This document shows positions 1 through 64,000 of a stretch of 64,000 bases of DNA, piece by piece. Positions within the stretch are counted from its first letter, which is position 1, and each line of letters starts with the position of its first letter. The notes under the pieces are model-generated. The model saw only the letters and a program-made list of their open reading frames with translations, did no database searches and had not been told where the DNA came from. The translations under genes and the position numbers were made by a program. Source of the stretch: Fistulifera solaris (lineage: Eukaryota); NCBI GenBank assembly GCA_030295235.1, contig AP026162.1, positions 1-64,000 of the forward strand, read 5' to 3'.

Positions 1-96
1 AACCCTAACCCTAACCCTAACCCTAACCCTAACCCTAACCCTAACCCTAACCCTAACCCTAACCCTAACCCTAACCCTAACCCCAACCCTAACCCT
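1..96. repeat. Telomeric repeat tract (AACCCT)n, equivalent to TTAGGG on the minus strand; chromosome end
   Basis: 16 tandem hexamers from base 1, with one variant unit AACCCC at 79-84. C-rich strand on +, as expected at a left chromosome end. Confidence 0.98.
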
Positions 97-259
97 AATA
101 GTCGGAAGTTTTGCAATACTTTGAAGTTATGCTAGATTTAGAAGTTTTCTAATAGTCGGAAGTTTTGCAATAGTCGATAGTATTCCAAAAGTTGAGAGTT
201 ATGCAATAGTCGGAAGTTTTCCAAATAGTAGGAAGTTATCCAATAGTCGGAAGATATGC
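97..259. repeat. Subtelomeric degenerate 18-bp tandem repeat, consensus AATAGTCGGAAGTT(T/A)T(G/C)C, 9 copies
   Basis: Units start at 97, 115, 133, 151, 169, 187, 205, 224 and 242. Units 1 and 4 are identical; unit 7 differs from them by one base. Confidence 0.9.
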
Positions 260-789
260 ACATTTAAATCTACTGACTGCCTTAAAACAGGAAACCTTGT
301 GGAGCTACCACTCTGGCAAACACTGTTTTAGCACTTTGAGCTTTACGTCACGGGCACTCAAAGCCACACCAGGATCTTGAGTTTTGGTCAAGACATGATC
401 TTGGATATACTGGTAGTTGCTGACTGGATCACAAGATCGAGTGGCCCGACCTTACAAAGTCACCAAACTTATCCAAAACTGAAACCTAACTATCCAACAC
501 AACAACAAAGTTAAAAACACATTGACATCCAGCGACTCAAAGGTTCTCATCTGCCGAGAACTGCCTACTTGTAATGCTCATCTTTTGACCCTAGTATTAT
601 GAATCATTTACTATTACATTGCATTCCTTGTGAGTCAATTCACACATAGGGCCCCTTGAGCTGGAGGAACTGGTAGCAAACACCATCCAGTCCTTCATCA
701 AATAAATTTAATACATACCACACAAAGGCTACTTTGTATTATAGTGATGTTATTCGCAAGGTAAACATTCAAGCTAAGAAATAAACTAA

Positions 790-2345
790 TTAAGCCATCC
801 ATTCGGGTTTGCGGAATCCGATTCCAGGGTATTTTGCCTTTCCACCAAGCTCAGCCTCGATACGGAGCAACTGATTGTATTTAGCTGTGCGCTCGCCACG
901 ACAAGGAGCGCCGGTCTTGATTTGTCCAGTGCAAAGGCCAACAGCCAAGTCCGCAATGTAGTTGTCCTCCGTCTCTCCACTGCGGTGCGAAGTCATGACA
1001 CCCCATCCATTCTGCTTAGAGAGCTTAACCGCGTCGATCGACTCACTAATGCTTCCGATCTGATTAACCTTGAGCAAGAGGCAGTTTGCCGACTTTTTTT
1101 CTACCGCCTCTTGGATCTTGACGGGTTTGTTACCGTCAAATCATCTCCGACAATTTGGACGTCCTTTCCAACCTCGGCGCAGATCTTGGTCCAGTTTGTC
1201 CAATCGTCTTGATCAAACGGGTCTTCAATGGTAACGATCGGGTACTTATCAATCAAATACTTGTAGAATGCAATCATTTCCGCTCCACTCTTAACCGCGG
1301 ACGTGTCCTTGTCCGAGCCGCTGGTTTTGAAATCCAAGTCGTACTGGTCCTTGCCTTTCACTTTGAACTCCGAACTAGCAACATCCAGTCCCACGGAGAT
1401 TCTGTCGAGATATCCGGCTTTTTCGGCCGCTTCCATAATCATATCTAGGCCAGATTCGACGTCGCACGGGGTGCAAAGCCTCCCTCATCTTAAAGCGCAG
1501 AAAGCCCAACAAGCATAGAAGGAAACGATGTAAAAAAGAATGGTGTCAGTCTCACGAAAATAAAAGAAGAAATCAAAAGAAAAGCGACAGAACTCACCTC
1601 CAATCAAAGTAGCGTCACCTCCGAACTTTGCCTTGATGACCTTTTTCAGCGTATGAAAAACTTCGCAGCCAATCGTCATACTTTCCGTGAAATTCGCCGC
1701 GCCCGTGGGGATGACAAAGAACTCCTGGAAAGGAAGTTTGTTTCCAGCATGTTCACCACCGTTGATGACATTGAAGCAGGGAACCGGGAGAGTGTACGGC
1801 GTTGAGTTACCGGCAATATCGGCATAGTGTTGCCAGAGAGGAACTCCTCTGCTAGCGGCACCGGCTTTGGAAGCAGCGAGGGAGACTGTGGAGAAAGACG
1901 ACGGCATCGTGAGAATGAAAATCGACACAAGCATAAATGCGAGCCGACAGTACCCACCTCCAAGAATCGCATTAGCACCAAGGTTTCCTTTGTTGGGAGA
2001 TCCGTCGGCAGCCAACATAGCGTTGTCGATTGCTCGCTGATCAGCCGCGTCCATGCCGATGATCTTGTCGGCGAGGACAGTGTTGACGTTGTTAACGGCC
2101 TTTAGGACACCTTTACCCAGGTAGCGCGAGCCTCCGTCTCTAAGTTCGACGGCTTCATAAGCGCCTGTACTTGCGCCCGAAGGAACAGATGCAGTGAAGG
2201 TTCCCTTTGCAGTAGTAATATCAACTTCGACAGTAGGGTTTCCACGCGAGTCGATGATTTCTCGACCCTTTACTGCCGTAATCTTGCTCATGGAGCGCTT
2301 TCCAATCAAAGCGGAGACGTTAGAACGAGCTAGTTTACTCAACAT
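790..2345 (-). CDS. ENO: Enolase, probably mitochondrially targeted
   Basis: Motifs [81 protein letters not shown] introns at 1886-1957 and 1489-1597. Single-base homopolymer losses near 1470 and 1124. N-terminal extension [19 protein letters not shown] is basic with no acidic residues. Confidence 0.97.
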
Positions 2346-2575
2346 GATGGAGAAAGATCAAAAGGAATGATTTGCAAGCAACGGATAACAAATAATTATG
2401 TTGGTCGAAGGAGACGATGCGAATGACGACGACGCGGACGAGTGGATGATGGCTTTGTTTTTGGTGCGAAGACGATGAAAAAGATCGCTTCCAATTTTTG
2501 AGTGGCGGGCTGGCGTATCCTCGCTTCAGTATCAATCATTATGTACAAGGGAGGAGCATGCACATACGTGTACAT

Positions 2576-2587
2576 CGTGACGTAAGC
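2576..2587 (-). promoter_or_regulatory. Candidate bZIP/CRE-like element GCTTACGTCACG upstream of enolase
   Basis: Contains TGACGT on +. The same 12-mer occurs at 51833-51844. About 230 bp upstream of the ATG. Confidence 0.45.
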
Positions 2588-3403
2588 CTTTCCGTATTTT
2601 AAACCTTAGTGATGTTGGTGCCAATACCCTAAAGCGAATAATTGAACGTCTAGAGTCTAGAAACTAGAGAACAAAGTTAGACGCAAACGATAGTGTTCAG
2701 AGCAAAAGTAAACTCCTATAGACTTGTATCTAATGAGCCAGAGATTGCAACGGTCTAGCCACAGTCGCCGTCAACCATCAATCGCCTACAATTTGAATTT
2801 CATGGCTTCACGATCTCTCGTACAGCAAATTTATCCATTTATTCTTCGACCTTTAAAAATATATCTGCTACAGACGTCGTAATATTTGCCTTCATGAGGT
2901 ACGTTTCCGCAAAACAACAGTTGCATAAAGTGCGACTTCATGCGGGGAAAGAATCGCAAGATAAAGTCCGCTTTCTTTCATGATCTCTTACAAAATCAAT
3001 AAGACTAATGAATTAAACACAACATGACATTTGGCGAGGTGATTGTGTTCGATAAGTTAATATCGATGATTTGCATCGGCAGCGTCGACGTTCGTCTCGT
3101 TTCGTGCCCGATGATCCCGACAACTCGGCAGCTCACTGCTGACATTAGCTAATCTACAACTCTGTATAGGGGGAAAATGTCGCAACTGATCGTTCTTGGA
3201 GTTAATTGTCTTTTCTTTCTATGACGGTATCTTCCCGCTTGCTGAACATGGATGCAACGACCAGTTTGTTTTGTCGATTTTCGGATTTTCGTGTATTGCC
3301 TCTGCGATAACGTAGATTTTTCCGAACTCGTCCGCATGAAAATGCATTTCGAGTCTTAGCGGTTCTTTTACTTAGTGGTTAGAATTTCTTCGAATGTCTG
3401 TTT

Positions 3404-3519
3404 ACGTGCGCACGTCGTCACTATGGACGTAAAAGTAGCGGAATCGTTCGTTCTATTTTCGTACCTTTCTCACGAGGGGGATGACGTTTGCGCTCACGAC
3501 GCGTATCCGCATCTGACGT
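3404..3519 (+). promoter_or_regulatory. Cluster of ACGT-core/TGACGT motifs upstream of the plastid aldolase
   Basis: Five ACGT cores in about 115 bp, including TGACGT at 3482 and 3514. Confidence 0.4.
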
Positions 3520-3655
3520 ACTCCATCGTTTGCTCTCTTGCGTCTTTTGTTCCTTCACATCGACTTGTTTTCTCGACCGCACATCTGTTCGTCTATTTTA
3601 GCACCTTGCATCTTTCTAATCTAATCATTGTCAAACAGCATCTCACTGAATCACC

Positions 3656-5064
3656 ATGAAGTTTTCTACTGCCGCTGCTCTGTTTTTCGCGCCTTCGGTG
3701 CTCGCGTTCGCCCCTGCTCAGCTGGCTTTCCGCCCCGTCACTTCTTTGAAGTCGACCGAGGCTGCTGCGGAGACCAAGGTGAGTTTGTATCTTGCAAAGT
3801 ATGATCGCCTAAGACGAGGAATCACGTATGAAGAACGGCGCTGCGCAACCTCATCACCAAATACTTCGATTAGGTCGAAATAGACTTCAGGATGAGATCC
3901 TTCAAAGCCATCAAACTCTTCTTCTTACGTTCTCTAACACTTACCTTTTTCTTGTTATCTTTCTTTATTCAAGGCTTTCGCTAAGCTCCCGGCTTCTGTC
4001 AAGCCCGGTGTTGTGACCGGTCAGGCTTTGGTTGACCTTTTGCAACACGCAAAGAAGGAAGGATTCGCCATTCCTGGAGTTAATATCGTCGGCTCGAACT
4101 CTATCAACGCATGCATGGAAGCTGCTGCCAAGTATGGCGGTCCCATCATGATCACTTTCTCAAAGGGAGGCGGTGCTTACATTGCCGGAAAGACTCTTAA
4201 GAACGAGAATGACAGTGCCTCGGTTGCTGGATGCATTGCCGGAGCCAAGCACGTTCGTGAAGTTGCCAAGCTTTACGGAGTACCTGTCGTTTTGCACACC
4301 GATCACTGCCAAAAGTCCTGGTTGCCTTGGATCGATCAGTTGATGGATGCCAACGAAGCTTACTTCAAGGAACACGGTGAACCGCTTTTCTCGAGCCACA
4401 TGTTGGATCTTTCCGAAGAGCCTCTCGAAGAGAACATTGCCATCTGCAAGAAGTACTTGGAGCGCATGGCCAAGTGCAATGTTTTGCTCGAGTTTGAATT
4501 GGGTGTCACTGGAGGAGAAGAAGACGGTGTTGACAACAGTGACGTCGACAACGACAAGCTTTACACTCAGCCCGAAGAAGTCTACTATGCATACAAGGAG
4601 CTCGGTAGTGTCCCGAACGGTCACTTCACTTGCGCTGCTTCGTTCGGAAACGTGCATGGTGTTTATGCCCCCGGAAACGTTGAACTTCGACCCATCATCT
4701 TGCACAACACTCAGAAATACATTCAAGAGAAGGAGGGATGCGAAGACACCAAGCCGATGATGTTCGTCTTCCACGGAGGATCGGGAAGCAGCACTGAAGA
4801 CATCCAATACGCCATCGAAGCCGGTGTCATCAAGATGAATATTGATACTGATACTCAGTGGGCCTTCTGGGATGGTATGCGCGAGTATGAAGCCAAGTAC
4901 CACGACTACCTCCAAGGTCAAATCGGTAACCCTGAAGGTCCCGACAAGCCAAATAAGAAGTACTATGACCCCCGCATGCCCTTACGCGCGGGAGAGAAGA
5001 AGCCATGGCCAACCGTTTGGTAAAGGCTGCCCAGGACTTGAACTGCGTCAATGTTCTCAACTAA
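3656..5064 (+). CDS. FBA: Fructose-bisphosphate aldolase class II, plastid-targeted (FbaC1-like)
   Basis: Signal peptide MKFSTAAALFFAPSVLA followed by FAP (ASAFAP-type). Intron 3779-3973. Motifs LHTDHC, SSHMLDLS, ELGVTGGEEDG, FGNVHG, VFHGGSG, KMNIDT, KKYYDPR. An apparent 2-bp insertion near 4995 hides the true C-terminus AMANRLVKAAQDLNCVNVLN. Confidence 0.97.
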
Positions 5065-5708
5065 GTTTAGTCATTCATTAGAAGTTTTATCGTCTATTCA
5101 CGTAGACTAGTTAGTAACGTGATAGATTGCATTTTGCCATTTGATGTATATGCTCGGCAAATGTCGTTGGAGCAAATCAAGTGTCAAGGCAAAGTCAGCT
5201 TAGAAATGTTGACGATTGTCGAGGTGCAGAACAGTTTATTGTCTTTAGTATTGCAGTTTGGATGGAACCTCAAGGGTCACTTTTCTTAAGGCGTCGAGGC
5301 AAGAACGTTCTTGCGTCGAGGTTGAGAATAATTGGTAGCTCGAGTCACGAGTCCATCCGACCGTGAAAGGAACAAACGTCCGTTGTGGCCCGCTGTTTTA
5401 ACAAACAAAATTTCGACACAATGACACTATGAGCGAGATAGTGGCATTGGATAACAGTTATATCACTACTCTAATAATTATACAAGAAAATTTCCGAAGT
5501 TGTTTGGGCGTTAAACTACAGTTTCTTAAGTGGAGTTGACGGTTGGCTTTTTGAAAAATTGAAAGACGGAAACGTTTGCGTCGCGAGCACCACGGTGTGA
5601 CCATGGGGTAAACAGGTGATTGACGGGGAGAATAATGTAAATTTGAATATGATGAATAATAATGAAATGGTGTTATCTGTTTTTCATAGTGTGTTATGTC
5701 GACAGAGT

Positions 5709-6469
5709 TTATTCGGATCCTTTTAAACGGCGTTTTGTACGACGAATAGTACCGCGATCAGTCTCAGAGTATAGTTTGTCTTCTTTGCTTTCGTCAGGTG
5801 CTACTTTCTTGTCTGGGCTAGTGCTGGTTGATCCCTGATTTGTGTTTCCCGTAGATTGATCAGGAGCGCCACCTCCAGTGTTATAGTTGCTGCCGCTGGA
5901 TGTCCCCCCTTGATAAGGAGAGCCGCTGGATGTGCCTCCTTGATTGCTGGAGCTCGATGATCCGCAACCGCACGGCTCTGCGAAGTAATTCTGAATCGGT
6001 CTACACATGCGGTCTTCGAAATTTCCCTGTTTGGCCCACCAGTAAAGTTCTTTGCAGGTATTGACGTTTGGAAAGTCTAGAACGGCTACCAGAGTTTGAT
6101 CGAGTGACGGATACTGCCCGTTCTCGCACAAATTGCAGGACGAGTAAGGACCCGAAGGGTAGCTAGCTCCTTCTGATACTGTAGGATTCTGCGCGATGAT
6201 CGAGGGAGTGTGATTCGGATTGCAGCAATGATCATACCATTGTCCTTGAAGTTGACGACAAAGCTGATTGCCTTGTTGAATGTTAGTAGGATCAGCCATA
6301 TCAATGACCAGTTGCTGACACGTAGTGCCTTGGCTATCAACTGCTAGCGTCGCACGACCAGACACAGGTGGACCGCAAGAATCGCAAAGACAGCAAAGTC
6401 CAATTTCTCATCAGCCTTTGTCCTCGACGCAAGGGCAAAGGCAAAGATGATTGACAAAGAGAATTTCAT
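5709..6469 (-). CDS. Secreted cysteine-rich protein with two Cys modules and a Gly/Ser-rich tail
   Basis: ATG 6469 gives signal peptide MKFSLSIIFAFALASRTKA. Restoring one A near 6404 joins it to the 218-aa ORF. Modules CCLCDSC...TC...C...CC and CNLC...TC...C...CGC; QGGTSSGS occurs twice; C-terminal RRTKRRLKG. Confidence 0.75.
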
Positions 6470-7608
6470 GTTTGAAGTAAATAAATTGGGTGTCTTCTTG
6501 CGCTTCGATTATGGAAATGAGTGAAGTGTTTAGTGTGTAAACAAATGTAAAGATAAACAAAGCTTATGATGGATAGCAATGCGAAATGTTTGCAACGTCT
6601 CTCCTACGACAACCGACAACGGCCTAAATTTTGTGAACGATCGGAAGGAGGATTTTTGAACTTTTTGCATCTGCCGATTTCGTCGTTGCTCGTCGTGTGC
6701 TACGCAAGCAGATACGCTTAGACGCGCGAGTCCCGGTCTGTACACATTACCAGAGTCTCATCCTTGAAAAGGCGCGTGCACGCAGGCCAGTCATTTGTTT
6801 TGCACGGAGTATTCACTGTTTGCAAAAGGTGGCATTGGGCAATGTGACCTGAAATGTAGTCGGCAGATCGGATTTCATGTTTTGGACAAGGACAGACGTC
6901 AGACGGGTAAACAACTACCAACCATCGATACTTATCGCTACGAACTACGAACACATCCGTAGAATTAGTACCAGGGTATGCGTGGAGATGTCATCGGTCT
7001 TTCGTTAAGGCAGTGCCACCGAGAAACACAAAATACTATTGCCCTTACCTATCTTCCGACTCCGACCGGTCTGACACTACTAATTGAGTACCGCATAGAA
7101 ACCATTGAAAATCTGATTGTCTCAGCTGCGCAATTTCACGTTGAAGTGGTACCGAAACAACAACTTTTTTCTTATGCTTAGTCTGACGTTGCATTTATGA
7201 CTGACTTATCTTTGACAACAGGAATCATCATCATCATCGGCGTTAACCTATGACCTTAATACAGTACTCTTCATCGGTTGCTATAGCTTGGTTGCTAGGA
7301 CTTTCAAATTGCACTACACGTTCCGGCGAGCAAAGATCAAAGCTGGAAGAGGCTGAAGCAGCTAAAGCTGAAGCACAATTGAGTGGAGACATCAAGTAAT
7401 TGCTTCTTCCCGTCAGAGTAAATAACGGTTGCCGCTACCATTTCGAGAATTCTATGCGAAAAAACGCTCCATAAAGAGTGATGCCGCGCAAAAGATCATT
7501 TATTGATGCTTTTTGAGCGAAGGCCTTTTGCGTCTACTGAAGAATTGTTAGCGACAAACGTTAATGCGGGTTTAATCACGCGCGCTTATATTCAAAATAA
7601 TGGAACCT

Positions 7609-8710
7609 TTATAATCCAGAAGAGTTGCTACGCCTTAAAAGATCCAAAATTGCAGCGATGGATGTGTCAAGATTGGAATATCCACCAACATTGCTCGTCG
7701 AATCAAGGACACGCTGAAGTTCCTCGGTGGATGTCAATGCCTGCTGGGGATGTATTGGCTGATTGCGCGCAAGCAATTGATTCATCAAAATGTGTTGCTG
7801 CTCGCGGTGTAAAATTTCTAAAAAGGCGGCTGAGGTGGTGGGTTGTTGGGCAAGGAGCTGTTCTGTGTTGGGCATGTGTGTGAGATCTACACCGGTTGTC
7901 GGTGGTGTACTCCTCGATTGCACTCCAAGAAGTGCCGACAGAACTTCATCGATACCCTGTGATTGAGGTTGGGCCATCATGGACGCATAAATTTCCACAC
8001 TGTTCTGGGGCAAATGGTGGAACGACGGATGAATGCTATTCAAGACGGAAGAAGGGGCAATGGTCTCGTATTGGCCTCGTGCTGCGTGCTCGACAACATT
8101 GCTTTCCGAATTCCGACTCATCTCTTTCCTTGCAGCCGCTTCGAGGAGCTTTCGCTCTGCGATTGCCTCTTTCGATTTTTTTGGCTTTATACTGCTTCTT
8201 TTCTTCGAGAAACTCTTTATAGTACGGGGCTGCTTCTTGCTTGTATTTTTGCTTTTTGCTTTCGGGTAGCTCGTTCCAACACTTTGAAATGTGCCTGCGA
8301 AATCGAATGTCAAAAGTGAATAATTGCTTACAGATCGCGTTCTTCTGCATATCTCTTACCTTCCCATGGCTAAAAAACGTTCTTTCTGTGGAAATGATGA
8401 TCATTGAGTGTCTCAAACGGTCTACCATTGCTTCACTGACAAAGATGAGACGTACCGGGGGTATTTTCATAGTCTCCGGATCTGATTTCAAACCTTCCAG
8501 CCACTTAGTACGTTCGTGGCGATAAAACAAGTTATACGCACTGAGGGGACGAGTTGGTCTCCCACTCGAGCTTTTCTTCTTTTTCTGCTGGGGGGATGAG
8601 TTTACTTTCGAGTCAGCCAACTCTGGTCGCTCTAATTCATCCTGCTCATCAGCATCAATTGATCTCGCTTCTTCCGCTGCACTGTCGACATCGAATTTCT
8701 CATGGTCCAT
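7609..8710 (-). CDS. HMG-box DNA-binding protein with Gln-rich C-terminal region
   Basis: RPTRPLSAYNLFYRHER...FLAMGRHISKCWNELPESKKQKY after removing two introns (about 8386-8455 and 8296-8359). A frameshift in an A-run near 8180 joins the two ORFs. Confidence 0.88.
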
Positions 8711-9555
8711 TCTGCTGATTATAAGCTAATTATTTCGTCTGCAAATTTGTAATGGAGAACAGGATTCGATCAGCCTTTTTTGAGGGCTGCCTATGTCTTG
8801 TTACTTGCTAGTTTGTCAGATATCTCCACTCCTACACAAAAGCCCTACTTAGCTGTTTACGTAGTTGCTCTTTTGGAAGACACTCTATGATTCGAAGTTC
8901 CTGCACTCCGAATCATCGTTAATCGTTACGTGATGATCGAAAGGTCGAAAAGTCATGCGCCAAAGACGGAACGAAGTAACAAAACACAAAATGCTTCGGG
9001 GAGAATTTCAAATTCGAAAAATTCCTTGTCCCGAACGGGAAGTTTTACAAGGAATTCTGGACGTTTGTCCTTTTTCCGTCCACGTCCAGGTCCACGTTTC
9101 AGAACCAAATCGATCTAGAATCTAGAGATATCCTAGATGTTTGAGGTGTTACTAGGTAAACCTTTCTTTCGCTAGGAATACGGTGATCTATCACCAAGAA
9201 ACTTGTCGCCTCATATGAACCTTAGCGAATACAAAAATCTTGACGCTATTTCACAGTCAATAGCTCTGAAAAAGAGATCACCACTTATTTATATGCCGCG
9301 TTAACGATATTCCCCTCTTCAAATCGCGGCGCTCACATTTTAAAGACGTCCTGCTCAGTGTTCTTTCTTTATGCAATGATGGACGACTCTGGGCCCGTGA
9401 GCCTTGAGCAAACGTCTTCGTATTATCAGGGATTAAACTAGGACTACAAGATTTGAGGATTCCGGATCCAGAAGATATGGCTTTCACTCAGACTAGATCC
9501 TTCGAGTGTCGCATGCACATTTGCAAGTATGCATTTGAAAATCGTCTGAAATACC

Positions 9556-10072
9556 TCAGGGCGAAACATTCTTTTGATATCGATACTCTTCTTGTACACG
9601 GAACGGTTCTGTCAGCATCCAGTTCTTGCGTTTCTTTAGTTCTCTGTCACAACAACGTTGATAAAATGCAATCTGTGTACGGCATACATCTAATGGATTG
9701 TCTCCGGGCTGCGGGAGAGTGGGATCGTTTGCCGCAATCTGAGCAGCTTTTTCATCAACATGCACCTTGACGTCGTCAAAATATGACTTGTGAAAGCCGG
9801 CTTTCTCCATGTCTCGGGCTCTACTCGTCGCTTCGTCCGTTAAGCAGGAGAAAAGCTTTTGAGCGTGCGACTCACAGCCGGCTGGTTCAACAGGAAAATA
9901 AGGAGGCAATCGTGTCGGCCCATCTGGTAGCTTTGGTTCCCCTCGGACTGCATCCAAAATACAATAGAACACCATATTTGGCAATTGATTTAGCTGATCG
10001 CTTTACAATAGAAGGAAGGCTTTAAAACGTTTGAGGGTGGTCAGAATCAACAACGTCTCTTACAAGAGCCAT
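9556..10072 (-). CDS. Small protein with twin CX9C motifs (CHCH-like)
   Basis: Exon 1 ATG GCT CTT, intron 9994-10063 (GTAAGA...CAG), in frame with the 142-aa ORF. Motifs CESHAQKLFSC and CRTQIAFYQRC. Confidence 0.7.
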
Positions 10073-13000
10073 GGTCGAGCCGCAAGCGCGACGAGACTCT
10101 CGAAAGCTCGAGAGCAGAGCCAGAAAAAATCATCGTCAGCGGCGGCGAATAAATAATGAAGACGGGCTTTTGACGGCTAGACGGACGGACAGCGAACAAT
10201 ATATTACTCAGTATAAATTGTAGTGTAGTTGTCTACTGTAAAAGATTATGTGTATCCGAATGAATGTGGTGAACAGTGCTTGTGCGACACTATCCGCACG
10301 ACGCTTTTTCATTCGCACCTATCTTTTTGTTTCTCGCATCTCGCGAACCGCACTCATTGAATACTGGTACCATAGGTAAGCAAGCAACTTCGTATCAAGA
10401 ATCAAGAAAGTCATTAACGAGAAGAATACAACCATACTAATAAGTTTCTCCCATTTGGATTGTATTTTCCGCAGCGGCGAGAAAACTGGCAATCTATCAT
10501 CACCGCAACCTTTGACTAGTTGTGAGCCGTATTCCGTCCGAGCGCCGCTTTTCTCGGCTGGTTGGCCGGCTGGCTTGCTGGCAAGGCCAAGAAATAAATG
10601 ACACGCATGGTTGTTAAATCCCCAGTCCGAAGCAAAATTAAACGGGAAGATGCACTGCAATAATGGCACCTGTGAAAGCTCCTCCTTAGCGTGTCTGAGA
10701 GCTAACTCCACAGCAAGCAACGAAGCATTCGGTCAACCAATCGAAAAAGTGCCGAAGTGGAGAGGATACATGACTTCGAGGCGTATCATTTTGTGGTTCG
10801 TTTGTCTATGGAGCTAATAGCGACGGAACCGGCATATGTTGCAGCTAAGGAACTGTTATTTATCGAAGAAAGCGATTTGATAAACGAAAGCAAGAAAGCT
10901 GTGGCTGGCCTTCTATTGGGCAGAGTCTAACAGATTGTACTGCCCGAAATTGACATGCGTATAAGCTTGATTGCTCAGCCTTCTTCATTATCATCGCAAG
11001 GTCGATGGGTACGGTAATTTCCATCATTTTATCGACGTACTCTCGTGTTGCAGACCTATCAAGCAGTGGCCATACTTTCAGTGCATTGCCATACTTTCAG
11101 CTATACGTACAACCTTTTCTTCTAAACTAAAGAGTTTTAGCTTTTCTTCGCTACGGCGACCGACCGCGAAAACGAAAACAAACAGTCATCGGTCATCGCT
11201 AAAGAGAAAAGATAAAGAGTATTTCTATTATAAAGAGCTACAACGTTAATCATGACGAGAATGTTTCACGAATCAAGATTTCGCTTAAGCAGAGGCTTAC
11301 ACTCTTGAAACGTCAAGTTCTCTAGTAGACGCTTTTAAAGCACAAACGTTCTACTGCTTAATCTTAGTCCCTTGCTTTAGTCTTGTGAAATGATCAGTGC
11401 CAGTACGCGTGTCGCCAAATTTACGGGTCAAACATCCGGTACAAACGATCTTTCGATTTCTACGTACACGTAGAATTCTACAGGTTCTAGTACAAAACCT
11501 TTTCTGTTGGCATATTGAATCACGTCGTATCACGTCGTGAGGCACATTTTGTTGATAATAATTAAGCAGATCATGTTTTCGTTTGAATAAATAGTTGTTT
11601 ATGACTAAAAATAATAATGCGGAGAGCATGGGGTAAGCCGCAGCACGCTATTGTCTATGGCTCGCTCGCATTTTGTCATTTTGCTCACGAAGGCGCGACG
11701 CCTCCTTTCACAGAAACCTTGAAAAGTCGAGCAACAAGCTCTGAATCGAGGCAATTTTCCCACAGGTAGCTTGCTAAATTCAAGGTTTGTTACATGTAAC
11801 ATCGAGCGGACGCGATACGCCGGGGATCGCTACATTATTCGCAATTTAGTGTCGTCTTGAGGCGGTCGTCGGTCGAATATGCTGATTATAAACATCATAC
11901 GCCTTGATCTCATCACCGCAGGCTCTTCTCAGTGCAACTTGAAATATAACTATACGACAAACCGTATTTCATTTGGAGAAATAACAATCAACCACTATGT
12001 TATATCCATTCAAAGGAAAGGGCCGAAAATTGACCATCGACGAAACCCGCGAACAACGAGCGACACAGGAGGACCCCGGATGCGCCGAATTGCGGAGCAT
12101 GTTCTCTTATGCAATATTGCTGGCTGTGACTGGATGTGCATCTCAAAATGCAATGTCTATAGAGATTCGGCGATTGAATTTCCGGATTCTGCAATTTCTG
12201 TTCAGGCGGCGATCAGTAGCTTCTAGAGTCATAACAGAACGCTCAAACCCTACTTAAACCGACATAATATTAAATACCATGACTTTTAAAAGAAAAATTG
12301 TTTTTCGAATGTAAACTGTGGCAAAAGAATCGACTTTGCGCTATTCATCGAACGGCACAAGCCGAAAATTGCTGGTCTACCAAAATGCGTATAACTGGAG
12401 ACTCAAGCGCTACCTCGATGCACAAAGTCGCCGATCTTCTTCCCATCTTACTTGTCTTGTGTTGTGTATACTTTGTGCATCCAACCATCCATGAATAATA
12501 GAGATCTCACTACGGAATTCGACCTTCGACTTGCGATGCAATGGGAAAGATTTCGTTTCCCGCGGACGCGGAACTGCACTGTGTCGAAACGCGCTAGTAG
12601 AGGAAATAATTTTGCAAGATTCCATATTCCGTACGACATTTAATCTGGTACTTGTTATCCTAAGTACAAAACCCAGAAAGATCAATACGTAGGATGTTTG
12701 ACCCGTAAAATTGATAAGGATATCACATTGAACGCGAGCGAAGCCGAACGTTCTTTCGCATCGGAAAATCGAAAGAACACTTGAAGACATCAAGCTAATA
12801 GTGTCAGCATTGCATGTTGTGAGTTGTAGCGAAGAACTTTTTATGCATTTGGGCATCAAAGATTCTTTAGACGATATGAAGAATGCGAAAATAGACAGTG
12901 CTTGTTCAATCTCTGGGTCTTTTCCTCAGTAGTAATTTGTTAACCGTTCTCAAAATAACGATCAACCGATGAGCATGATAGCTAACATTGATACTGGCAG

Positions 13001-13142
13001 TTCCGTCCTATACAGCTCTTCACAACAAGCGTTCAAATAATGAGACTAGGTGATAAGAAAGAATCAACTTGCCGTCTTCATTTTTGAACAAGCAACACCG
13101 ACTTGCATCCTCGTCAGCATTACATTAGATACGAGAAATTCA

Positions 13143-13469
13143 ATGTTGCCTCGCAATCAAAAGCCGGCCAGTGTTAAATTCAGTGATACCGTGCAGATTG
13201 TTACAATTCAAAGACTCTCGACATGGCAGATCGAGTCGTTTTGGTATACTAAAGATGAATATGAGCGGATCAGGAACCGATGCCTGCAATCTCTTTCGAA
13301 GAAGCGATCCGGAACTTTTAAAGAGTCGTCTACAAACACTTTCCTTGGTCTTCAACATTTAACCATAGAAAGAAAACTCCAACGAAACGTACACCGCCGA
13401 ATACGACTTATTGAATTGCAAGATGAGTTGAGCACGTTGAGAGTTTCCGAGTCTGCTCGATCTGCGTAA
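13143..13469 (+). CDS. Small uncharacterised protein, VxF...WY...GL(E/Q) family typical of diatoms
   Basis: KPASVKFSDTVQIV...FWYTKDEYERI...FLGLQHL; same motif order as the gene at 22649-23329. Confidence 0.7.
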   Translation: MLPRNQKPASVKFSDTVQIVTIQRLSTWQIESFWYTKDEYERIRNRCLQSLSKKRSGTFKESSTNTFLGLQHLTIERKLQRNVHRRIRLIELQDELSTLRVSESARSA

Positions 13470-13535
13470 CAATTTCCTTGTCGACCCACCTACATGTAAA
13501 TTAAGCCTGCTATACTCCTGCTACTAAAACCATTG

Positions 13536-16208
13536 TTATCCTTCAAATTCATATTCTTCGTCCTCACTCCCATACCATAAAGGATCACTCACACTCCTGT
13601 CACGAACTGCCGGAGGCGAGGGCTTGCTGTCGGACTCATCTGAGAATATTTCTATGACATCTAGCGAGACCTTAGCAGGTTTGGCTTTCGAATTGACTTT
13701 CTTTGCTCGCGTAGCCTTTGAGATAGGCTTCTTTGATGCTTTCGTTTTCTTTTTTGCTGCAGACTGCTTAGCCTTAGTCGGTACCATTCGTTTCTTTGTT
13801 GTTAACCACGCACCATCAGAAGCAGAAGTTTTCCTTGCTTTCGGGCGGGTCGTACTCGAGGCAGGCTTTGAGCTGTTCGAATCTAAATGCTTTGGAAGTG
13901 AAACAGTCACCTGCGGATTCGGTGATTGCAAAAGACGATGACCAAGTGGACCTAAAACAACGTAAATGATAGTGCTGCAACACAATATTGATTGATGAGT
14001 AAAGGTTGCCTTGACCTACGGAATAGAAGGACGAAAACAAAAGGTGCACTTACTCGTACGATGACCACTTGGGTTCCGACAGTATAATGTTTTCCAAAAG
14101 GAGTGCGATGATGATTCTTTCGCAGTCATCAGATGATAAATTGTCTCTGGAAGGCGGGTTATCTTGAACACTGCCGTACCAAATGCGTCAGATTTACTGT
14201 CGAGCGTCTGTTTCATTAGATGTGCACTTACCATGGTAGAGCATTCTCTGGTCGTGTACGCCAATCTTTCAACAGCATCGCCGGAGTCATATTGACTCCT
14301 TCTTGTTGTCTATGGTGTAGAACCTGCAGCAACGTTTTTGCATGCTTCCCAACTTCTCTGCGCTCCGAAGTGATACCGTCATTGCGTAAGCAAATATCCT
14401 TGAGTGAGCTTTCAGGGTCTGGTTCACCGAGATGCGTCATTAATGTAGCACGACAAATGGAATCATTTCCGTTCATTTGACCGTAACGGATCATGGGCCA
14501 CACCAGCTCTTCGCCACTCGATCCATGTACCATTTTCAACATACGTATAACGTCCTTTATTCCTGAGTGTAAGAAAATAAAAGGGCGTGAACTAGGAGCA
14601 TTCAAACAGTTGGACTCACCTTTGGGCTATAGTACAAAACGCAATCAGTTGGTGTTTGACCATCTCTCCCAGCTCGCCCCGATTCCTGATAATAAGCTTC
14701 CAGCGTCTTGGATATGCAATGGTGTAGTACAAAACGAACATTCGGCTTGTTTATACCCAGCCCAAATGCGATGGTAGCGACAACGACCTGCGTTTCATCT
14801 CGCATCCAGCTTTGATGAACGTATTCTTTCTGCGTCTTCGAAACGTCACTGTGATAGGGCCGCGCCACAACTCCCATTTGGCATAGTTCATCCGCGACAG
14901 CATCCGCATCTTTGCGCGACAACGTGTAGACGATGCCGGGACTTCGGGGATATTTCGAATGAATGAACTCAGCCATGGCTGCAGTGACAGATCCTTTTCC
15001 TTCCGGTTTGGGTACTACGGAGTAAGTTAGATTGGGCCGGTTGGCTTTGGATCGAAAGAATTGATAATCGTTCATGCGCAATATGCGACAAACATCTTCT
15101 CGAACTCTCTCTGATGCGGTCGCTGTCAGTGCCAGAAGCGGAACGGAAGGGAAGTGCGCCTTCAGTACACCTAGCTTGGTGTAATCGGGCCGGAAATCGT
15201 GTCCCCATTGACAGGCACAATGACATTCGTCGATGACAAAACGCGCCAATCTACCTTGTGCATGCAATCGGTCCATTTCGCTGCCCAATTTGTTGGACTG
15301 ACTAATCTTTTCGGGCGTCACGAACACCAAACAAACACCTCCGTCAGGATCACGCACGCGCTGCCATCGTTGTGCGTGCTCGGACGAGCCTATACCAGAT
15401 GTGAATGAAACGGCGCTACCTTGCTGGAATTGATTCATTTGTTCTTCTTGATCTTGGATCAGCGATAACAGAGGGCTGACAACAAAAGTGACTTTGTGCC
15501 GCTCGAGCAGGGCCGGTAATTGATAAGTAAGGGACTTTCCGCCTCCTGTGCGCATCAATACGAACACATCGCGGTTACTGAGAGTCGCATTGATGATTTC
15601 TTTTGATTATCTCGAAAGGAAGGAATACGAAACTGATTTCTTAAGACATCATACATTCGTTGCGACCACGGAAAGTTCTCATCGTGTCGCCAATAGTCGA
15701 GTGGGTCGATCGTCGACGAAGTTGTAGCTGTAGTTGTTGAAATAGAAGCAGGACGAGGACGTTGTAACTCGAGCGGGCGTAACGGTGGATTGATTGCCAA
15801 AGAGGAAGGAGTCACTTTTTCTGTATGTCTCAAGGGTGACTGCGTAGATGGTTCAGGTAAGACTTCGTCCGGATGTTGCGTAAGTCTTTGTTGTTGCGTG
15901 ATCGAGGGTCTTTCCGGTGACGTTTCTTGATGATCGGTATTGTCGTGCCGTTGACAAGAAACAACGTTTGGAATAGTTTCTGACTTGATATTACGACTTT
16001 GTGCATTTCCAGTCAAGATTCTTTCCTCCAGTTGATCGATATCCTCGTCTAATTGTACAAGAACTTTCTCTACGTCTTCCATTTCCGTCAACAACTCTTT
16101 CATTTGCGCCTCCAGCAGAACCTTTTGATCGAAAAGATCTTGCAATCTCTGACGCTTACAATTGCGTTCTTCTTCTAGAAGCGATAACTCTATTACGTGC
16201 TGTTCCAT
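13536..16208 (-). CDS. RECQ: RecQ-family DNA helicase (RECQ1-like) with N-terminal coiled coil
   Basis: MRTGGGKSLTYQLP, VSPLLSLIQDQ, IDECHCACQWGHDFRPDY, ALTATA, VATIAFGLGINKPNVRFV, YYQESGRAGRDG. GT donors near 14619, 14229 and 14053. Frameshift in the T-run near 15601. Confidence 0.93.
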
Positions 16209-16579
16209 TATGAATATAAGTATGCAAGACAAACATGAACGACGAAAGACAATGACAATGACAAAAAGAAGCGCCGTTGTTATTGCGCAGGATCGCGAGG
16301 ATGCGCTTTGACTTTTCGACGGCGTGCATGTGCGCGGCGATAGCATGCGAGTCAGTCACGAATGAATGAATCGATCGTTACAACCGAAGCGACACGGCTT
16401 CGACGACTGTGCAAGATTAAGTGCCGTCGACTTTCCCCTCGACTAAACTTCACTACTCCGTATTAGACTAGCCTTAGCTACATAGTTACTATGAAATTAT
16501 GGAACAGAAATTGCAATCAAATATTTACCCTTCTCACTTTTCCAATACTTCAATTTTCAGTTTTTATCGCCTTGTCCCA

Positions 16580-17800
16580 TTAAACTATTTCGGCATCGTT
16601 TCGTTTGTCCCCAGTTAAGCGTGTGTCCGTGTCAAGAGTGGAATCTAGAATGGCTTTGCTCTTCTTCTTGGCTTTGATTTCTGATGTTCTATTTGGAATT
16701 ACCCCGTCCTCTTGTTCCAGTAGTTGCACTATTTCTTCAAATTGCACAACAATATCGCGAAAAGAAGGACGCTTCGCAATATCAGTTGCCCAGCATGCTT
16801 CCATGAGACTCGACCAAGAATAGGGCCACGATTTGTGCGGTTTGGGGCGTTGACCCTGTTGAACCACTTTTTCATCGTGCATCCGCTGATTGTAACCCGC
16901 AAAAGGAGTTTGCAATGAACAAATCTGCCAAAACAGAACACCAAAAGAGTACGCATCAACGGTCTCATTGTAAGGGCGATCAAGTGCAACTTCGGGAGCC
17001 ATATATCGCAGCGAGCCAGTATTTCCTGTAAGTAAATAGCAGCCGTCTTCATTTTGTGCGATGTCATCTAATCGTTTGGCCAATCCGAAGTCGAACAACT
17101 GAATTTGTGGATCAACACCATCCGTGAAACCTAAATTGTCGGGTTTGAGGTCGCGGTACACGATGCGGTTGGCATGCAAATAATCAATCGCCTTGGCTAT
17201 ATCTCTTGCGACATGCAACCGTTCTTTCCATACGGCGTGTAGTTGAGGTGCTTTCGCACAGCAATAGCCACACAACGGAAACCATGTGCCACTTGCTTCT
17301 CCCACTAACTTTCTCCAATAATTGAATTTCTTGTCCAATGTCCCACTCAGTCGATCTAAAACAATAAAGAAGCGACTTTCTCGTGGATCCGTATTCGCCA
17401 TGGCCCTCATCTGAACAATATGCGGATGCGACAGTGTGCGTAAGAAATCAGCTTCGATTGCCAAATCAGTCACTCCCTTAATGTGCTCCTCAACTGGTAG
17501 ATCCGTACGTAGCATTTTTAATACGTATGCACGAGTCTGGTTAATTTCGCGAGCTAAATCTTTGCGTTGCTGTGTATCTGCTTCGTCCGTATCGTTGACA
17601 TCATCCAAATCGATTGCAACAACCTCCGATACTGTCGAGAATCCGCCAGTACCGACGGACCTGCCTAATTTTGAGGAAATCAATGAAATGCAATGTGAGA
17701 AGCTATGACCATGAATCAAGCGAGCGCGCTTCTTCACGCTCTCCTGTGTAAATTAAAACGTACCGCATGTAATTTCTGTCGTAGTACATTCCGGGCAACA
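16580..17800 (-). CDS. Protein kinase (TKL-like, diatom-expanded type); 5' exon structure unresolved
   Basis: GTGGFSTV, VLK, IVYRDLKPDNLGF, DFGLAK, GSLRYMAPE, DAYSFG, RPSF. Probable intron about 17665-17763. Confidence 0.9.
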
Positions 17801-18675
17801 ATGTTTAAGAATCTAAAAGAAATTTTACACGCGAATTCAGCAATAATAAAACGCACCAGAAAACGCAAATTGCACAATCTTTCGTGTCTCTTTCTCTTCT
17901 ATCATCGTCATATTCAAGTCGTCTGAAGGCTGTTGATGAAGATGATTGTAATAATTCCACTGATAACGTCGCACAGGATTTCGCGGTGTTTTTCGTTTCA
18001 TGCACAACAAAGATTTCTCTGGAGAGTGTTAGGACCGGCAAATGCTCTCTCGGTGGATCTCGTGTGGCTTGGTCGTATCGGCCTTGTAATAATGGAAAGC
18101 TTTACCTATGGGTTGCGCCATGGCCGCATCGCCGACAAACTGGCGGATACGCAATAATCAAAACGTGTTGCGGCTTACCAATAACCTTAACTGGTAGCCT
18201 CAACTCTATTAGACATGAATAGGGAACTCGTGAGTCATTTGGCTCGCTCAGTCACGAGTCTTGAATTGAGAATGAAATAATGATGTAAACCTTACAAGTT
18301 ACAAGTAGACTGTATAAACTGCTCAAAATGTCCGAGGTACTGTTTCGACTTAGTGGTGTCTTGAATGAATCTTGAATCTTCGTTTTATTTAGATCTTTTA
18401 TTAAAAGTACTGACATCAGACGAGAGACGACTCCTCTGTTAGAGGGAAGAAGAAGGCCCAATGCTATTGCTCGAGACAGAAGATTCAAACTGCCCAATCC
18501 CTCGGCGGAACTTGTGTAACACTGCTCCTTCGCATTGCTCCTGCGTCCTGCGCCAATAATTTCAAAAAGGAGAACGCACAAGCATCACAATTGATTGCAA
18601 TCGATAGCACCTAACATTATAAGTGGAGCGACAGCAATTTGTTAATCGATTTGCTGTACCTGGTAGCTATTCAAC

Positions 18676-18924
18676 ATGCAACTACCGTCAACAACAAACC
18701 CGCGATTTTCTGGAGCCAAAAACATGCCCGGCGAGAAAAGAAGAGAGTCGCTCGGTCTAAAATCTTCTTCGAACGGCCTCATGAAGATGAAGCTGTCCAA
18801 AGCATTTAAAAAATCAATCGTCACTACTAACAGCGATGACGACGAAGATGATCGATGGAATTCTACATCATCTTCCGAGTTATCTTTGGATGCTCCACCG
18901 TCGCCCCCAAAACGTAGTCTATAG
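18676..18924 (+). CDS. Small disordered orphan protein with RW-S...P-x-P-x-R-S C-terminal motif
   Basis: 82-aa ATG ORF preceded by TTCAAC and ending DRWNSTSSSELSLDAPPSPPKRSL. Confidence 0.6.
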   Translation: MQLPSTTNPRFSGAKNMPGEKRRESLGLKSSSNGLMKMKLSKAFKKSIVTTNSDDDEDDRWNSTSSSELSLDAPPSPPKRSL

Positions 18925-19232
18925 CTGATCAGCACCAGAACGTTACTGCAGTACTTCGACACCATTTGGCTTGGGCTGCTTGTGTTTCAGGCACCTTTCA
19001 AAAAACTCGGAATTTATGAGCGGTTCGGTCTGTGAGCATAACTATGGTTCGAGACAACGTTTGCCTCGCGAGTAAAACGCAATTATCAACATGTGAATTT
19101 ACATGAATATTAATTCTTAAATACACCTTATAAAGCCGATCTTATTTGTACATGCTAAAACTGTTGATTTGTCACCTTGCAAGGCTCGTGTGAGCAACAA
19201 TGATTGACAACTTACACGAACATTGTGTCTGG

Positions 19233-19496
19233 TTATCTATCATCGCAGAGCATGGATCGGCGACGACCAGGTTTCCTGAGTGTCCTCTGTGAACGGATAT
19301 AGCTTTCAGATGATGACCATCGCGACAAAGGGAATCTGTTTGTCACCAAAAGTGCCGATGGTGTTTCAGCTTCAAACTCAATTGTTCTGTTGCTGGCCAG
19401 GTCAAAAACAACTTTCTTGGATGCAGAAGAGACAAACGAGGCGGAAGAAGTGTTCCTAGAGCTTATCGGATCGCCCCTGGATCTTGTGGAAACCAT
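19233..19496 (-). CDS. Small orphan protein with KKVVF and RWSSS...KPGRRRS motifs
   Basis: 87-aa ORF from an ATG preceded by CAAA; shares C-terminal motif order with the convergent neighbour. Confidence 0.5.
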   Translation of the reverse strand: MVSTRSRGDPISSRNTSSASFVSSASKKVVFDLASNRTIEFEAETPSALLVTNRFPLSRWSSSESYIRSQRTLRKPGRRRSMLCDDR

Positions 19497-19667
19497 TTTG
19501 CAAACGGAGCTCTGGTCCGTATATGCTTTGATTTCGTGCAAAGGTTGCGGACTGGTCTTCTGATGGATGATTAACATTGAAGTATAGTATAATCAAAGTG
19601 TTGCCTGTTAGATGAAACGTTCAAAATTGTGGTAGGATTCTTTCTCTTTTGTTTCATTTCAACCCCA

Positions 19668-20300
19668 CACCTTCCACCTTCCACCTTCCACCTTGTGACT
19701 TGTGACCGAGAGCGAAAAGTGAAAAGCGAAGGGAATAAGCTGTGGGCTGTGGCTGGCGGCTGGCGGCGGTTCAGACGGGCATAAGATAGCATCTATAATA
19801 AGGTTACGCGGAAAGCGGATCCGCCATCCGCCATCCGCTATTTGGTACTGTACAAAGTATGAGGTCTTTGCGTTGTACAGTTTCATGTTTAATGTTTATC
19901 ATAGTTTCGAAGAAATAAAAATGACGTCAATAATCGATAAATCATAAATCTGCTTTCATTCTAACTGTTTCTATTCATAATTAAGTCCATCGAACGGTCA
20001 TCGGTCATCGCAGTTCGCATGTCTTCGCATTCGGAACAGAAAAATGACTGTGTACTTTAGGGCTGGTAGTATTTGAAAGAATTTGTTGCTTTTGTGAGTG
20101 ATTTACGATTTACGTGGTCCTGTGTCTACAGTCTACAGTAAACTTTAACTGCAAGCGGTAGGTGGCGAGGATATCAATCACTTCCGACTAACGTCATTGA
20201 CGATTCTTAACGTTGTTATGTATTGTTATTGTTATTATCAGCCCCTCGCCCCTCATTTTGCTCCCTTTGACTCCTGACTCCTGACTCCTGACCCCTGACT
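19668..20300. repeat. Cluster of at least 10 different 7-bp tandem duplications
   Basis: CACCTTC x3.9, CTTGTGA x2, GCTGTGG x2, CTGGCGG x2, ATCCGCC x~3, CGGTCAT x2, GATTTAC x2, GTCTACA x2, GCCCCTC x2, TGACTCC x~4.7. Confidence 0.9.
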
Positions 20301-20756
20301 TGACACGCAGTTGACATTCGCCATCGCCAATCCACAAACTAACAATAGAAAGCCCCTTCGGCGTTCGTCAATACGAAGTATTATCTTACGTATTTCTTCT
20401 ATGATTTACTAACAGAAATACCTGAAAAATGAATTGTGAGCTCTTCATTGAAAGAATGCATTTACAGTTTCAAAGAGACGACAGATAGCATATTTCTTGA
20501 TCGTGACAAAAGCTACACAAACATTTCATTCCCGTAAAGTACTATGACGATGCCAGTAGTCAGTTTGTCCGCCGCGCGCGGAGCGGCGCTCGGTGTAAGT
20601 GTAAACGAGAGCAACCATGGAGATCACTTGACATTGTGTCGTCGCTAAGAATTATTTGCAGGCGACGAGCTACTCGCATTCATTGCTTGTCTTGGAGGAC
20701 CAGCGAAAAGGGCTCGTAATTCGTTAAAGAACGAGGGAAAGAAAGGCAATTGTATA

Positions 20757-22543
20757 ATGATAATTCAACTCACATTTCCAAGATTTCGGGTGTTATGCCA
20801 ACGATCGCTTTCCTTTTCTGCGGCTAGAGCGAATCGTTTTCTAGCTGCAGCAATGGAGCCGCAGCGACTAATTAGTCAAAAAAGATGTTTTCATCCTAAT
20901 CACGTAATGGATGCTAACGAGGAAAATCATGAAAGCCAACAGAAAAAACATCTTGATCGCAGGAAAAAGCCTTATCATCGATTGCAAGTTTGCATTGTGG
21001 GGCCACCCAACGCGGGAAAATCTACTCTATACAATCGACTGTGTCGTCCTTCTCGTCGACGACCTGCTCTGGTAAGTCCTACCGCCGGAACAACTCGCGA
21101 TACACTAGAAGCCGAAGGACAACTGGGAGGACTGTTTTTTGATATAATGGATACTGCCGGCTTGACTCGAACGGCGCAAATGGCGTCACTCCGTCCTGTG
21201 CATGCGGATGTGATCCTATTCACTCTAGATGGGCGAGAGAGGGTGACACGACTGGTGCAAGAGTGGGCTCGGTGGTTGCGACAGTCCTTTTGTCATCGCG
21301 CAATGATGATACGAGTATTCTGGTGCTGTGCAATAAACTCGAACACACTGCCACACATCGAGACGATTTCGACGAGCACTGGCATGAGTGGCTCTCTTTA
21401 GGTCTCGGTGAACCTCTAGCGATTTCAGCTATCCACGGAGATGGCTTAGCTGACTTAGCTGTCATTCTCCAAGAAGAACATGAGAAGCGAATGCATCTAA
21501 GCGACGATGATACAGCCGAACAGCGTACCCACGACGAAAAGAATGAGACCAATGAATGCGAGGACAAACCGCTTACCATGGCCATTCTGGGTCGCCCCAA
21601 CGTGGGTAAGTCTACTCTGGTGAATACCTTGTTTGGTGCGGAACGTGTTTTAACGGGACCGAACCCTGGCGTGACACGTGACGCGGTGACGATTCCGTGG
21701 CAATGGAAAGACCATGTCATACATTTGGTAGATACAGCGGGTATACGAAAGCCACAGCATACATCCAAGTCACATTCTTACAGCGCGAACGACTCGACTT
21801 GGTTGGAAGAACAGGCTGTCCAAGATGCATGGAGAGCGTTGCAGTTTTCGCATGTTGCAGTATTAGTGTTGGATGCAACGGCGCGACAGCTGACTCAACA
21901 AGATCTTCGTATCGCCGCGGCTATCGTTGAAGAAGGACGTGCACTGGTAGTGGTTGTCAATAAAATGGATACATTGTTGGAGGAAGACTACTCCGTTACT
22001 GATTTAGAAAAGGATGTCCGTGATCATCTCGAATCGCGATTCCCTATGCTACGAAAAACTCCGATTGTTGTGCTGAGTGCGCTGCATCAAACTTCTCAGA
22101 ACATTCAGAAGGCGCTTTTACCTGTAGTAATTCGTGCTGAACAACGATGGCAACGTAAAATTACGACAGGACAACTGAATCAATGGATGGCTGAAATTCA
22201 AAAAGAATATTCGTCTGGATCAGGTTTTCCCAAAATCAAGTATATGGTGCAAACAAATACAAGGCCACCAACATTTGTCCTGTTCACCAATCACGTGCCG
22301 GCGAACGACTCCTATTTACGCTACTTGACACGCCACTTCCAAGATACGTTTGAGCTGTACGGCATGGCCGTACGTTTGTTTTTTCGGACAAGCAAGAACC
22401 CGTTTGTTTCTGCATCAACCTCAAACAAGACAACACGCGGCGGTAGCGGTTTAGGGGGACGAGCAGCTCGTCAAGAGCGCAAAGTAAAGGCATTAAAGAG
22501 CGGAGAGACAGTCAAGCGTCGTAGACGAATCAAGCGCAAATAA
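20757..22543 (+). CDS. der: Der/EngA double-GTPase (organellar ribosome biogenesis)
   Basis: Two G domains: GPPNAGKSTL/GTTRD/DTAG/NKLE/SAIHG and GRPNVGKSTL/GVTRD/DTAG/NKMD/SAL. C-terminal KIKYMVQ..RPPTFVLF..YLRYL. Frameshift near 21290. N-terminus resembles a mitochondrial presequence. Confidence 0.93.
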
Positions 22544-22648
22544 AATTCACTAGTTATTGTGCGTATATATGTATTTGCATCTTGAGAGACCACGCGATCT
22601 TGACTTTAAGATGTCTACTTTTGCGTCGTTCTTCTCCTTGTTGCTTCT

Positions 22649-23329
22649 TTAATAATAATGTCGCATATCATCGTCGCCAGGTGCTCGAGGCATACGTATT
22701 TGCCTTGCCGGATGGTGAGGCTGTGTTAACACCGGCGTTGCATCCAAGAGTTCAGACATGACACTCGTCGGACTTGACCTTCTGGCGAGAGCAGCGCGAC
22801 CAGCCTCTTTCTCACTCGTAATATTTGGTAAGGTCTCATCTGTTACGGCGAAGGCATCTGCTGTTCCCATTAACCGAGCCCAGTTTCTTGCATCTTGTGA
22901 AAAAGTCTCTGATAACCGAGCCAAAACGGTCGCTCGATAGTCCTCTTCTGCATCGGCTAGCTTCATTTGAGCGCGCAAGACTGATTGAAGAGTTCTCTTT
23001 CGAATATCGGATCGTTTCGCCGCATATTCAGCATGAATCCATCGTTCTAAACCTCGCCGCAAACCTCCATGACGAGCCCAGCGATTCAAGGCATTTTGTG
23101 TCTCCTCGCACGTTTTCCCATACAAATTCGTTAACAAGGAAGAATAACCATGCTTGTTAGACTCTTTCGCTACAACCATCGCTTTTCGCTTAATGTGACT
23201 TAATTCAAAAGCTTGATACCAAATATCGTGCGGAGATACAGTCGAATGATCTAAAATAGCCTCGCTCGAACAAACTTCATTGTTTACTGTGAATTGTATG
23301 CGTCGTTTGTGTGTTTTCGTCTCCTTCAT
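22649..23329 (-). CDS. Uncharacterised protein, IxF...WY...RGLE family typical of diatoms
   Basis: MKETKTHKRRIQF...DIWYQAFEL...RRGLERW...SVLRAQ...ARLMGTADA. Confidence 0.75.
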   Translation of the reverse strand: MKETKTHKRRIQFTVNNEVCSSEAILDHSTVSPHDIWYQAFELSHIKRKAMVVAKESNKHGYSSLLTNLYGKTCEETQNALNRWARHGGLRRGLERWIHAEYAAKRSDIRKRTLQSVLRAQMKLADAEEDYRATVLARLSETFSQDARNWARLMGTADAFAVTDETLPNITSEKEAGRAALARRSSPTSVMSELLDATPVLTQPHHPARQIRMPRAPGDDDMRHYY

Positions 23330-23927
23330 AATAGCCTCTTGGCTTCGTAATTGTGTTTGTTCGCGATTGAATAGGATTGTTGTATGATTATTGTTAGCAA
23401 TGGAACATCTTTTGCTTGGTCTCTTGTAATGGCAAGAGCAAAGAGGCCAGAAAACCACAAAAAGCAAAACAAAGCAGAAACGGAGCCGAAAACGCAAAAG
23501 GGGCGAAAAAGAGAAAAGCGGTGCGCCGCGGGCTTCCAGCTTCCAGTACCTACTATGCACGAAAATGTAGGCGGAATCTGAATTGGTCGTGGATTTCAGT
23601 GACGAGTTCAAGTTCGAAAAGGCCCAAAGAATTGTCAATAAAGAGGTCGTCATAAAGTATGCTGAAACACTTATATCATTATTTCTGTAAGAGGCAAAAA
23701 TCGTCAGGTCTTCTGCGGTAGTAAGAAGTTACTCTCAATAGGGCGTGTTCTTGTATCGCAGCGCGTATAACCAACCACTTACTCGACTCCTTGTCACACC
23801 AAAGGCCGAAAACGCCTAAACATAAAACGTCATCCCTTTGCGTGACAATAATGAGGTCGTTATTACACGACGATCGTTTATCATACTACGTATTGATGTT
23901 TTTAATAAACTACGTGTATAACCAGCG

Positions 23928-24427
23928 ATGCTCACCCACAACAGAATAAAAACCCTTTATGCTCGTTCCATAGCCTTTGCTTGGATGGTAGCGCGATTGT
24001 CGCTTGTCCTTTGTGTATTAGCACAGCCTGATTATTCTGGCCCAAAATGTACAGGGTGCCATCCAACGGCTGCGATTGCTTCAACAGCCTTTGGGAATGT
24101 AAAGACGGCTATGACGCTTTGACAACGTGCCCACACGGAGCATGTTTTGTGTCGCTCAAGGGTGAACCGACGTGCGGAGAGTCGTATTTATGTCAACCGT
24201 GTACAAGTGATGATGATTGCTTGGCGCCACAGTGAGTCCAAACACGGAAATTCCGAAATCACGACGCGCCGCTCACTTGTGTTCGTCTTCCTTTCAATCT
24301 CTACAGTGAGGCATGTGTCTGGTACGGATTTGCGAAGGGTACCGACTGTGAAACAAATGGATATGATTGTGCTACTCAAGGAAGCCTTTGCGCGAGTACA
24401 GTATTGTTCGCCTTGCAAAAAGACTAA
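23928..24427 (+). CDS. Small secreted cysteine-rich protein, paralog A (14 Cys in the mature part)
   Basis: Hydrophobic leader ending VLCVLA-QP. One G missing near 24055. Intron 24232-24306. Homologous to the convergent gene. Confidence 0.75.
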
Positions 24428-24749
24428 GATGACTAAAACAAAAGGATTATGGAACAACCGATTTGTTCATAAGGCGCTTGCGTCAATTTAATTCTAGAGC
24501 CGCGACAAAGTTGGTATCCCTGAAGTACTTGGTAGCCGCGGGACCCCATTTACGACACGAAGCGCCTTATTCTACTCCCTCATCACGGAAGCAAAGAATC
24601 GCTAACAGCCATCAGTGATGCTCTATGGAAAATAAATTCCATTTGAACTCAATAGATATGTAAAATTTTGTTGTGTAGTCTTGATGTAAACTACACACAG
24701 AGCAGTATTTTTTATCCATTACGACAAGTTACTCAACCATGGCTTCCGT

Positions 24750-25286
24750 TTACACAACGCGCGTTGCACACACCTGTCGGCCTTCCAACAAGCCCGAGCA
24801 GAGACTATGCGAAATGCGTCCGACGTAGATACATGCTTCACTAAATAATATGAAAAGGATAACAGAAGGGTGAGATTAGGGATGATAGGACGTGATTGGA
24901 TCAAGTTGATGCATTTACAAGAAAACACAAACTATACGTGAATTTCAATGTTCTTACCCTGCATCGCATTCGCTTGAGGCGGAACATTCTTTTCCTCCTC
25001 CAGTTGCACAAATCGGATCTCCTTCAACAGTCGTAACACAGCCTGCTTCCGGATTACTTGGGCATACGACAGCACTATCCGGGTCCCGACAACGGTATTG
25101 ACTATTCTCGCAATTGCAACCATTTTCTTCCGGGCCACTACAAGCTGGGGCGCGAGGTCCACTCAGAAATGTACTTCGATCGGAAAACAATGTGTCACTT
25201 GCTTGAGAAGTTGCGACCCGCGGAAGCGACGCAAGAAACACGACCATGAGCGCGCCTTGCATGAATAGAGTGCTGCTAGTCTTCAT
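24750..25286 (-). CDS. Small secreted cysteine-rich protein, paralog B (12 Cys)
   Basis: Signal peptide MKTSSTLFMQGALMVVFLASLPRVATS. Intron 24841-24957. Exon 2 encodes EACIYVGRISHSLCSGLLEGRQVCATRVV*. Confidence 0.8.
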
Positions 25287-27082
25287 TGTGATTTAATATT
25301 CGGTAAATGGATATCAAGAACGATAATCGATGGAATGAAAATCTATAAAATAGCGTGTCGTATCTTTCAGCCTCTCGCTGCTTCTTGTGTTGAAAGACGA
25401 ACAAAAAAGCTTCGAAGCCGACGAATGCCGCGAGCCGCGAGCCGCGAAAATGCCGATGCCGCCCATAAGTCCAAAAAAGTCCGTCCTCCGTCCTCATCCT
25501 TATCCCTAAGGAAGTTTTCATGGCTTAAAGTCGACTTTACAGGATAAGTGGACTTAAAAGTCCTCTTAATTTCTGGACGTAGGACATGGTAGGATTTGTA
25601 CACAGATGATTTTTTCTCCACCTCGCGTAACAACGACATTGACGTCAATGATGCTGATCATTGATTTGCATCAAAAAGAGCGATTCAGTTAAAGAAATTC
25701 AAATACAAACATAGTAAATCCTCTTGCTATCGGTATGGGCTGCTAAACTTGCCCAAGGGCTGCTTGTAAGAGCCGAAGGGGACTTATCGCCTCGTATCCG
25801 TAATACCTCCGTTGCGCAGTCGATTGCAGCCAACTCCTGTTGAGAAAATCAATGTACCTGACTATGTAAGTGATCGAAATATCATAAAAAGTCTTTTCTT
25901 TATTAGCTCTCACCTATTGTCAACGTTTTAGGCCCCATTCGTTCCGGTACGGCGCAAGCAATTTCATGATCGTCGCCATGCTTTTTCCCTAAGTAAAATC
26001 GTGATTTGTGGACGCGCTTCTTTAATTTCAAACTCCTTCATTCAACAATCAACCAAAGTGTCCAAGAAAAGTCAATTCTTGTTTTATTACTTGAACTCCG
26101 CTCCGTTGGGGTCGGTAGCTGCTCTAGAGTCACGACGAGCGGAGCCTATCCATGATCTCGACTAGCAGTCCATTCTGAACGCCATCTGCTTGATTTACCT
26201 CGCAGTTTGTTTTTGCGGAGGTTTTGAGCCTCCGCCTGTTTCAAGAGTTCGTGTTATCGTGACGTGATAGTGTGGAAACAACAATTTGCTCTTCACATCA
26301 ATGCGTTGGAAACTGGTGCTGTTTGGGTATACATGTTCGCGAAGGCTTTGCAAAAGAATCCCAGTACTCCTCTTTTTGATATTATGTTGGATTCGAGTGA
26401 GGAATCTAGCGATTGCAACTTCTTCCGTCGTTTTCCTTTGAGAGTGATTCAATGCTGTTGCTTCGCCGACATGCATACAACAATCCCCATGCCAGCCATG
26501 GACTCGTTTACAACTTTTGGCGCCTTTTATGTGTCGAGGCAGGGATTCGTTGACCGCTAATTTTATTCAGAAAATGGATGGAAGGGAATGTTAGGCACAC
26601 AACGGTGTCTATACTACATGTTTCATTGCGACAAAGAAGCGTCGGAAGTCTTTACGATGCCTAGGTCAGCTTAATAGATCTAAGTTCCTTCTTTTGCTTA
26701 AACGCGATTATTATACGGAGTAGTAAGATTGACTTAGTCATTAGCAGTGTTTTCTCCTAAAGGCGACTGGTATAGCAGAGGCCATGAGCCGTCGACGAGG
26801 GTGTTCAAAACAATCGCCAACGTCCAATTCTACCATAAATACTCCATTTAAAGACGCATAAAAGTTATTGAAGACCCGGAGTCGAGGATAGTCAGAGTTG
26901 TACTGAGTCATGAACATGAATGACTCAATCGTTTTTCGCGAAAACCCGGAAGTTGAAGCCTCACCAAAAAAAAATCGCCGACCGTCGTGTTATTGCATCG
27001 CAGCCCATTATTAGGAAAGGTATACATTACACTTCATTTCAAATTCATGTGTCCTGACTTAATCACTTCCAGACCTCTTATA

Positions 27083-29405
27083 ATGAAAAGTAATTCTATT
27101 AGACTATATGGGTCAGATGTTCGAATTAGAAGAAGAAGAACATCCATTAAAAGAGGAACACTGTTTCTTATCCTGATCGGTGTTTTTGCAGAGCGCTCTC
27201 AGTCCTTTCTCTTTCATGTTCCTCAACAACTACGGTCTTACCCTTCATTAACATCGCAATGCAGAAGGAATGATATAGAGCGTTATATCTGCTCGCAGTC
27301 GCCTTCAGCACTTTTTCTCGGTGTCTCTCAATCTACGTCAACGAATAACAACCGCAATCGCCGCTCATCGACGGACGATTCCTCGTCTTGGGAGCAGCGA
27401 ATACGGAAAGCGGGACGACAGGGTCGCACAGATGAAGCTATTGAACTCTACGAGACGCTTTTGCGACAATCATCTTCTTTTCTTACAATTCGTCACGTCA
27501 ACGCTGCTATAGATGCCCTCGCTCGGGCGTCTCCTCCTCGATTAGAACAAGCACTGCAACTGGCTCAATCCTCTCCTTGTCGCGTCAACGTTTACACACT
27601 GGGAATGCTGCTGAACGCGTGTGCGCGTGCTGGAGACGCCGTCACCGCACAGCGATGGCTGCGACAGGCGAATACTCTTTTGCTAGAAATCCGATTGCGC
27701 CCAATGAAGTGTGTTACCAAGCATGCATGACAGCCTGTGTTCAAGCAAATGACTTTGCTTCTTGTCGTAAACTATTTCATGAGGCTCTTGAAAAGGAATT
27801 CCCTTGACCGTGATTGGTTACAATATCGTTGTATCGGCCGCGGCGAAACAAGGGGATTGGCAAACAGCCATGGCTGTTGTAAAGCAAATGCAAGCACCGA
27901 ATTCCACTACCCCTGCCCCAGATGCTGTTACATACGGAACGCTGTTAGCAGCATGCGAAGCGGCGGGACAGTGGCTTCAAGTTCTCGAGCAGGCGCAAGC
28001 CATGAAGAACGAAGGATTTGATCTTGATGTGAGGGCTTTGAGTAGTTGTCTACACGCTTGTCAGCAACTAGGGCGAGCTGAACAGGCATTGCAGCTACTA
28101 GAGCAGATGGAAGCATTGCCGGCGACTGATACACAGGTACCTGACGCTGTGGCGTATCGTCTGGCTCTTTCGGCGTGTGCGCGGGGTGGGAAACTGGCGG
28201 AAGGCTTACGGTTGTTGGAAAAGTTGGAAACGCATTTCCCACACGAAGAAGCCAATGTCGTAGCATACACTGCTGCTATTGCAGGGTGCGAATCAGAAGG
28301 GCAGTGGAAAGTGGCATTTCGCTTAGTTGATCGCATGCGCAAACGCGGTGTTCAACCCAATGAAATGACATTCGTAGCAGTCCTTGCCGCTTGCGCCACA
28401 GCATGTGCACGCCAAGCTTCGACGTTGGCGTCAAAAACGTCTACAGACGTATCAGCTCCCAAAGATATTACGAGCTCGGAACCTTACCAGCAGGCTATGA
28501 AGCTGTTGCGCGTCTTGAAGAAAGATACGACAGTAGTAAATCCTAACATTCACGTGTACAATGCTGCTTTGCGTGTATGCGCGGAGGCATGCGATTTGAA
28601 AGGAGCATTTGCGCTCTATAACGAGCTGATTGAGGACCGAGATTCATCTGCTAACATACCTGAAGGGACCGTCACTTTGGCACCCAATATTGTCACATTC
28701 GGCACGTTGATGACTGCATGTGAACGTGTAGGAAGTATGGAAGGTGTAACTCAAGTATTTCGTTGGATGCAGGATCTTTCTGGTCCTCCTATAAAGCCCA
28801 ATGAAATCGTTTATGGTGCGGCCCTCAGTGCATGCCGACGTGCACAAAATGACGAACGCTCTTTCTTTCTGTTTGAGCAGATGCTACAAAACCCAAAGTT
28901 ACGACCGAACGTCGCTACATATAATACAGTTTTGCTGGCTCAAACCGAAGCGGGTACGAAAACATCAACGGCAAGGGCGCTGTCAGTCTTTCGATCTCTT
29001 TACAACAGCCCGTACACACAGCCCAATCGGCAATCGTATCAGATTATAATTCGTGCTCTTGCTTTGGATCGCCGGCCTTTAGAAGCATTGACATTGTTGC
29101 AACAAATGCAGCAGGCTGGGTTCCGTCCAGACGTAGATCTATATACCTGCACCGTCGCAGCGTTCGAAAAGACGGGCCAGCCTGCTCAAGCGCTCAAGTT
29201 GATGGAGGCCATGCGCGCCGATGGGTATGACTTCTATTCCAACGGGGTACTGGATGCGGCATTCAAGCAAGGGGTACAGATTGTGAGTTCAGTCCAGCGC
29301 GGTTTAGAAACGAAAAAGATGCCGAAATCTCTCGATGCTGGATTGGGCGCCCCTCGCTCGTTTAATGAAACGATTGCGCAATGGATAGCTCCTAGTATGG
29401 AATAA
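27083..29405 (+). CDS. Pentatricopeptide repeat (PPR) protein, possibly plastid-targeted
   Basis: Many 35-aa repeats (PDAVTYGTLLAAC, NVVAYTAAIAGC, PNIHVYNAALRVC, PNIVTFGTLMTAC, PNEIVYGAALSAC). Hydrophobic segment TLFLILIGVFAERSQS-F. Frameshifts near 27680 and 27800. Start codon uncertain. Confidence 0.92.
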
Positions 29406-29494
29406 ATTCAATAATATTAGCAATAATGATTTCAGATATTGTAAATCTAAAAAGCAGCTAAAGCACTGTTTCATATTTTCCAATTCTCGCTGGC

Positions 29495-30541
29495 CTACTT
29501 CATCGCCATGATAATTTTGTAAACCGCCATGCCCAACAATCCCATTTGCAACGGTTCCATTGTGGCAACATTCTGTCGTGCTGTTTGTACCGAGAAGCGT
29601 CCTGTCGATGGGTCCGTACCCAAAGCGCTGACGGTTCGAAATACATAAGCAGCTGACATGATCATCCCCAACTGCTGATACCATGACTTGGTAGGTTTGG
29701 GGGTATTATAGCCAAACGAGGAATCCTGCGGAGGCATTTCTTGAGACAGCGAGGGACGTTCATCTGCGGCGATCGCCTCGTTCAATGACACCCCAAACGA
29801 CTTTAGCTCCTTCGCATCATCGTATCCTAGCTTATAATAACGTTCCTTGAGTGCGTCTTCGTTCAGAATTCTTGCCGCTGATGATGAAGTAGATTGTGCG
29901 CTATATTCGTCACTTAGATTGAGCATCGATGGTGCAGAGCTAGCTGAAGAAGGCATGATTGATCGTACGAAAAAGACAAGGACTAATCCCATGAAGGCCG
30001 TGCTCATGTACTGATTTGAGGCGATTTGTGGCCCTACATAGGGCAATTCCCGAATTCGGTCACGACAGCGTTGAGGGAAATTTCGCAACATCGTCTGTCG
30101 AGAAGAGCCCCAATCAGGTGCAATGATAGTCGCCAAAAGCAAAGCAAAACTAATCACCATGAGCACTCGCGTGAACCCAATATAGTAGATCACAGCAAGA
30201 AGGAATAAACCCGCAGCAGCACCCGCATAATGCAACGGTAATCCTGTTCGTTGCTGAATTTGTTGCGTCGCATTTTGAACGTATCGCTGCACATTACGAT
30301 CGTTTCGTAACAATTGATACTGCCCTGCAATTTGTTCCATCCAGCTCGCCTTGACAAGATTCTCTGCTTTTAAGGCAATTTGATCTTGCGATACCGCCAT
30401 GTGTATAATGTATCGCTGTCGATCGGCTGCATATTGCAAAACGATTCCTAAAGCACCGTTACGATCAGCGCGACTCGTGTTTTGTATTTTCACAACTGTT
30501 GTTGGAGGGTTTGTTACCCAACCGTTCGGATCGCTAGCCAT
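29495..30541 (-). CDS. Uncharacterised membrane protein with an N-terminal SH3-like beta domain
   Basis: Intact 348-aa ORF; VKIQNTSRADRNGALGIV...RYII...ALKAENL followed by several hydrophobic helices. Confidence 0.8.
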   Translation of the reverse strand: MASDPNGWVTNPPTTVVKIQNTSRADRNGALGIVLQYAADRQRYIIHMAVSQDQIALKAENLVKASWMEQIAGQYQLLRNDRNVQRYVQNATQQIQQRTGLPLHYAGAAAGLFLLAVIYYIGFTRVLMVISFALLLATIIAPDWGSSRQTMLRNFPQRCRDRIRELPYVGPQIASNQYMSTAFMGLVLVFFVRSIMPSSASSAPSMLNLSDEYSAQSTSSSAARILNEDALKERYYKLGYDDAKELKSFGVSLNEAIAADERPSLSQEMPPQDSSFGYNTPKPTKSWYQQLGMIMSAAYVFRTVSALGTDPSTGRFSVQTARQNVATMEPLQMGLLGMAVYKIIMAMK

Positions 30542-30769
30542 TTTTACTCGTATGACTTAGCAAATAAGCAGAAAAAGAAGCAATATATTGCAAAGAAGGA
30601 TACAATCATCAATCATCACACGGAATGAAGCGATGATGCTTTGACCTTTTCCTATTTTTTTGACATCGCGCATGATGAGCATCGCGTGTCGTAATTCGTA
30701 ATGATGGCTCCAGGCTCCAACGTAATGCCGCATTTACTGTACGATGTTGTGTAGGTTTACGGAAGATCA

Positions 30770-30778
30770 CGTGACGTA
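30770..30778 (-). promoter_or_regulatory. Candidate TACGTCACG element overlapping a TCACGTGA palindrome
   Basis: 229 bp upstream of ATG 30541, within a cluster of ACGT cores at 30767-30812. Confidence 0.4.
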
Positions 30779-31042
30779 TGACGCACGTACGATTGTTGAT
30801 GGTGCGACACGTGCTAAGGCTAGAAGCATGAAACGAGCTAGTTTTCTTCTACGAAGGCTAGACAAATAAATAGACTAATAAAAACTAACAAAAGCTCAAC
30901 ACACGTAAAAATCATCGATGAGAGCCGCACTGAGCCGTCATACAAGTAACTAAACAATGTTCTACGAGCGAGAAAAGCAGTGCCGAAGTGAATTCATACT
31001 TCTCTAAGTTTCAAAATTGAATTGACAGCGTATTGTATTTCA

Positions 31043-32887
31043 TTAGAGAAGGACCAGGGCTAATCCCAACATAAGTCCGACTCCTACTAACATCCCCAAG
31101 ACCCATTGAAGAGTCTGCCCGACAGTGTCTCTCTCGATCAGTTTAAAGTCACTAGCGTCGACGTCCGCGAGACTGCTTGCTACGTCGGTTTCAAACTCTT
31201 TCGCCAAATGAGCACCTACCATGGGAACATCCACGCCTCGCGCACCAAGACCGGTCACTTTGATCACCATAATAAAGCGGCTGGTGGATAGAATCTCAAT
31301 CGTGATCCCTGTGCTTTGTAAAGTGCCAGTTGAATAGGAATCGGTGTTGGGAAAGGGCCCGCCCGGACTTAAGACATGGCCTTTGACGAAAAAGTCCTCT
31401 TCATCACCAATATTCTTTCCTTTTTCTATATCGTATCTGCCATCCGCTTGTTGAACGGCAAGCATGTAATGATCCGCTGGCCAGCCGACACTACCGGGAT
31501 ATCCAACTTTTTTCTGAAGTGACTGATTTTCGTCGACGTGATATATCACAATACCTATGGCGATTCAAATAGAAGCGGAACGAGAAGGAAGTGAGTTAGC
31601 GTGAGCAGGTATGAGCATACAAAAGAGTTACTGTGGTAATCTTACCTCCACCAGGAACATCCTTATCGAAAAGAATCGGTTGCTTGTTTTCAAGCAACAG
31701 ATATTCACCTTCCGGGTAGTTCTTGGATATTTTGTACAATTGGGAAGACATTTGCAGCGGTTGGAGCGCGTAGTATCCATCGTAAATGATTTCGATTGGT
31801 TCAGTCCACCCAATCCGTGTTCGGCACCACCCATCCAAATGCCCCGGTGTACGAGCCGAAAAATCCCAACCTTGACTACTACTCATTGTTGTGAAACGCC
31901 CAACACCGCCTACAGGTGGAACATTCAGATCGTACAGGTCCGGAAGACCAAATCCATGCGAAAACTCGTGAACTATGGGACCGATGACTGCATTGGTAAC
32001 ATAAAACTGTGTCGGATCCCGGCTCAGGCACGTTGGAATACCAAAGGCTGATAGCATGGAAAACCCTCCCACTTCTATATAATCTTTCGATATCCATTGT
32101 GCATGATCCGGGTTGGGATCGGCAGATCCAGTCGACCAAATACGGTCCTTTCGTTCTCCGTTGTGATGTAGACAAGTTGTCAAATCCCCTATATTCAGTT
32201 GATTCGAGTTGCATGGATTAGTAATTCGTTTTCCTTGATGAGAACGCGCGCCATTTACTATCACTTACTGGATTCCGCCATGTATCCTGAGTGTAAAACA
32301 ACAAGATGATTCAGGTACCCTTCCGGGCTAACAAAGCCAGTCCACCAATCGTGCTCTGGATCGTTGTCGACTTTGTCCAATGCAAATTGAAAGAATGGGA
32401 AAAAGTTTTGACCCCAACCAGATTTTCCTGCTGCCATTTCTGCTTCTGTTTTTGTTGATACCTCCCAGTCTCGAATAACGAATTGAGGTACGTACTTCCC
32501 ATTGCTGTTCTGTCGCAGCCATTCTCTCACGGATCCGATTTCGTTAATGTCACTAGTACCGTTGCCGTTAAAGAACTCTTCCAAGTACTCTATAGTAGGT
32601 ACTTCTCGGTCGACATGATCAGCAAACTTGACAGGAAGAACAAGAACCTTGATACCTTCACCAACAGAAGGATTGAGGCGGCGTTTTGGCTTCTGCTGCA
32701 AACATTCTTCTTTGGTTTGATTGTGACAACGACTTGACGAGTCGAAGGATGAATATGTTGCTTCTGCGTCTCTTAGCTGCAGCCATTGACCTATTTCCTC
32801 CACTGAAGGTATTGTTGCGATTGAGTGCACGATACTGAAAAGAGCACATAGAAAGCCCGGAACAGAGACACGATAGCTCTTTCTCAT
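31043..32887 (-). CDS. M6-family (immune inhibitor A-like) zinc metalloprotease, secreted with C-terminal membrane anchor
   Basis: Signal peptide; VLVLPVKFADH; HEFSHGFGLPDLYD; TMS Met-turn; EYLLLENKQ; IYHVDE; C-terminal hydrophobic helix. Frameshift near 32262; intron about 31555-31645. Confidence 0.9.
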
Positions 32888-33563
32888 TATTTTGTTGATA
32901 ATCTTGTGACGATAATATTATCCACGAGATCCTCGTGAAGCAGTCGATGAAGTGTCAGGCACTGCTATTAACTGTGAAAGATTGGGCTAAAGGCAACGTT
33001 GAATGAAGATGACTTTGTTTGCTTTTCAATGAGATTGACGATGATGATCGATGATGCGAGGTTGTTGTTTGTTGAGAAATAATAATGATGAGGGTAACGG
33101 GAGTTCTGTACTCTGTACCAGGACTCTGCATTCTGGACCGGTAAAATTTCGCAAGCTGGAAGGGAAAACTATTTCTACAAGAATTCAGGACCACATTGCT
33201 TTCACATATCTACACTTCTTGTATCGAGTGTACACCTATATAATTAAAACTGTACATTTCTTTCCTAATAGAAAAGTCATTAGTCATTTACCGACCAAAA
33301 GGCCCAAACAAAAGGCTTAAGTCCACGTGCTTGGAGCTTGGAGGTTGAAGTTGAATTCGTCAACTCTACACACAATTCGAGAGTTTACCAGCTTCACGTT
33401 TTAGCGAAATGGAGGATGTTTTGCACTATGATCACGAGTCCCGCTCAGGCCACGACATTAAGAGCAATAACAATAACAAATAACCAGAGCAACATGTCGA
33501 GAGAAACGCCGATCCACAAAACAACAATGGTTGATTGATTGAAAATGAATAAAAGAAAGCCAA

Positions 33564-35212
33564 ATGTTACTCGGTTCTATCATAGCCTTATCATCTCTGT
33601 TTCATGCAAGCGCGCAATCGATTATATGGGCTTCCAATGGCGGCGGATGGCGGTCGATGGCGACTGTTATAGGATTTGCTAACGTGTTTTATCAAGCTGG
33701 CCTCATTGACGACGACACGTGTGCTTTTGAGGCCATATCCACAAACTCTGGAGCATCCTGGTTTAACACACAATTCTTCTACTCTACGAACTTTTTTGAA
33801 GCTGTCACACAATCGACGCCGGATGAGTTATACGACTTTGTGGTGGACTGGATGGAATCATATGCAGCAATCTTCGATCGAAATCGTCAGAATACGGAGG
33901 GATGGCGCTGTGATAAGTTTAGACGGAGGTATCAATGGTTACATGTCACAGATTTGTTTGCATGCATGTTTGAGACTGCTACTGCAAAATACGGCGATCC
34001 TGGTTGGATGGATCGACCAGCGACACCGAGAATCGAGTACTTGCTCTCCAAAATACAAGCATGTACTTGCAAAGTGCACTTATCCCAACCTATCGCCATC
34101 GACGGCGTATTCTACGCGATAAAATTACCTATTGGGGTCCTTCGAGGTCACAAGAGAGCGATGAAGTCGGATTCTCTGTCAATATACCCGTGCATTTGGC
34201 CGTCAAAGCAACTGGGTTAGAGTGGAAACTGGCTGTCGAAGACCAAGATCTTCCATTGACAGGGTTCACTTCTATTGCACCAAGTACATTTCATTTTGAC
34301 GACTGGCGACGTTTTCACTTGTACCCAGGTCAATCTGGAACTGTGTACACAACAGATCTGCCAGATAGGTACGAACGCGGAATTCAGATGAGGGATTTTT
34401 TCGGAGGAAAGCCAACGGCGCTGCAGGCAGCTCTGGCGGGAAGCATGGCTACAAGCGAATTGGACACCAGCGGACCATCCACTTTTGCGCAACGACAGTC
34501 AGTAGAGTTATATGCTATTCGAAATGGCAATTCGTCGAGGAAAAAACATGAAGAACGTCGTCTCATCAGGCAATCGAACTTATTCTACAGAACGCTGGAG
34601 CCACTGAATGAGTTTGCTATATGTACTCAATATCCAAATGAGTGCGACGAACGCGATATTCATTTGGGAGATGGCGGAAGTACAGACGGAACATCTGTTG
34701 CGCTGGCAATCGCTCAGCATCAAAGTAAAGGGGATACGACGACACCTTTGAAAGTCATTGTCACGTTGACCTTTTTCCTTGACGACTATGATTCCAAGTT
34801 TTTAACATATTTTGATACATCATTCAATGATGGAGTTTCTCCCGGAGATTTCATATGGATTCCCAGCACAGACGACCCGAATGTCCCCGGGCCAAATCCG
34901 TGGCGATCGCCACAAATATTCGCTGAAGCCATGGACCAAATGACTTTGAATACGTTAAGAGAAGAAGGCGCGCTCGGAAGCGTGAATGCGTCGGCGTTTC
35001 AGTTGACTCTAACTACAATTTCCAACCCAGCTTTTCATATTATTGCAAACCAACCAGTGAACATGCTCGTTCTCACATACTACGGCTCAACGCCTACGTT
35101 CCTCATCGGCGATGAAGTAAATAAATTCAAAGGGACTACCGCCCAAGTTTCGAAAGACCTCGCCAGTGATCAAGAACTTCTCGCCGCTGTCAATGATTTC
35201 ATATTACTTTAG
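33564..35212 (+). CDS. Secreted phospholipase B/cPLA2/patatin-fold protein
   Basis: Signal peptide ending ASA-Q; GGGWRSM (oxyanion loop), STNSGASW (nucleophile elbow), LGDGG (catalytic Asp). Frameshift near 34025. Confidence 0.72.
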
Positions 35213-35362
35213 TTAATTTTCTTTCCGACACAACCCGGAATCATTCCTTATACAAACAGATTGGTCATAGAGATTAAATCACCATTTTCATTATTAGCAA
35301 GCAATGGTTTAGCTGTGTATATGCGTGTTACTGTGATAAAGAAGCTTTTTGTTCCTTTCAAA

Positions 35363-36663
35363 TCAGCACTTTGCTGCCACCAAAGGAACGGCAACGGATT
35401 TGGTCATGCGGAGACCACCCCTTCAACTTCGTAGATTCCAATTTTGCGACAAGCTTCTGCCCATTCCTGTTTACCCGCCATGGCAATCAATTTCGTTTCT
35501 TTGAGCTTCAACAATTTCTTTCGAGCAAATTCATCAATCGTCTTGCAAGATGTCAACAAATGCGTAGTCGACATGTTTTGTGCCGCCTGGTAGACGCCAT
35601 CCAGTCTAGTGGGGAAATAGACTGCCCCACGGACGCGACTTCTCTGTGGGACATGCGCACAGTGTTTGCAACGTATGCCGACTTGCCCCAACACAACTGG
35701 CTTTTTACGGCCCTGCGTGCTCGACTCGACGTCTTTCTTATCAGCGATAAAGAATTCGAGTTGCTGACGAACCATGATCTGATAACTGCTCATGCGTTCA
35801 TCGTCCGTGTCCATGGCCATGGGAAAGGAACCAGACATGACGTCTCTTTCGTTTCCAGCTTGTAGTGCAGGAGCAATGGGAGTGTGCTGCGCAGCCGAAA
35901 GCGGAATCAGGAATGGTGCAAGACCAGTGGGTGGTCCTGCATTTGTCGAAGTTGCTGGCCTCCCACTATTTGAAGACAGAGCAATCAACGTTTGTACCAA
36001 ATCTATATTTTCTTTCGACAATCGATTGAGCTGATTCGACTCCTGAGGTGCTCCCTGAGTTGCTAAAGGAGGGTTGCTTATCGCAAGAGGAGGCACGTGA
36101 GTTAATGCTGGCGGCGATTCATTATTATTGCGAGGCGAACTTTTTTGCTCTTGTAAGCTCTGTATCGAGGCCTGAGTGGCATTCTTTAGCAACTCCATGA
36201 TATGTTGGCTAGGATCTGAAGTTGTGGGGAGCACCGAAGGAGGCTGTGCAAAATTGGTTCTTTGTAGAGGAGGTGCGCTCGCCTGTTGCACTTGAGCAGC
36301 CAAGGCCGTGAGCGTTTGTGCTAAATGAGAGGCAGGAGGAACGGGTTTCTTAAAACCATCATCTTTCACTTTGGGTAATTCAATTAGACCGAAATGACTG
36401 GGTTTGACAAGGTCCGCGGATGCTGAAGTAATCGAATCCCAAACGCTTTTCTTTGGCTTTACAAGTCTCTTATCTCCTTCCTCAAATGTACTGGGTTTGT
36501 TGCTATTGCTCGAATCGGATCCTGATGTATCGGTAGCAGGATGCAGCTCAGGCGACGAATCGCTTGTTCTATCATGTCCGTCAGAAGACATCGAATCGTC
36601 TTGTCGAGCACCGAAATCTTTCCGTTTCAAGCCATTGTTGCATGATATTGTGTTGCTCGTCAT
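35363..36663 (-). CDS. Uncharacterised protein with low-complexity N-terminus and C-terminal GQVGIRC domain, paralog 1
   Basis: SSYQIMVRQQLEFF...QGRKKPVVLGQVGIRCKHC...GAVYFP...YQAAQNM...HLLTSC. One G lost near 35418 hides the GGLR ending seen in the paralog. Confidence 0.85.
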
Positions 36664-37519
36664 GTTTCGAATGATGCAAAAGCCGATCGAAAATAGCAGT
36701 TGAGGGACAACTGCAACTCACACAAGCTCTACCGTGCTTCAATAATGCAAACTATTGAGCTTCTTATTTTAATTACTTGAATTTTCTTTCATTTACTTTC
36801 GACCTCTCCTTTTTTGATTGCTGATAGTCGTCTAATAATGACATCAGTCACCGAATACCGAATGCGCCGCTTATTATCGCCTTTCATCAAGTTCGTCCTC
36901 TCCGTATTTGCTGAAGAAGCGAAGAAGCTATGGCAAAGTCAGAATACGTCAGGTACGTCATTTCTGAAAGTTCTCTTTTCGTGATACTAAACTCACAGTC
37001 GTGTTTCGTGTGTTTTCACCTTCACACGTTTCTTCCAATACAAATCCGCCATAGGGGCAATAGTGTCAGTCGGCCATCTGTGCCTCAACATACTTATCAT
37101 ACTTACCGTTTCAACGAATCAAAAGCGTCATCGTCGCCCTTGAGTTTTCGGTTTTCGGTTTTCGACTTTCGACCACGCAAGAGGAAATTGAATACCGCTT
37201 TGAGCTAAGCTCACGAGTCACGAGTTTCCTTTCGTGTTGTTCAATTATTACTCTTCCCCGCCCAGCTCTCTAGCCAGAGTTGTGAGACAAAACTCTCTTG
37301 AACCTTTTGTGTTACTATGCTCCTTATTAGAAATGGACAAGCCCTCAGCACACCCCGGCCCATTTTAACGCTCTACAGCAGCATCAGTTCCTCGCTTGAA
37401 CTCACGATCGTCGGTCACATCTGTTTGAAAAAAGCAAAGTCTGGTAGCCCATGAGCAAAGACAAGACCATGTATCCTTTTACTTAAACTACTATTACCCT
37501 ATATTGGTCGCTAGGCTAG

Positions 37520-38622
37520 TTAAATGATCTCTTGTGGCCGTAAAGGTGTACCGTACTCATTCTTCCGGTCCTGGTGATCGTAGTCGTCCTCGTCATCATC
37601 ATCGTCGTCGTCGTCCTTTTTCAAAAGAGCATCTGGCTCCTCGTCCCCGAACAGAGACTGCTGCTTCTTTGATTTCGCCTGATTGTTCTGATTGCTATTG
37701 TTAGTATTCTTGTTATTATCATCGTCGTCGTCACCACCAAAGCTTCGTGTTTCCGATTCATCCTCATCGTCGTGGCTATCTTTCGACGACAACGACTCGT
37801 CGTCTTCTGGATCATATTCATCATCCGAGTCCCTTCCGAAAACAGTAATAAACGGTTGGCATTGATATCGATCAAAGATGTAAGCCAAACATAAGGCAGC
37901 CATGAGATCATTTCCAGGCCCGACTTTCACCACATTCTTCCATTGATCAATATGAATAGTGGTTCGCCCGGATGTCGCTCGCTTGAACTTCGCAGCCCAT
38001 TTGCCGAAACGTACCGCATTCGTGCAACAGACTACCATGAATCCCATCCATGGGTTCTCCGCCATCATCCTCGGCGGGCCAGTCTTCATATCATTATTAA
38101 ACAAGCGGTAGAAAAAACGTCCTTTCATGGCTGTGACTTGTACGTACGAAAAAGGATACACTTTCTTGTTGTCGACATCGCGGTCTGTCAATGGTGGCTG
38201 ATCGGGCCAGTTGGGTTTATAGGTACAAATGTAATATCCATCTTTCCAAAATTCTTTCATCAGATGCCGTTTGATACATACCAGCCGCCGCCCTTCCAGA
38301 TCACCAAAGACAGCTTCATAAGACCTCATTTCGTTGGTTTGATCCAGCAGAACAAACATTTCATTCCCATCATAATCTGTAATGACTGTATCGGGACGCC
38401 AGGCTCCATTCGGAATTCGAAGGGTTACCGATTCAGCTGTCGGAGGAAAACCACAGAGAGTTCGCCACGGCTATTGACGGACGATACAAGAGTAATGAAA
38501 GATGAGGGTTGTTATAGCATAGACGGCAAAGAATGAGACGTTTATGAACCATGTCGTGAGAAGCCGAAGTCAGAATAGAGCGAGAAGCGACTTATCGCGT
38601 TAAAAACAATTCTATTTACCAT
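37520..38622 (-). CDS. Tubby C-terminal/LURP-one-like protein with acidic tail
   Basis: The ORF extends upstream as PWRTLCG...VITDYDGNEMFV...DLEGRRLVCIKR and ends VKVGPGNDLMAALCLAYIFD. Probable ATG-only first exon with intron 38471-38619. Family call is from pattern only. Confidence 0.6.
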
Positions 38623-39652
38623 ATTAGAGTTCTTTCTCAGAGAAATATAATCCCCTTATTCAGTCGTCTGGTCAATAGAAAGCAGATTGAGCTTGACTAC
38701 GTCTTTTGGCTTGTTTCGGCTCGTTTTTGGTTCACAACGATCACTTGACTCCCTCACCATGGTGAAAGTCGTTTTGACTTCGAACAGTCTTTTTTCCCCA
38801 AAGTCGGAATCCTGCTTCTACACATTGGTCTAGAGTCTGATAAAGGAGGGTCATTTTAAAATCAGCACCGATGTGACATACACGGTATAAGGCATATTGT
38901 GACACCTTATGACATATGACTCATGAATGGAAGTCAGTCTTGGTGAAGACGTACAACAGGGAGACACGGGAACGCACCTCTGCTTGGTACATTTTTCTAC
39001 GTGAGTGTCTTTTCCCGAACCTTCCAAGTTCAGGGCTATAGGCTATAGTAAATACGAAGATGTCAACGATGATGCGTGTCACGTGTCGCATGTTGCAACT
39101 GTACCTGGTATTATTTTTTGTCGTCATTTTTCAAACTCTGAAGCTCGACTGGAAATATTGTATTGTATGGTGAGAAACACATTAACGAACCATTTAGACA
39201 AGATGTTTGCAGTTCGAAACGAAATCGCTGACGAAGGACGAATCGTCGTTCGTTCGTAACGTGAGAACTGCCGAGGACGACTCGTCACATCCCAACAATA
39301 TCAACCAAAGTAACCCATGACAGGAGAACAAAGTTGAGATTGAGCATGCACGCTTTGCGATCATCTTCTCGTTTCTCTATTTTTAGCTTTTCTCGAGTTG
39401 ATATTGGGCGCCACTCATCAATATACAATCTTCAAGATGAACTGACAATATTGATGTCAAAAGCACACAATACATCCTTTTGCGTACAAGTAGAGGTCAT
39501 TGACAAGCCCCTCTCTAGAAAAACAATAAACGAGATATTTTCTATTTGAATGAAACTAAATCCCCAGAGAAAAATGTTTTGATATGTTTTAAAAGAACGG
39601 GCAACTGCTGTAAAAGCAACCGCTGTACTGCTCACTTCATTCGATCATGAGC

Positions 39653-40966
39653 TTAATGGTCGGCGAACCGCAAGCCGCCATTCTCATGCTCCGTAACTCC
39701 CAAGGCTTTGACACCGTCGGACCAGTATTTCTTACCACTTCCCGAAGTCGAACTTCGCGACGACTCGTGGGCCAGCTGAATCATCTTTTCTTTCAAGTCT
39801 TCGGGAATACGCGGACACGTGCGGCAAAAGTGATTCGAACCCATATTCTGCCCCGCTTGATACAAATTCTCCAAACGAACGGGAAAGTAGACGGCGCCAC
39901 GGGATCGAGCCGCACGTACGACATCTTGACAGAAACGACAACGGATTCCGACTTGTCCGACGACTACTTGGCGTTTGCGACCTTGGTCGTGGGGGCGGGT
40001 GTCATCAGGAGTAGCCTCGAATAACTCAATCTGTTCACGCAACAAAACCTGATACTCCGACAAGACCATGGAGTCACTTGGGAGTGCTAGAGGCATGCTG
40101 CGCGACGATGCAGGTAGGGCCGTCTCGGAAAGACTTGATACAGAGGATGATGCACGTTGAGCCACCATTCGATTGGGAGGAAGACCCAGTTGAGATGTCG
40201 TTGGATCGACGTCCGAGACAGTTACCGCAGGCACTGAGGTGGTAGCATTAGACCGCAACACCAACGCCAAGGCTTCCTGAAGTAGCTCGGGATTCGAAAG
40301 AAGTCCTTGTAGAGGAGGTGGTGCAGGAGAAGGCGGAGGAGGCGGAGAAGCGGTAGCAGATTGCAGTAGCGGTAACAGTACGAGAAGAGCAGCCTGGGTT
40401 GCTTCGGCGGACATTGGACGGGGAGTAGGCGGAGCTTGGAACACCGGAGGAGCTGTAGGAGCCTGTAAAGCAGCAAGAATTGAGCACAGTTGACTAATGT
40501 TGGTGTTTGAAAGCTGTGGTGCTGCAACAGGTTGCTGTGGTTCTGCAAAAGCCAGGTGAGGCGCGGGGACTGTGGGGGAAATGAGGCTTTGCAACCAATC
40601 AAGCGATGCCCTATCATTGAAAGAATGGGTACTTCCGAGAGGGTTGGTCGATGGTACACTTGCTTGTCGAAGTAGTTCGCCAATTAGTCCGTGTACTGGC
40701 AGCGAAGCAGCTGGAGCCGCTACGGTTGTTGATGTGGTGGGAGGACTTGAAAGCGACGACAAAAGGGGATGATGTAGCGCAGCTGCGGGCCTTGCTGCCG
40801 GTATCGAACTGTTGTTCATTCTTTCTAATACAGATAGCAAAGGAGGATTGTCTCTTTGTGCGACAACTGGTTCAACCAAAGCTGCACGATTGATTTCGCT
40901 CTCGTCCTGAGCAGCACGTCGTCGCTTCTTGTTGCTTTCTTCGCTCGTTTCATTATGTCTTGACAT
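39653..40966 (-). CDS. Uncharacterised protein with Pro/Ser-rich N-terminus and C-terminal GQVGIRC domain, paralog 2
   Basis: Intact 437-aa ORF; NKKRRR near the N-terminus; LSEYQVLLREQIELF...QGRKRQVVVGQVGIRCRFC...GAVYFP...YQAGQNM..HFCRTC. Confidence 0.87.
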   Translation of the reverse strand: MSRHNETSEESNKKRRRAAQDESEINRAALVEPVVAQRDNPPLLSVLERMNNSSIPAARPAAALHHPLLSSLSSPPTTSTTVAAPAASLPVHGLIGELLRQASVPSTNPLGSTHSFNDRASLDWLQSLISPTVPAPHLAFAEPQQPVAAPQLSNTNISQLCSILAALQAPTAPPVFQAPPTPRPMSAEATQAALLVLLPLLQSATASPPPPPSPAPPPLQGLLSNPELLQEALALVLRSNATTSVPAVTVSDVDPTTSQLGLPPNRMVAQRASSSVSSLSETALPASSRSMPLALPSDSMVLSEYQVLLREQIELFEATPDDTRPHDQGRKRQVVVGQVGIRCRFCQDVVRAARSRGAVYFPVRLENLYQAGQNMGSNHFCRTCPRIPEDLKEKMIQLAHESSRSSTSGSGKKYWSDGVKALGVTEHENGGLRFADH

Positions 40967-41927
40967 GAGATGTGTGAATGTGTGATAATAAATCTATTAG
41001 ATTCTGGGAGCATGGGTGAGATACCTTAATTGTAACGACTGTAATCGATTTTCTTTCTTTGTGTTATGCAACAAATACGACGTAACAACTTTTGGGACAA
41101 GGCGCTGTTTTGCTGTTCGTATTTTTCTTTCAACCATGACTTGTCAGACGAAAGTGACGATTGTAAAACGAGATGTTTGCCCGTAGAGAAACCGCACAAA
41201 TTCGTGTTTGTGTTCCTTGCTCATTCAATCGTCATTTTTCCCAGTAGTTCAATCTATGTACAATTGCACGTGACGACTTCACAGCAAATGACTCATCGTT
41301 TGGCTGTAGGATGGTCTGCGTTGCAGTCAGAATCCCCCTCCCCCTTGTACATAAATGAGGCGCAGCTAAGTTGAACAAAAAGTGCGTACCTTTCTTTTCT
41401 GTAGTCTGAAAAACGTGACATCATCGACCGAATTTCTTGTCATAGCCAACCAAACTGATCACAGATGGAAATCGAAACTTCGATAAGTGAAACAGTGTTT
41501 TCACCCGTGATTTGCATCTCATTCATGCTCAGACGTAACGTTTGTCCCCCCTGCCTGTCGCGAACAGTCCACTCCCGTGCGTCACGTAGGTGTGAGTTTG
41601 ATGCTTCCACCTCCTTCTTCACTGCGAAGTGAAAGAGGAGGTTTAGTTCAAATTCTTTGCAATGACGAGTTGGCGTTCTCTGGCTAATGTTGCTAGAAAT
41701 ACCCATCCACCAGCCCTGCCTGGGTTACGACAATTGGGGTAGAATACTCTGAGCTTCCCACCCACCACATTCAATCACTAAGCTCTATGGCTCCATACTT
41801 TGTACACGAGCAAGGCTTTCAGGACAAAGTATTAATCTGAAATGTCTATTAATTACAGAAAGTTACAAAATCACGCACTCATTGCTCGTGTTGGAAGGCC
41901 GTCCCGATCGACCCACGAAAGTTGAAT

Positions 41928-42707
41928 TCACTCCATCGGGAGTCTGTTCCGGAACTTGATGAATATCTCTGTGAAACCGGTGATATTTGGCGTATTGAAA
42001 TGGTTTGGACCGCTGTTCATTTTTATTTTCCTTTTGATTCGCTCAGTTCTCCTGCTGTACATGTCGTGAACGATACGCTCTTGTCTATTCATTCGAGCGC
42101 GTCCCTGTAGGTTAGGATCAAATTCTCCTTCTTGGTAGTCGATTATAACTTTTGGGGGCCCTTGCGGCGTATTTTTAGAGAAAGGATTGATGTTCACGTG
42201 TGTGGTGTCAGCTTTGCCTTTGCTACTACCAGTGACATCGTCGTCTTCATCGTCAACGGACGAGAATGTAAATCCCTTTCCCAACGGTGACTCGTATCTT
42301 AATTCCTTTTCACTTTCTCGAAGCGTTTGTTTCAATGCCTCTCTTTGTAAGCCTTTGCCGTAGTGCATTTCTTGGTGTTCCTCGTGGTTCCAAGTGAATT
42401 TCCAGTCTGGAGGAGGCCGTGGTGCATACACTTTTCGGTAATTAATGTTGCGAAAGTGCGGTCCTTGCGCATTTACATCGCGACGGCGTTTATTGTTTTG
42501 TAAATCTTGTAAAACGAATTCGTACGCTTCATTTAGTTTTTGAAAGTCAGATCGCTTCTCCGGGGAACCACCGTGACGGTCTGGGTGATGTAGCAACGCT
42601 AATCGCTTATAAGCAGCCTTGACTTCGGGCAACGTTGCAGAACGAGAAATTTGCAGAATGGAATAATGATCTTGACCGCCGCGAAATGCACGGCGAAAGG
42701 AAGTCAT
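41928..42707 (-). CDS. J-domain (DnaJ) protein
   Basis: DHYSILQI...EVKAAYKRLALLHHPDRH...FQKLNEAYEFV. Confidence 0.88.
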   Translation of the reverse strand: MTSFRRAFRGGQDHYSILQISRSATLPEVKAAYKRLALLHHPDRHGGSPEKRSDFQKLNEAYEFVLQDLQNNKRRRDVNAQGPHFRNINYRKVYAPRPPPDWKFTWNHEEHQEMHYGKGLQREALKQTLRESEKELRYESPLGKGFTFSSVDDEDDDVTGSSKGKADTTHVNINPFSKNTPQGPPKVIIDYQEGEFDPNLQGRARMNRQERIVHDMYSRRTERIKRKIKMNSGPNHFNTPNITGFTEIFIKFRNRLPME

Positions 42708-43176
42708 TTTCTGTTATTTCCTTCCTCTTGAAGCAAATCTAGGTAACTCGATAGTTTGTGAGCGGGTGGAGAAGAAGTGTGAAGTAATGGTAACAAAGGA
42801 AACAGCTCAAGCGTATTTACATAAAATGCCGCGTGCACCGCCATGGTCGCACGATAAGGCCATACGCCGCAACGAAACACGCGTGTTTCGTCGTGTACCG
42901 GAGCGATAGCTTGTATCCGTTTTTGAGTAGATTACTTTTTTCTTTACTACAATGATTAACGCCTCTCTCGACTGTAAAGAGTTTTTGATCATGGAAAATC
43001 GAATTCTTTCTTTGATGCTTCGCAAGCCAGAAGATAAACACGACCAAGAAATAGATGCATTCCAACTAAGGAGTCCAGTAAAGAATAGGCCGGCTCCTTC
43101 CTCGTCCGAAAATGCACGTAAGGGAACCGATCCTCACCAAAAGATTTTTAGTTGCGGTGTTTAATCTTTCTCAGTA

Positions 43177-44258
43177 CTAAACATCTTTGATTGATTCCTC
43201 TCGCAGTTTACGGAGCAAATATTCGTAACGTTGCTTTCGATCAGCATCAATGATTTCAAGGGTTTCTAAGCATTGTTGGCGTTCTTCTCGCGTACTGCGA
43301 TCGGGAAAAGCATCGAGCAGCAAATACAATCCCAGTGGCACCCATTTGCTCTCGGGAGCCTCTGGGAGTAGTTCACGCAAAGGCTCAATCGCTTGAGTTT
43401 GAATCAAATCCGGATAAAAGGCTTGGTCGCGAGGTCCGTTCTGCAGCAAATATTGCGCATACCACCATGCCGTTTGATCATCCGGCTCAGTAAAGACTGC
43501 ATTCAAAATCATCGACCATTCTTCTGTCAACAGATTTTCAACATCAGGGGTTGTTTCTAATTTCCATGGAAATAACCTAGTTCGATAGTGAATTGCGGAG
43601 TAATTTGAGAAATTTTCCTGTATCTTTTGTTGGGTGAAGTCCCATTCGGCTTGTAATATTTCGTGACGGCGCTCTGTTGTAACTGGAGCACGGACGTGTT
43701 TGTGTGTTACGACGATTTGACTTGCATCGAAGGCCTCGGTATTGTCATTTGTATCATCCGAATGATCTCCGAGCAGTAGCGAAACAATGAATCGACGATA
43801 ATTCCATCCGTGAAAGTTGCGTTCGTCTTTTGTAGAAACATTTGAATGAGCTGCAGTTCATTTTCCAGCAAAGCAGTATCGTCTGTAGAGGACGAAAGCA
43901 AAAGCGACGACGATAAGGCCCACTTGCGATGCAACCAAGCTCCGTACGCTTTCGGATTGTTCTCTAAAGCGGCTTGCGTGAAACCCAATTCATCACTCAA
44001 CATAGTTGGCTTGTTATCGTTTTCTCCCTCGTTCTGTATAGACATCAAAACACGGCGTCGAATATTCCACAAATATAAAGGATCCGGATTCACCAATAAC
44101 ATCTTTTCAGTCAAAGCAAGCTGTCGTTGCGGCGGACTGTCTTCGGCAAGTACTTCACGGACCAAAGTATGCCATTGCTGCGCTTTCGCGGCTAGTTTCG
44201 ACACGACAGCCGGATCACGTTGCAGTGCTTTGTATTGTTCGCGTTTACGACCGTGCAT
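43177..44258 (-). CDS. RABGGTA: Rab geranylgeranyltransferase alpha subunit
   Basis: MHGRKR start; PPTA repeats VNPD..LWNIRR, NPKAYGAWLHRKW, DERNFHGWNYRR (after frameshift near 43829), ENFSNYSAIHYR, FTEPDDQTAWWY. Confidence 0.92.
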
Positions 44259-44599
44259 GACGAAGAACTAAAGTAGTTATATAATGCGAAAGACGGGGGG
44301 AGTCAATCTCGTTGAATAAGAAGTGAACAAAAACTGCAGGCGAGGCATAGGGCCTATGGGCGAGGAGACGAGAGCGACGTGCAGCAGATTTCAAGTCGCA
44401 CCGGGCCTCATTTAGGAAGCAGTAAAGTGTACTCGGGGGTATTTACGAATTTTTTAGCTCAAGACTTAACGTGTAATCAGTCCCGGGAAGTACTATACTA
44501 TATATTATTTTATTTCATAAAAAAATACAGTGACGTCCGCGTGATCCATAGAGCAGGAAGTCTGAAAATGAAAATAAGCCTAAATAATTGCTGATCTGT

Positions 44600-47522
44600 T
44601 TATGCATCGTCCCAATCCGGAGGTGCTACACCTGGCGATGTGGCTCCGTGCGAATAAGTGGAGGAGCCGTATCGATCCGAATTCGAGTTAGGATAATGGT
44701 GGCTTGGTGGACCATCATGCTGTCCATGATAGTTATATTGCTGAGATGGGTACGACTGTCCATCGTAGCGATGCTGGGGTGGATACGATTGTCCCCGAGC
44801 TTGATTATAATAGGGCGGGGGTGACTGTGATGGTCTTCCATAGGGCTGATGCGCCGGTGAATGATTTTGCCCCTGAGAGTTTGGATCAAACTGTCGTTGA
44901 GGAGGGTAGTTTTGCCCTTGAAAATACTGAGGACTAGGTTGCGGCTGTGGAGAATAATGTGGCCCGCGGTACGGTTGCTCATGTCGTTCTGGCGAATAGG
45001 GGGCTTTTCAAAATGGTGGGGTTCGGGCGGATAAAACGGTCCTCGGTAAGGTTGTGGGGGTGAAACATAAGGCTGACCAAAATCATGCTGCGGCGGCGAA
45101 TAGGATGCTCCTCGATAAGATTGCTGCGACTGATCAGGGGACAAGGGCTGTCCATTGTACGATCGCCTTTGCCCGTAGGGTACTCGTACTTCGTATCCAG
45201 ATCGATCGAGATCATTGCTATTTCCCCGATCCCTTGGTGGTGCTGGAGACCCGTGAGGTGATGTGAAAGGGACCCCATGCCGTTGGGGAGACATATAAGG
45301 ATTGGGCATATTCGGAGGTACGAGGGGCGAAATTTGTTTCTCGTATTGGATTTTGGGTGGTTTGTAATGGGAGCGTCTCAGCGGAGGTAATTGGAGTGCT
45401 TGGGAAAATGGAGGTAGATCGGGATAATCGGGAGTGATATTTTCAGGTTTAGGGGGCGAAAAAACGGACCACTGATTGACGGGAATGTCCATCGGATTAT
45501 TGTCGGCGGGTGGCGGGATAAGGACATCAACCGGCCCCGTATAAGCGGGTAAAACTTGCGAAGGATCCTTTATTAAATCTTCGACAGTGAAAAATCCATG
45601 GAAACCTAATCGAATTTGAGTAAAATCGTAATCAGCAAATGGGTTTTCATTTGCTTCGCCATCGTCCCTATTCTCGCCACCACTGTAGTTCTTGTTGTCG
45701 ATTGATGTATCTGTGCCACGCTCGATAACGTCGCTCGTATGTATACCGCCTTTGACGACACTTTCATCAATTGCGTCACCGGCGCCGTTTTCCTGTATTT
45801 CAACATCATCGCTAGTTACTCGAATGTCTTCATTGCCGTCCTCCTGGTCATCGTGATTTTTGTCTTCATCTTCATCATCACTTTGCTCTAGGTCCGGTAC
45901 GTCGGCAATCAAGGTTGCTAAACTACAAGGCGGTACTTCCAATTGATCATCGTCGCCCAGCAAACCACCGGCTTTCGCCAATTCTTGCATTGCTGCTTCC
46001 CCCACCACCATAATAACAACATCACAACCCACTTGTCTAGCCCACCAGACAGCTTGTTGTACAGCTTCCGCCGGACCTGGTCGTTTTGTGGAATCATCCC
46101 GTTTGAGGCCTAAATGTCCTTTACGGGGTGGTGTCATGTAGCGAAACGGATCAATCAAATCAATAAGCGCATTGTTCTTCAGGACCATCGGTTTCAATGA
46201 CCACGGATCTGATAAATCATCTAACCGAAAGTACTGGATATCCAGCACGCGGCGAGGTCTCATTTGCTCCTCCTTTTCCTCTTTGTCCTCCTTTTCTGAC
46301 CGTTCTTCGTCAAGTGTCTTTTCAATATCTTCTTGTTGTTGTTCACCGTCAGTGACTTTATCTATATCGCCCTCTTCGTTGACTGATTTCGTTTCATCCG
46401 GTATTTCTCGTTCCTCTTCCTTCTCTACGCCCTTCTTTTCCAAACGCTTTTCATTTAGTGAACTCTCACTCTCCTCGTCTTGTTGCTCATCATCAGCATC
46501 CACTTTCTCGGAGTCGTCTTCGTCACTGACTTCAATCAGCATTTCTTTGTCGACCGGAACCTTATTCATTTCTTTGACTGATAGTTGTTCTTCGTCTTTC
46601 CACTCTCGAACCCAAGCTTTTATTTTGTACTTGAATTTCTTGACAATAAGACTAAAGGGGCACTTTTGTCTTGCATCATTCCACGGTGAAGCACTGCAAT
46701 GCAACAACCCCGCATCGATGACTGGCTGATCTCCCCACAACGATCAATTTTTGGGTCTTTGGTACAAAGACTGTTGTGAACGACAATGGGAATAGCACAT
46801 GGGGCTTGTAGACATTTCTTGGTCGACAGCTGCCAGCGCAGATTGTTGTATTGGTTGAGATTACTACAACCAATCATATAAGCCGTGCCCGTACATGCTT
46901 TTGTGGGTGCACTAAAGCACGCCATGCGGCGTTCTTCCGCCGTGCTCTGACTAATAGCGGCCATCAGACTGGTGAAAGCTTCCTGTGCAGTGTGATAACC
47001 CTTTTGAGTCATAAACGGATCAATGTATTCCGACAGACGCAAGCGGCGGGGTCGCTCGTCATAATCATCACTAGGTTTTGTGATCGTTTGTGAAGCGTCT
47101 TCATCGACTAGTGGCGGCGCTGGTGACGACGGCTGTTGAATTATCTGATCGGAAATATCTTTATCACGTTCTTGTGCGTCAAGAGTATCTTTTTCTTCTT
47201 CCTTGCCATGATTATCTTGGCTAGCCTGACTGTTTCTGTCGTCGGTTCTCCTAATTACTCCTCCTTCTTCGTCATCGTCCTCGTCACTAACATTGATCAC
47301 CTCTTCGTCTTCCTCATGTTGCTGTTGTTGTTTATGTAGCAAGGACGGAGATTCAATTGCTTTTGGAGTAGAAGGAGAAGGTGATAATAAGGACGGATTG
47401 TTGCCGGAAGGCGAAAGTAAAACGTTGTCGTCGTCCGTCGTGTCGGGAGGAGGTTCATAATCGCCAAAGGCGTCGACTTGCGTTTCTCCGCAACGTAATA
47501 GCAACACAGTGACATACACCAT
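44600..47522 (-). CDS. Large protein with a degenerate histidine-phosphatase (PGAM-like) fold, acidic insertions and a Pro/Tyr/Gln-rich tail
   Basis: LLLRCGET, DPFMTQKG, FSAPTKACTGTA and VIMVVGE line up with RHG, DxxLTxxG, SSPxxRxxxTA and VxHG. Frameshifts near 46735 and 44970. Confidence 0.65.
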
Positions 47523-47677
47523 TGTGCGATCGATTGTGACACTGGATGGAGACTGTTTAATAAGGACGACGCTTTGGAGAAGTGCCAAAGTGCAAGCAAG
47601 ATACCTATGGTGCGAGCAAAAGAGGCGGAGGAGTCATTTTGAAAAAAAAAAAACACCGCGCACACGACACCTACAAA

Positions 47678-47875
47678 AATTTTCTGGTAACGTGAAATCA
47701 CCACTCCCCCATATTTTCTGGTAGAGTAAAAAACCACAATCCCACATTTTCTGGTAGAGCAAAAACATTCGCCCACATTTTCTGGTCTCGTGAATGGAGT
47801 GAAAATACCACTTGCCCACAATTTCCGGTCACGTAAAATCACCACTTCCCCACATTTTCTGGTAACGTGAAATAC
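47678..47875. repeat. Six-copy ~32-bp degenerate tandem repeat, core CCCACATTTTCTGGT
   Basis: TTTTCTGGT five times plus one TTTCCGGT variant, with related intervening sequence; lies between two divergent genes. Confidence 0.85.
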
Positions 47876-48023
47876 AAAAGTAGTCTAATGTCTAATATAC
47901 TACTCCGGAGTAGAGTAATACGTCAGCATAAAACGTGCACTAAAGCAAAACGATGCCAACAATCGGATCAATAAAAACAAGAGGAACGTATAACCATCGC
48001 AGCCATCTTCTTCTTTTCTCAAG

Positions 48024-48946
48024 ATGCGCATCGTTTTCGCCGCAATCTACGTCATCTTAGCCGCGTTTTACGCAGAAGAAAGCGAGGCATGGTCTCCGGC
48101 TTCGCGACGCTCTTGGTTGAATCATGTCATGCGACAAGGAGCCGCTGTGATAGCCACAACAACAGCTACTACAACACCTACTGTACTGCTAAATCCTTCT
48201 GTTGCTTCTGCCGTAGAGGAGAACAATGCACTTGAATTGGTATACTTTGGTGTCGGTTGCTTCTGGCACATTCAGCACGAATTCGCAGTCGCCGAAAGAG
48301 ATTTACTGAAGCGCAACAAATCGCAACTGACTTGTAAGACAGGATATGCCGGAGGAAAACAGGTGGGTGAAGAGGGAAAAGTATGCTACCACAACTTCTT
48401 GCAAGTGGCCGATTATGGACGAATGGGACATGGAGAAGTCGTCGGGCTTGAATTGCCTTCCGATCAAATTGTCAAATTTGCTGAAGTATACTTTTCCTTG
48501 TTTGATCCGAATACGAAAGATCGAGTCGATCCTATGGATCGAGGTGGCGAATACCGTAGCTTAATGGGATTGCCCGGGGGCACATCACATCCATTGTATC
48601 CAGACATTGTGCAAGTGGCGCAATCGGCGGGCTTCACTTTGAAACCAGGCAAAGGCAGTGATCCTGATACATTGCGTCAACAGTTGGTTTACGTGTATGA
48701 TACCAAAGAGTTCCCCTTTACCAGGCCGAAGTCTATCATCAGTTTCATGTAAGTTTGGATACGCTCATAGTTGCTGCAGCACAGGAACTGTTGAAATCGT
48801 CTTCACATTATAATACTTGGCTAACAATCATATGATTGCAGAACGACTTTCAATCGAAGCCCTATGGAAAAGAATACAATGCGATTGCTGACCTCGCTTT
48901 GGAAGACGGTCGTATTAAACCCACGGGATGTCCGGATCGTGTATGA
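48024..48946 (+). CDS. msrA: Peptide methionine sulfoxide reductase A-like protein, plastid (probably thylakoid lumen)
   Basis: YFGVGCFWH, GYAGG, GHGEVV, DRGGEYRS, AEVYHQ (after a base loss near 48716). Intron 48749-48841. Leader: signal peptide ending SEA-W, then SRRSWL and ASA-VEE. Confidence 0.85.
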
Positions 48947-49069
48947 AAACGTGTGAAGCTATAGAATATAATTTCCTCTTTCTAGCCGTTAATCCAGAAA
49001 CGAAACGCAGCGAAAACAAGCTAACTGCGGAACTAGTCACAAACAAAGTTAACCGACTTAAATGTGTCT

Positions 49070-49570
49070 CTACTCTTCCAAGTTGATTGACTTGCCAAAT
49101 CTCCCATACAATAATTGTTTCAGCTTTGCCTGTTCTGAACGAATCGCATCTTCTTCTTGTTGCAAAGCATCGACTTGTGCTTGATACTGCTCGACCAGTT
49201 TCTCACAATATTCTGTCGCCTCTTCCTCGGGAATCTCAAAAATGCCTCTCCCATGGTTAGAAGCACGTGCGTATTGCCCGAAATCATCATCAGTTCTGTG
49301 CTCGCATCGTCTAAGCTTTCTAGTTCTTTCTGCAACAAAAGCATGCAACAACATTTAATGTAAGATATTCCTTTTTCTGTACCCTTCGCGAAATAACAAG
49401 TACGAATTACTATACAGCTTCACGCGCACGCACCTGCAAGGACTCTTTCTTTGCCGTAAGGTATGCAATCGAGCATTTAAACGAGCAAATTGATTGATGT
49501 TGTTTTGATCTTCTCGTCGCACTTCAGAATCGTTTTCATCTTGGGGGTCGAGAACCGCCGCTGCTGACAT
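49070..49570 (-). CDS. PFDN4: Prefoldin subunit 4
   Basis: EVRREDQNNINQFARLN...LDDASTELMM...MGEAF...LKQLLYGRFGKSINLEE. One intron about 49330-49433 plus indels. Confidence 0.9.
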
Positions 49571-49927
49571 TTTGCTTCTTCTTGACTTATTAGGTTTCTT
49601 GCAGAATGATAAATGACATGAAACACAATGGAAAGCAACCTCGTTGATGCCTTTTGTAAGGTTAATAAAATAAAAAAAGGCAATGCGCGGCAATTTGTGA
49701 GCGATCGCGCCGGACACTGGCAAGACGAAAACTACATCAGGGCCGAGGAAACTAAACTAACCACACCTAAAGGATTATACGTCCTTAACCACACCTATCG
49801 TTAAACAATCTGTAGCTTATTATTAGACTACGGCACCTGAAGTTCGTCAAAAATCACAAGTAGCCTTTTATTCGTCGAAAAAATCATCACCATTCTATGT
49901 TCCATCATCGATCAACCGTCCTATTTC

Positions 49928-51533
49928 TTAACCAAAGAGGACGATTACCGACTCCACTGTCATGGCTATGGCCGACATCGCCACTACAATACCAATTGAA
50001 TACGCGATATAAGACGGCCTTTGATATCGCTTCATCAAAGCGGACATTATACTTTGACCCAGCAAGGCGGAGATAAAGCCAACCGCGAAGCACGCAGAAG
50101 CGTAATCGTACTGGAGAAAGCCATAAATGCTGTAACTCAAGGTCGCTGTCGCGCTGGTAAAAAGTATCATGGCCCCCGATGTCGCAGATGCAACAGAAGG
50201 GTGAACTCCTAGTTCCAGCATGAGTGGACCTTTCACAATACCACCACCTATTGTCGTTTCCGCAGGAGTGAGCGCTATTAAAAAACGAGTTGATGAAATA
50301 GGACACGCGAGTACACGTACCGATTCCGAACAAGCCGGCAACGATCCCTGCCAATATCGCGAACATTGGATAGTGAATTGTATTGGATTCATTCCAATCA
50401 ATATCGGATAAAATTGGTCCACCCAAAACGTGCAATCGATGCAGGATCGAGGATCGAGTCCATACACCAAATACTCCAATAATGGTCAATAATAGGATCT
50501 GATTGTACCAATAGCAATATTTTCCGCACCATGACTGTTGTTGAGTGCCTTTCTGTGCGGGTTGCCCATCTCCCGGTCCACCATTTAGCAGATTTAAAAC
50601 GGTGATAACGACAAATAGGGACATCATTTTGACCATTGCTTTCCAGATTTCAAATCGCAGCGGATTCGATCGTTGAAAAGTGACTGGAACTGTCATCTTT
50701 CCTCCCTCGCCGGGCGAAACAGTTAGAGCCCCATACGTGCCGTCGTCTGTTATTGTGATGAGCAAATCTGTTTCATCGTTGTATTCGGTGATTGTTGATG
50801 GTTGCTTCTCTAGCAGCAGACGACTCGTTTCTTTTGATACAATTGGTTGGCTTTTGATAATGTCTTGTATGCTGTCAGTGACAGTAGGGCCAAGAGAAAG
50901 CACGCCAACACAATTCCTGGCAAGTACGCATTCAATGCGGCCCCGATCAATGTCCCCGCCAGGGTAGGGGGTTCCAATTGCAACAGTAAATCCCAATCAA
51001 CACGCGGCCGTTTTGTTTTGTGCTGAGTGACACCATTGCCATTCGTTGTACTGTTATTTGTTTGCGAATGCTTTTCGTCGTCGTCCTCCGGATGTGTTTT
51101 GGAGATATTCAATAAGTTACTCGCGAGAGCGCCCCCAACACAGTAACGGATGATAAGGAAATCGCATGCTTCACAGGGAAATCGAGAATGAGAATATAAA
51201 TCGGTACTAGTATACCACCGCCCCCGATTCCACCTGATCGGAAGAGAAAGAGTGAGGAGAAAATAAAAAGCATCAACGGAGCTGCGACGAGTCGTCGGAC
51301 GTCGTACCTCCTGCCGCAATCAAAAGACCTAAAACAGCTAACAGTAATCCCCAGAAATCTTTTGTTTCTAAAGGGAAAAGTGGTGTCAATTGAACGCTTT
51401 CATCGATCATTATCAAGTGTCGATGATGTGATGGAATTTGTTCATGTCGTGTCATTGACAGTCCTACAATCAAAAGACACGCAAGCGCTCCGACGCCTGC
51501 AAACAATTGCAGCTTCTTCATGCTCGGTAGCAT
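49928..51533 (-). CDS. TauE/SafE (TSUP) family membrane transporter
   Basis: [63 protein letters not shown]. Introns near 51236-51307 and 50248-50320; several indels. Confidence 0.88.
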
Positions 51534-51832
51534 TCTTAAATGTGTCTAGAATTGAAATAGGAGAGAGAATGTTGATGCTGGTGAGTTGATTGATTCACGC
51601 CAGATTCATTTTATCGAGATGACGATGACATCAATGAGAGAAACCAAACGGACGAAATTTTTCTGAGGTGCGGGTCTCGTCGAACTTTCGATCGCGCGTG
51701 TGCTTGGCGTGTCTGTGCGAAGAAGTCCAAATTGTACTATCATGCAAAGTGTCCGTGATTTTCACCACGACTCCCTCATCGGCTGGATTTTAGAGACTAG
51801 TCATGAGTGACTTGCTGAAATCGCCGGCGGAT

Positions 51833-51844
51833 GCTTACGTCACG
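51833..51844 (+). promoter_or_regulatory. Candidate bZIP/CRE-like element GCTTACGTCACG
   Basis: 211 bp upstream of ATG 52055; identical to the element upstream of enolase. Confidence 0.45.
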
Positions 51845-52054
51845 CCTCCGCTTCGGAAAAACAAGATCGCTTTTTGCACAACGCGGCGGAAGATGACACG
51901 CAACACGCAACAAAGGACTTCGCTACAATTATCAACCGACGCACCAGTTTGTTGTAACTTACAGTAGTTGCTTTTTTCAAGCTGAACAGAAAAGCAAACA
52001 CAAGATTTTATTGTAAGAACCGACGCGTATTTACATCAATACAAGACATCACAC

Positions 52055-52693
52055 ATGGGACGATACTGCGCCGACTGCGGTTACTACCGCGACCCCGACG
52101 ACTTCTCAAACAACCAGTGGCGTAAAGGCTCCGGTGTTTCGCGTTGCTACAGCTGTGTTGACGGAGGCGGTTGCTCTCGTCGACGCTGTGCTGAATGTGG
52201 CTATAACAAGACCTCTGATGAGTACAGCGACAATCAGTGGTGGAAAGGAGAAGGAGTTTCCCGTTGCCGCGAATGCGTCAACACCCCGTACAGCTGTCAC
52301 GAGTGCGGTCGCACGTTTCAGAATCGCAATAACCTCGAAATGCACATGCAAGTTCATCGTCCTCGCAACGTTGCGTGTCCCATTTGTGGAGATCGTCGCT
52401 TCAAGTCGGGAGCGAACGCAGTTCAGCATGTGGAAAATGGTGGGTGTTCTCAATGCGGCGGAGGCGAGTACGCTCGGGAACAAATCTGGAAATTCGCTTC
52501 GAAGAAACGAGCCATGCATCGCTACATGACTGAGGTACCCATGCTTACCTACAATGGCGAATGCTATGATGAGATTCCTGATTATCCGTACCAGTGCCCC
52601 GATTGTTACGTCCAGTACCGCAATTTGAGTCAGTTGCTGCAGCATCAAGACCAAAAACACGGCGCCCGTCTCCCCATGTTGACGAATCGTTGA
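52055..52693 (+). CDS. Zinc-finger protein: two Stc1-like CxxC..SxNQWxK..RCxxC fingers plus three C2H2/C2HC fingers, paralog 1
   Basis: Intact 212-aa ORF; CADC..FSNNQWRKG..RCYSC, CAEC..YSDNQWWKG..RCREC, CHECGRTF..LEMHMQVH. Confidence 0.9.
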   Translation: MGRYCADCGYYRDPDDFSNNQWRKGSGVSRCYSCVDGGGCSRRRCAECGYNKTSDEYSDNQWWKGEGVSRCRECVNTPYSCHECGRTFQNRNNLEMHMQVHRPRNVACPICGDRRFKSGANAVQHVENGGCSQCGGGEYAREQIWKFASKKRAMHRYMTEVPMLTYNGECYDEIPDYPYQCPDCYVQYRNLSQLLQHQDQKHGARLPMLTNR

Positions 52694-53183
52694 ATCACGA
52701 CTAGGCAGGTTCGTTCTAGACAATGGATTTGCGGAAACTTAGAACAAGCAACGAGAGCGGGAATCTGGTCAACTATTTTACGCGCTTCCTTGCAAGTCTT
52801 TTTTTATCTTCCAAGCACCTATATGAAACCAAACAAAAAAGTCTATAAACATAAATTTAATAATGAATTTACTATTCTTAGCTTCGCAGGCGGATAGATT
52901 GTCATGATCGACGCCCCTAGCTAAAATTGCGAGCCAAAAGATACGCAAGTTAACAACTCTCTTGCGTAGAGTACTTGTGATTGTGACCTGTGGCGGACAT
53001 CGCGAAAAAGATACGAATGCCTTTACTTGTAGCCGCCCGACACGAGACTTTTGTAGGCCATTACGTTTTGAGTGAAGGATTTCTTGCATCTCGCTTATTC
53101 CCAGATGCTCTTGCGGTTTATTTACTGCGCAACTTACAAAAGAAAACTGAAGGTCAAACAAGAGAAACTTACTTTTATCAATT

Positions 53184-53825
53184 ACGAAGCGCATCTGCAT
53201 CGCCTGTGATTACTATTGCGAGCCCAACGAGTTCTCGAACAATCAATGGAACAAAGGACCCGGTCTTTCGCGTTGCATGGATTGCCTAGGCGGCGGTCGT
53301 CGTGTGTGTGCGAATTGCGGCTATCTGAAGTCATCCGCCTGCTACAGCGACAAGGAGTGGTGCAAAGGAGAAAGATCGAGTTGCAAGGAATGTGTCGACC
53401 CCAACTATCAGTACGAGATCCAGTGCAGTGAGTGCGATCGAGTTTTCAAGAGTCGCAACAACCTCGAAATGCACATGCAAGTTCATCGTCCCCGCAACAT
53501 TGCATGTCCTATCTGTGGAGACCGTCGCTTCAAATCAGGAGCGAATGCAGTGCAGCATGTAGAGAGTGGTGGGTGTTCACAATGCGGTGGAGGCGAGTCC
53601 GCTCGCAAACAGATTTCGCAATTTGCTTGTAAGAAGCAAGCAATGCGCCGCTTCCTGACCGAGGTACCCATGATCACGTACTACGGTGACAATCCTTACG
53701 GAGAAGTGCCGGACTATCCTTACAAGTGCCCAGATTGCTCGATTCACTACCGCAATCTCAGTCAATTGATGCAACATCAAGATCAAAAGCATGGTGACCG
53801 TCATCTTGTGTTGACGAATCTTTGA
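53184..53825 (+). CDS. Zinc-finger protein, tandem paralog 2; aligned start codon is ACG
   Basis: Colinear with paralog 1 along its whole length. First in-frame ATG is 53277, but homology extends to 53184. In-frame stop at 53148. Confidence 0.85.
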   Translation, partial: TKRICIACDYYCEPNEFSNNQWNKGPGLSRCMDCLGGGRRVCANCGYLKSSACYSDKEWCKGERSSCKECVDPNYQYEIQCSECDRVFKSRNNLEMHMQVHRPRNIACPICGDRRFKSGANAVQHVESGGCSQCGGGESARKQISQFACKKQAMRRFLTEVPMITYYGDNPYGEVPDYPYKCPDCSIHYRNLSQLMQHQDQKHGDRHLVLTNL

Positions 53826-54074
53826 GCGCGAATGCAGTACGTGTTCTCTATAAACCTTTTGTGAAGAATACCAAAGCGGAGGAATAGCTTAGGGCTGGAA
53901 GCATGTTGTTAGGCATTGTGCTTCTCCGAGTCTTCGAGGTCTTTAGTTTCTTGCAAGCTTAATCACTAATACTTCTTTGATATCTAAGGTATAGCACTAG
54001 AGCAACAGAATAACGAAGAGCGGAACGCGAATAAAATCAGCTCACCGCTCGCCGCTTGTCACGTTTCAACTCGA

Positions 54075-54629
54075 AGATCGTAGATCGTAGATCGGACAGC
54101 GTCAAGCGTCGAGCGTCAACCGATTAGTGAAGATGAAAGAGTTTGAAATAGCTGACTTTGTCTTCTCGTTTTGAACTTTATTATTCAAGGCATCTTTGTC
54201 TTCGGAAATATCGTCGTTGCATTAATTCCCAGTTCTTTGTCTTCGTATCCCATGTTCTATACATAAACCTGATATCTGCTGTAGGTAGAAAGTAGAAAGT
54301 GAATAAAGTTGACTAACTTATCTTGAATCTTACTGGTAAGATATAATAAAGCTCTAGACGTCCAAGATCCAAAATGCCTAAATCCTACTGTAAACAATCT
54401 GCTGTTGCTATGACTCGAAGATATAAAGCGCTATTCCCGAAGACTCGATGCGGGATGCGGAATGCGGAAAGCGGAATTTTGGCGTCTCGCCTTCTCTACA
54501 TTTTTTCATTACTTATAGACTACATCATTGAGTAGACTCAAGTCTCAAGTCTCAAATCTCAAATCATCTCAAGTTACAAGTAAGTAGTAAGTAGTCGAGA
54601 CTACAGATTTTTGACGTGAAAGGTGAAAA
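54075..54629. repeat. Second cluster of different 7-bp tandem duplications
   Basis: AGATCGT x~3, AGCGTCR x3, GTAGAAA x2, GATGCGG-like x4, CTCAAGT/CTCAAAT x4, AGTAAGT x2, GTGAAAR x2. Confidence 0.88.
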
Positions 54630-54858
54630 GGTGGAAGAGATATGGCACCTCAAACGTCGATGTCATCCAACTGTGAATGACTGATCGGTGAGTGCGGCGA
54701 GGAGCAAGACTGTTTCACGTCTCAACTTCGGAATCTTTTGATCTCGACGCAAAAAATCAATTTTCAATCCACATTGACCATCCTCCGTTCTTCCATTGTT
54801 TCCAAAGACGACCTTCCGTAACGAAGATTTTAAAAAAAATACCTTACTGGTATCAATC

Positions 54859-55098
54859 ATGGCACAAAGCAAAAATAGTAATTACTCTACTACAGTGATT
54901 TCGCCACAGCCCCTTTCGCTTCATCACCTCGCCATCTCCCAAACGATGACCCCAACTTTTCTTATACCACAACGAGAACATGCAAGCAGCGATCGACAAT
55001 TTCTTATCTCGATTATCGAGGAAGCATTACACATCACAGCTGATGTTGAACATCTCTTCGATCACTCGCCGCATATCCCTTCACATCCATCGCAATGA
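54859..55098 (+). CDS. Small orphan protein with LISIIEEALxITAD motif, copy 1 (79 aa)
   Basis: ATG ORF containing DRQFLISIIEEALHITAD, conserved with the ORF at 56277. Confidence 0.7.
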   Translation: MAQSKNSNYSTTVISPQPLSLHHLAISQTMTPTFLIPQREHASSDRQFLISIIEEALHITADVEHLFDHSPHIPSHPSQ

Positions 55099-56276
55099 GC
55101 AATACATGGCCTTCTTGTTGTCCTGGGGACCAAGCATTTGTAAACTAACGATAAAAAGCTACAAAAAAAGCAAGCAACTCAAAGCAAGTAGTCTATGTGA
55201 ATGTTGTTTTTTTTTCAAATTGTTTTGAAGGATTTGGAAGGTTGTATTACAAGTACGAGTTCGAGCTTCGAGCCTCGTGGTTATTGGGCCGAGGCTAGGT
55301 AGGCGCGGAAGGTGAAACATCGACTTCCCTCGTCCCAACGGCACTGTAGGATTTCTCAAGAAGTAAGGTGACTTCGAACTTCGAATTAATCAGAAATGGT
55401 CAGAAATGGCCTGAAGTCGGTACACTTGGAATGAGAATGACGCCAGTATAAGCGAGTTCCAAAAATGCGTTTCATTCTGTGAGAACGGCCTCGTCACTTT
55501 ATCACCTCCATCTTGCTGGATAGAAGAGGATGAAGATCTTTAATGATAAACTCTATCTCGTTTCCGTATGTACGCTCTATTCTTTAGTAAATAACTGGAA
55601 TCTGGACAGCTGAATACTACATATTATACGTTCTTGTGGAGACATGCTCTGAAGTTATAACTCGCAACGGCCTTGAGCCTTGAGCTTTGAATATAAAGTT
55701 GGCCCAAGGTAGGAATATCCACGGTTCAGATGATTATTCCGTCCAACTTCTCATCGAAGAAATAGAGATTTGAATCTTGGCTTCCTTCTGATGAGCTGGA
55801 TGAGCTACAATTTGTAGGCATTTATCTGCGATGTGTTCAATACGGTATCAGTAGTACGGTTTGTGCAACGTCACATCGTACATCGTACGGACATGCTCTA
55901 CTGCGATGAAATTCCTCCAAGAAAAGACTTCCCAACTCCAACTTGAGTAATAATGTTCTGATTCCTGGTTCTCCGATCAGTCACTTAGGTATTAGAACTT
56001 CGCGGGCAGCGAGACGCTAATTGCTAATTGTTCCATCTGTGAATCGCGTTTCGCCGCTGCGGCGAGGAAAACGGTCACGTCAATTAGACCTTTTGTACAA
56101 TCGAAGACCGAAGCCCTTTTGAATGAAACACTGGTACACGGACCTACTCTCAAGCTAGAGAGAGGAACCATCCGCATTTGCACCTAAGAACTGACACGTC
56201 CGCGATTTCAGTCCATATTTAGAAGCACCAAACTAATCAGCACCACTCCATCAGTATCAGCAACATCATCGTCAAC

Positions 56277-56489
56277 ATGAGGGGATGCAGGAACAACAGC
56301 AATCTTTTATCTTCGCCGACAGTGTTGGATGTGCTCGCGCAACAGCGCCTCACGTCAACGGAACCGGCGCCTCCTAGCGAACGTCCCTTCAACGATAAAC
56401 AGCGGCTCATCTCAATCATTGAAGAAGCCTTGAAGATTACAGCTGACACCGAAAAGTTCTTTGGCACATCTTCATCCTCGTCCCCTTGA
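56277..56489 (+). CDS. Small orphan protein with LISIIEEALxITAD motif, copy 2 (70 aa)
   Basis: ATG ORF containing DKQRLISIIEEALKITAD, with many synonymous differences from copy 1. Confidence 0.7.
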   Translation: MRGCRNNSNLLSSPTVLDVLAQQRLTSTEPAPPSERPFNDKQRLISIIEEALKITADTEKFFGTSSSSSP

Positions 56490-56628
56490 ACGCGTATTGG
56501 CAATTGCTTGCCCAAATGATAAATTTTGGTACAACATCGGTTGCAGCAGTGTAAAAACGCAACATTTAAACCCTTTTTGCACCACATTTGATGACTAGAC
56601 CCTATGACTTTACCTTAGTGCCTACTAA

Positions 56629-59600
56629 TTAGCGCATCGCTGAAGAAAGAAAGAGTGCCAAGGAAGTGGCAATTCCTGTATCCGTGCTTTTGATGGTCAT
56701 TTCCACCGATGACCCTGTCACTCGTCCATGAATGAGAACCAGTTGAGCACCCCCTATCATACCAGCAGCAATCCCTTCATTGGAAGCAGCAATGGCTTCG
56801 ACAGGATGTGCACCGACCTCTTCAAGTTTTGCGAGAAGTGCAGTCAAATTCATCGTAGTTTGAACTGATGTGGGTGTCGTGGCGGCGCAGTTTCCCCATT
56901 GTTGCCCGAATTGAGCTGTTGTGATCTGTAATGGGGCCATAGGAACGCCATTGTATTCGAACTTCGACGATGCTGCAGGAAATGATTCCAATGGCTCATC
57001 CTGCAAACCGCCCATCATACTTGCAAACGGATCATCCATCGTTGCGGCAGGGATAGGTGCTGGGGCTGGGACTGAAACTGGTTCGTCTTCGGTGTCGGAA
57101 ACAGTCTCTACAATGGCAAGCGATGCTGGTGCTACGTCAAAAGAATCGACAACTGGTCCTGGTGCCGGAGCGGGGGTGTCCCAGATCGACAAGTCCAATA
57201 AATCAACTTCGGGGGCCGAAGGAGCCGGTGGAGGAGGAGCAGCAGGCGTTGCAGGTACGGGAGCGGGGACAGGTAGCGACATAGCTGAAGGAACGGGAGC
57301 CGCTCCAGGGACAATTCCGCCAAAAAGGGCGGCGGCTTGTCGTTCGCGCTCCAATTGCTCAGCTGTCTTCTGAGGAAGTTCCGGAGCTTTCGGCGTCGAA
57401 ACTGATGTTTTTGAAGCTCCCCAAGAAGGTGCTGGCGCAGGGGTAGGAATGTGAGTTGTAGTTGGTGTTTGTGTGGACGCTGGTTGTGGGGCTTGTGACA
57501 GACCGCCCTTGCCCCATACATTCGCAACATTCCGAGTGTTCAAACTCAGTTGCGGCGTCGTATCGGCCTTTGGTTGCGAAATCATAGAACCTCCGCCACT
57601 ACCCGGAGGAAGACTAATGCTCTGTGCCGCACTTCGCAACTGTCCAGCGCCAGCCATTGCCATCATGGCCTGCGCGGGAGTTTGCGGCTTCTCGTAAGGA
57701 GTCATTTTGAAAGACGGCTCAGGTTGACTTGCACCGCCATACCCGTAACCATCATCGTCGTCATCGTCGTCGTCATAGATTGAAGCATCGTATGGCTGAG
57801 CGCCTTGATGCAAACATTGCTGAACGTATCCATCTAGAAAACTCAAGTTTGGATCGACCTGGACGTCTTCCGCAGAAGCGTCTACAGGGAAAAATCTCTG
57901 GCAATAACTGCGGACAATGCGTCAAAATAGTCTGAAATTCCAAGCAACGAGCTTGGAGATCCATGTCTTTAGATCGAGTATACTCGTCGATGACAGCTGC
58001 GGCAGCTGGTGGACAGGTACCTGCTTGGGCGACTAGTTTCATCACTGCCGTCACCAAACACTTGCGTGTTGTGATAGGTAAACTACGAGTCTCGGCCAAC
58101 TCACAAAGCTGTTCCAATAGCATATCGAGCGAGGTTTCGGCGCTCAGATAACCATATTCACCCAAGCACCAAGCCATTGTCTCTAACAAAATTTTGGGTA
58201 AAGCACCAGCATGCTCCGAGAATAGCTGCTTGACCATCATTTCGACTGCCGTTTGGCGCAAAAGCATGTCGCTCTCCTCATCATCGTCGCCCGTTCCTTC
58301 GGCCAGTAAGCTCATCAAGTTTTGAGCGACTTCCTGCTGTACGAGATCACCCGACACTCGAAGGAGTTGTGTGATAGTCTTGCAATACCATGCATTATTG
58401 GGCGCGTATCTCTCCGCAATTTTGCAAACGCGATCCGTCAACACTTGTTTCAGAAATAAGTCCGGGGTTTGACTTAAGAAATGAACCAACTTCTCTGAAA
58501 TAAATTCCACGTTGACAGGATTCGTCATGCGGTACAGCAAATCTAACGTTTTCACTTGTAGTGTTTCATCCGGATCTTCCAAGCAATCCATCACCGCCAA
58601 CTGGTGCTGCGCTGCGTACTTGGGATGCGATTCCACAATCATGGCTAGACCAGTGACACCCAAGTATTTCAGATTATTGGATCGACTCTGAATGAATCGG
58701 CTGATAGCTTCTGCAGCAGCATCCAACAATGCGGCATTGGGATAAATGGAGACGATAGTCTTGACACACTCGTATACCACTGCGTATCCTGCATTGATTC
58801 CTGAATCGGCTTTCTTCATCGCTTCATTCAATATTTCGTACATTCCTTGACTAGCAACTATGTCCGCTTGTCCAAGGATCCCCAAGATTCGAATTAACTT
58901 CATTTGCATCCACGGTGCAGGTAGTCGGTGATAATCGTATTCCGCCGGCAAACGTCGATCTCCAATTTGTTTCAAGATAGCCACCAAACTAGGAACAATG
59001 TGCTTGAAGAGAGCCTTGTTTTCCAAAGACAGACTCTCAATAACGTTCAATGTGCTCCCCATGACGGCCGGATCTTTGTCACACAATGCTTTCTCGACAT
59101 GCTTCTTCATTTCTTCTTGCGTGACGACTTCGGGCGCGAGTTGATAGAAACGCTGTAGACAAAGAATTGCCTTTTTTCGAATTGTAGCACTGTCATGAGA
59201 CAAGAGCTTGGTGACTTCACCGGCTACGGCAGGCACCATGTCGGATGTAATGATACTTGTACAAGCCAGAACACCACCACTGCACTCGAGTACATTGGGT
59301 GACGATAAGTCACGTTGCATTTGATTAACAAGCATGAAACGGAACTCATGATCCGGGGGTAAACACGCACCGCAGACTAGATAGCCGGTGCGCTTGTGGA
59401 AAAAGTGAAGAGGATGCCGCCATTTCTACCGCCTGCGGAATTAATAGGGTTGTGAGCAACGAGGAAGAACCTTGACTAAAGTGTTGCGCTTGTGCTGACT
59501 TACCCGAATCAAACCCCAGCTATTGTCATGACCCAACATGCTCACGTAGAGCAAGCGAACAAGAAATTCCTTCGCGAGTTTCTTGGGATTCGTAAAGGCC

Positions 59601-59764
59601 GCTTGAGGACCCGTTTGATTTGACGGAGGACTTTCCATTTTTTGTTTCAATCGCGCGACTTCCTTCGCAATGATGCGATCTTCTTCTTGCTTTGATTTGG
59701 ATTCTCCGATCGCCTTGAGAAGCTGGAAGAACTCACTCGATAAGTTTAAGCCTCCTGTCGCCAT
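56629..59764 (-). CDS. AP4E1: Adaptor protein complex AP-4 epsilon subunit
   Basis: LSSEFFQLLKAIGESKSKQEEDRII, MLVNQMQRDL, YDYHRLPAPWMQMKLIRIL, NLKYLG, DCLEDPDETL, ERYAPNNAWY. Intron about 59433-59503; frameshifts near 59402 and 57888. Confidence 0.93.
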
Positions 59765-60476
59765 GTTTGCTGCTGTTTTGTTTTATAAGGAATTGTAGTC
59801 GCACGCAACGGATATTTCTATATTACTCGAATTGTTGAAAGCTGTCGCGTCTTTTTGACACAAATTAACACGATCAATGCGATCTTTCTTTCGTTGCTTA
59901 AAGGCTGGAGATAAAGCGATTGCAAGAAAGGACTGAAAGCGTTTGCTGAATTATGTTTTACTTGTGAAGCAACGCAATAATGGTCATCATTCGTCGCGCG
60001 TCGTCTCGCCGCATCGCGATCGCAATAATCTATCGCCGCGCATAGCGACGAGTATTTTTCGCACCGCCCTATCACGGATTTTAGTATTGTTACAACGGTT
60101 TTGACAGGCAGTTGGGCTACCGCTACGATTATTCTTCAATTTTTGCTAGGGATAACTGTCAACCTTTTATAATTCATATCAGATGCTCACCTATTGCACT
60201 TTCCTCTAGCTTTGTTTAACATCTCATTACAGTCGTCACCAATCATAACACTCAATAGAAAAGCGTACCGATCGTTACATTAGACGATCATAATGAGGAA
60301 AAACTATTAAAGCCCAACGGAGTTGTCAGATTAAAATTTAGTAAAGCGAGTGCAACAGCAGAAGACAGTCCAACGAAAATGTTCAAATCAAAATGCGAAA
60401 CGGTTTATCTATGTAGTGCAACTGAATGTTCTTATCGTGTACAACGACCGCGATCTGCTAGTCGTCCTCAATTTCC

Positions 60477-61903
60477 TTAGTGAACGGCTGGAGCGAATCC
60501 CACAGTTTCATCCAAATAATTGAACACCGTGTAGTACTGACGCATAAACACATCTCCCAGAATCCACTGAGGTCCAGGTTTGGGGAAATCTGTCAAGTAA
60601 AAGAGAAAGCAGGTGTGAGACACACGGGTCTGATCAGTGACCGAAAAACCATGCATTATCAGTTCACACATACCAACACCCATGAAAGCAAACAAACAAG
60701 TTCCTTGTGCTTGCAACACAGCTTTATCTCCTGGAACCATGTAGTCTCGACCATCAATAGTAAAGACAATATCAGGAATGGCATCGACTGTATTGCAATC
60801 CACGGTGTATTGTCCCATGACATTCGGTTTGGCTCCAATCGCTTGTGCAATAGCGGCAATATCTTTCTTGGGACCTGTAATCAAGGAGGTACCCGAATCC
60901 ACAATGGCGGTAATCGGACTTTGGTCGGCATTCTCCGATGAATGATACGGTCCCGCCGACACGGAATCCAAGGCAATTTCCCAATACGTCGCCGATAAGA
61001 GCTTGACGTACTGCAAGTCTCCGGTGAATTTACTAGAATCGTATCCACCAAATGTCAGTTCACCCGGTCCATTGTCTCCCAAATAAAAGCTAAAAATAGG
61101 TTGATCGATGACGTTCTGTTTCAAAGCATTGTCCATGACAGTCGGCGTGTCATCGACCGAAATGGATCGAAATCCCAATCCCAAAATTCCATCAAACTTT
61201 CCCAACGCGAACGCGAGTCCGAGGCCTCCCGCATCGGCGATTTCCGCAAATCGTTGCTCTGTAACGACCAAATCGTCAGCCAAAGTGACGCTATCGACGC
61301 TGAAGAATCCGGACACACTCCCCGATCCGTACATGATTTCAAAATCGGCATTGTCGGATTCATACGTTGTCGAGGAATCATGATTGTATTTGGACTTCTT
61401 TCCGAAAAACGGATTGCCGCAGTGCGTGCATCCTACTTTGGGAACCCATAGATTTGAACTGCCCGTATCAAAAATGACTTTGAAGGATTGTGGAGGAGTA
61501 CCGATGGAAATGGAACCAAAATACTGTGCATTCGCGTAATCATTGATAATTTCCGATTCACTGCGCTCCAAAAGGATGTATCACTGTCACTACTACCGCG
61601 CAATTGGCGTTGCGCTGTTTCGTAAATGTACTGCTGTTCACGCAAATGATACGCTTGAATGAGTTCTTCGTCAGGACGTTTGTGAAGAGGAATTTTAGTG
61701 ACAGCGGCCGTTACAGCCATCCAAGTCGCGCTGAAAAGTGTAATAGAAGCAGCTGTAGTATGAAGAATAAAGAGATGTAGGAAAGGAAAGCGAAAAAGAG
61801 AATGAGTCGAGAGAAGAAACGAGTCGATCGATCGAAGTTCGTTCGTCGTGCAGTCTAACAATAAATAGCTTCTTGCAACTTCTAACGTACCCGTGAATTT
61901 CAT
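60477..61903 (-). CDS. Pepsin-family aspartic protease (cathepsin D-like), secretory
   Basis: Signal peptide MKFTAASITLFSATWMAVTA; YANAQYFG, IFDTGSSNLWVP, FDGILGLGF, IVDSGTS, WILGDVF. Introns 61753-61890 and 60590-60673. Frameshift near 61571. Confidence 0.95.
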
Positions 61904-62359
61904 GTTCGAACAAAGAAGCAGCTAATGAATAAAGCGACAGAAGGATCGTATTTGAATGAAATAATGCGTTTGACTTCCGTGAAATGACTTGACGGTTTTA
62001 ACTGCTGCGTCTTCAACGCACGATCGAAATTCGTCCGCACACGCAGAAATAGGCAAAGAAGGTGTCACCACTACACTTAGCTGTATTGTGCCAGTACCGA
62101 TTCCAATGCAACGGCTCAATCGCTAAAATCCGCGAAGGTTCGTACGTCAATACGGCAAATGAATCTTTCTCGTTTTCCTCATCCTCATGCGATCGTCCAT
62201 CCATTGCATTACCAGTATTTTTTCTTCACTTGCCCTTTCCAACAACAACGACAACTCGCTCGAGCTAGATACCCATTTTTGAATACTAGTCAATCAAACA
62301 TCATTATTCTTCATTCTTTCAAGTCTCGCGTTCTGCTGCAACGCCCTCTTCTTCGTGTC

Positions 62360-63870
62360 ATGTCTTCAACAGCTTCGTCACCATCCTTCAAAACCATCAC
62401 GGAAGGTTCGAGCCGCATGTGCTATCCGGCGGATCAAGAACAAGCCGTCTTTTACAATCCTGTACAAGTACAAAATCGTGATTTAAGTATTCTGATGATT
62501 GCACTCTATCAAGAGCGATTGCAACAACGTCATCAAGAAAAACTCGAAAAACGAAATTATAGTGACAAAATGCCTCCGTACGAGGGAATTCGCATTCTCG
62601 ATGCACTGGCTGCGTCAGGATTACGATCAATGCGATACATTCAAGAAATTGAGAATGTACAACATGTCACAATCAATGATTTAGAAGAGGCGGCGGTCGA
62701 ACGGGCGCATCAAAATGTCAAAGAAAACAATTTACAAGATAAACTGGCTTCTTCACTCCAAGATCCGGGAATTTTCATACAACAAGCGGATGCCCGTGCG
62801 GTCATGTATTCAAAAACAGCACAGTATCATGTCATTGACATGGATCCCTACGGCTCAGCGGCGTCGTTCCTAGATGCGGCGGTGCAGTGCGTCGAAAATG
62901 GTGGTTTACTTTGCGTCACTTGCACCGATATGGCAGCCTTGGGCGGCAGTCACCCAGAAACTTGTTTTGGTCGTTATGGATGTATGCCCATTCAACGGTC
63001 CGGATACCTGCAAGAACTGGCCGTGCGAATTTTACTGGATTCGATATCCAAGTCAGCGGCGCGCTATGGACGGGTTTTGCGACCGATCCTATCGGTGGGG
63101 ATGGATTTTTACGTTCGTGTCTTTGCAGAGATCCACAACAGCAAAAGTGCTGTGAATACTTTGTCCCTCTCCACCGGATATGTTTTTCAATCCACACAAT
63201 GTCCGACATTTTATGTCGCGCCCGCTGGACAAACGGGGGCAACAAGAATAATGTGTATCAGGCAGGACGGTTGCCAACAATGGATGCGGCAATCGAAGGA
63301 ACCAACTGGAAAATAGCCGGTCCGATATGGTTGGGTCCATTGCACGACAAGGGTGTGATTCAAAAAGCTCTGCAAAAGTTACAGAAAATGCCTCATTTGT
63401 CCACAAAGGACCGACTCGAGGGGTTGCTGACGAGTTGTTCGGAGGAACTGGATGTTCCGCTTTATTACAACTTGCCCAGTTTGGCACAGTTTCTAGCTGT
63501 TTCGTCACCGCCCATGATGAAAATAAAAGCTGCTATAGTTAATGCGGGGTACAAAGTTTCAGGTTATCACAAAGAACCACAAGCTATTAAGACAGATGCG
63601 CCAAATCATGTTGTGTGGGACATCATCCGTGCATGGTGCGACACCCAGCCACCTCCTAAGAAAGCATCATCCAGTGCTTTGAAAATGCGTGCCGTGGAAC
63701 CTAAAATCAAAGTCAACTTTGCGATTCCTTCCTCGCTACCTAATCCAAAGAAATCAGAGATTCGACGATTTCCTCAAAATCCACAACCGAATTGGGGACC
63801 CAAGCCTAGGGCTACCGGTGTCAAGCGTAAGCTTTCCGCTGAAGAGAACGAGTTATCTCCACAAGAATGA
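62360..63870 (+). CDS. TRM1: tRNA (guanine-26,N2)-dimethyltransferase
   Basis: VFYNPVQVQNRDLS, ILDALAASGLRSMRY, IDMDPYGS, GGLLCVTCTD, DFYVRVF, GPIWLGPLHD, NWGPKPRA. Frameshift in the G-run near 63237. An upstream in-frame ATG lies at 62159. Confidence 0.95.
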
Positions 63871-64000
63871 TCGAATAGACTTAAAGGGTAGATCTTTTTT
63901 TTTTTTGACACTGCGAGTATTCTGCTATGATAACAACTTGATCTACGATTTATTACCAAAAGGATGGCTTGCCATTGTCGATGGGTGGAAACTCTTTACA

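Follow-up and report, generated by a model that had tools for sequence, protein, structure and literature searches.

Unrelated 7-bp tandem duplications in the non-coding DNA of Fistulifera solaris: a dense intergenic field and a possible staggered-cut origin

The heptamer field and its setting

The window analysed here, 64,000 nucleotides in length, is C1:1-64000, the start of one of the 62 contigs in a 51.7-Mb assembly of Fistulifera solaris, which is described as an allopolyploid diatom with homoeologous chromosome pairs (10.1101/2021.11.10.468027). An aldolase encoded in the window is 100% identical to a protein assigned to F. solaris. The window is a chromosome end and opens with telomeric AACCCT repeats (window 1-253); a subtelomeric 18/36-bp repeat lies at 97-253. 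Telomeric AACCCT mixed with 7-base variants (e.g., CTCCTAA and CCCTAAC) is also seen at C2:1-523 and in loci L050, L055, L057 and L058. The homoeologous contig, C2, is collinear with the window and its genes are ~86% identical. The field of duplications, at 19668-20300, sits within a C1-specific stretch (19226-20492) in place of which C2 has ~145 bp, and no second copy of 19400-20491 was found in the assembly. To the left of the field, beginning 90 bp away, is a short minus-strand ORF (19242-19577, 112 codons shown), which is possibly a small gene; it has no Pfam match, is missing from C2 and is called on the plus strand instead by the codon model. This ORF contains a KKVVF stretch, which we take to resemble the PP1-docking RVxF motif. 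A further short ORF, on the plus strand at 18724-18918 and adjoining a heptamer field, has no Pfam match either and lies in a region that aligns to C2 at 70%. To the right is an EngA/Der-like double GTPase gene (20649-22543, plus strand) with Pfam matches to MMR_HSR1, twice, and KH_dom-like. The assembly presents this gene as two overlapping ORFs, probably because of a one-base assembly error at 21287, behind which runs X1, X2 and X4 all have one extra base.

Twelve perfect period-7 runs cover 202 of the 633 bases of the field. A cascade of abutting units, reaching ~19767, is headed by CACCTTC (3.9 copies, 19668-19694) and takes in CTTGTGA (2.1 copies, 19692-19706), which overlaps the CACCTTC run, an imperfect AGCGAAA (2.9 copies, 84% matches, 19711-19730), GCTGTGG (2 copies, 19739-19752) and GGCTGGC (2.4 copies, 19751-19767), the last being the CTGGCGG of an earlier note on this DNA. 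The remainder of the field contains ATCCGCC (2.9 copies, 19819-19838), ATGTTTA (2 copies, 19885-19898), ATAAATC (2 copies, 19937-19950), CGGTCAT (2.3 copies, 19995-20010), GATTTAC (2.1 copies, 20100-20114), GTCTACA (2.3 copies, 20124-20139), GCCCCTC (2 copies, 20241-20254) and TGACTCC (4.7 copies, 20268-20300, perfect up to 20292 and diverged beyond). All ten heptamers of the earlier note were thus recovered, in place or shifted by a few bases, while ATGTTTA and ATAAATC are additions to its list. Dinucleotide shuffles of the field sequence (n = 2,000) gave a mean of 0.03 period-7 runs and a maximum of 1. The lag-7 base match is 0.447, as compared to 0.23-0.32 for the 28 other lags tested. Among 747 kb of the genome scanned, the field is the joint densest 633-bp window of period-7 runs, with a P value of ~1e-10 against the mean non-coding density, before correction for the number of windows.

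Contigs from two public sequencing runs span the field, indicating that it is real DNA, and the observation of a heptamer field is confirmed. Contig record 1 of the short-read run X1 covers 18001-21007 without a substitution and with a single gap letter, and a short-read contig thus carries the sequence, in line with the check proposed in the earlier note; as X1 may be the source sample, this comparison tests the assembly and not independent biology. Record 7 of the wetland-metagenome run X2 covers 18368-21165 and differs by 10 substitutions and 38 gap letters; the spans compared, of 2798 and 2808 letters, resolve these gaps into a net 14 missing and 24 extra letters, which is compatible with, and a hint of, heptamer changes. 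Runs X3 and X4 cover scraps of the window, and a scan of the metagenomes for an allele of the field found none.

Unit length, distribution and anatomy of the duplications

Duplications with this unit length are in excess over the whole window (52 period-7 runs vs 3.6 in shuffled sequence), where period 6 gives 41 runs vs 11.4 and period 8 gives 3 vs 1.1. A 520-kb sample of non-ORF DNA from 21 contigs has a sharp peak at 7 (193 runs vs 7.0 shuffled), standing above periods 5 (141 vs 102), 6 (85 vs 26), 8 (20 vs 2) and 9 (0 vs 0.2); at period 4, the excess in non-ORF DNA is 1.4-fold. The length-specific process postulated in the earlier note, and its proposed count by unit length against shuffled controls, are borne out by this sample. 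The pattern is real and genome-wide: both subgenomes carry it (120 runs in 162 kb of C1 and 109 in 168 kb of C2), and 18 of the 19 samples taken from the middle of chromosomes have it too (84 runs in 190 kb). Scaling from 0.44-0.54 runs per kb, in a sample weighted to the C1 and C2 arms, would put ~20,000-30,000 perfect period-7 runs in the assembly. Other dense heptamer fields were seen at 54071-54595 of the window, at C1:143202-143700 and at C2:16321-16452, C2:28676-28799 and C2:50145-50583; the C2 fields occupy the same intergenic spacers as C1 fields with different units. A heptamer-rich spacer also follows a tandem pair of similar C2H2 zinc-finger ORFs at 51986-53825 of the window, and a degenerate tandem repeat of 33-34 bp lies at 47679-47872.

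The excess is restricted to non-coding DNA. Codon-model gene calls over 747 kb, which are rough and miss small genes, place 19 period-7 runs in 421 kb of coding DNA, a chance level. In the same 747 kb, the density is 1.39 runs per kb in divergent spacers, 1.28 in tandem spacers and 0.72 in convergent spacers; short intron-like gaps have 0 runs in 7 kb. The 100 bp adjoining coding ends are poor in runs, and runs are also common 3' of genes. The AT-rich contigs C57-C61 (27-35% GC), which are probably organelle or bacterial DNA, have 2 runs in 25 kb and no 7-bp excess. Outside this genome, a naviculoid-like metagenome contig, whose aldolase is nearest to that of Seminavis (88%) among four named ones, has 10 period-7 runs vs 1.2 shuffled and no 8-mers. 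Among 14 metagenome loci of at least 2.6 kb, several of them overlapping, a clear 7-peak occurs only in L124. The signals in L071 (3 vs 0.4) and L111 (4 vs 0.9, with other periods also in excess) are weak, L077 has no 7-peak (3 vs 2.0), and 66 shorter, mostly transcript-like loci give 7 vs 5.4 period-7 runs when pooled.

The units are diverse, with 251 distinct classes among 313 runs and a unit GC of 0.45. After subtraction of shuffled counts, runs of 14, 15 and 16 bases stand at 172:86:45, near the 172:89:35 predicted by a geometric model of random flanks; hence microhomology is not needed. Half of all runs (202/404) are exactly 14 bases long without flanking homology. These findings uphold the view in the earlier note that neither ordinary slippage nor a satellite explains the pattern. 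Runs with at least three extra bases exceed the geometric expectation, the longer ones consisting of three or more copies.

In the 202 exact 14-base runs, whose register is unambiguous, T at position 2 and A at position 6 (T2/A6) have a folded frequency of 0.47 and G at position 2 one of 0.11. Shuffled controls are flat, with T2/A6 at 0.29-0.30 (p = 2e-14 for the first 162 runs). The description of the duplications as sequence-independent in the earlier note therefore wants a qualifier: the units are diverse and nearly independent of sequence, but they carry this positional bias. Both bases occur together in 38 runs, one only in 57 and 57, and neither in 50, an under-association with an odds ratio of 0.58 (p = 0.07) that is gone when positions 2 and 6 are coded as pyrimidine/purine (odds ratio 1.14). 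These counts solve to a frequency of ~0.65-0.70 on one side and a background of 0.27-0.29 on the other. Event pairs less than 400 bp apart, which are not independent of one another, share their orientation in 21 cases vs 4 (controls, 6 vs 2 and 19 vs 11), a count that excludes a tandemly repeated copy in locus L156; T/A skew does not account for this concordance. After orienting by neighbours, T2 is 0.60 and A6 is 0.39 (n = 70). The concordance is not repeated in the flanks of MITE copies, a small independent set (2 vs 2). No polarity of orientation was detected beyond 10 kb, with 39 vs 65 at 2-10 kb, and no link of orientation to gene strand was found in tandem spacers (38 vs 40). A 6-bp palindrome is present in 25 of the 202 units, as compared to a chance estimate of 24, and complementary position pairs number 36-61 of 202.

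One-mismatch pairs at period 7 (544) are little above the 411-520 at periods 5, 8, 10 and 11, which suggests, as a rough guide, that the majority of copies are young. A homoeologue test of 257 runs found 181 outside aligned blocks and 41 unalignable; 20 were untallied, and the partner was of the same length in 9 and single-copy in 6. Among the decidable runs, therefore, 6 of 15 are single-copy in the homoeologue. The indel tabulation suggested in the earlier note gave, between homoeologues, 11 indels of 5 bases, 15 of 6, 10 of 7, 2 of 8 and 6 of 9, i.e., a mild step at 7 and nothing sharper. Contig C52 seems to be an error-rich duplicate of part of C24 (C24:872631-879165); the indel spectrum between the two, which are 97% identical, is dominated by 1-3 base gaps as in sequencing error with no 7-base gap, and was not used. 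We also considered endonuclease V, which cuts two bonds 3' of deaminated A. Its gene is present, but the one-mismatch pairs have no special A/G change at position 6, and this origin was rejected.

Terminal inverted repeat elements and MITE insertion sites

The duplications co-locate with a 263-bp MITE, which we take to be of hAT type from its terminal repeats. Eight-base-pair TSDs flank 19 of the 21 copies examined, with one mismatch or a one-base shift allowed; the counts below omit copies without a clean TSD (2 of 21, and 9 of 28 in a larger set) and the C52 duplicate. Position 2 of this TSD is T in 22 of 38 folded observations. When the 19 empty sites were reconstructed, eight TSDs overlapped a period-7 run by at least 7 bases, as compared to a background of 6-7% of nearby windows (p = 1-3e-5), and seven lay wholly inside one. 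All eight overlapping runs are, by reading of the sites, in register with one TSD end. Period-7 runs reach 21 per kb in the 10 bp nearest the MITE sites, fall to 6.6-9.9 between 10 and 100 bp and to 3-4 between 100 and 400 bp, and stand at 1.1 between 400 and 800 bp; no 6- or 8-bp duplications were seen within 10 bp of the 19 sites. In the MITE flanks alone, the frequencies of T1/A7 and T2/A6 are similar, at 0.35 and 0.38 (n = 36). A TIR scan of the window found no hAT MITE near the field.

In ~0.75 Mb scanned, every element with an unambiguous TSD has one of 8 bp. The search for transposons with 7-bp TSDs that the earlier note had proposed yielded, in this ~0.75 of 51.7 Mb, one single-copy candidate and no multi-copy family. 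The candidate is a 429-bp TIR element (C1:68686-69114) whose 33-bp terminal inverted repeats start CAAGG, which we presume to be P-like, and which also has an inverted repeat inside it; its TSD can equally be taken as 5, 7 or 9 bp long and lacks T2/A6. A hAT-like non-coding TIR element (L043:810-2199) with an 8-bp TSD has a 7-bp duplication at the TSD and a dense field beside it. Two hAT loci with transposase domains are present in the genome. Two further loci have weak matches to PF10551 (MULE-like), C2:964591-969020 with 264-bp and C17:491106-496335 with 33-bp inverted repeats, and no TSD was detected at either. Profile searches of the genome for the P-transposase families PF21787 and PF12017 and for Merlin (PF12762) gave no match; such blanks do not establish absence, and the PF21787 search was a weak one that was also blank in control genomes. 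Other repeats seen on C1 are a 3.2-kb element (C1:96295-99503) that has an 8-bp TSD, is bounded by long and perfect terminal inverted repeats and contains a weak Ulp1-protease match and an unclassified 289-codon ORF (no Pfam match and low Atlas scores only), a non-coding TIR element with an 8-bp TSD (C1:105928-106811), and a repeat array of ~215-bp period with internal palindromes (C1:101156-103433).

Possible origins and known systems

The field may well be a hotspot of a genome-wide process. The reading that we prefer, and to which we give an even chance, is that a DDE-type enzyme makes cuts of 7-nt stagger in accessible intergenic DNA and that no element is left behind. When a staggered double-strand cut is filled in and joined, the product is an exact fixed-length copy without microhomology. 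Exact copies of this kind, together with T2 as a DDE target feature, point to a DDE-type cutter as a candidate. An enzyme with target chemistry like that of DDE transposases or integrases would open accessible intergenic DNA at a fixed stagger, favouring sites whose second base from the cut is T or, less often, C; fill-in of the overhangs and end-joining would then leave an exact tandem 7-bp copy and no element. The cuts could stem from clean excision of an element with a 7-bp TSD, from a 9-bp TSD losing one base per side or from target cutting without insertion. The cascades and the arrays of 3-5 copies would be built by repeated cutting of the same accessible sites and perhaps by slippage of units afterwards, and frameshifting copies would be purged from coding DNA. 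The staggered-cut reading of the earlier note thus gains the T2/A6 bias of the units, while neither an enzyme nor a multi-copy 7-bp-TSD family was found for it in our searches. It is also favoured by the T at position 2 of the MITE TSD, the clustering of runs at MITE sites, the 429-bp element with its possible 7-bp TSD and the single-copy partners of 6 of 15 decidable runs; the 8-bp length of every unambiguous TSD, the MULE-like loci without TSDs and the mild step in the homoeologue indel spectrum count against it. The numbers appear feasible. Taking the 4.8e-10 substitutions per site and generation of a diatom (PMC6604790), ~25,000 events whose copies are a few percent diverged would imply, as an estimate, ~1e-4 to 1e-3 events per genome per division, which is of the same order as the whole indel rate of 0.0004 per haploid genome in Phaeodactylum; few indels were observed in that study, and its account of them does not appear to describe 7-bp duplications (PMC6604790). 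Two features sit less easily with a DDE-type cutter. The non-joint occurrence of T2 and A6 and the shared orientation fit a one-sided host process at least as well, though retroviral integrases are reported to have a palindromic average without jointly palindromic sites (10.1101/034991). Exactly doubled TSDs would also be an unusual excision footprint, because more than 90% of MULE excisions in yeast are precise and hAT/MULE elements leave by way of flank hairpins (PMC5499845).

A host repair or replication pathway is a less probable source that deserves serious consideration. A one-sided nick or stall beside T, for example at uracil or UV damage, would lead to 7 nt of strand displacement or primer set-back, and the ends would then be ligated with no need of microhomology; the hAT MITE would merely use the same open DNA. 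The imbalance between one side at ~0.65-0.70 and the other at background, the local concordance of orientation with T2 at 0.60 and A6 at 0.39, and the occurrence of the excess in a second naviculoid-like contig (10 vs 1.2) but not in C57-C61 are all consistent with such a pathway. However, the asymmetry reaches only p = 0.07 and is lost with pyrimidine/purine coding, the concordance is 2 vs 2 in the small independent set, there is neither a link to gene strand nor polarity beyond 10 kb, and the in-register overlap with MITE TSDs is left unexplained. A sharp 7-nt product is not known to us from any repair enzyme, which also counts against a host pathway. That a housekeeping enzyme can leave duplications of stagger length is illustrated by trapped Top2, with its 2-4 bp products (PMC8795545). 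Somewhat less probable again is that the duplications are footprints of the resident hAT family, whose 8-bp TSD would lose one base at repair and whose local hopping would build fields. The MITE data are favourable, i.e., 8 of 19 empty sites overlap a run in register, the density declines with distance, L043 repeats the arrangement of TSD overlap and adjoining dense field, T1/A7 approaches T2/A6 in the flanks, and transposase domains are present. A TSD consensus of nTnnnnAn, however, predicts equal T1/A7 and T2/A6, and 95 vs 190 of 404 were observed (p = 2e-8), with A7 given T2 at only 0.27; palindromic additions do not exceed chance (25/202 vs 24), 6- and 8-bp duplications are missing within 10 bp of the MITE and no hAT MITE lies near the field. 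As T1/A7 is not enriched like T2/A6, we reject the loss of one base from an 8-bp TSD as the main source; as the two are close in the MITE flanks, hAT activity may contribute locally.

Microhomology-mediated tandem duplication, or polymerase slippage with a 7-bp preference, is quite improbable as the seeding step. There is a bacterial precedent, in which an intergenic heptamer excess was accompanied by the idea of slippage over a polymerase footprint (PMC4692102), and slippage may extend arrays once seeded, since long runs exceed the geometric expectation. But half of the runs are exactly 14 bases and the run-length distribution contradicts such seeding, while the bacterial cases involve sequence-specific G-rich units (PMC4692102). 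Selection of period-7 repeats as regulatory or structural promoter elements, which the earlier note had offered as another option, is slightly less credible still, even if divergent and tandem spacers are the richest (1.3-1.4 per kb vs 0.72) and the field sits between the short minus-strand ORF and a plus-strand gene: the density is still 0.72 per kb in convergent spacers, runs are scarce in the 100 bp beside coding ends and common at the 3' side, the units are unrelated, 9 of 257 runs have a homoeologue partner of the same length and C2 is entirely without the field. A sequencing or assembly artefact would be in keeping with the single-base errors of this assembly, such as that behind 21287, and with the error-rich C52 duplicate, but we give it almost no credence given that contigs from two public runs cross the field, coding DNA has no excess and an unrelated metagenome contig has the same peak.

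More tentatively than for the DDE-type cutter itself, we suggest that in naviculoid diatoms an element-independent nuclear activity continually makes cuts of 7-nt stagger in open intergenic DNA, has left ~20,000-30,000 duplications in the F. solaris genome and acts in register with hAT target choice. Such an activity would be that of a DDE-type nuclease that has been domesticated, or of a novel repair route, and, if real, would represent a new endogenous mutational signature and a map of accessible chromatin readable from sequence. Whatever its source, a length-locked and microhomology-free duplication appears to dominate short insertions in wild-type non-coding DNA, which points to a nuclease or repair route as its source. 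It could help to account for the largely unalignable intergenic DNA of the F. solaris subgenomes as against a gene identity of ~86%. In this alga, an industrial oil producer, the duplications may mark transposon-accessible DNA in a way that can be read from sequence alone, and they provide a eukaryotic case in which to ask why 7-bp repeats abound in some bacteria. Our literature searches found no description of a 7-bp duplication process in diatoms; repeat tables in diatom genome supplements could bear on its novelty, and the main text of the F. solaris genome report has 0 occurrences of 'heptamer', '7 bp' or 'microsatellite' (10.1101/2021.11.10.468027).

Several known systems resemble this process in part. 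Galileo, of the P superfamily, has 7-bp TSDs with a consensus of GTANTAC, i.e., T2 and A6 (PMC4168063), and both the exact 7-bp duplication without microhomology and the T2/A6 bias are found here. Galileo/P TSDs are also similar in their rare 8-bp cases; however, no element lies between the copies in F. solaris, the bias is far weaker and no P-type transposase was detected by our searches. Footprints of hAT and MULE elements are likewise short duplications in accessible DNA, and a hAT-type MITE co-locates with the duplications here, but the resident TSD is 8 bp, T1/A7 is not enriched, palindromic additions are lacking and MULE excision is mostly precise. Footprints of a MULE, with two bases lost from a 9-bp TSD, would predict a T3/A7 bias in that TSD, and the two weak PF10551 loci have inverted repeats but no TSD. 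The heptameric SSR/STRR of cyanobacteria and Xanthomonas share the intergenic excess of a 7-bp unit; heptamer repeats are over-represented in the intergenic DNA of Xanthomonas and Nostoc, an excess that has been little followed up (PMC4692102). Those repeats form few sequence families and longer arrays, whereas nearly all units here differ, mostly occur as two copies and are found in a eukaryote. Microhomology-mediated tandem duplication also converts single-copy DNA into an expandable tandem pair (10.64898/2026.02.28.708716), but here no microhomology is needed and the length is locked near 7. Trapped Top2 generates de novo duplications of 2-4 bp, known as signature ID_TOP2A (PMC8795545), which are comparable as tandem duplications of narrow length from an enzyme that cuts both strands; they differ in being 2-4 bp and requiring a mutant enzyme, whereas the duplications here are 7 bp and occur genome-wide in wild-type non-coding DNA. 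No named family matches in full, and the formation of the F. solaris heptamers may be likened to that of TSDs or of Top2 scars.
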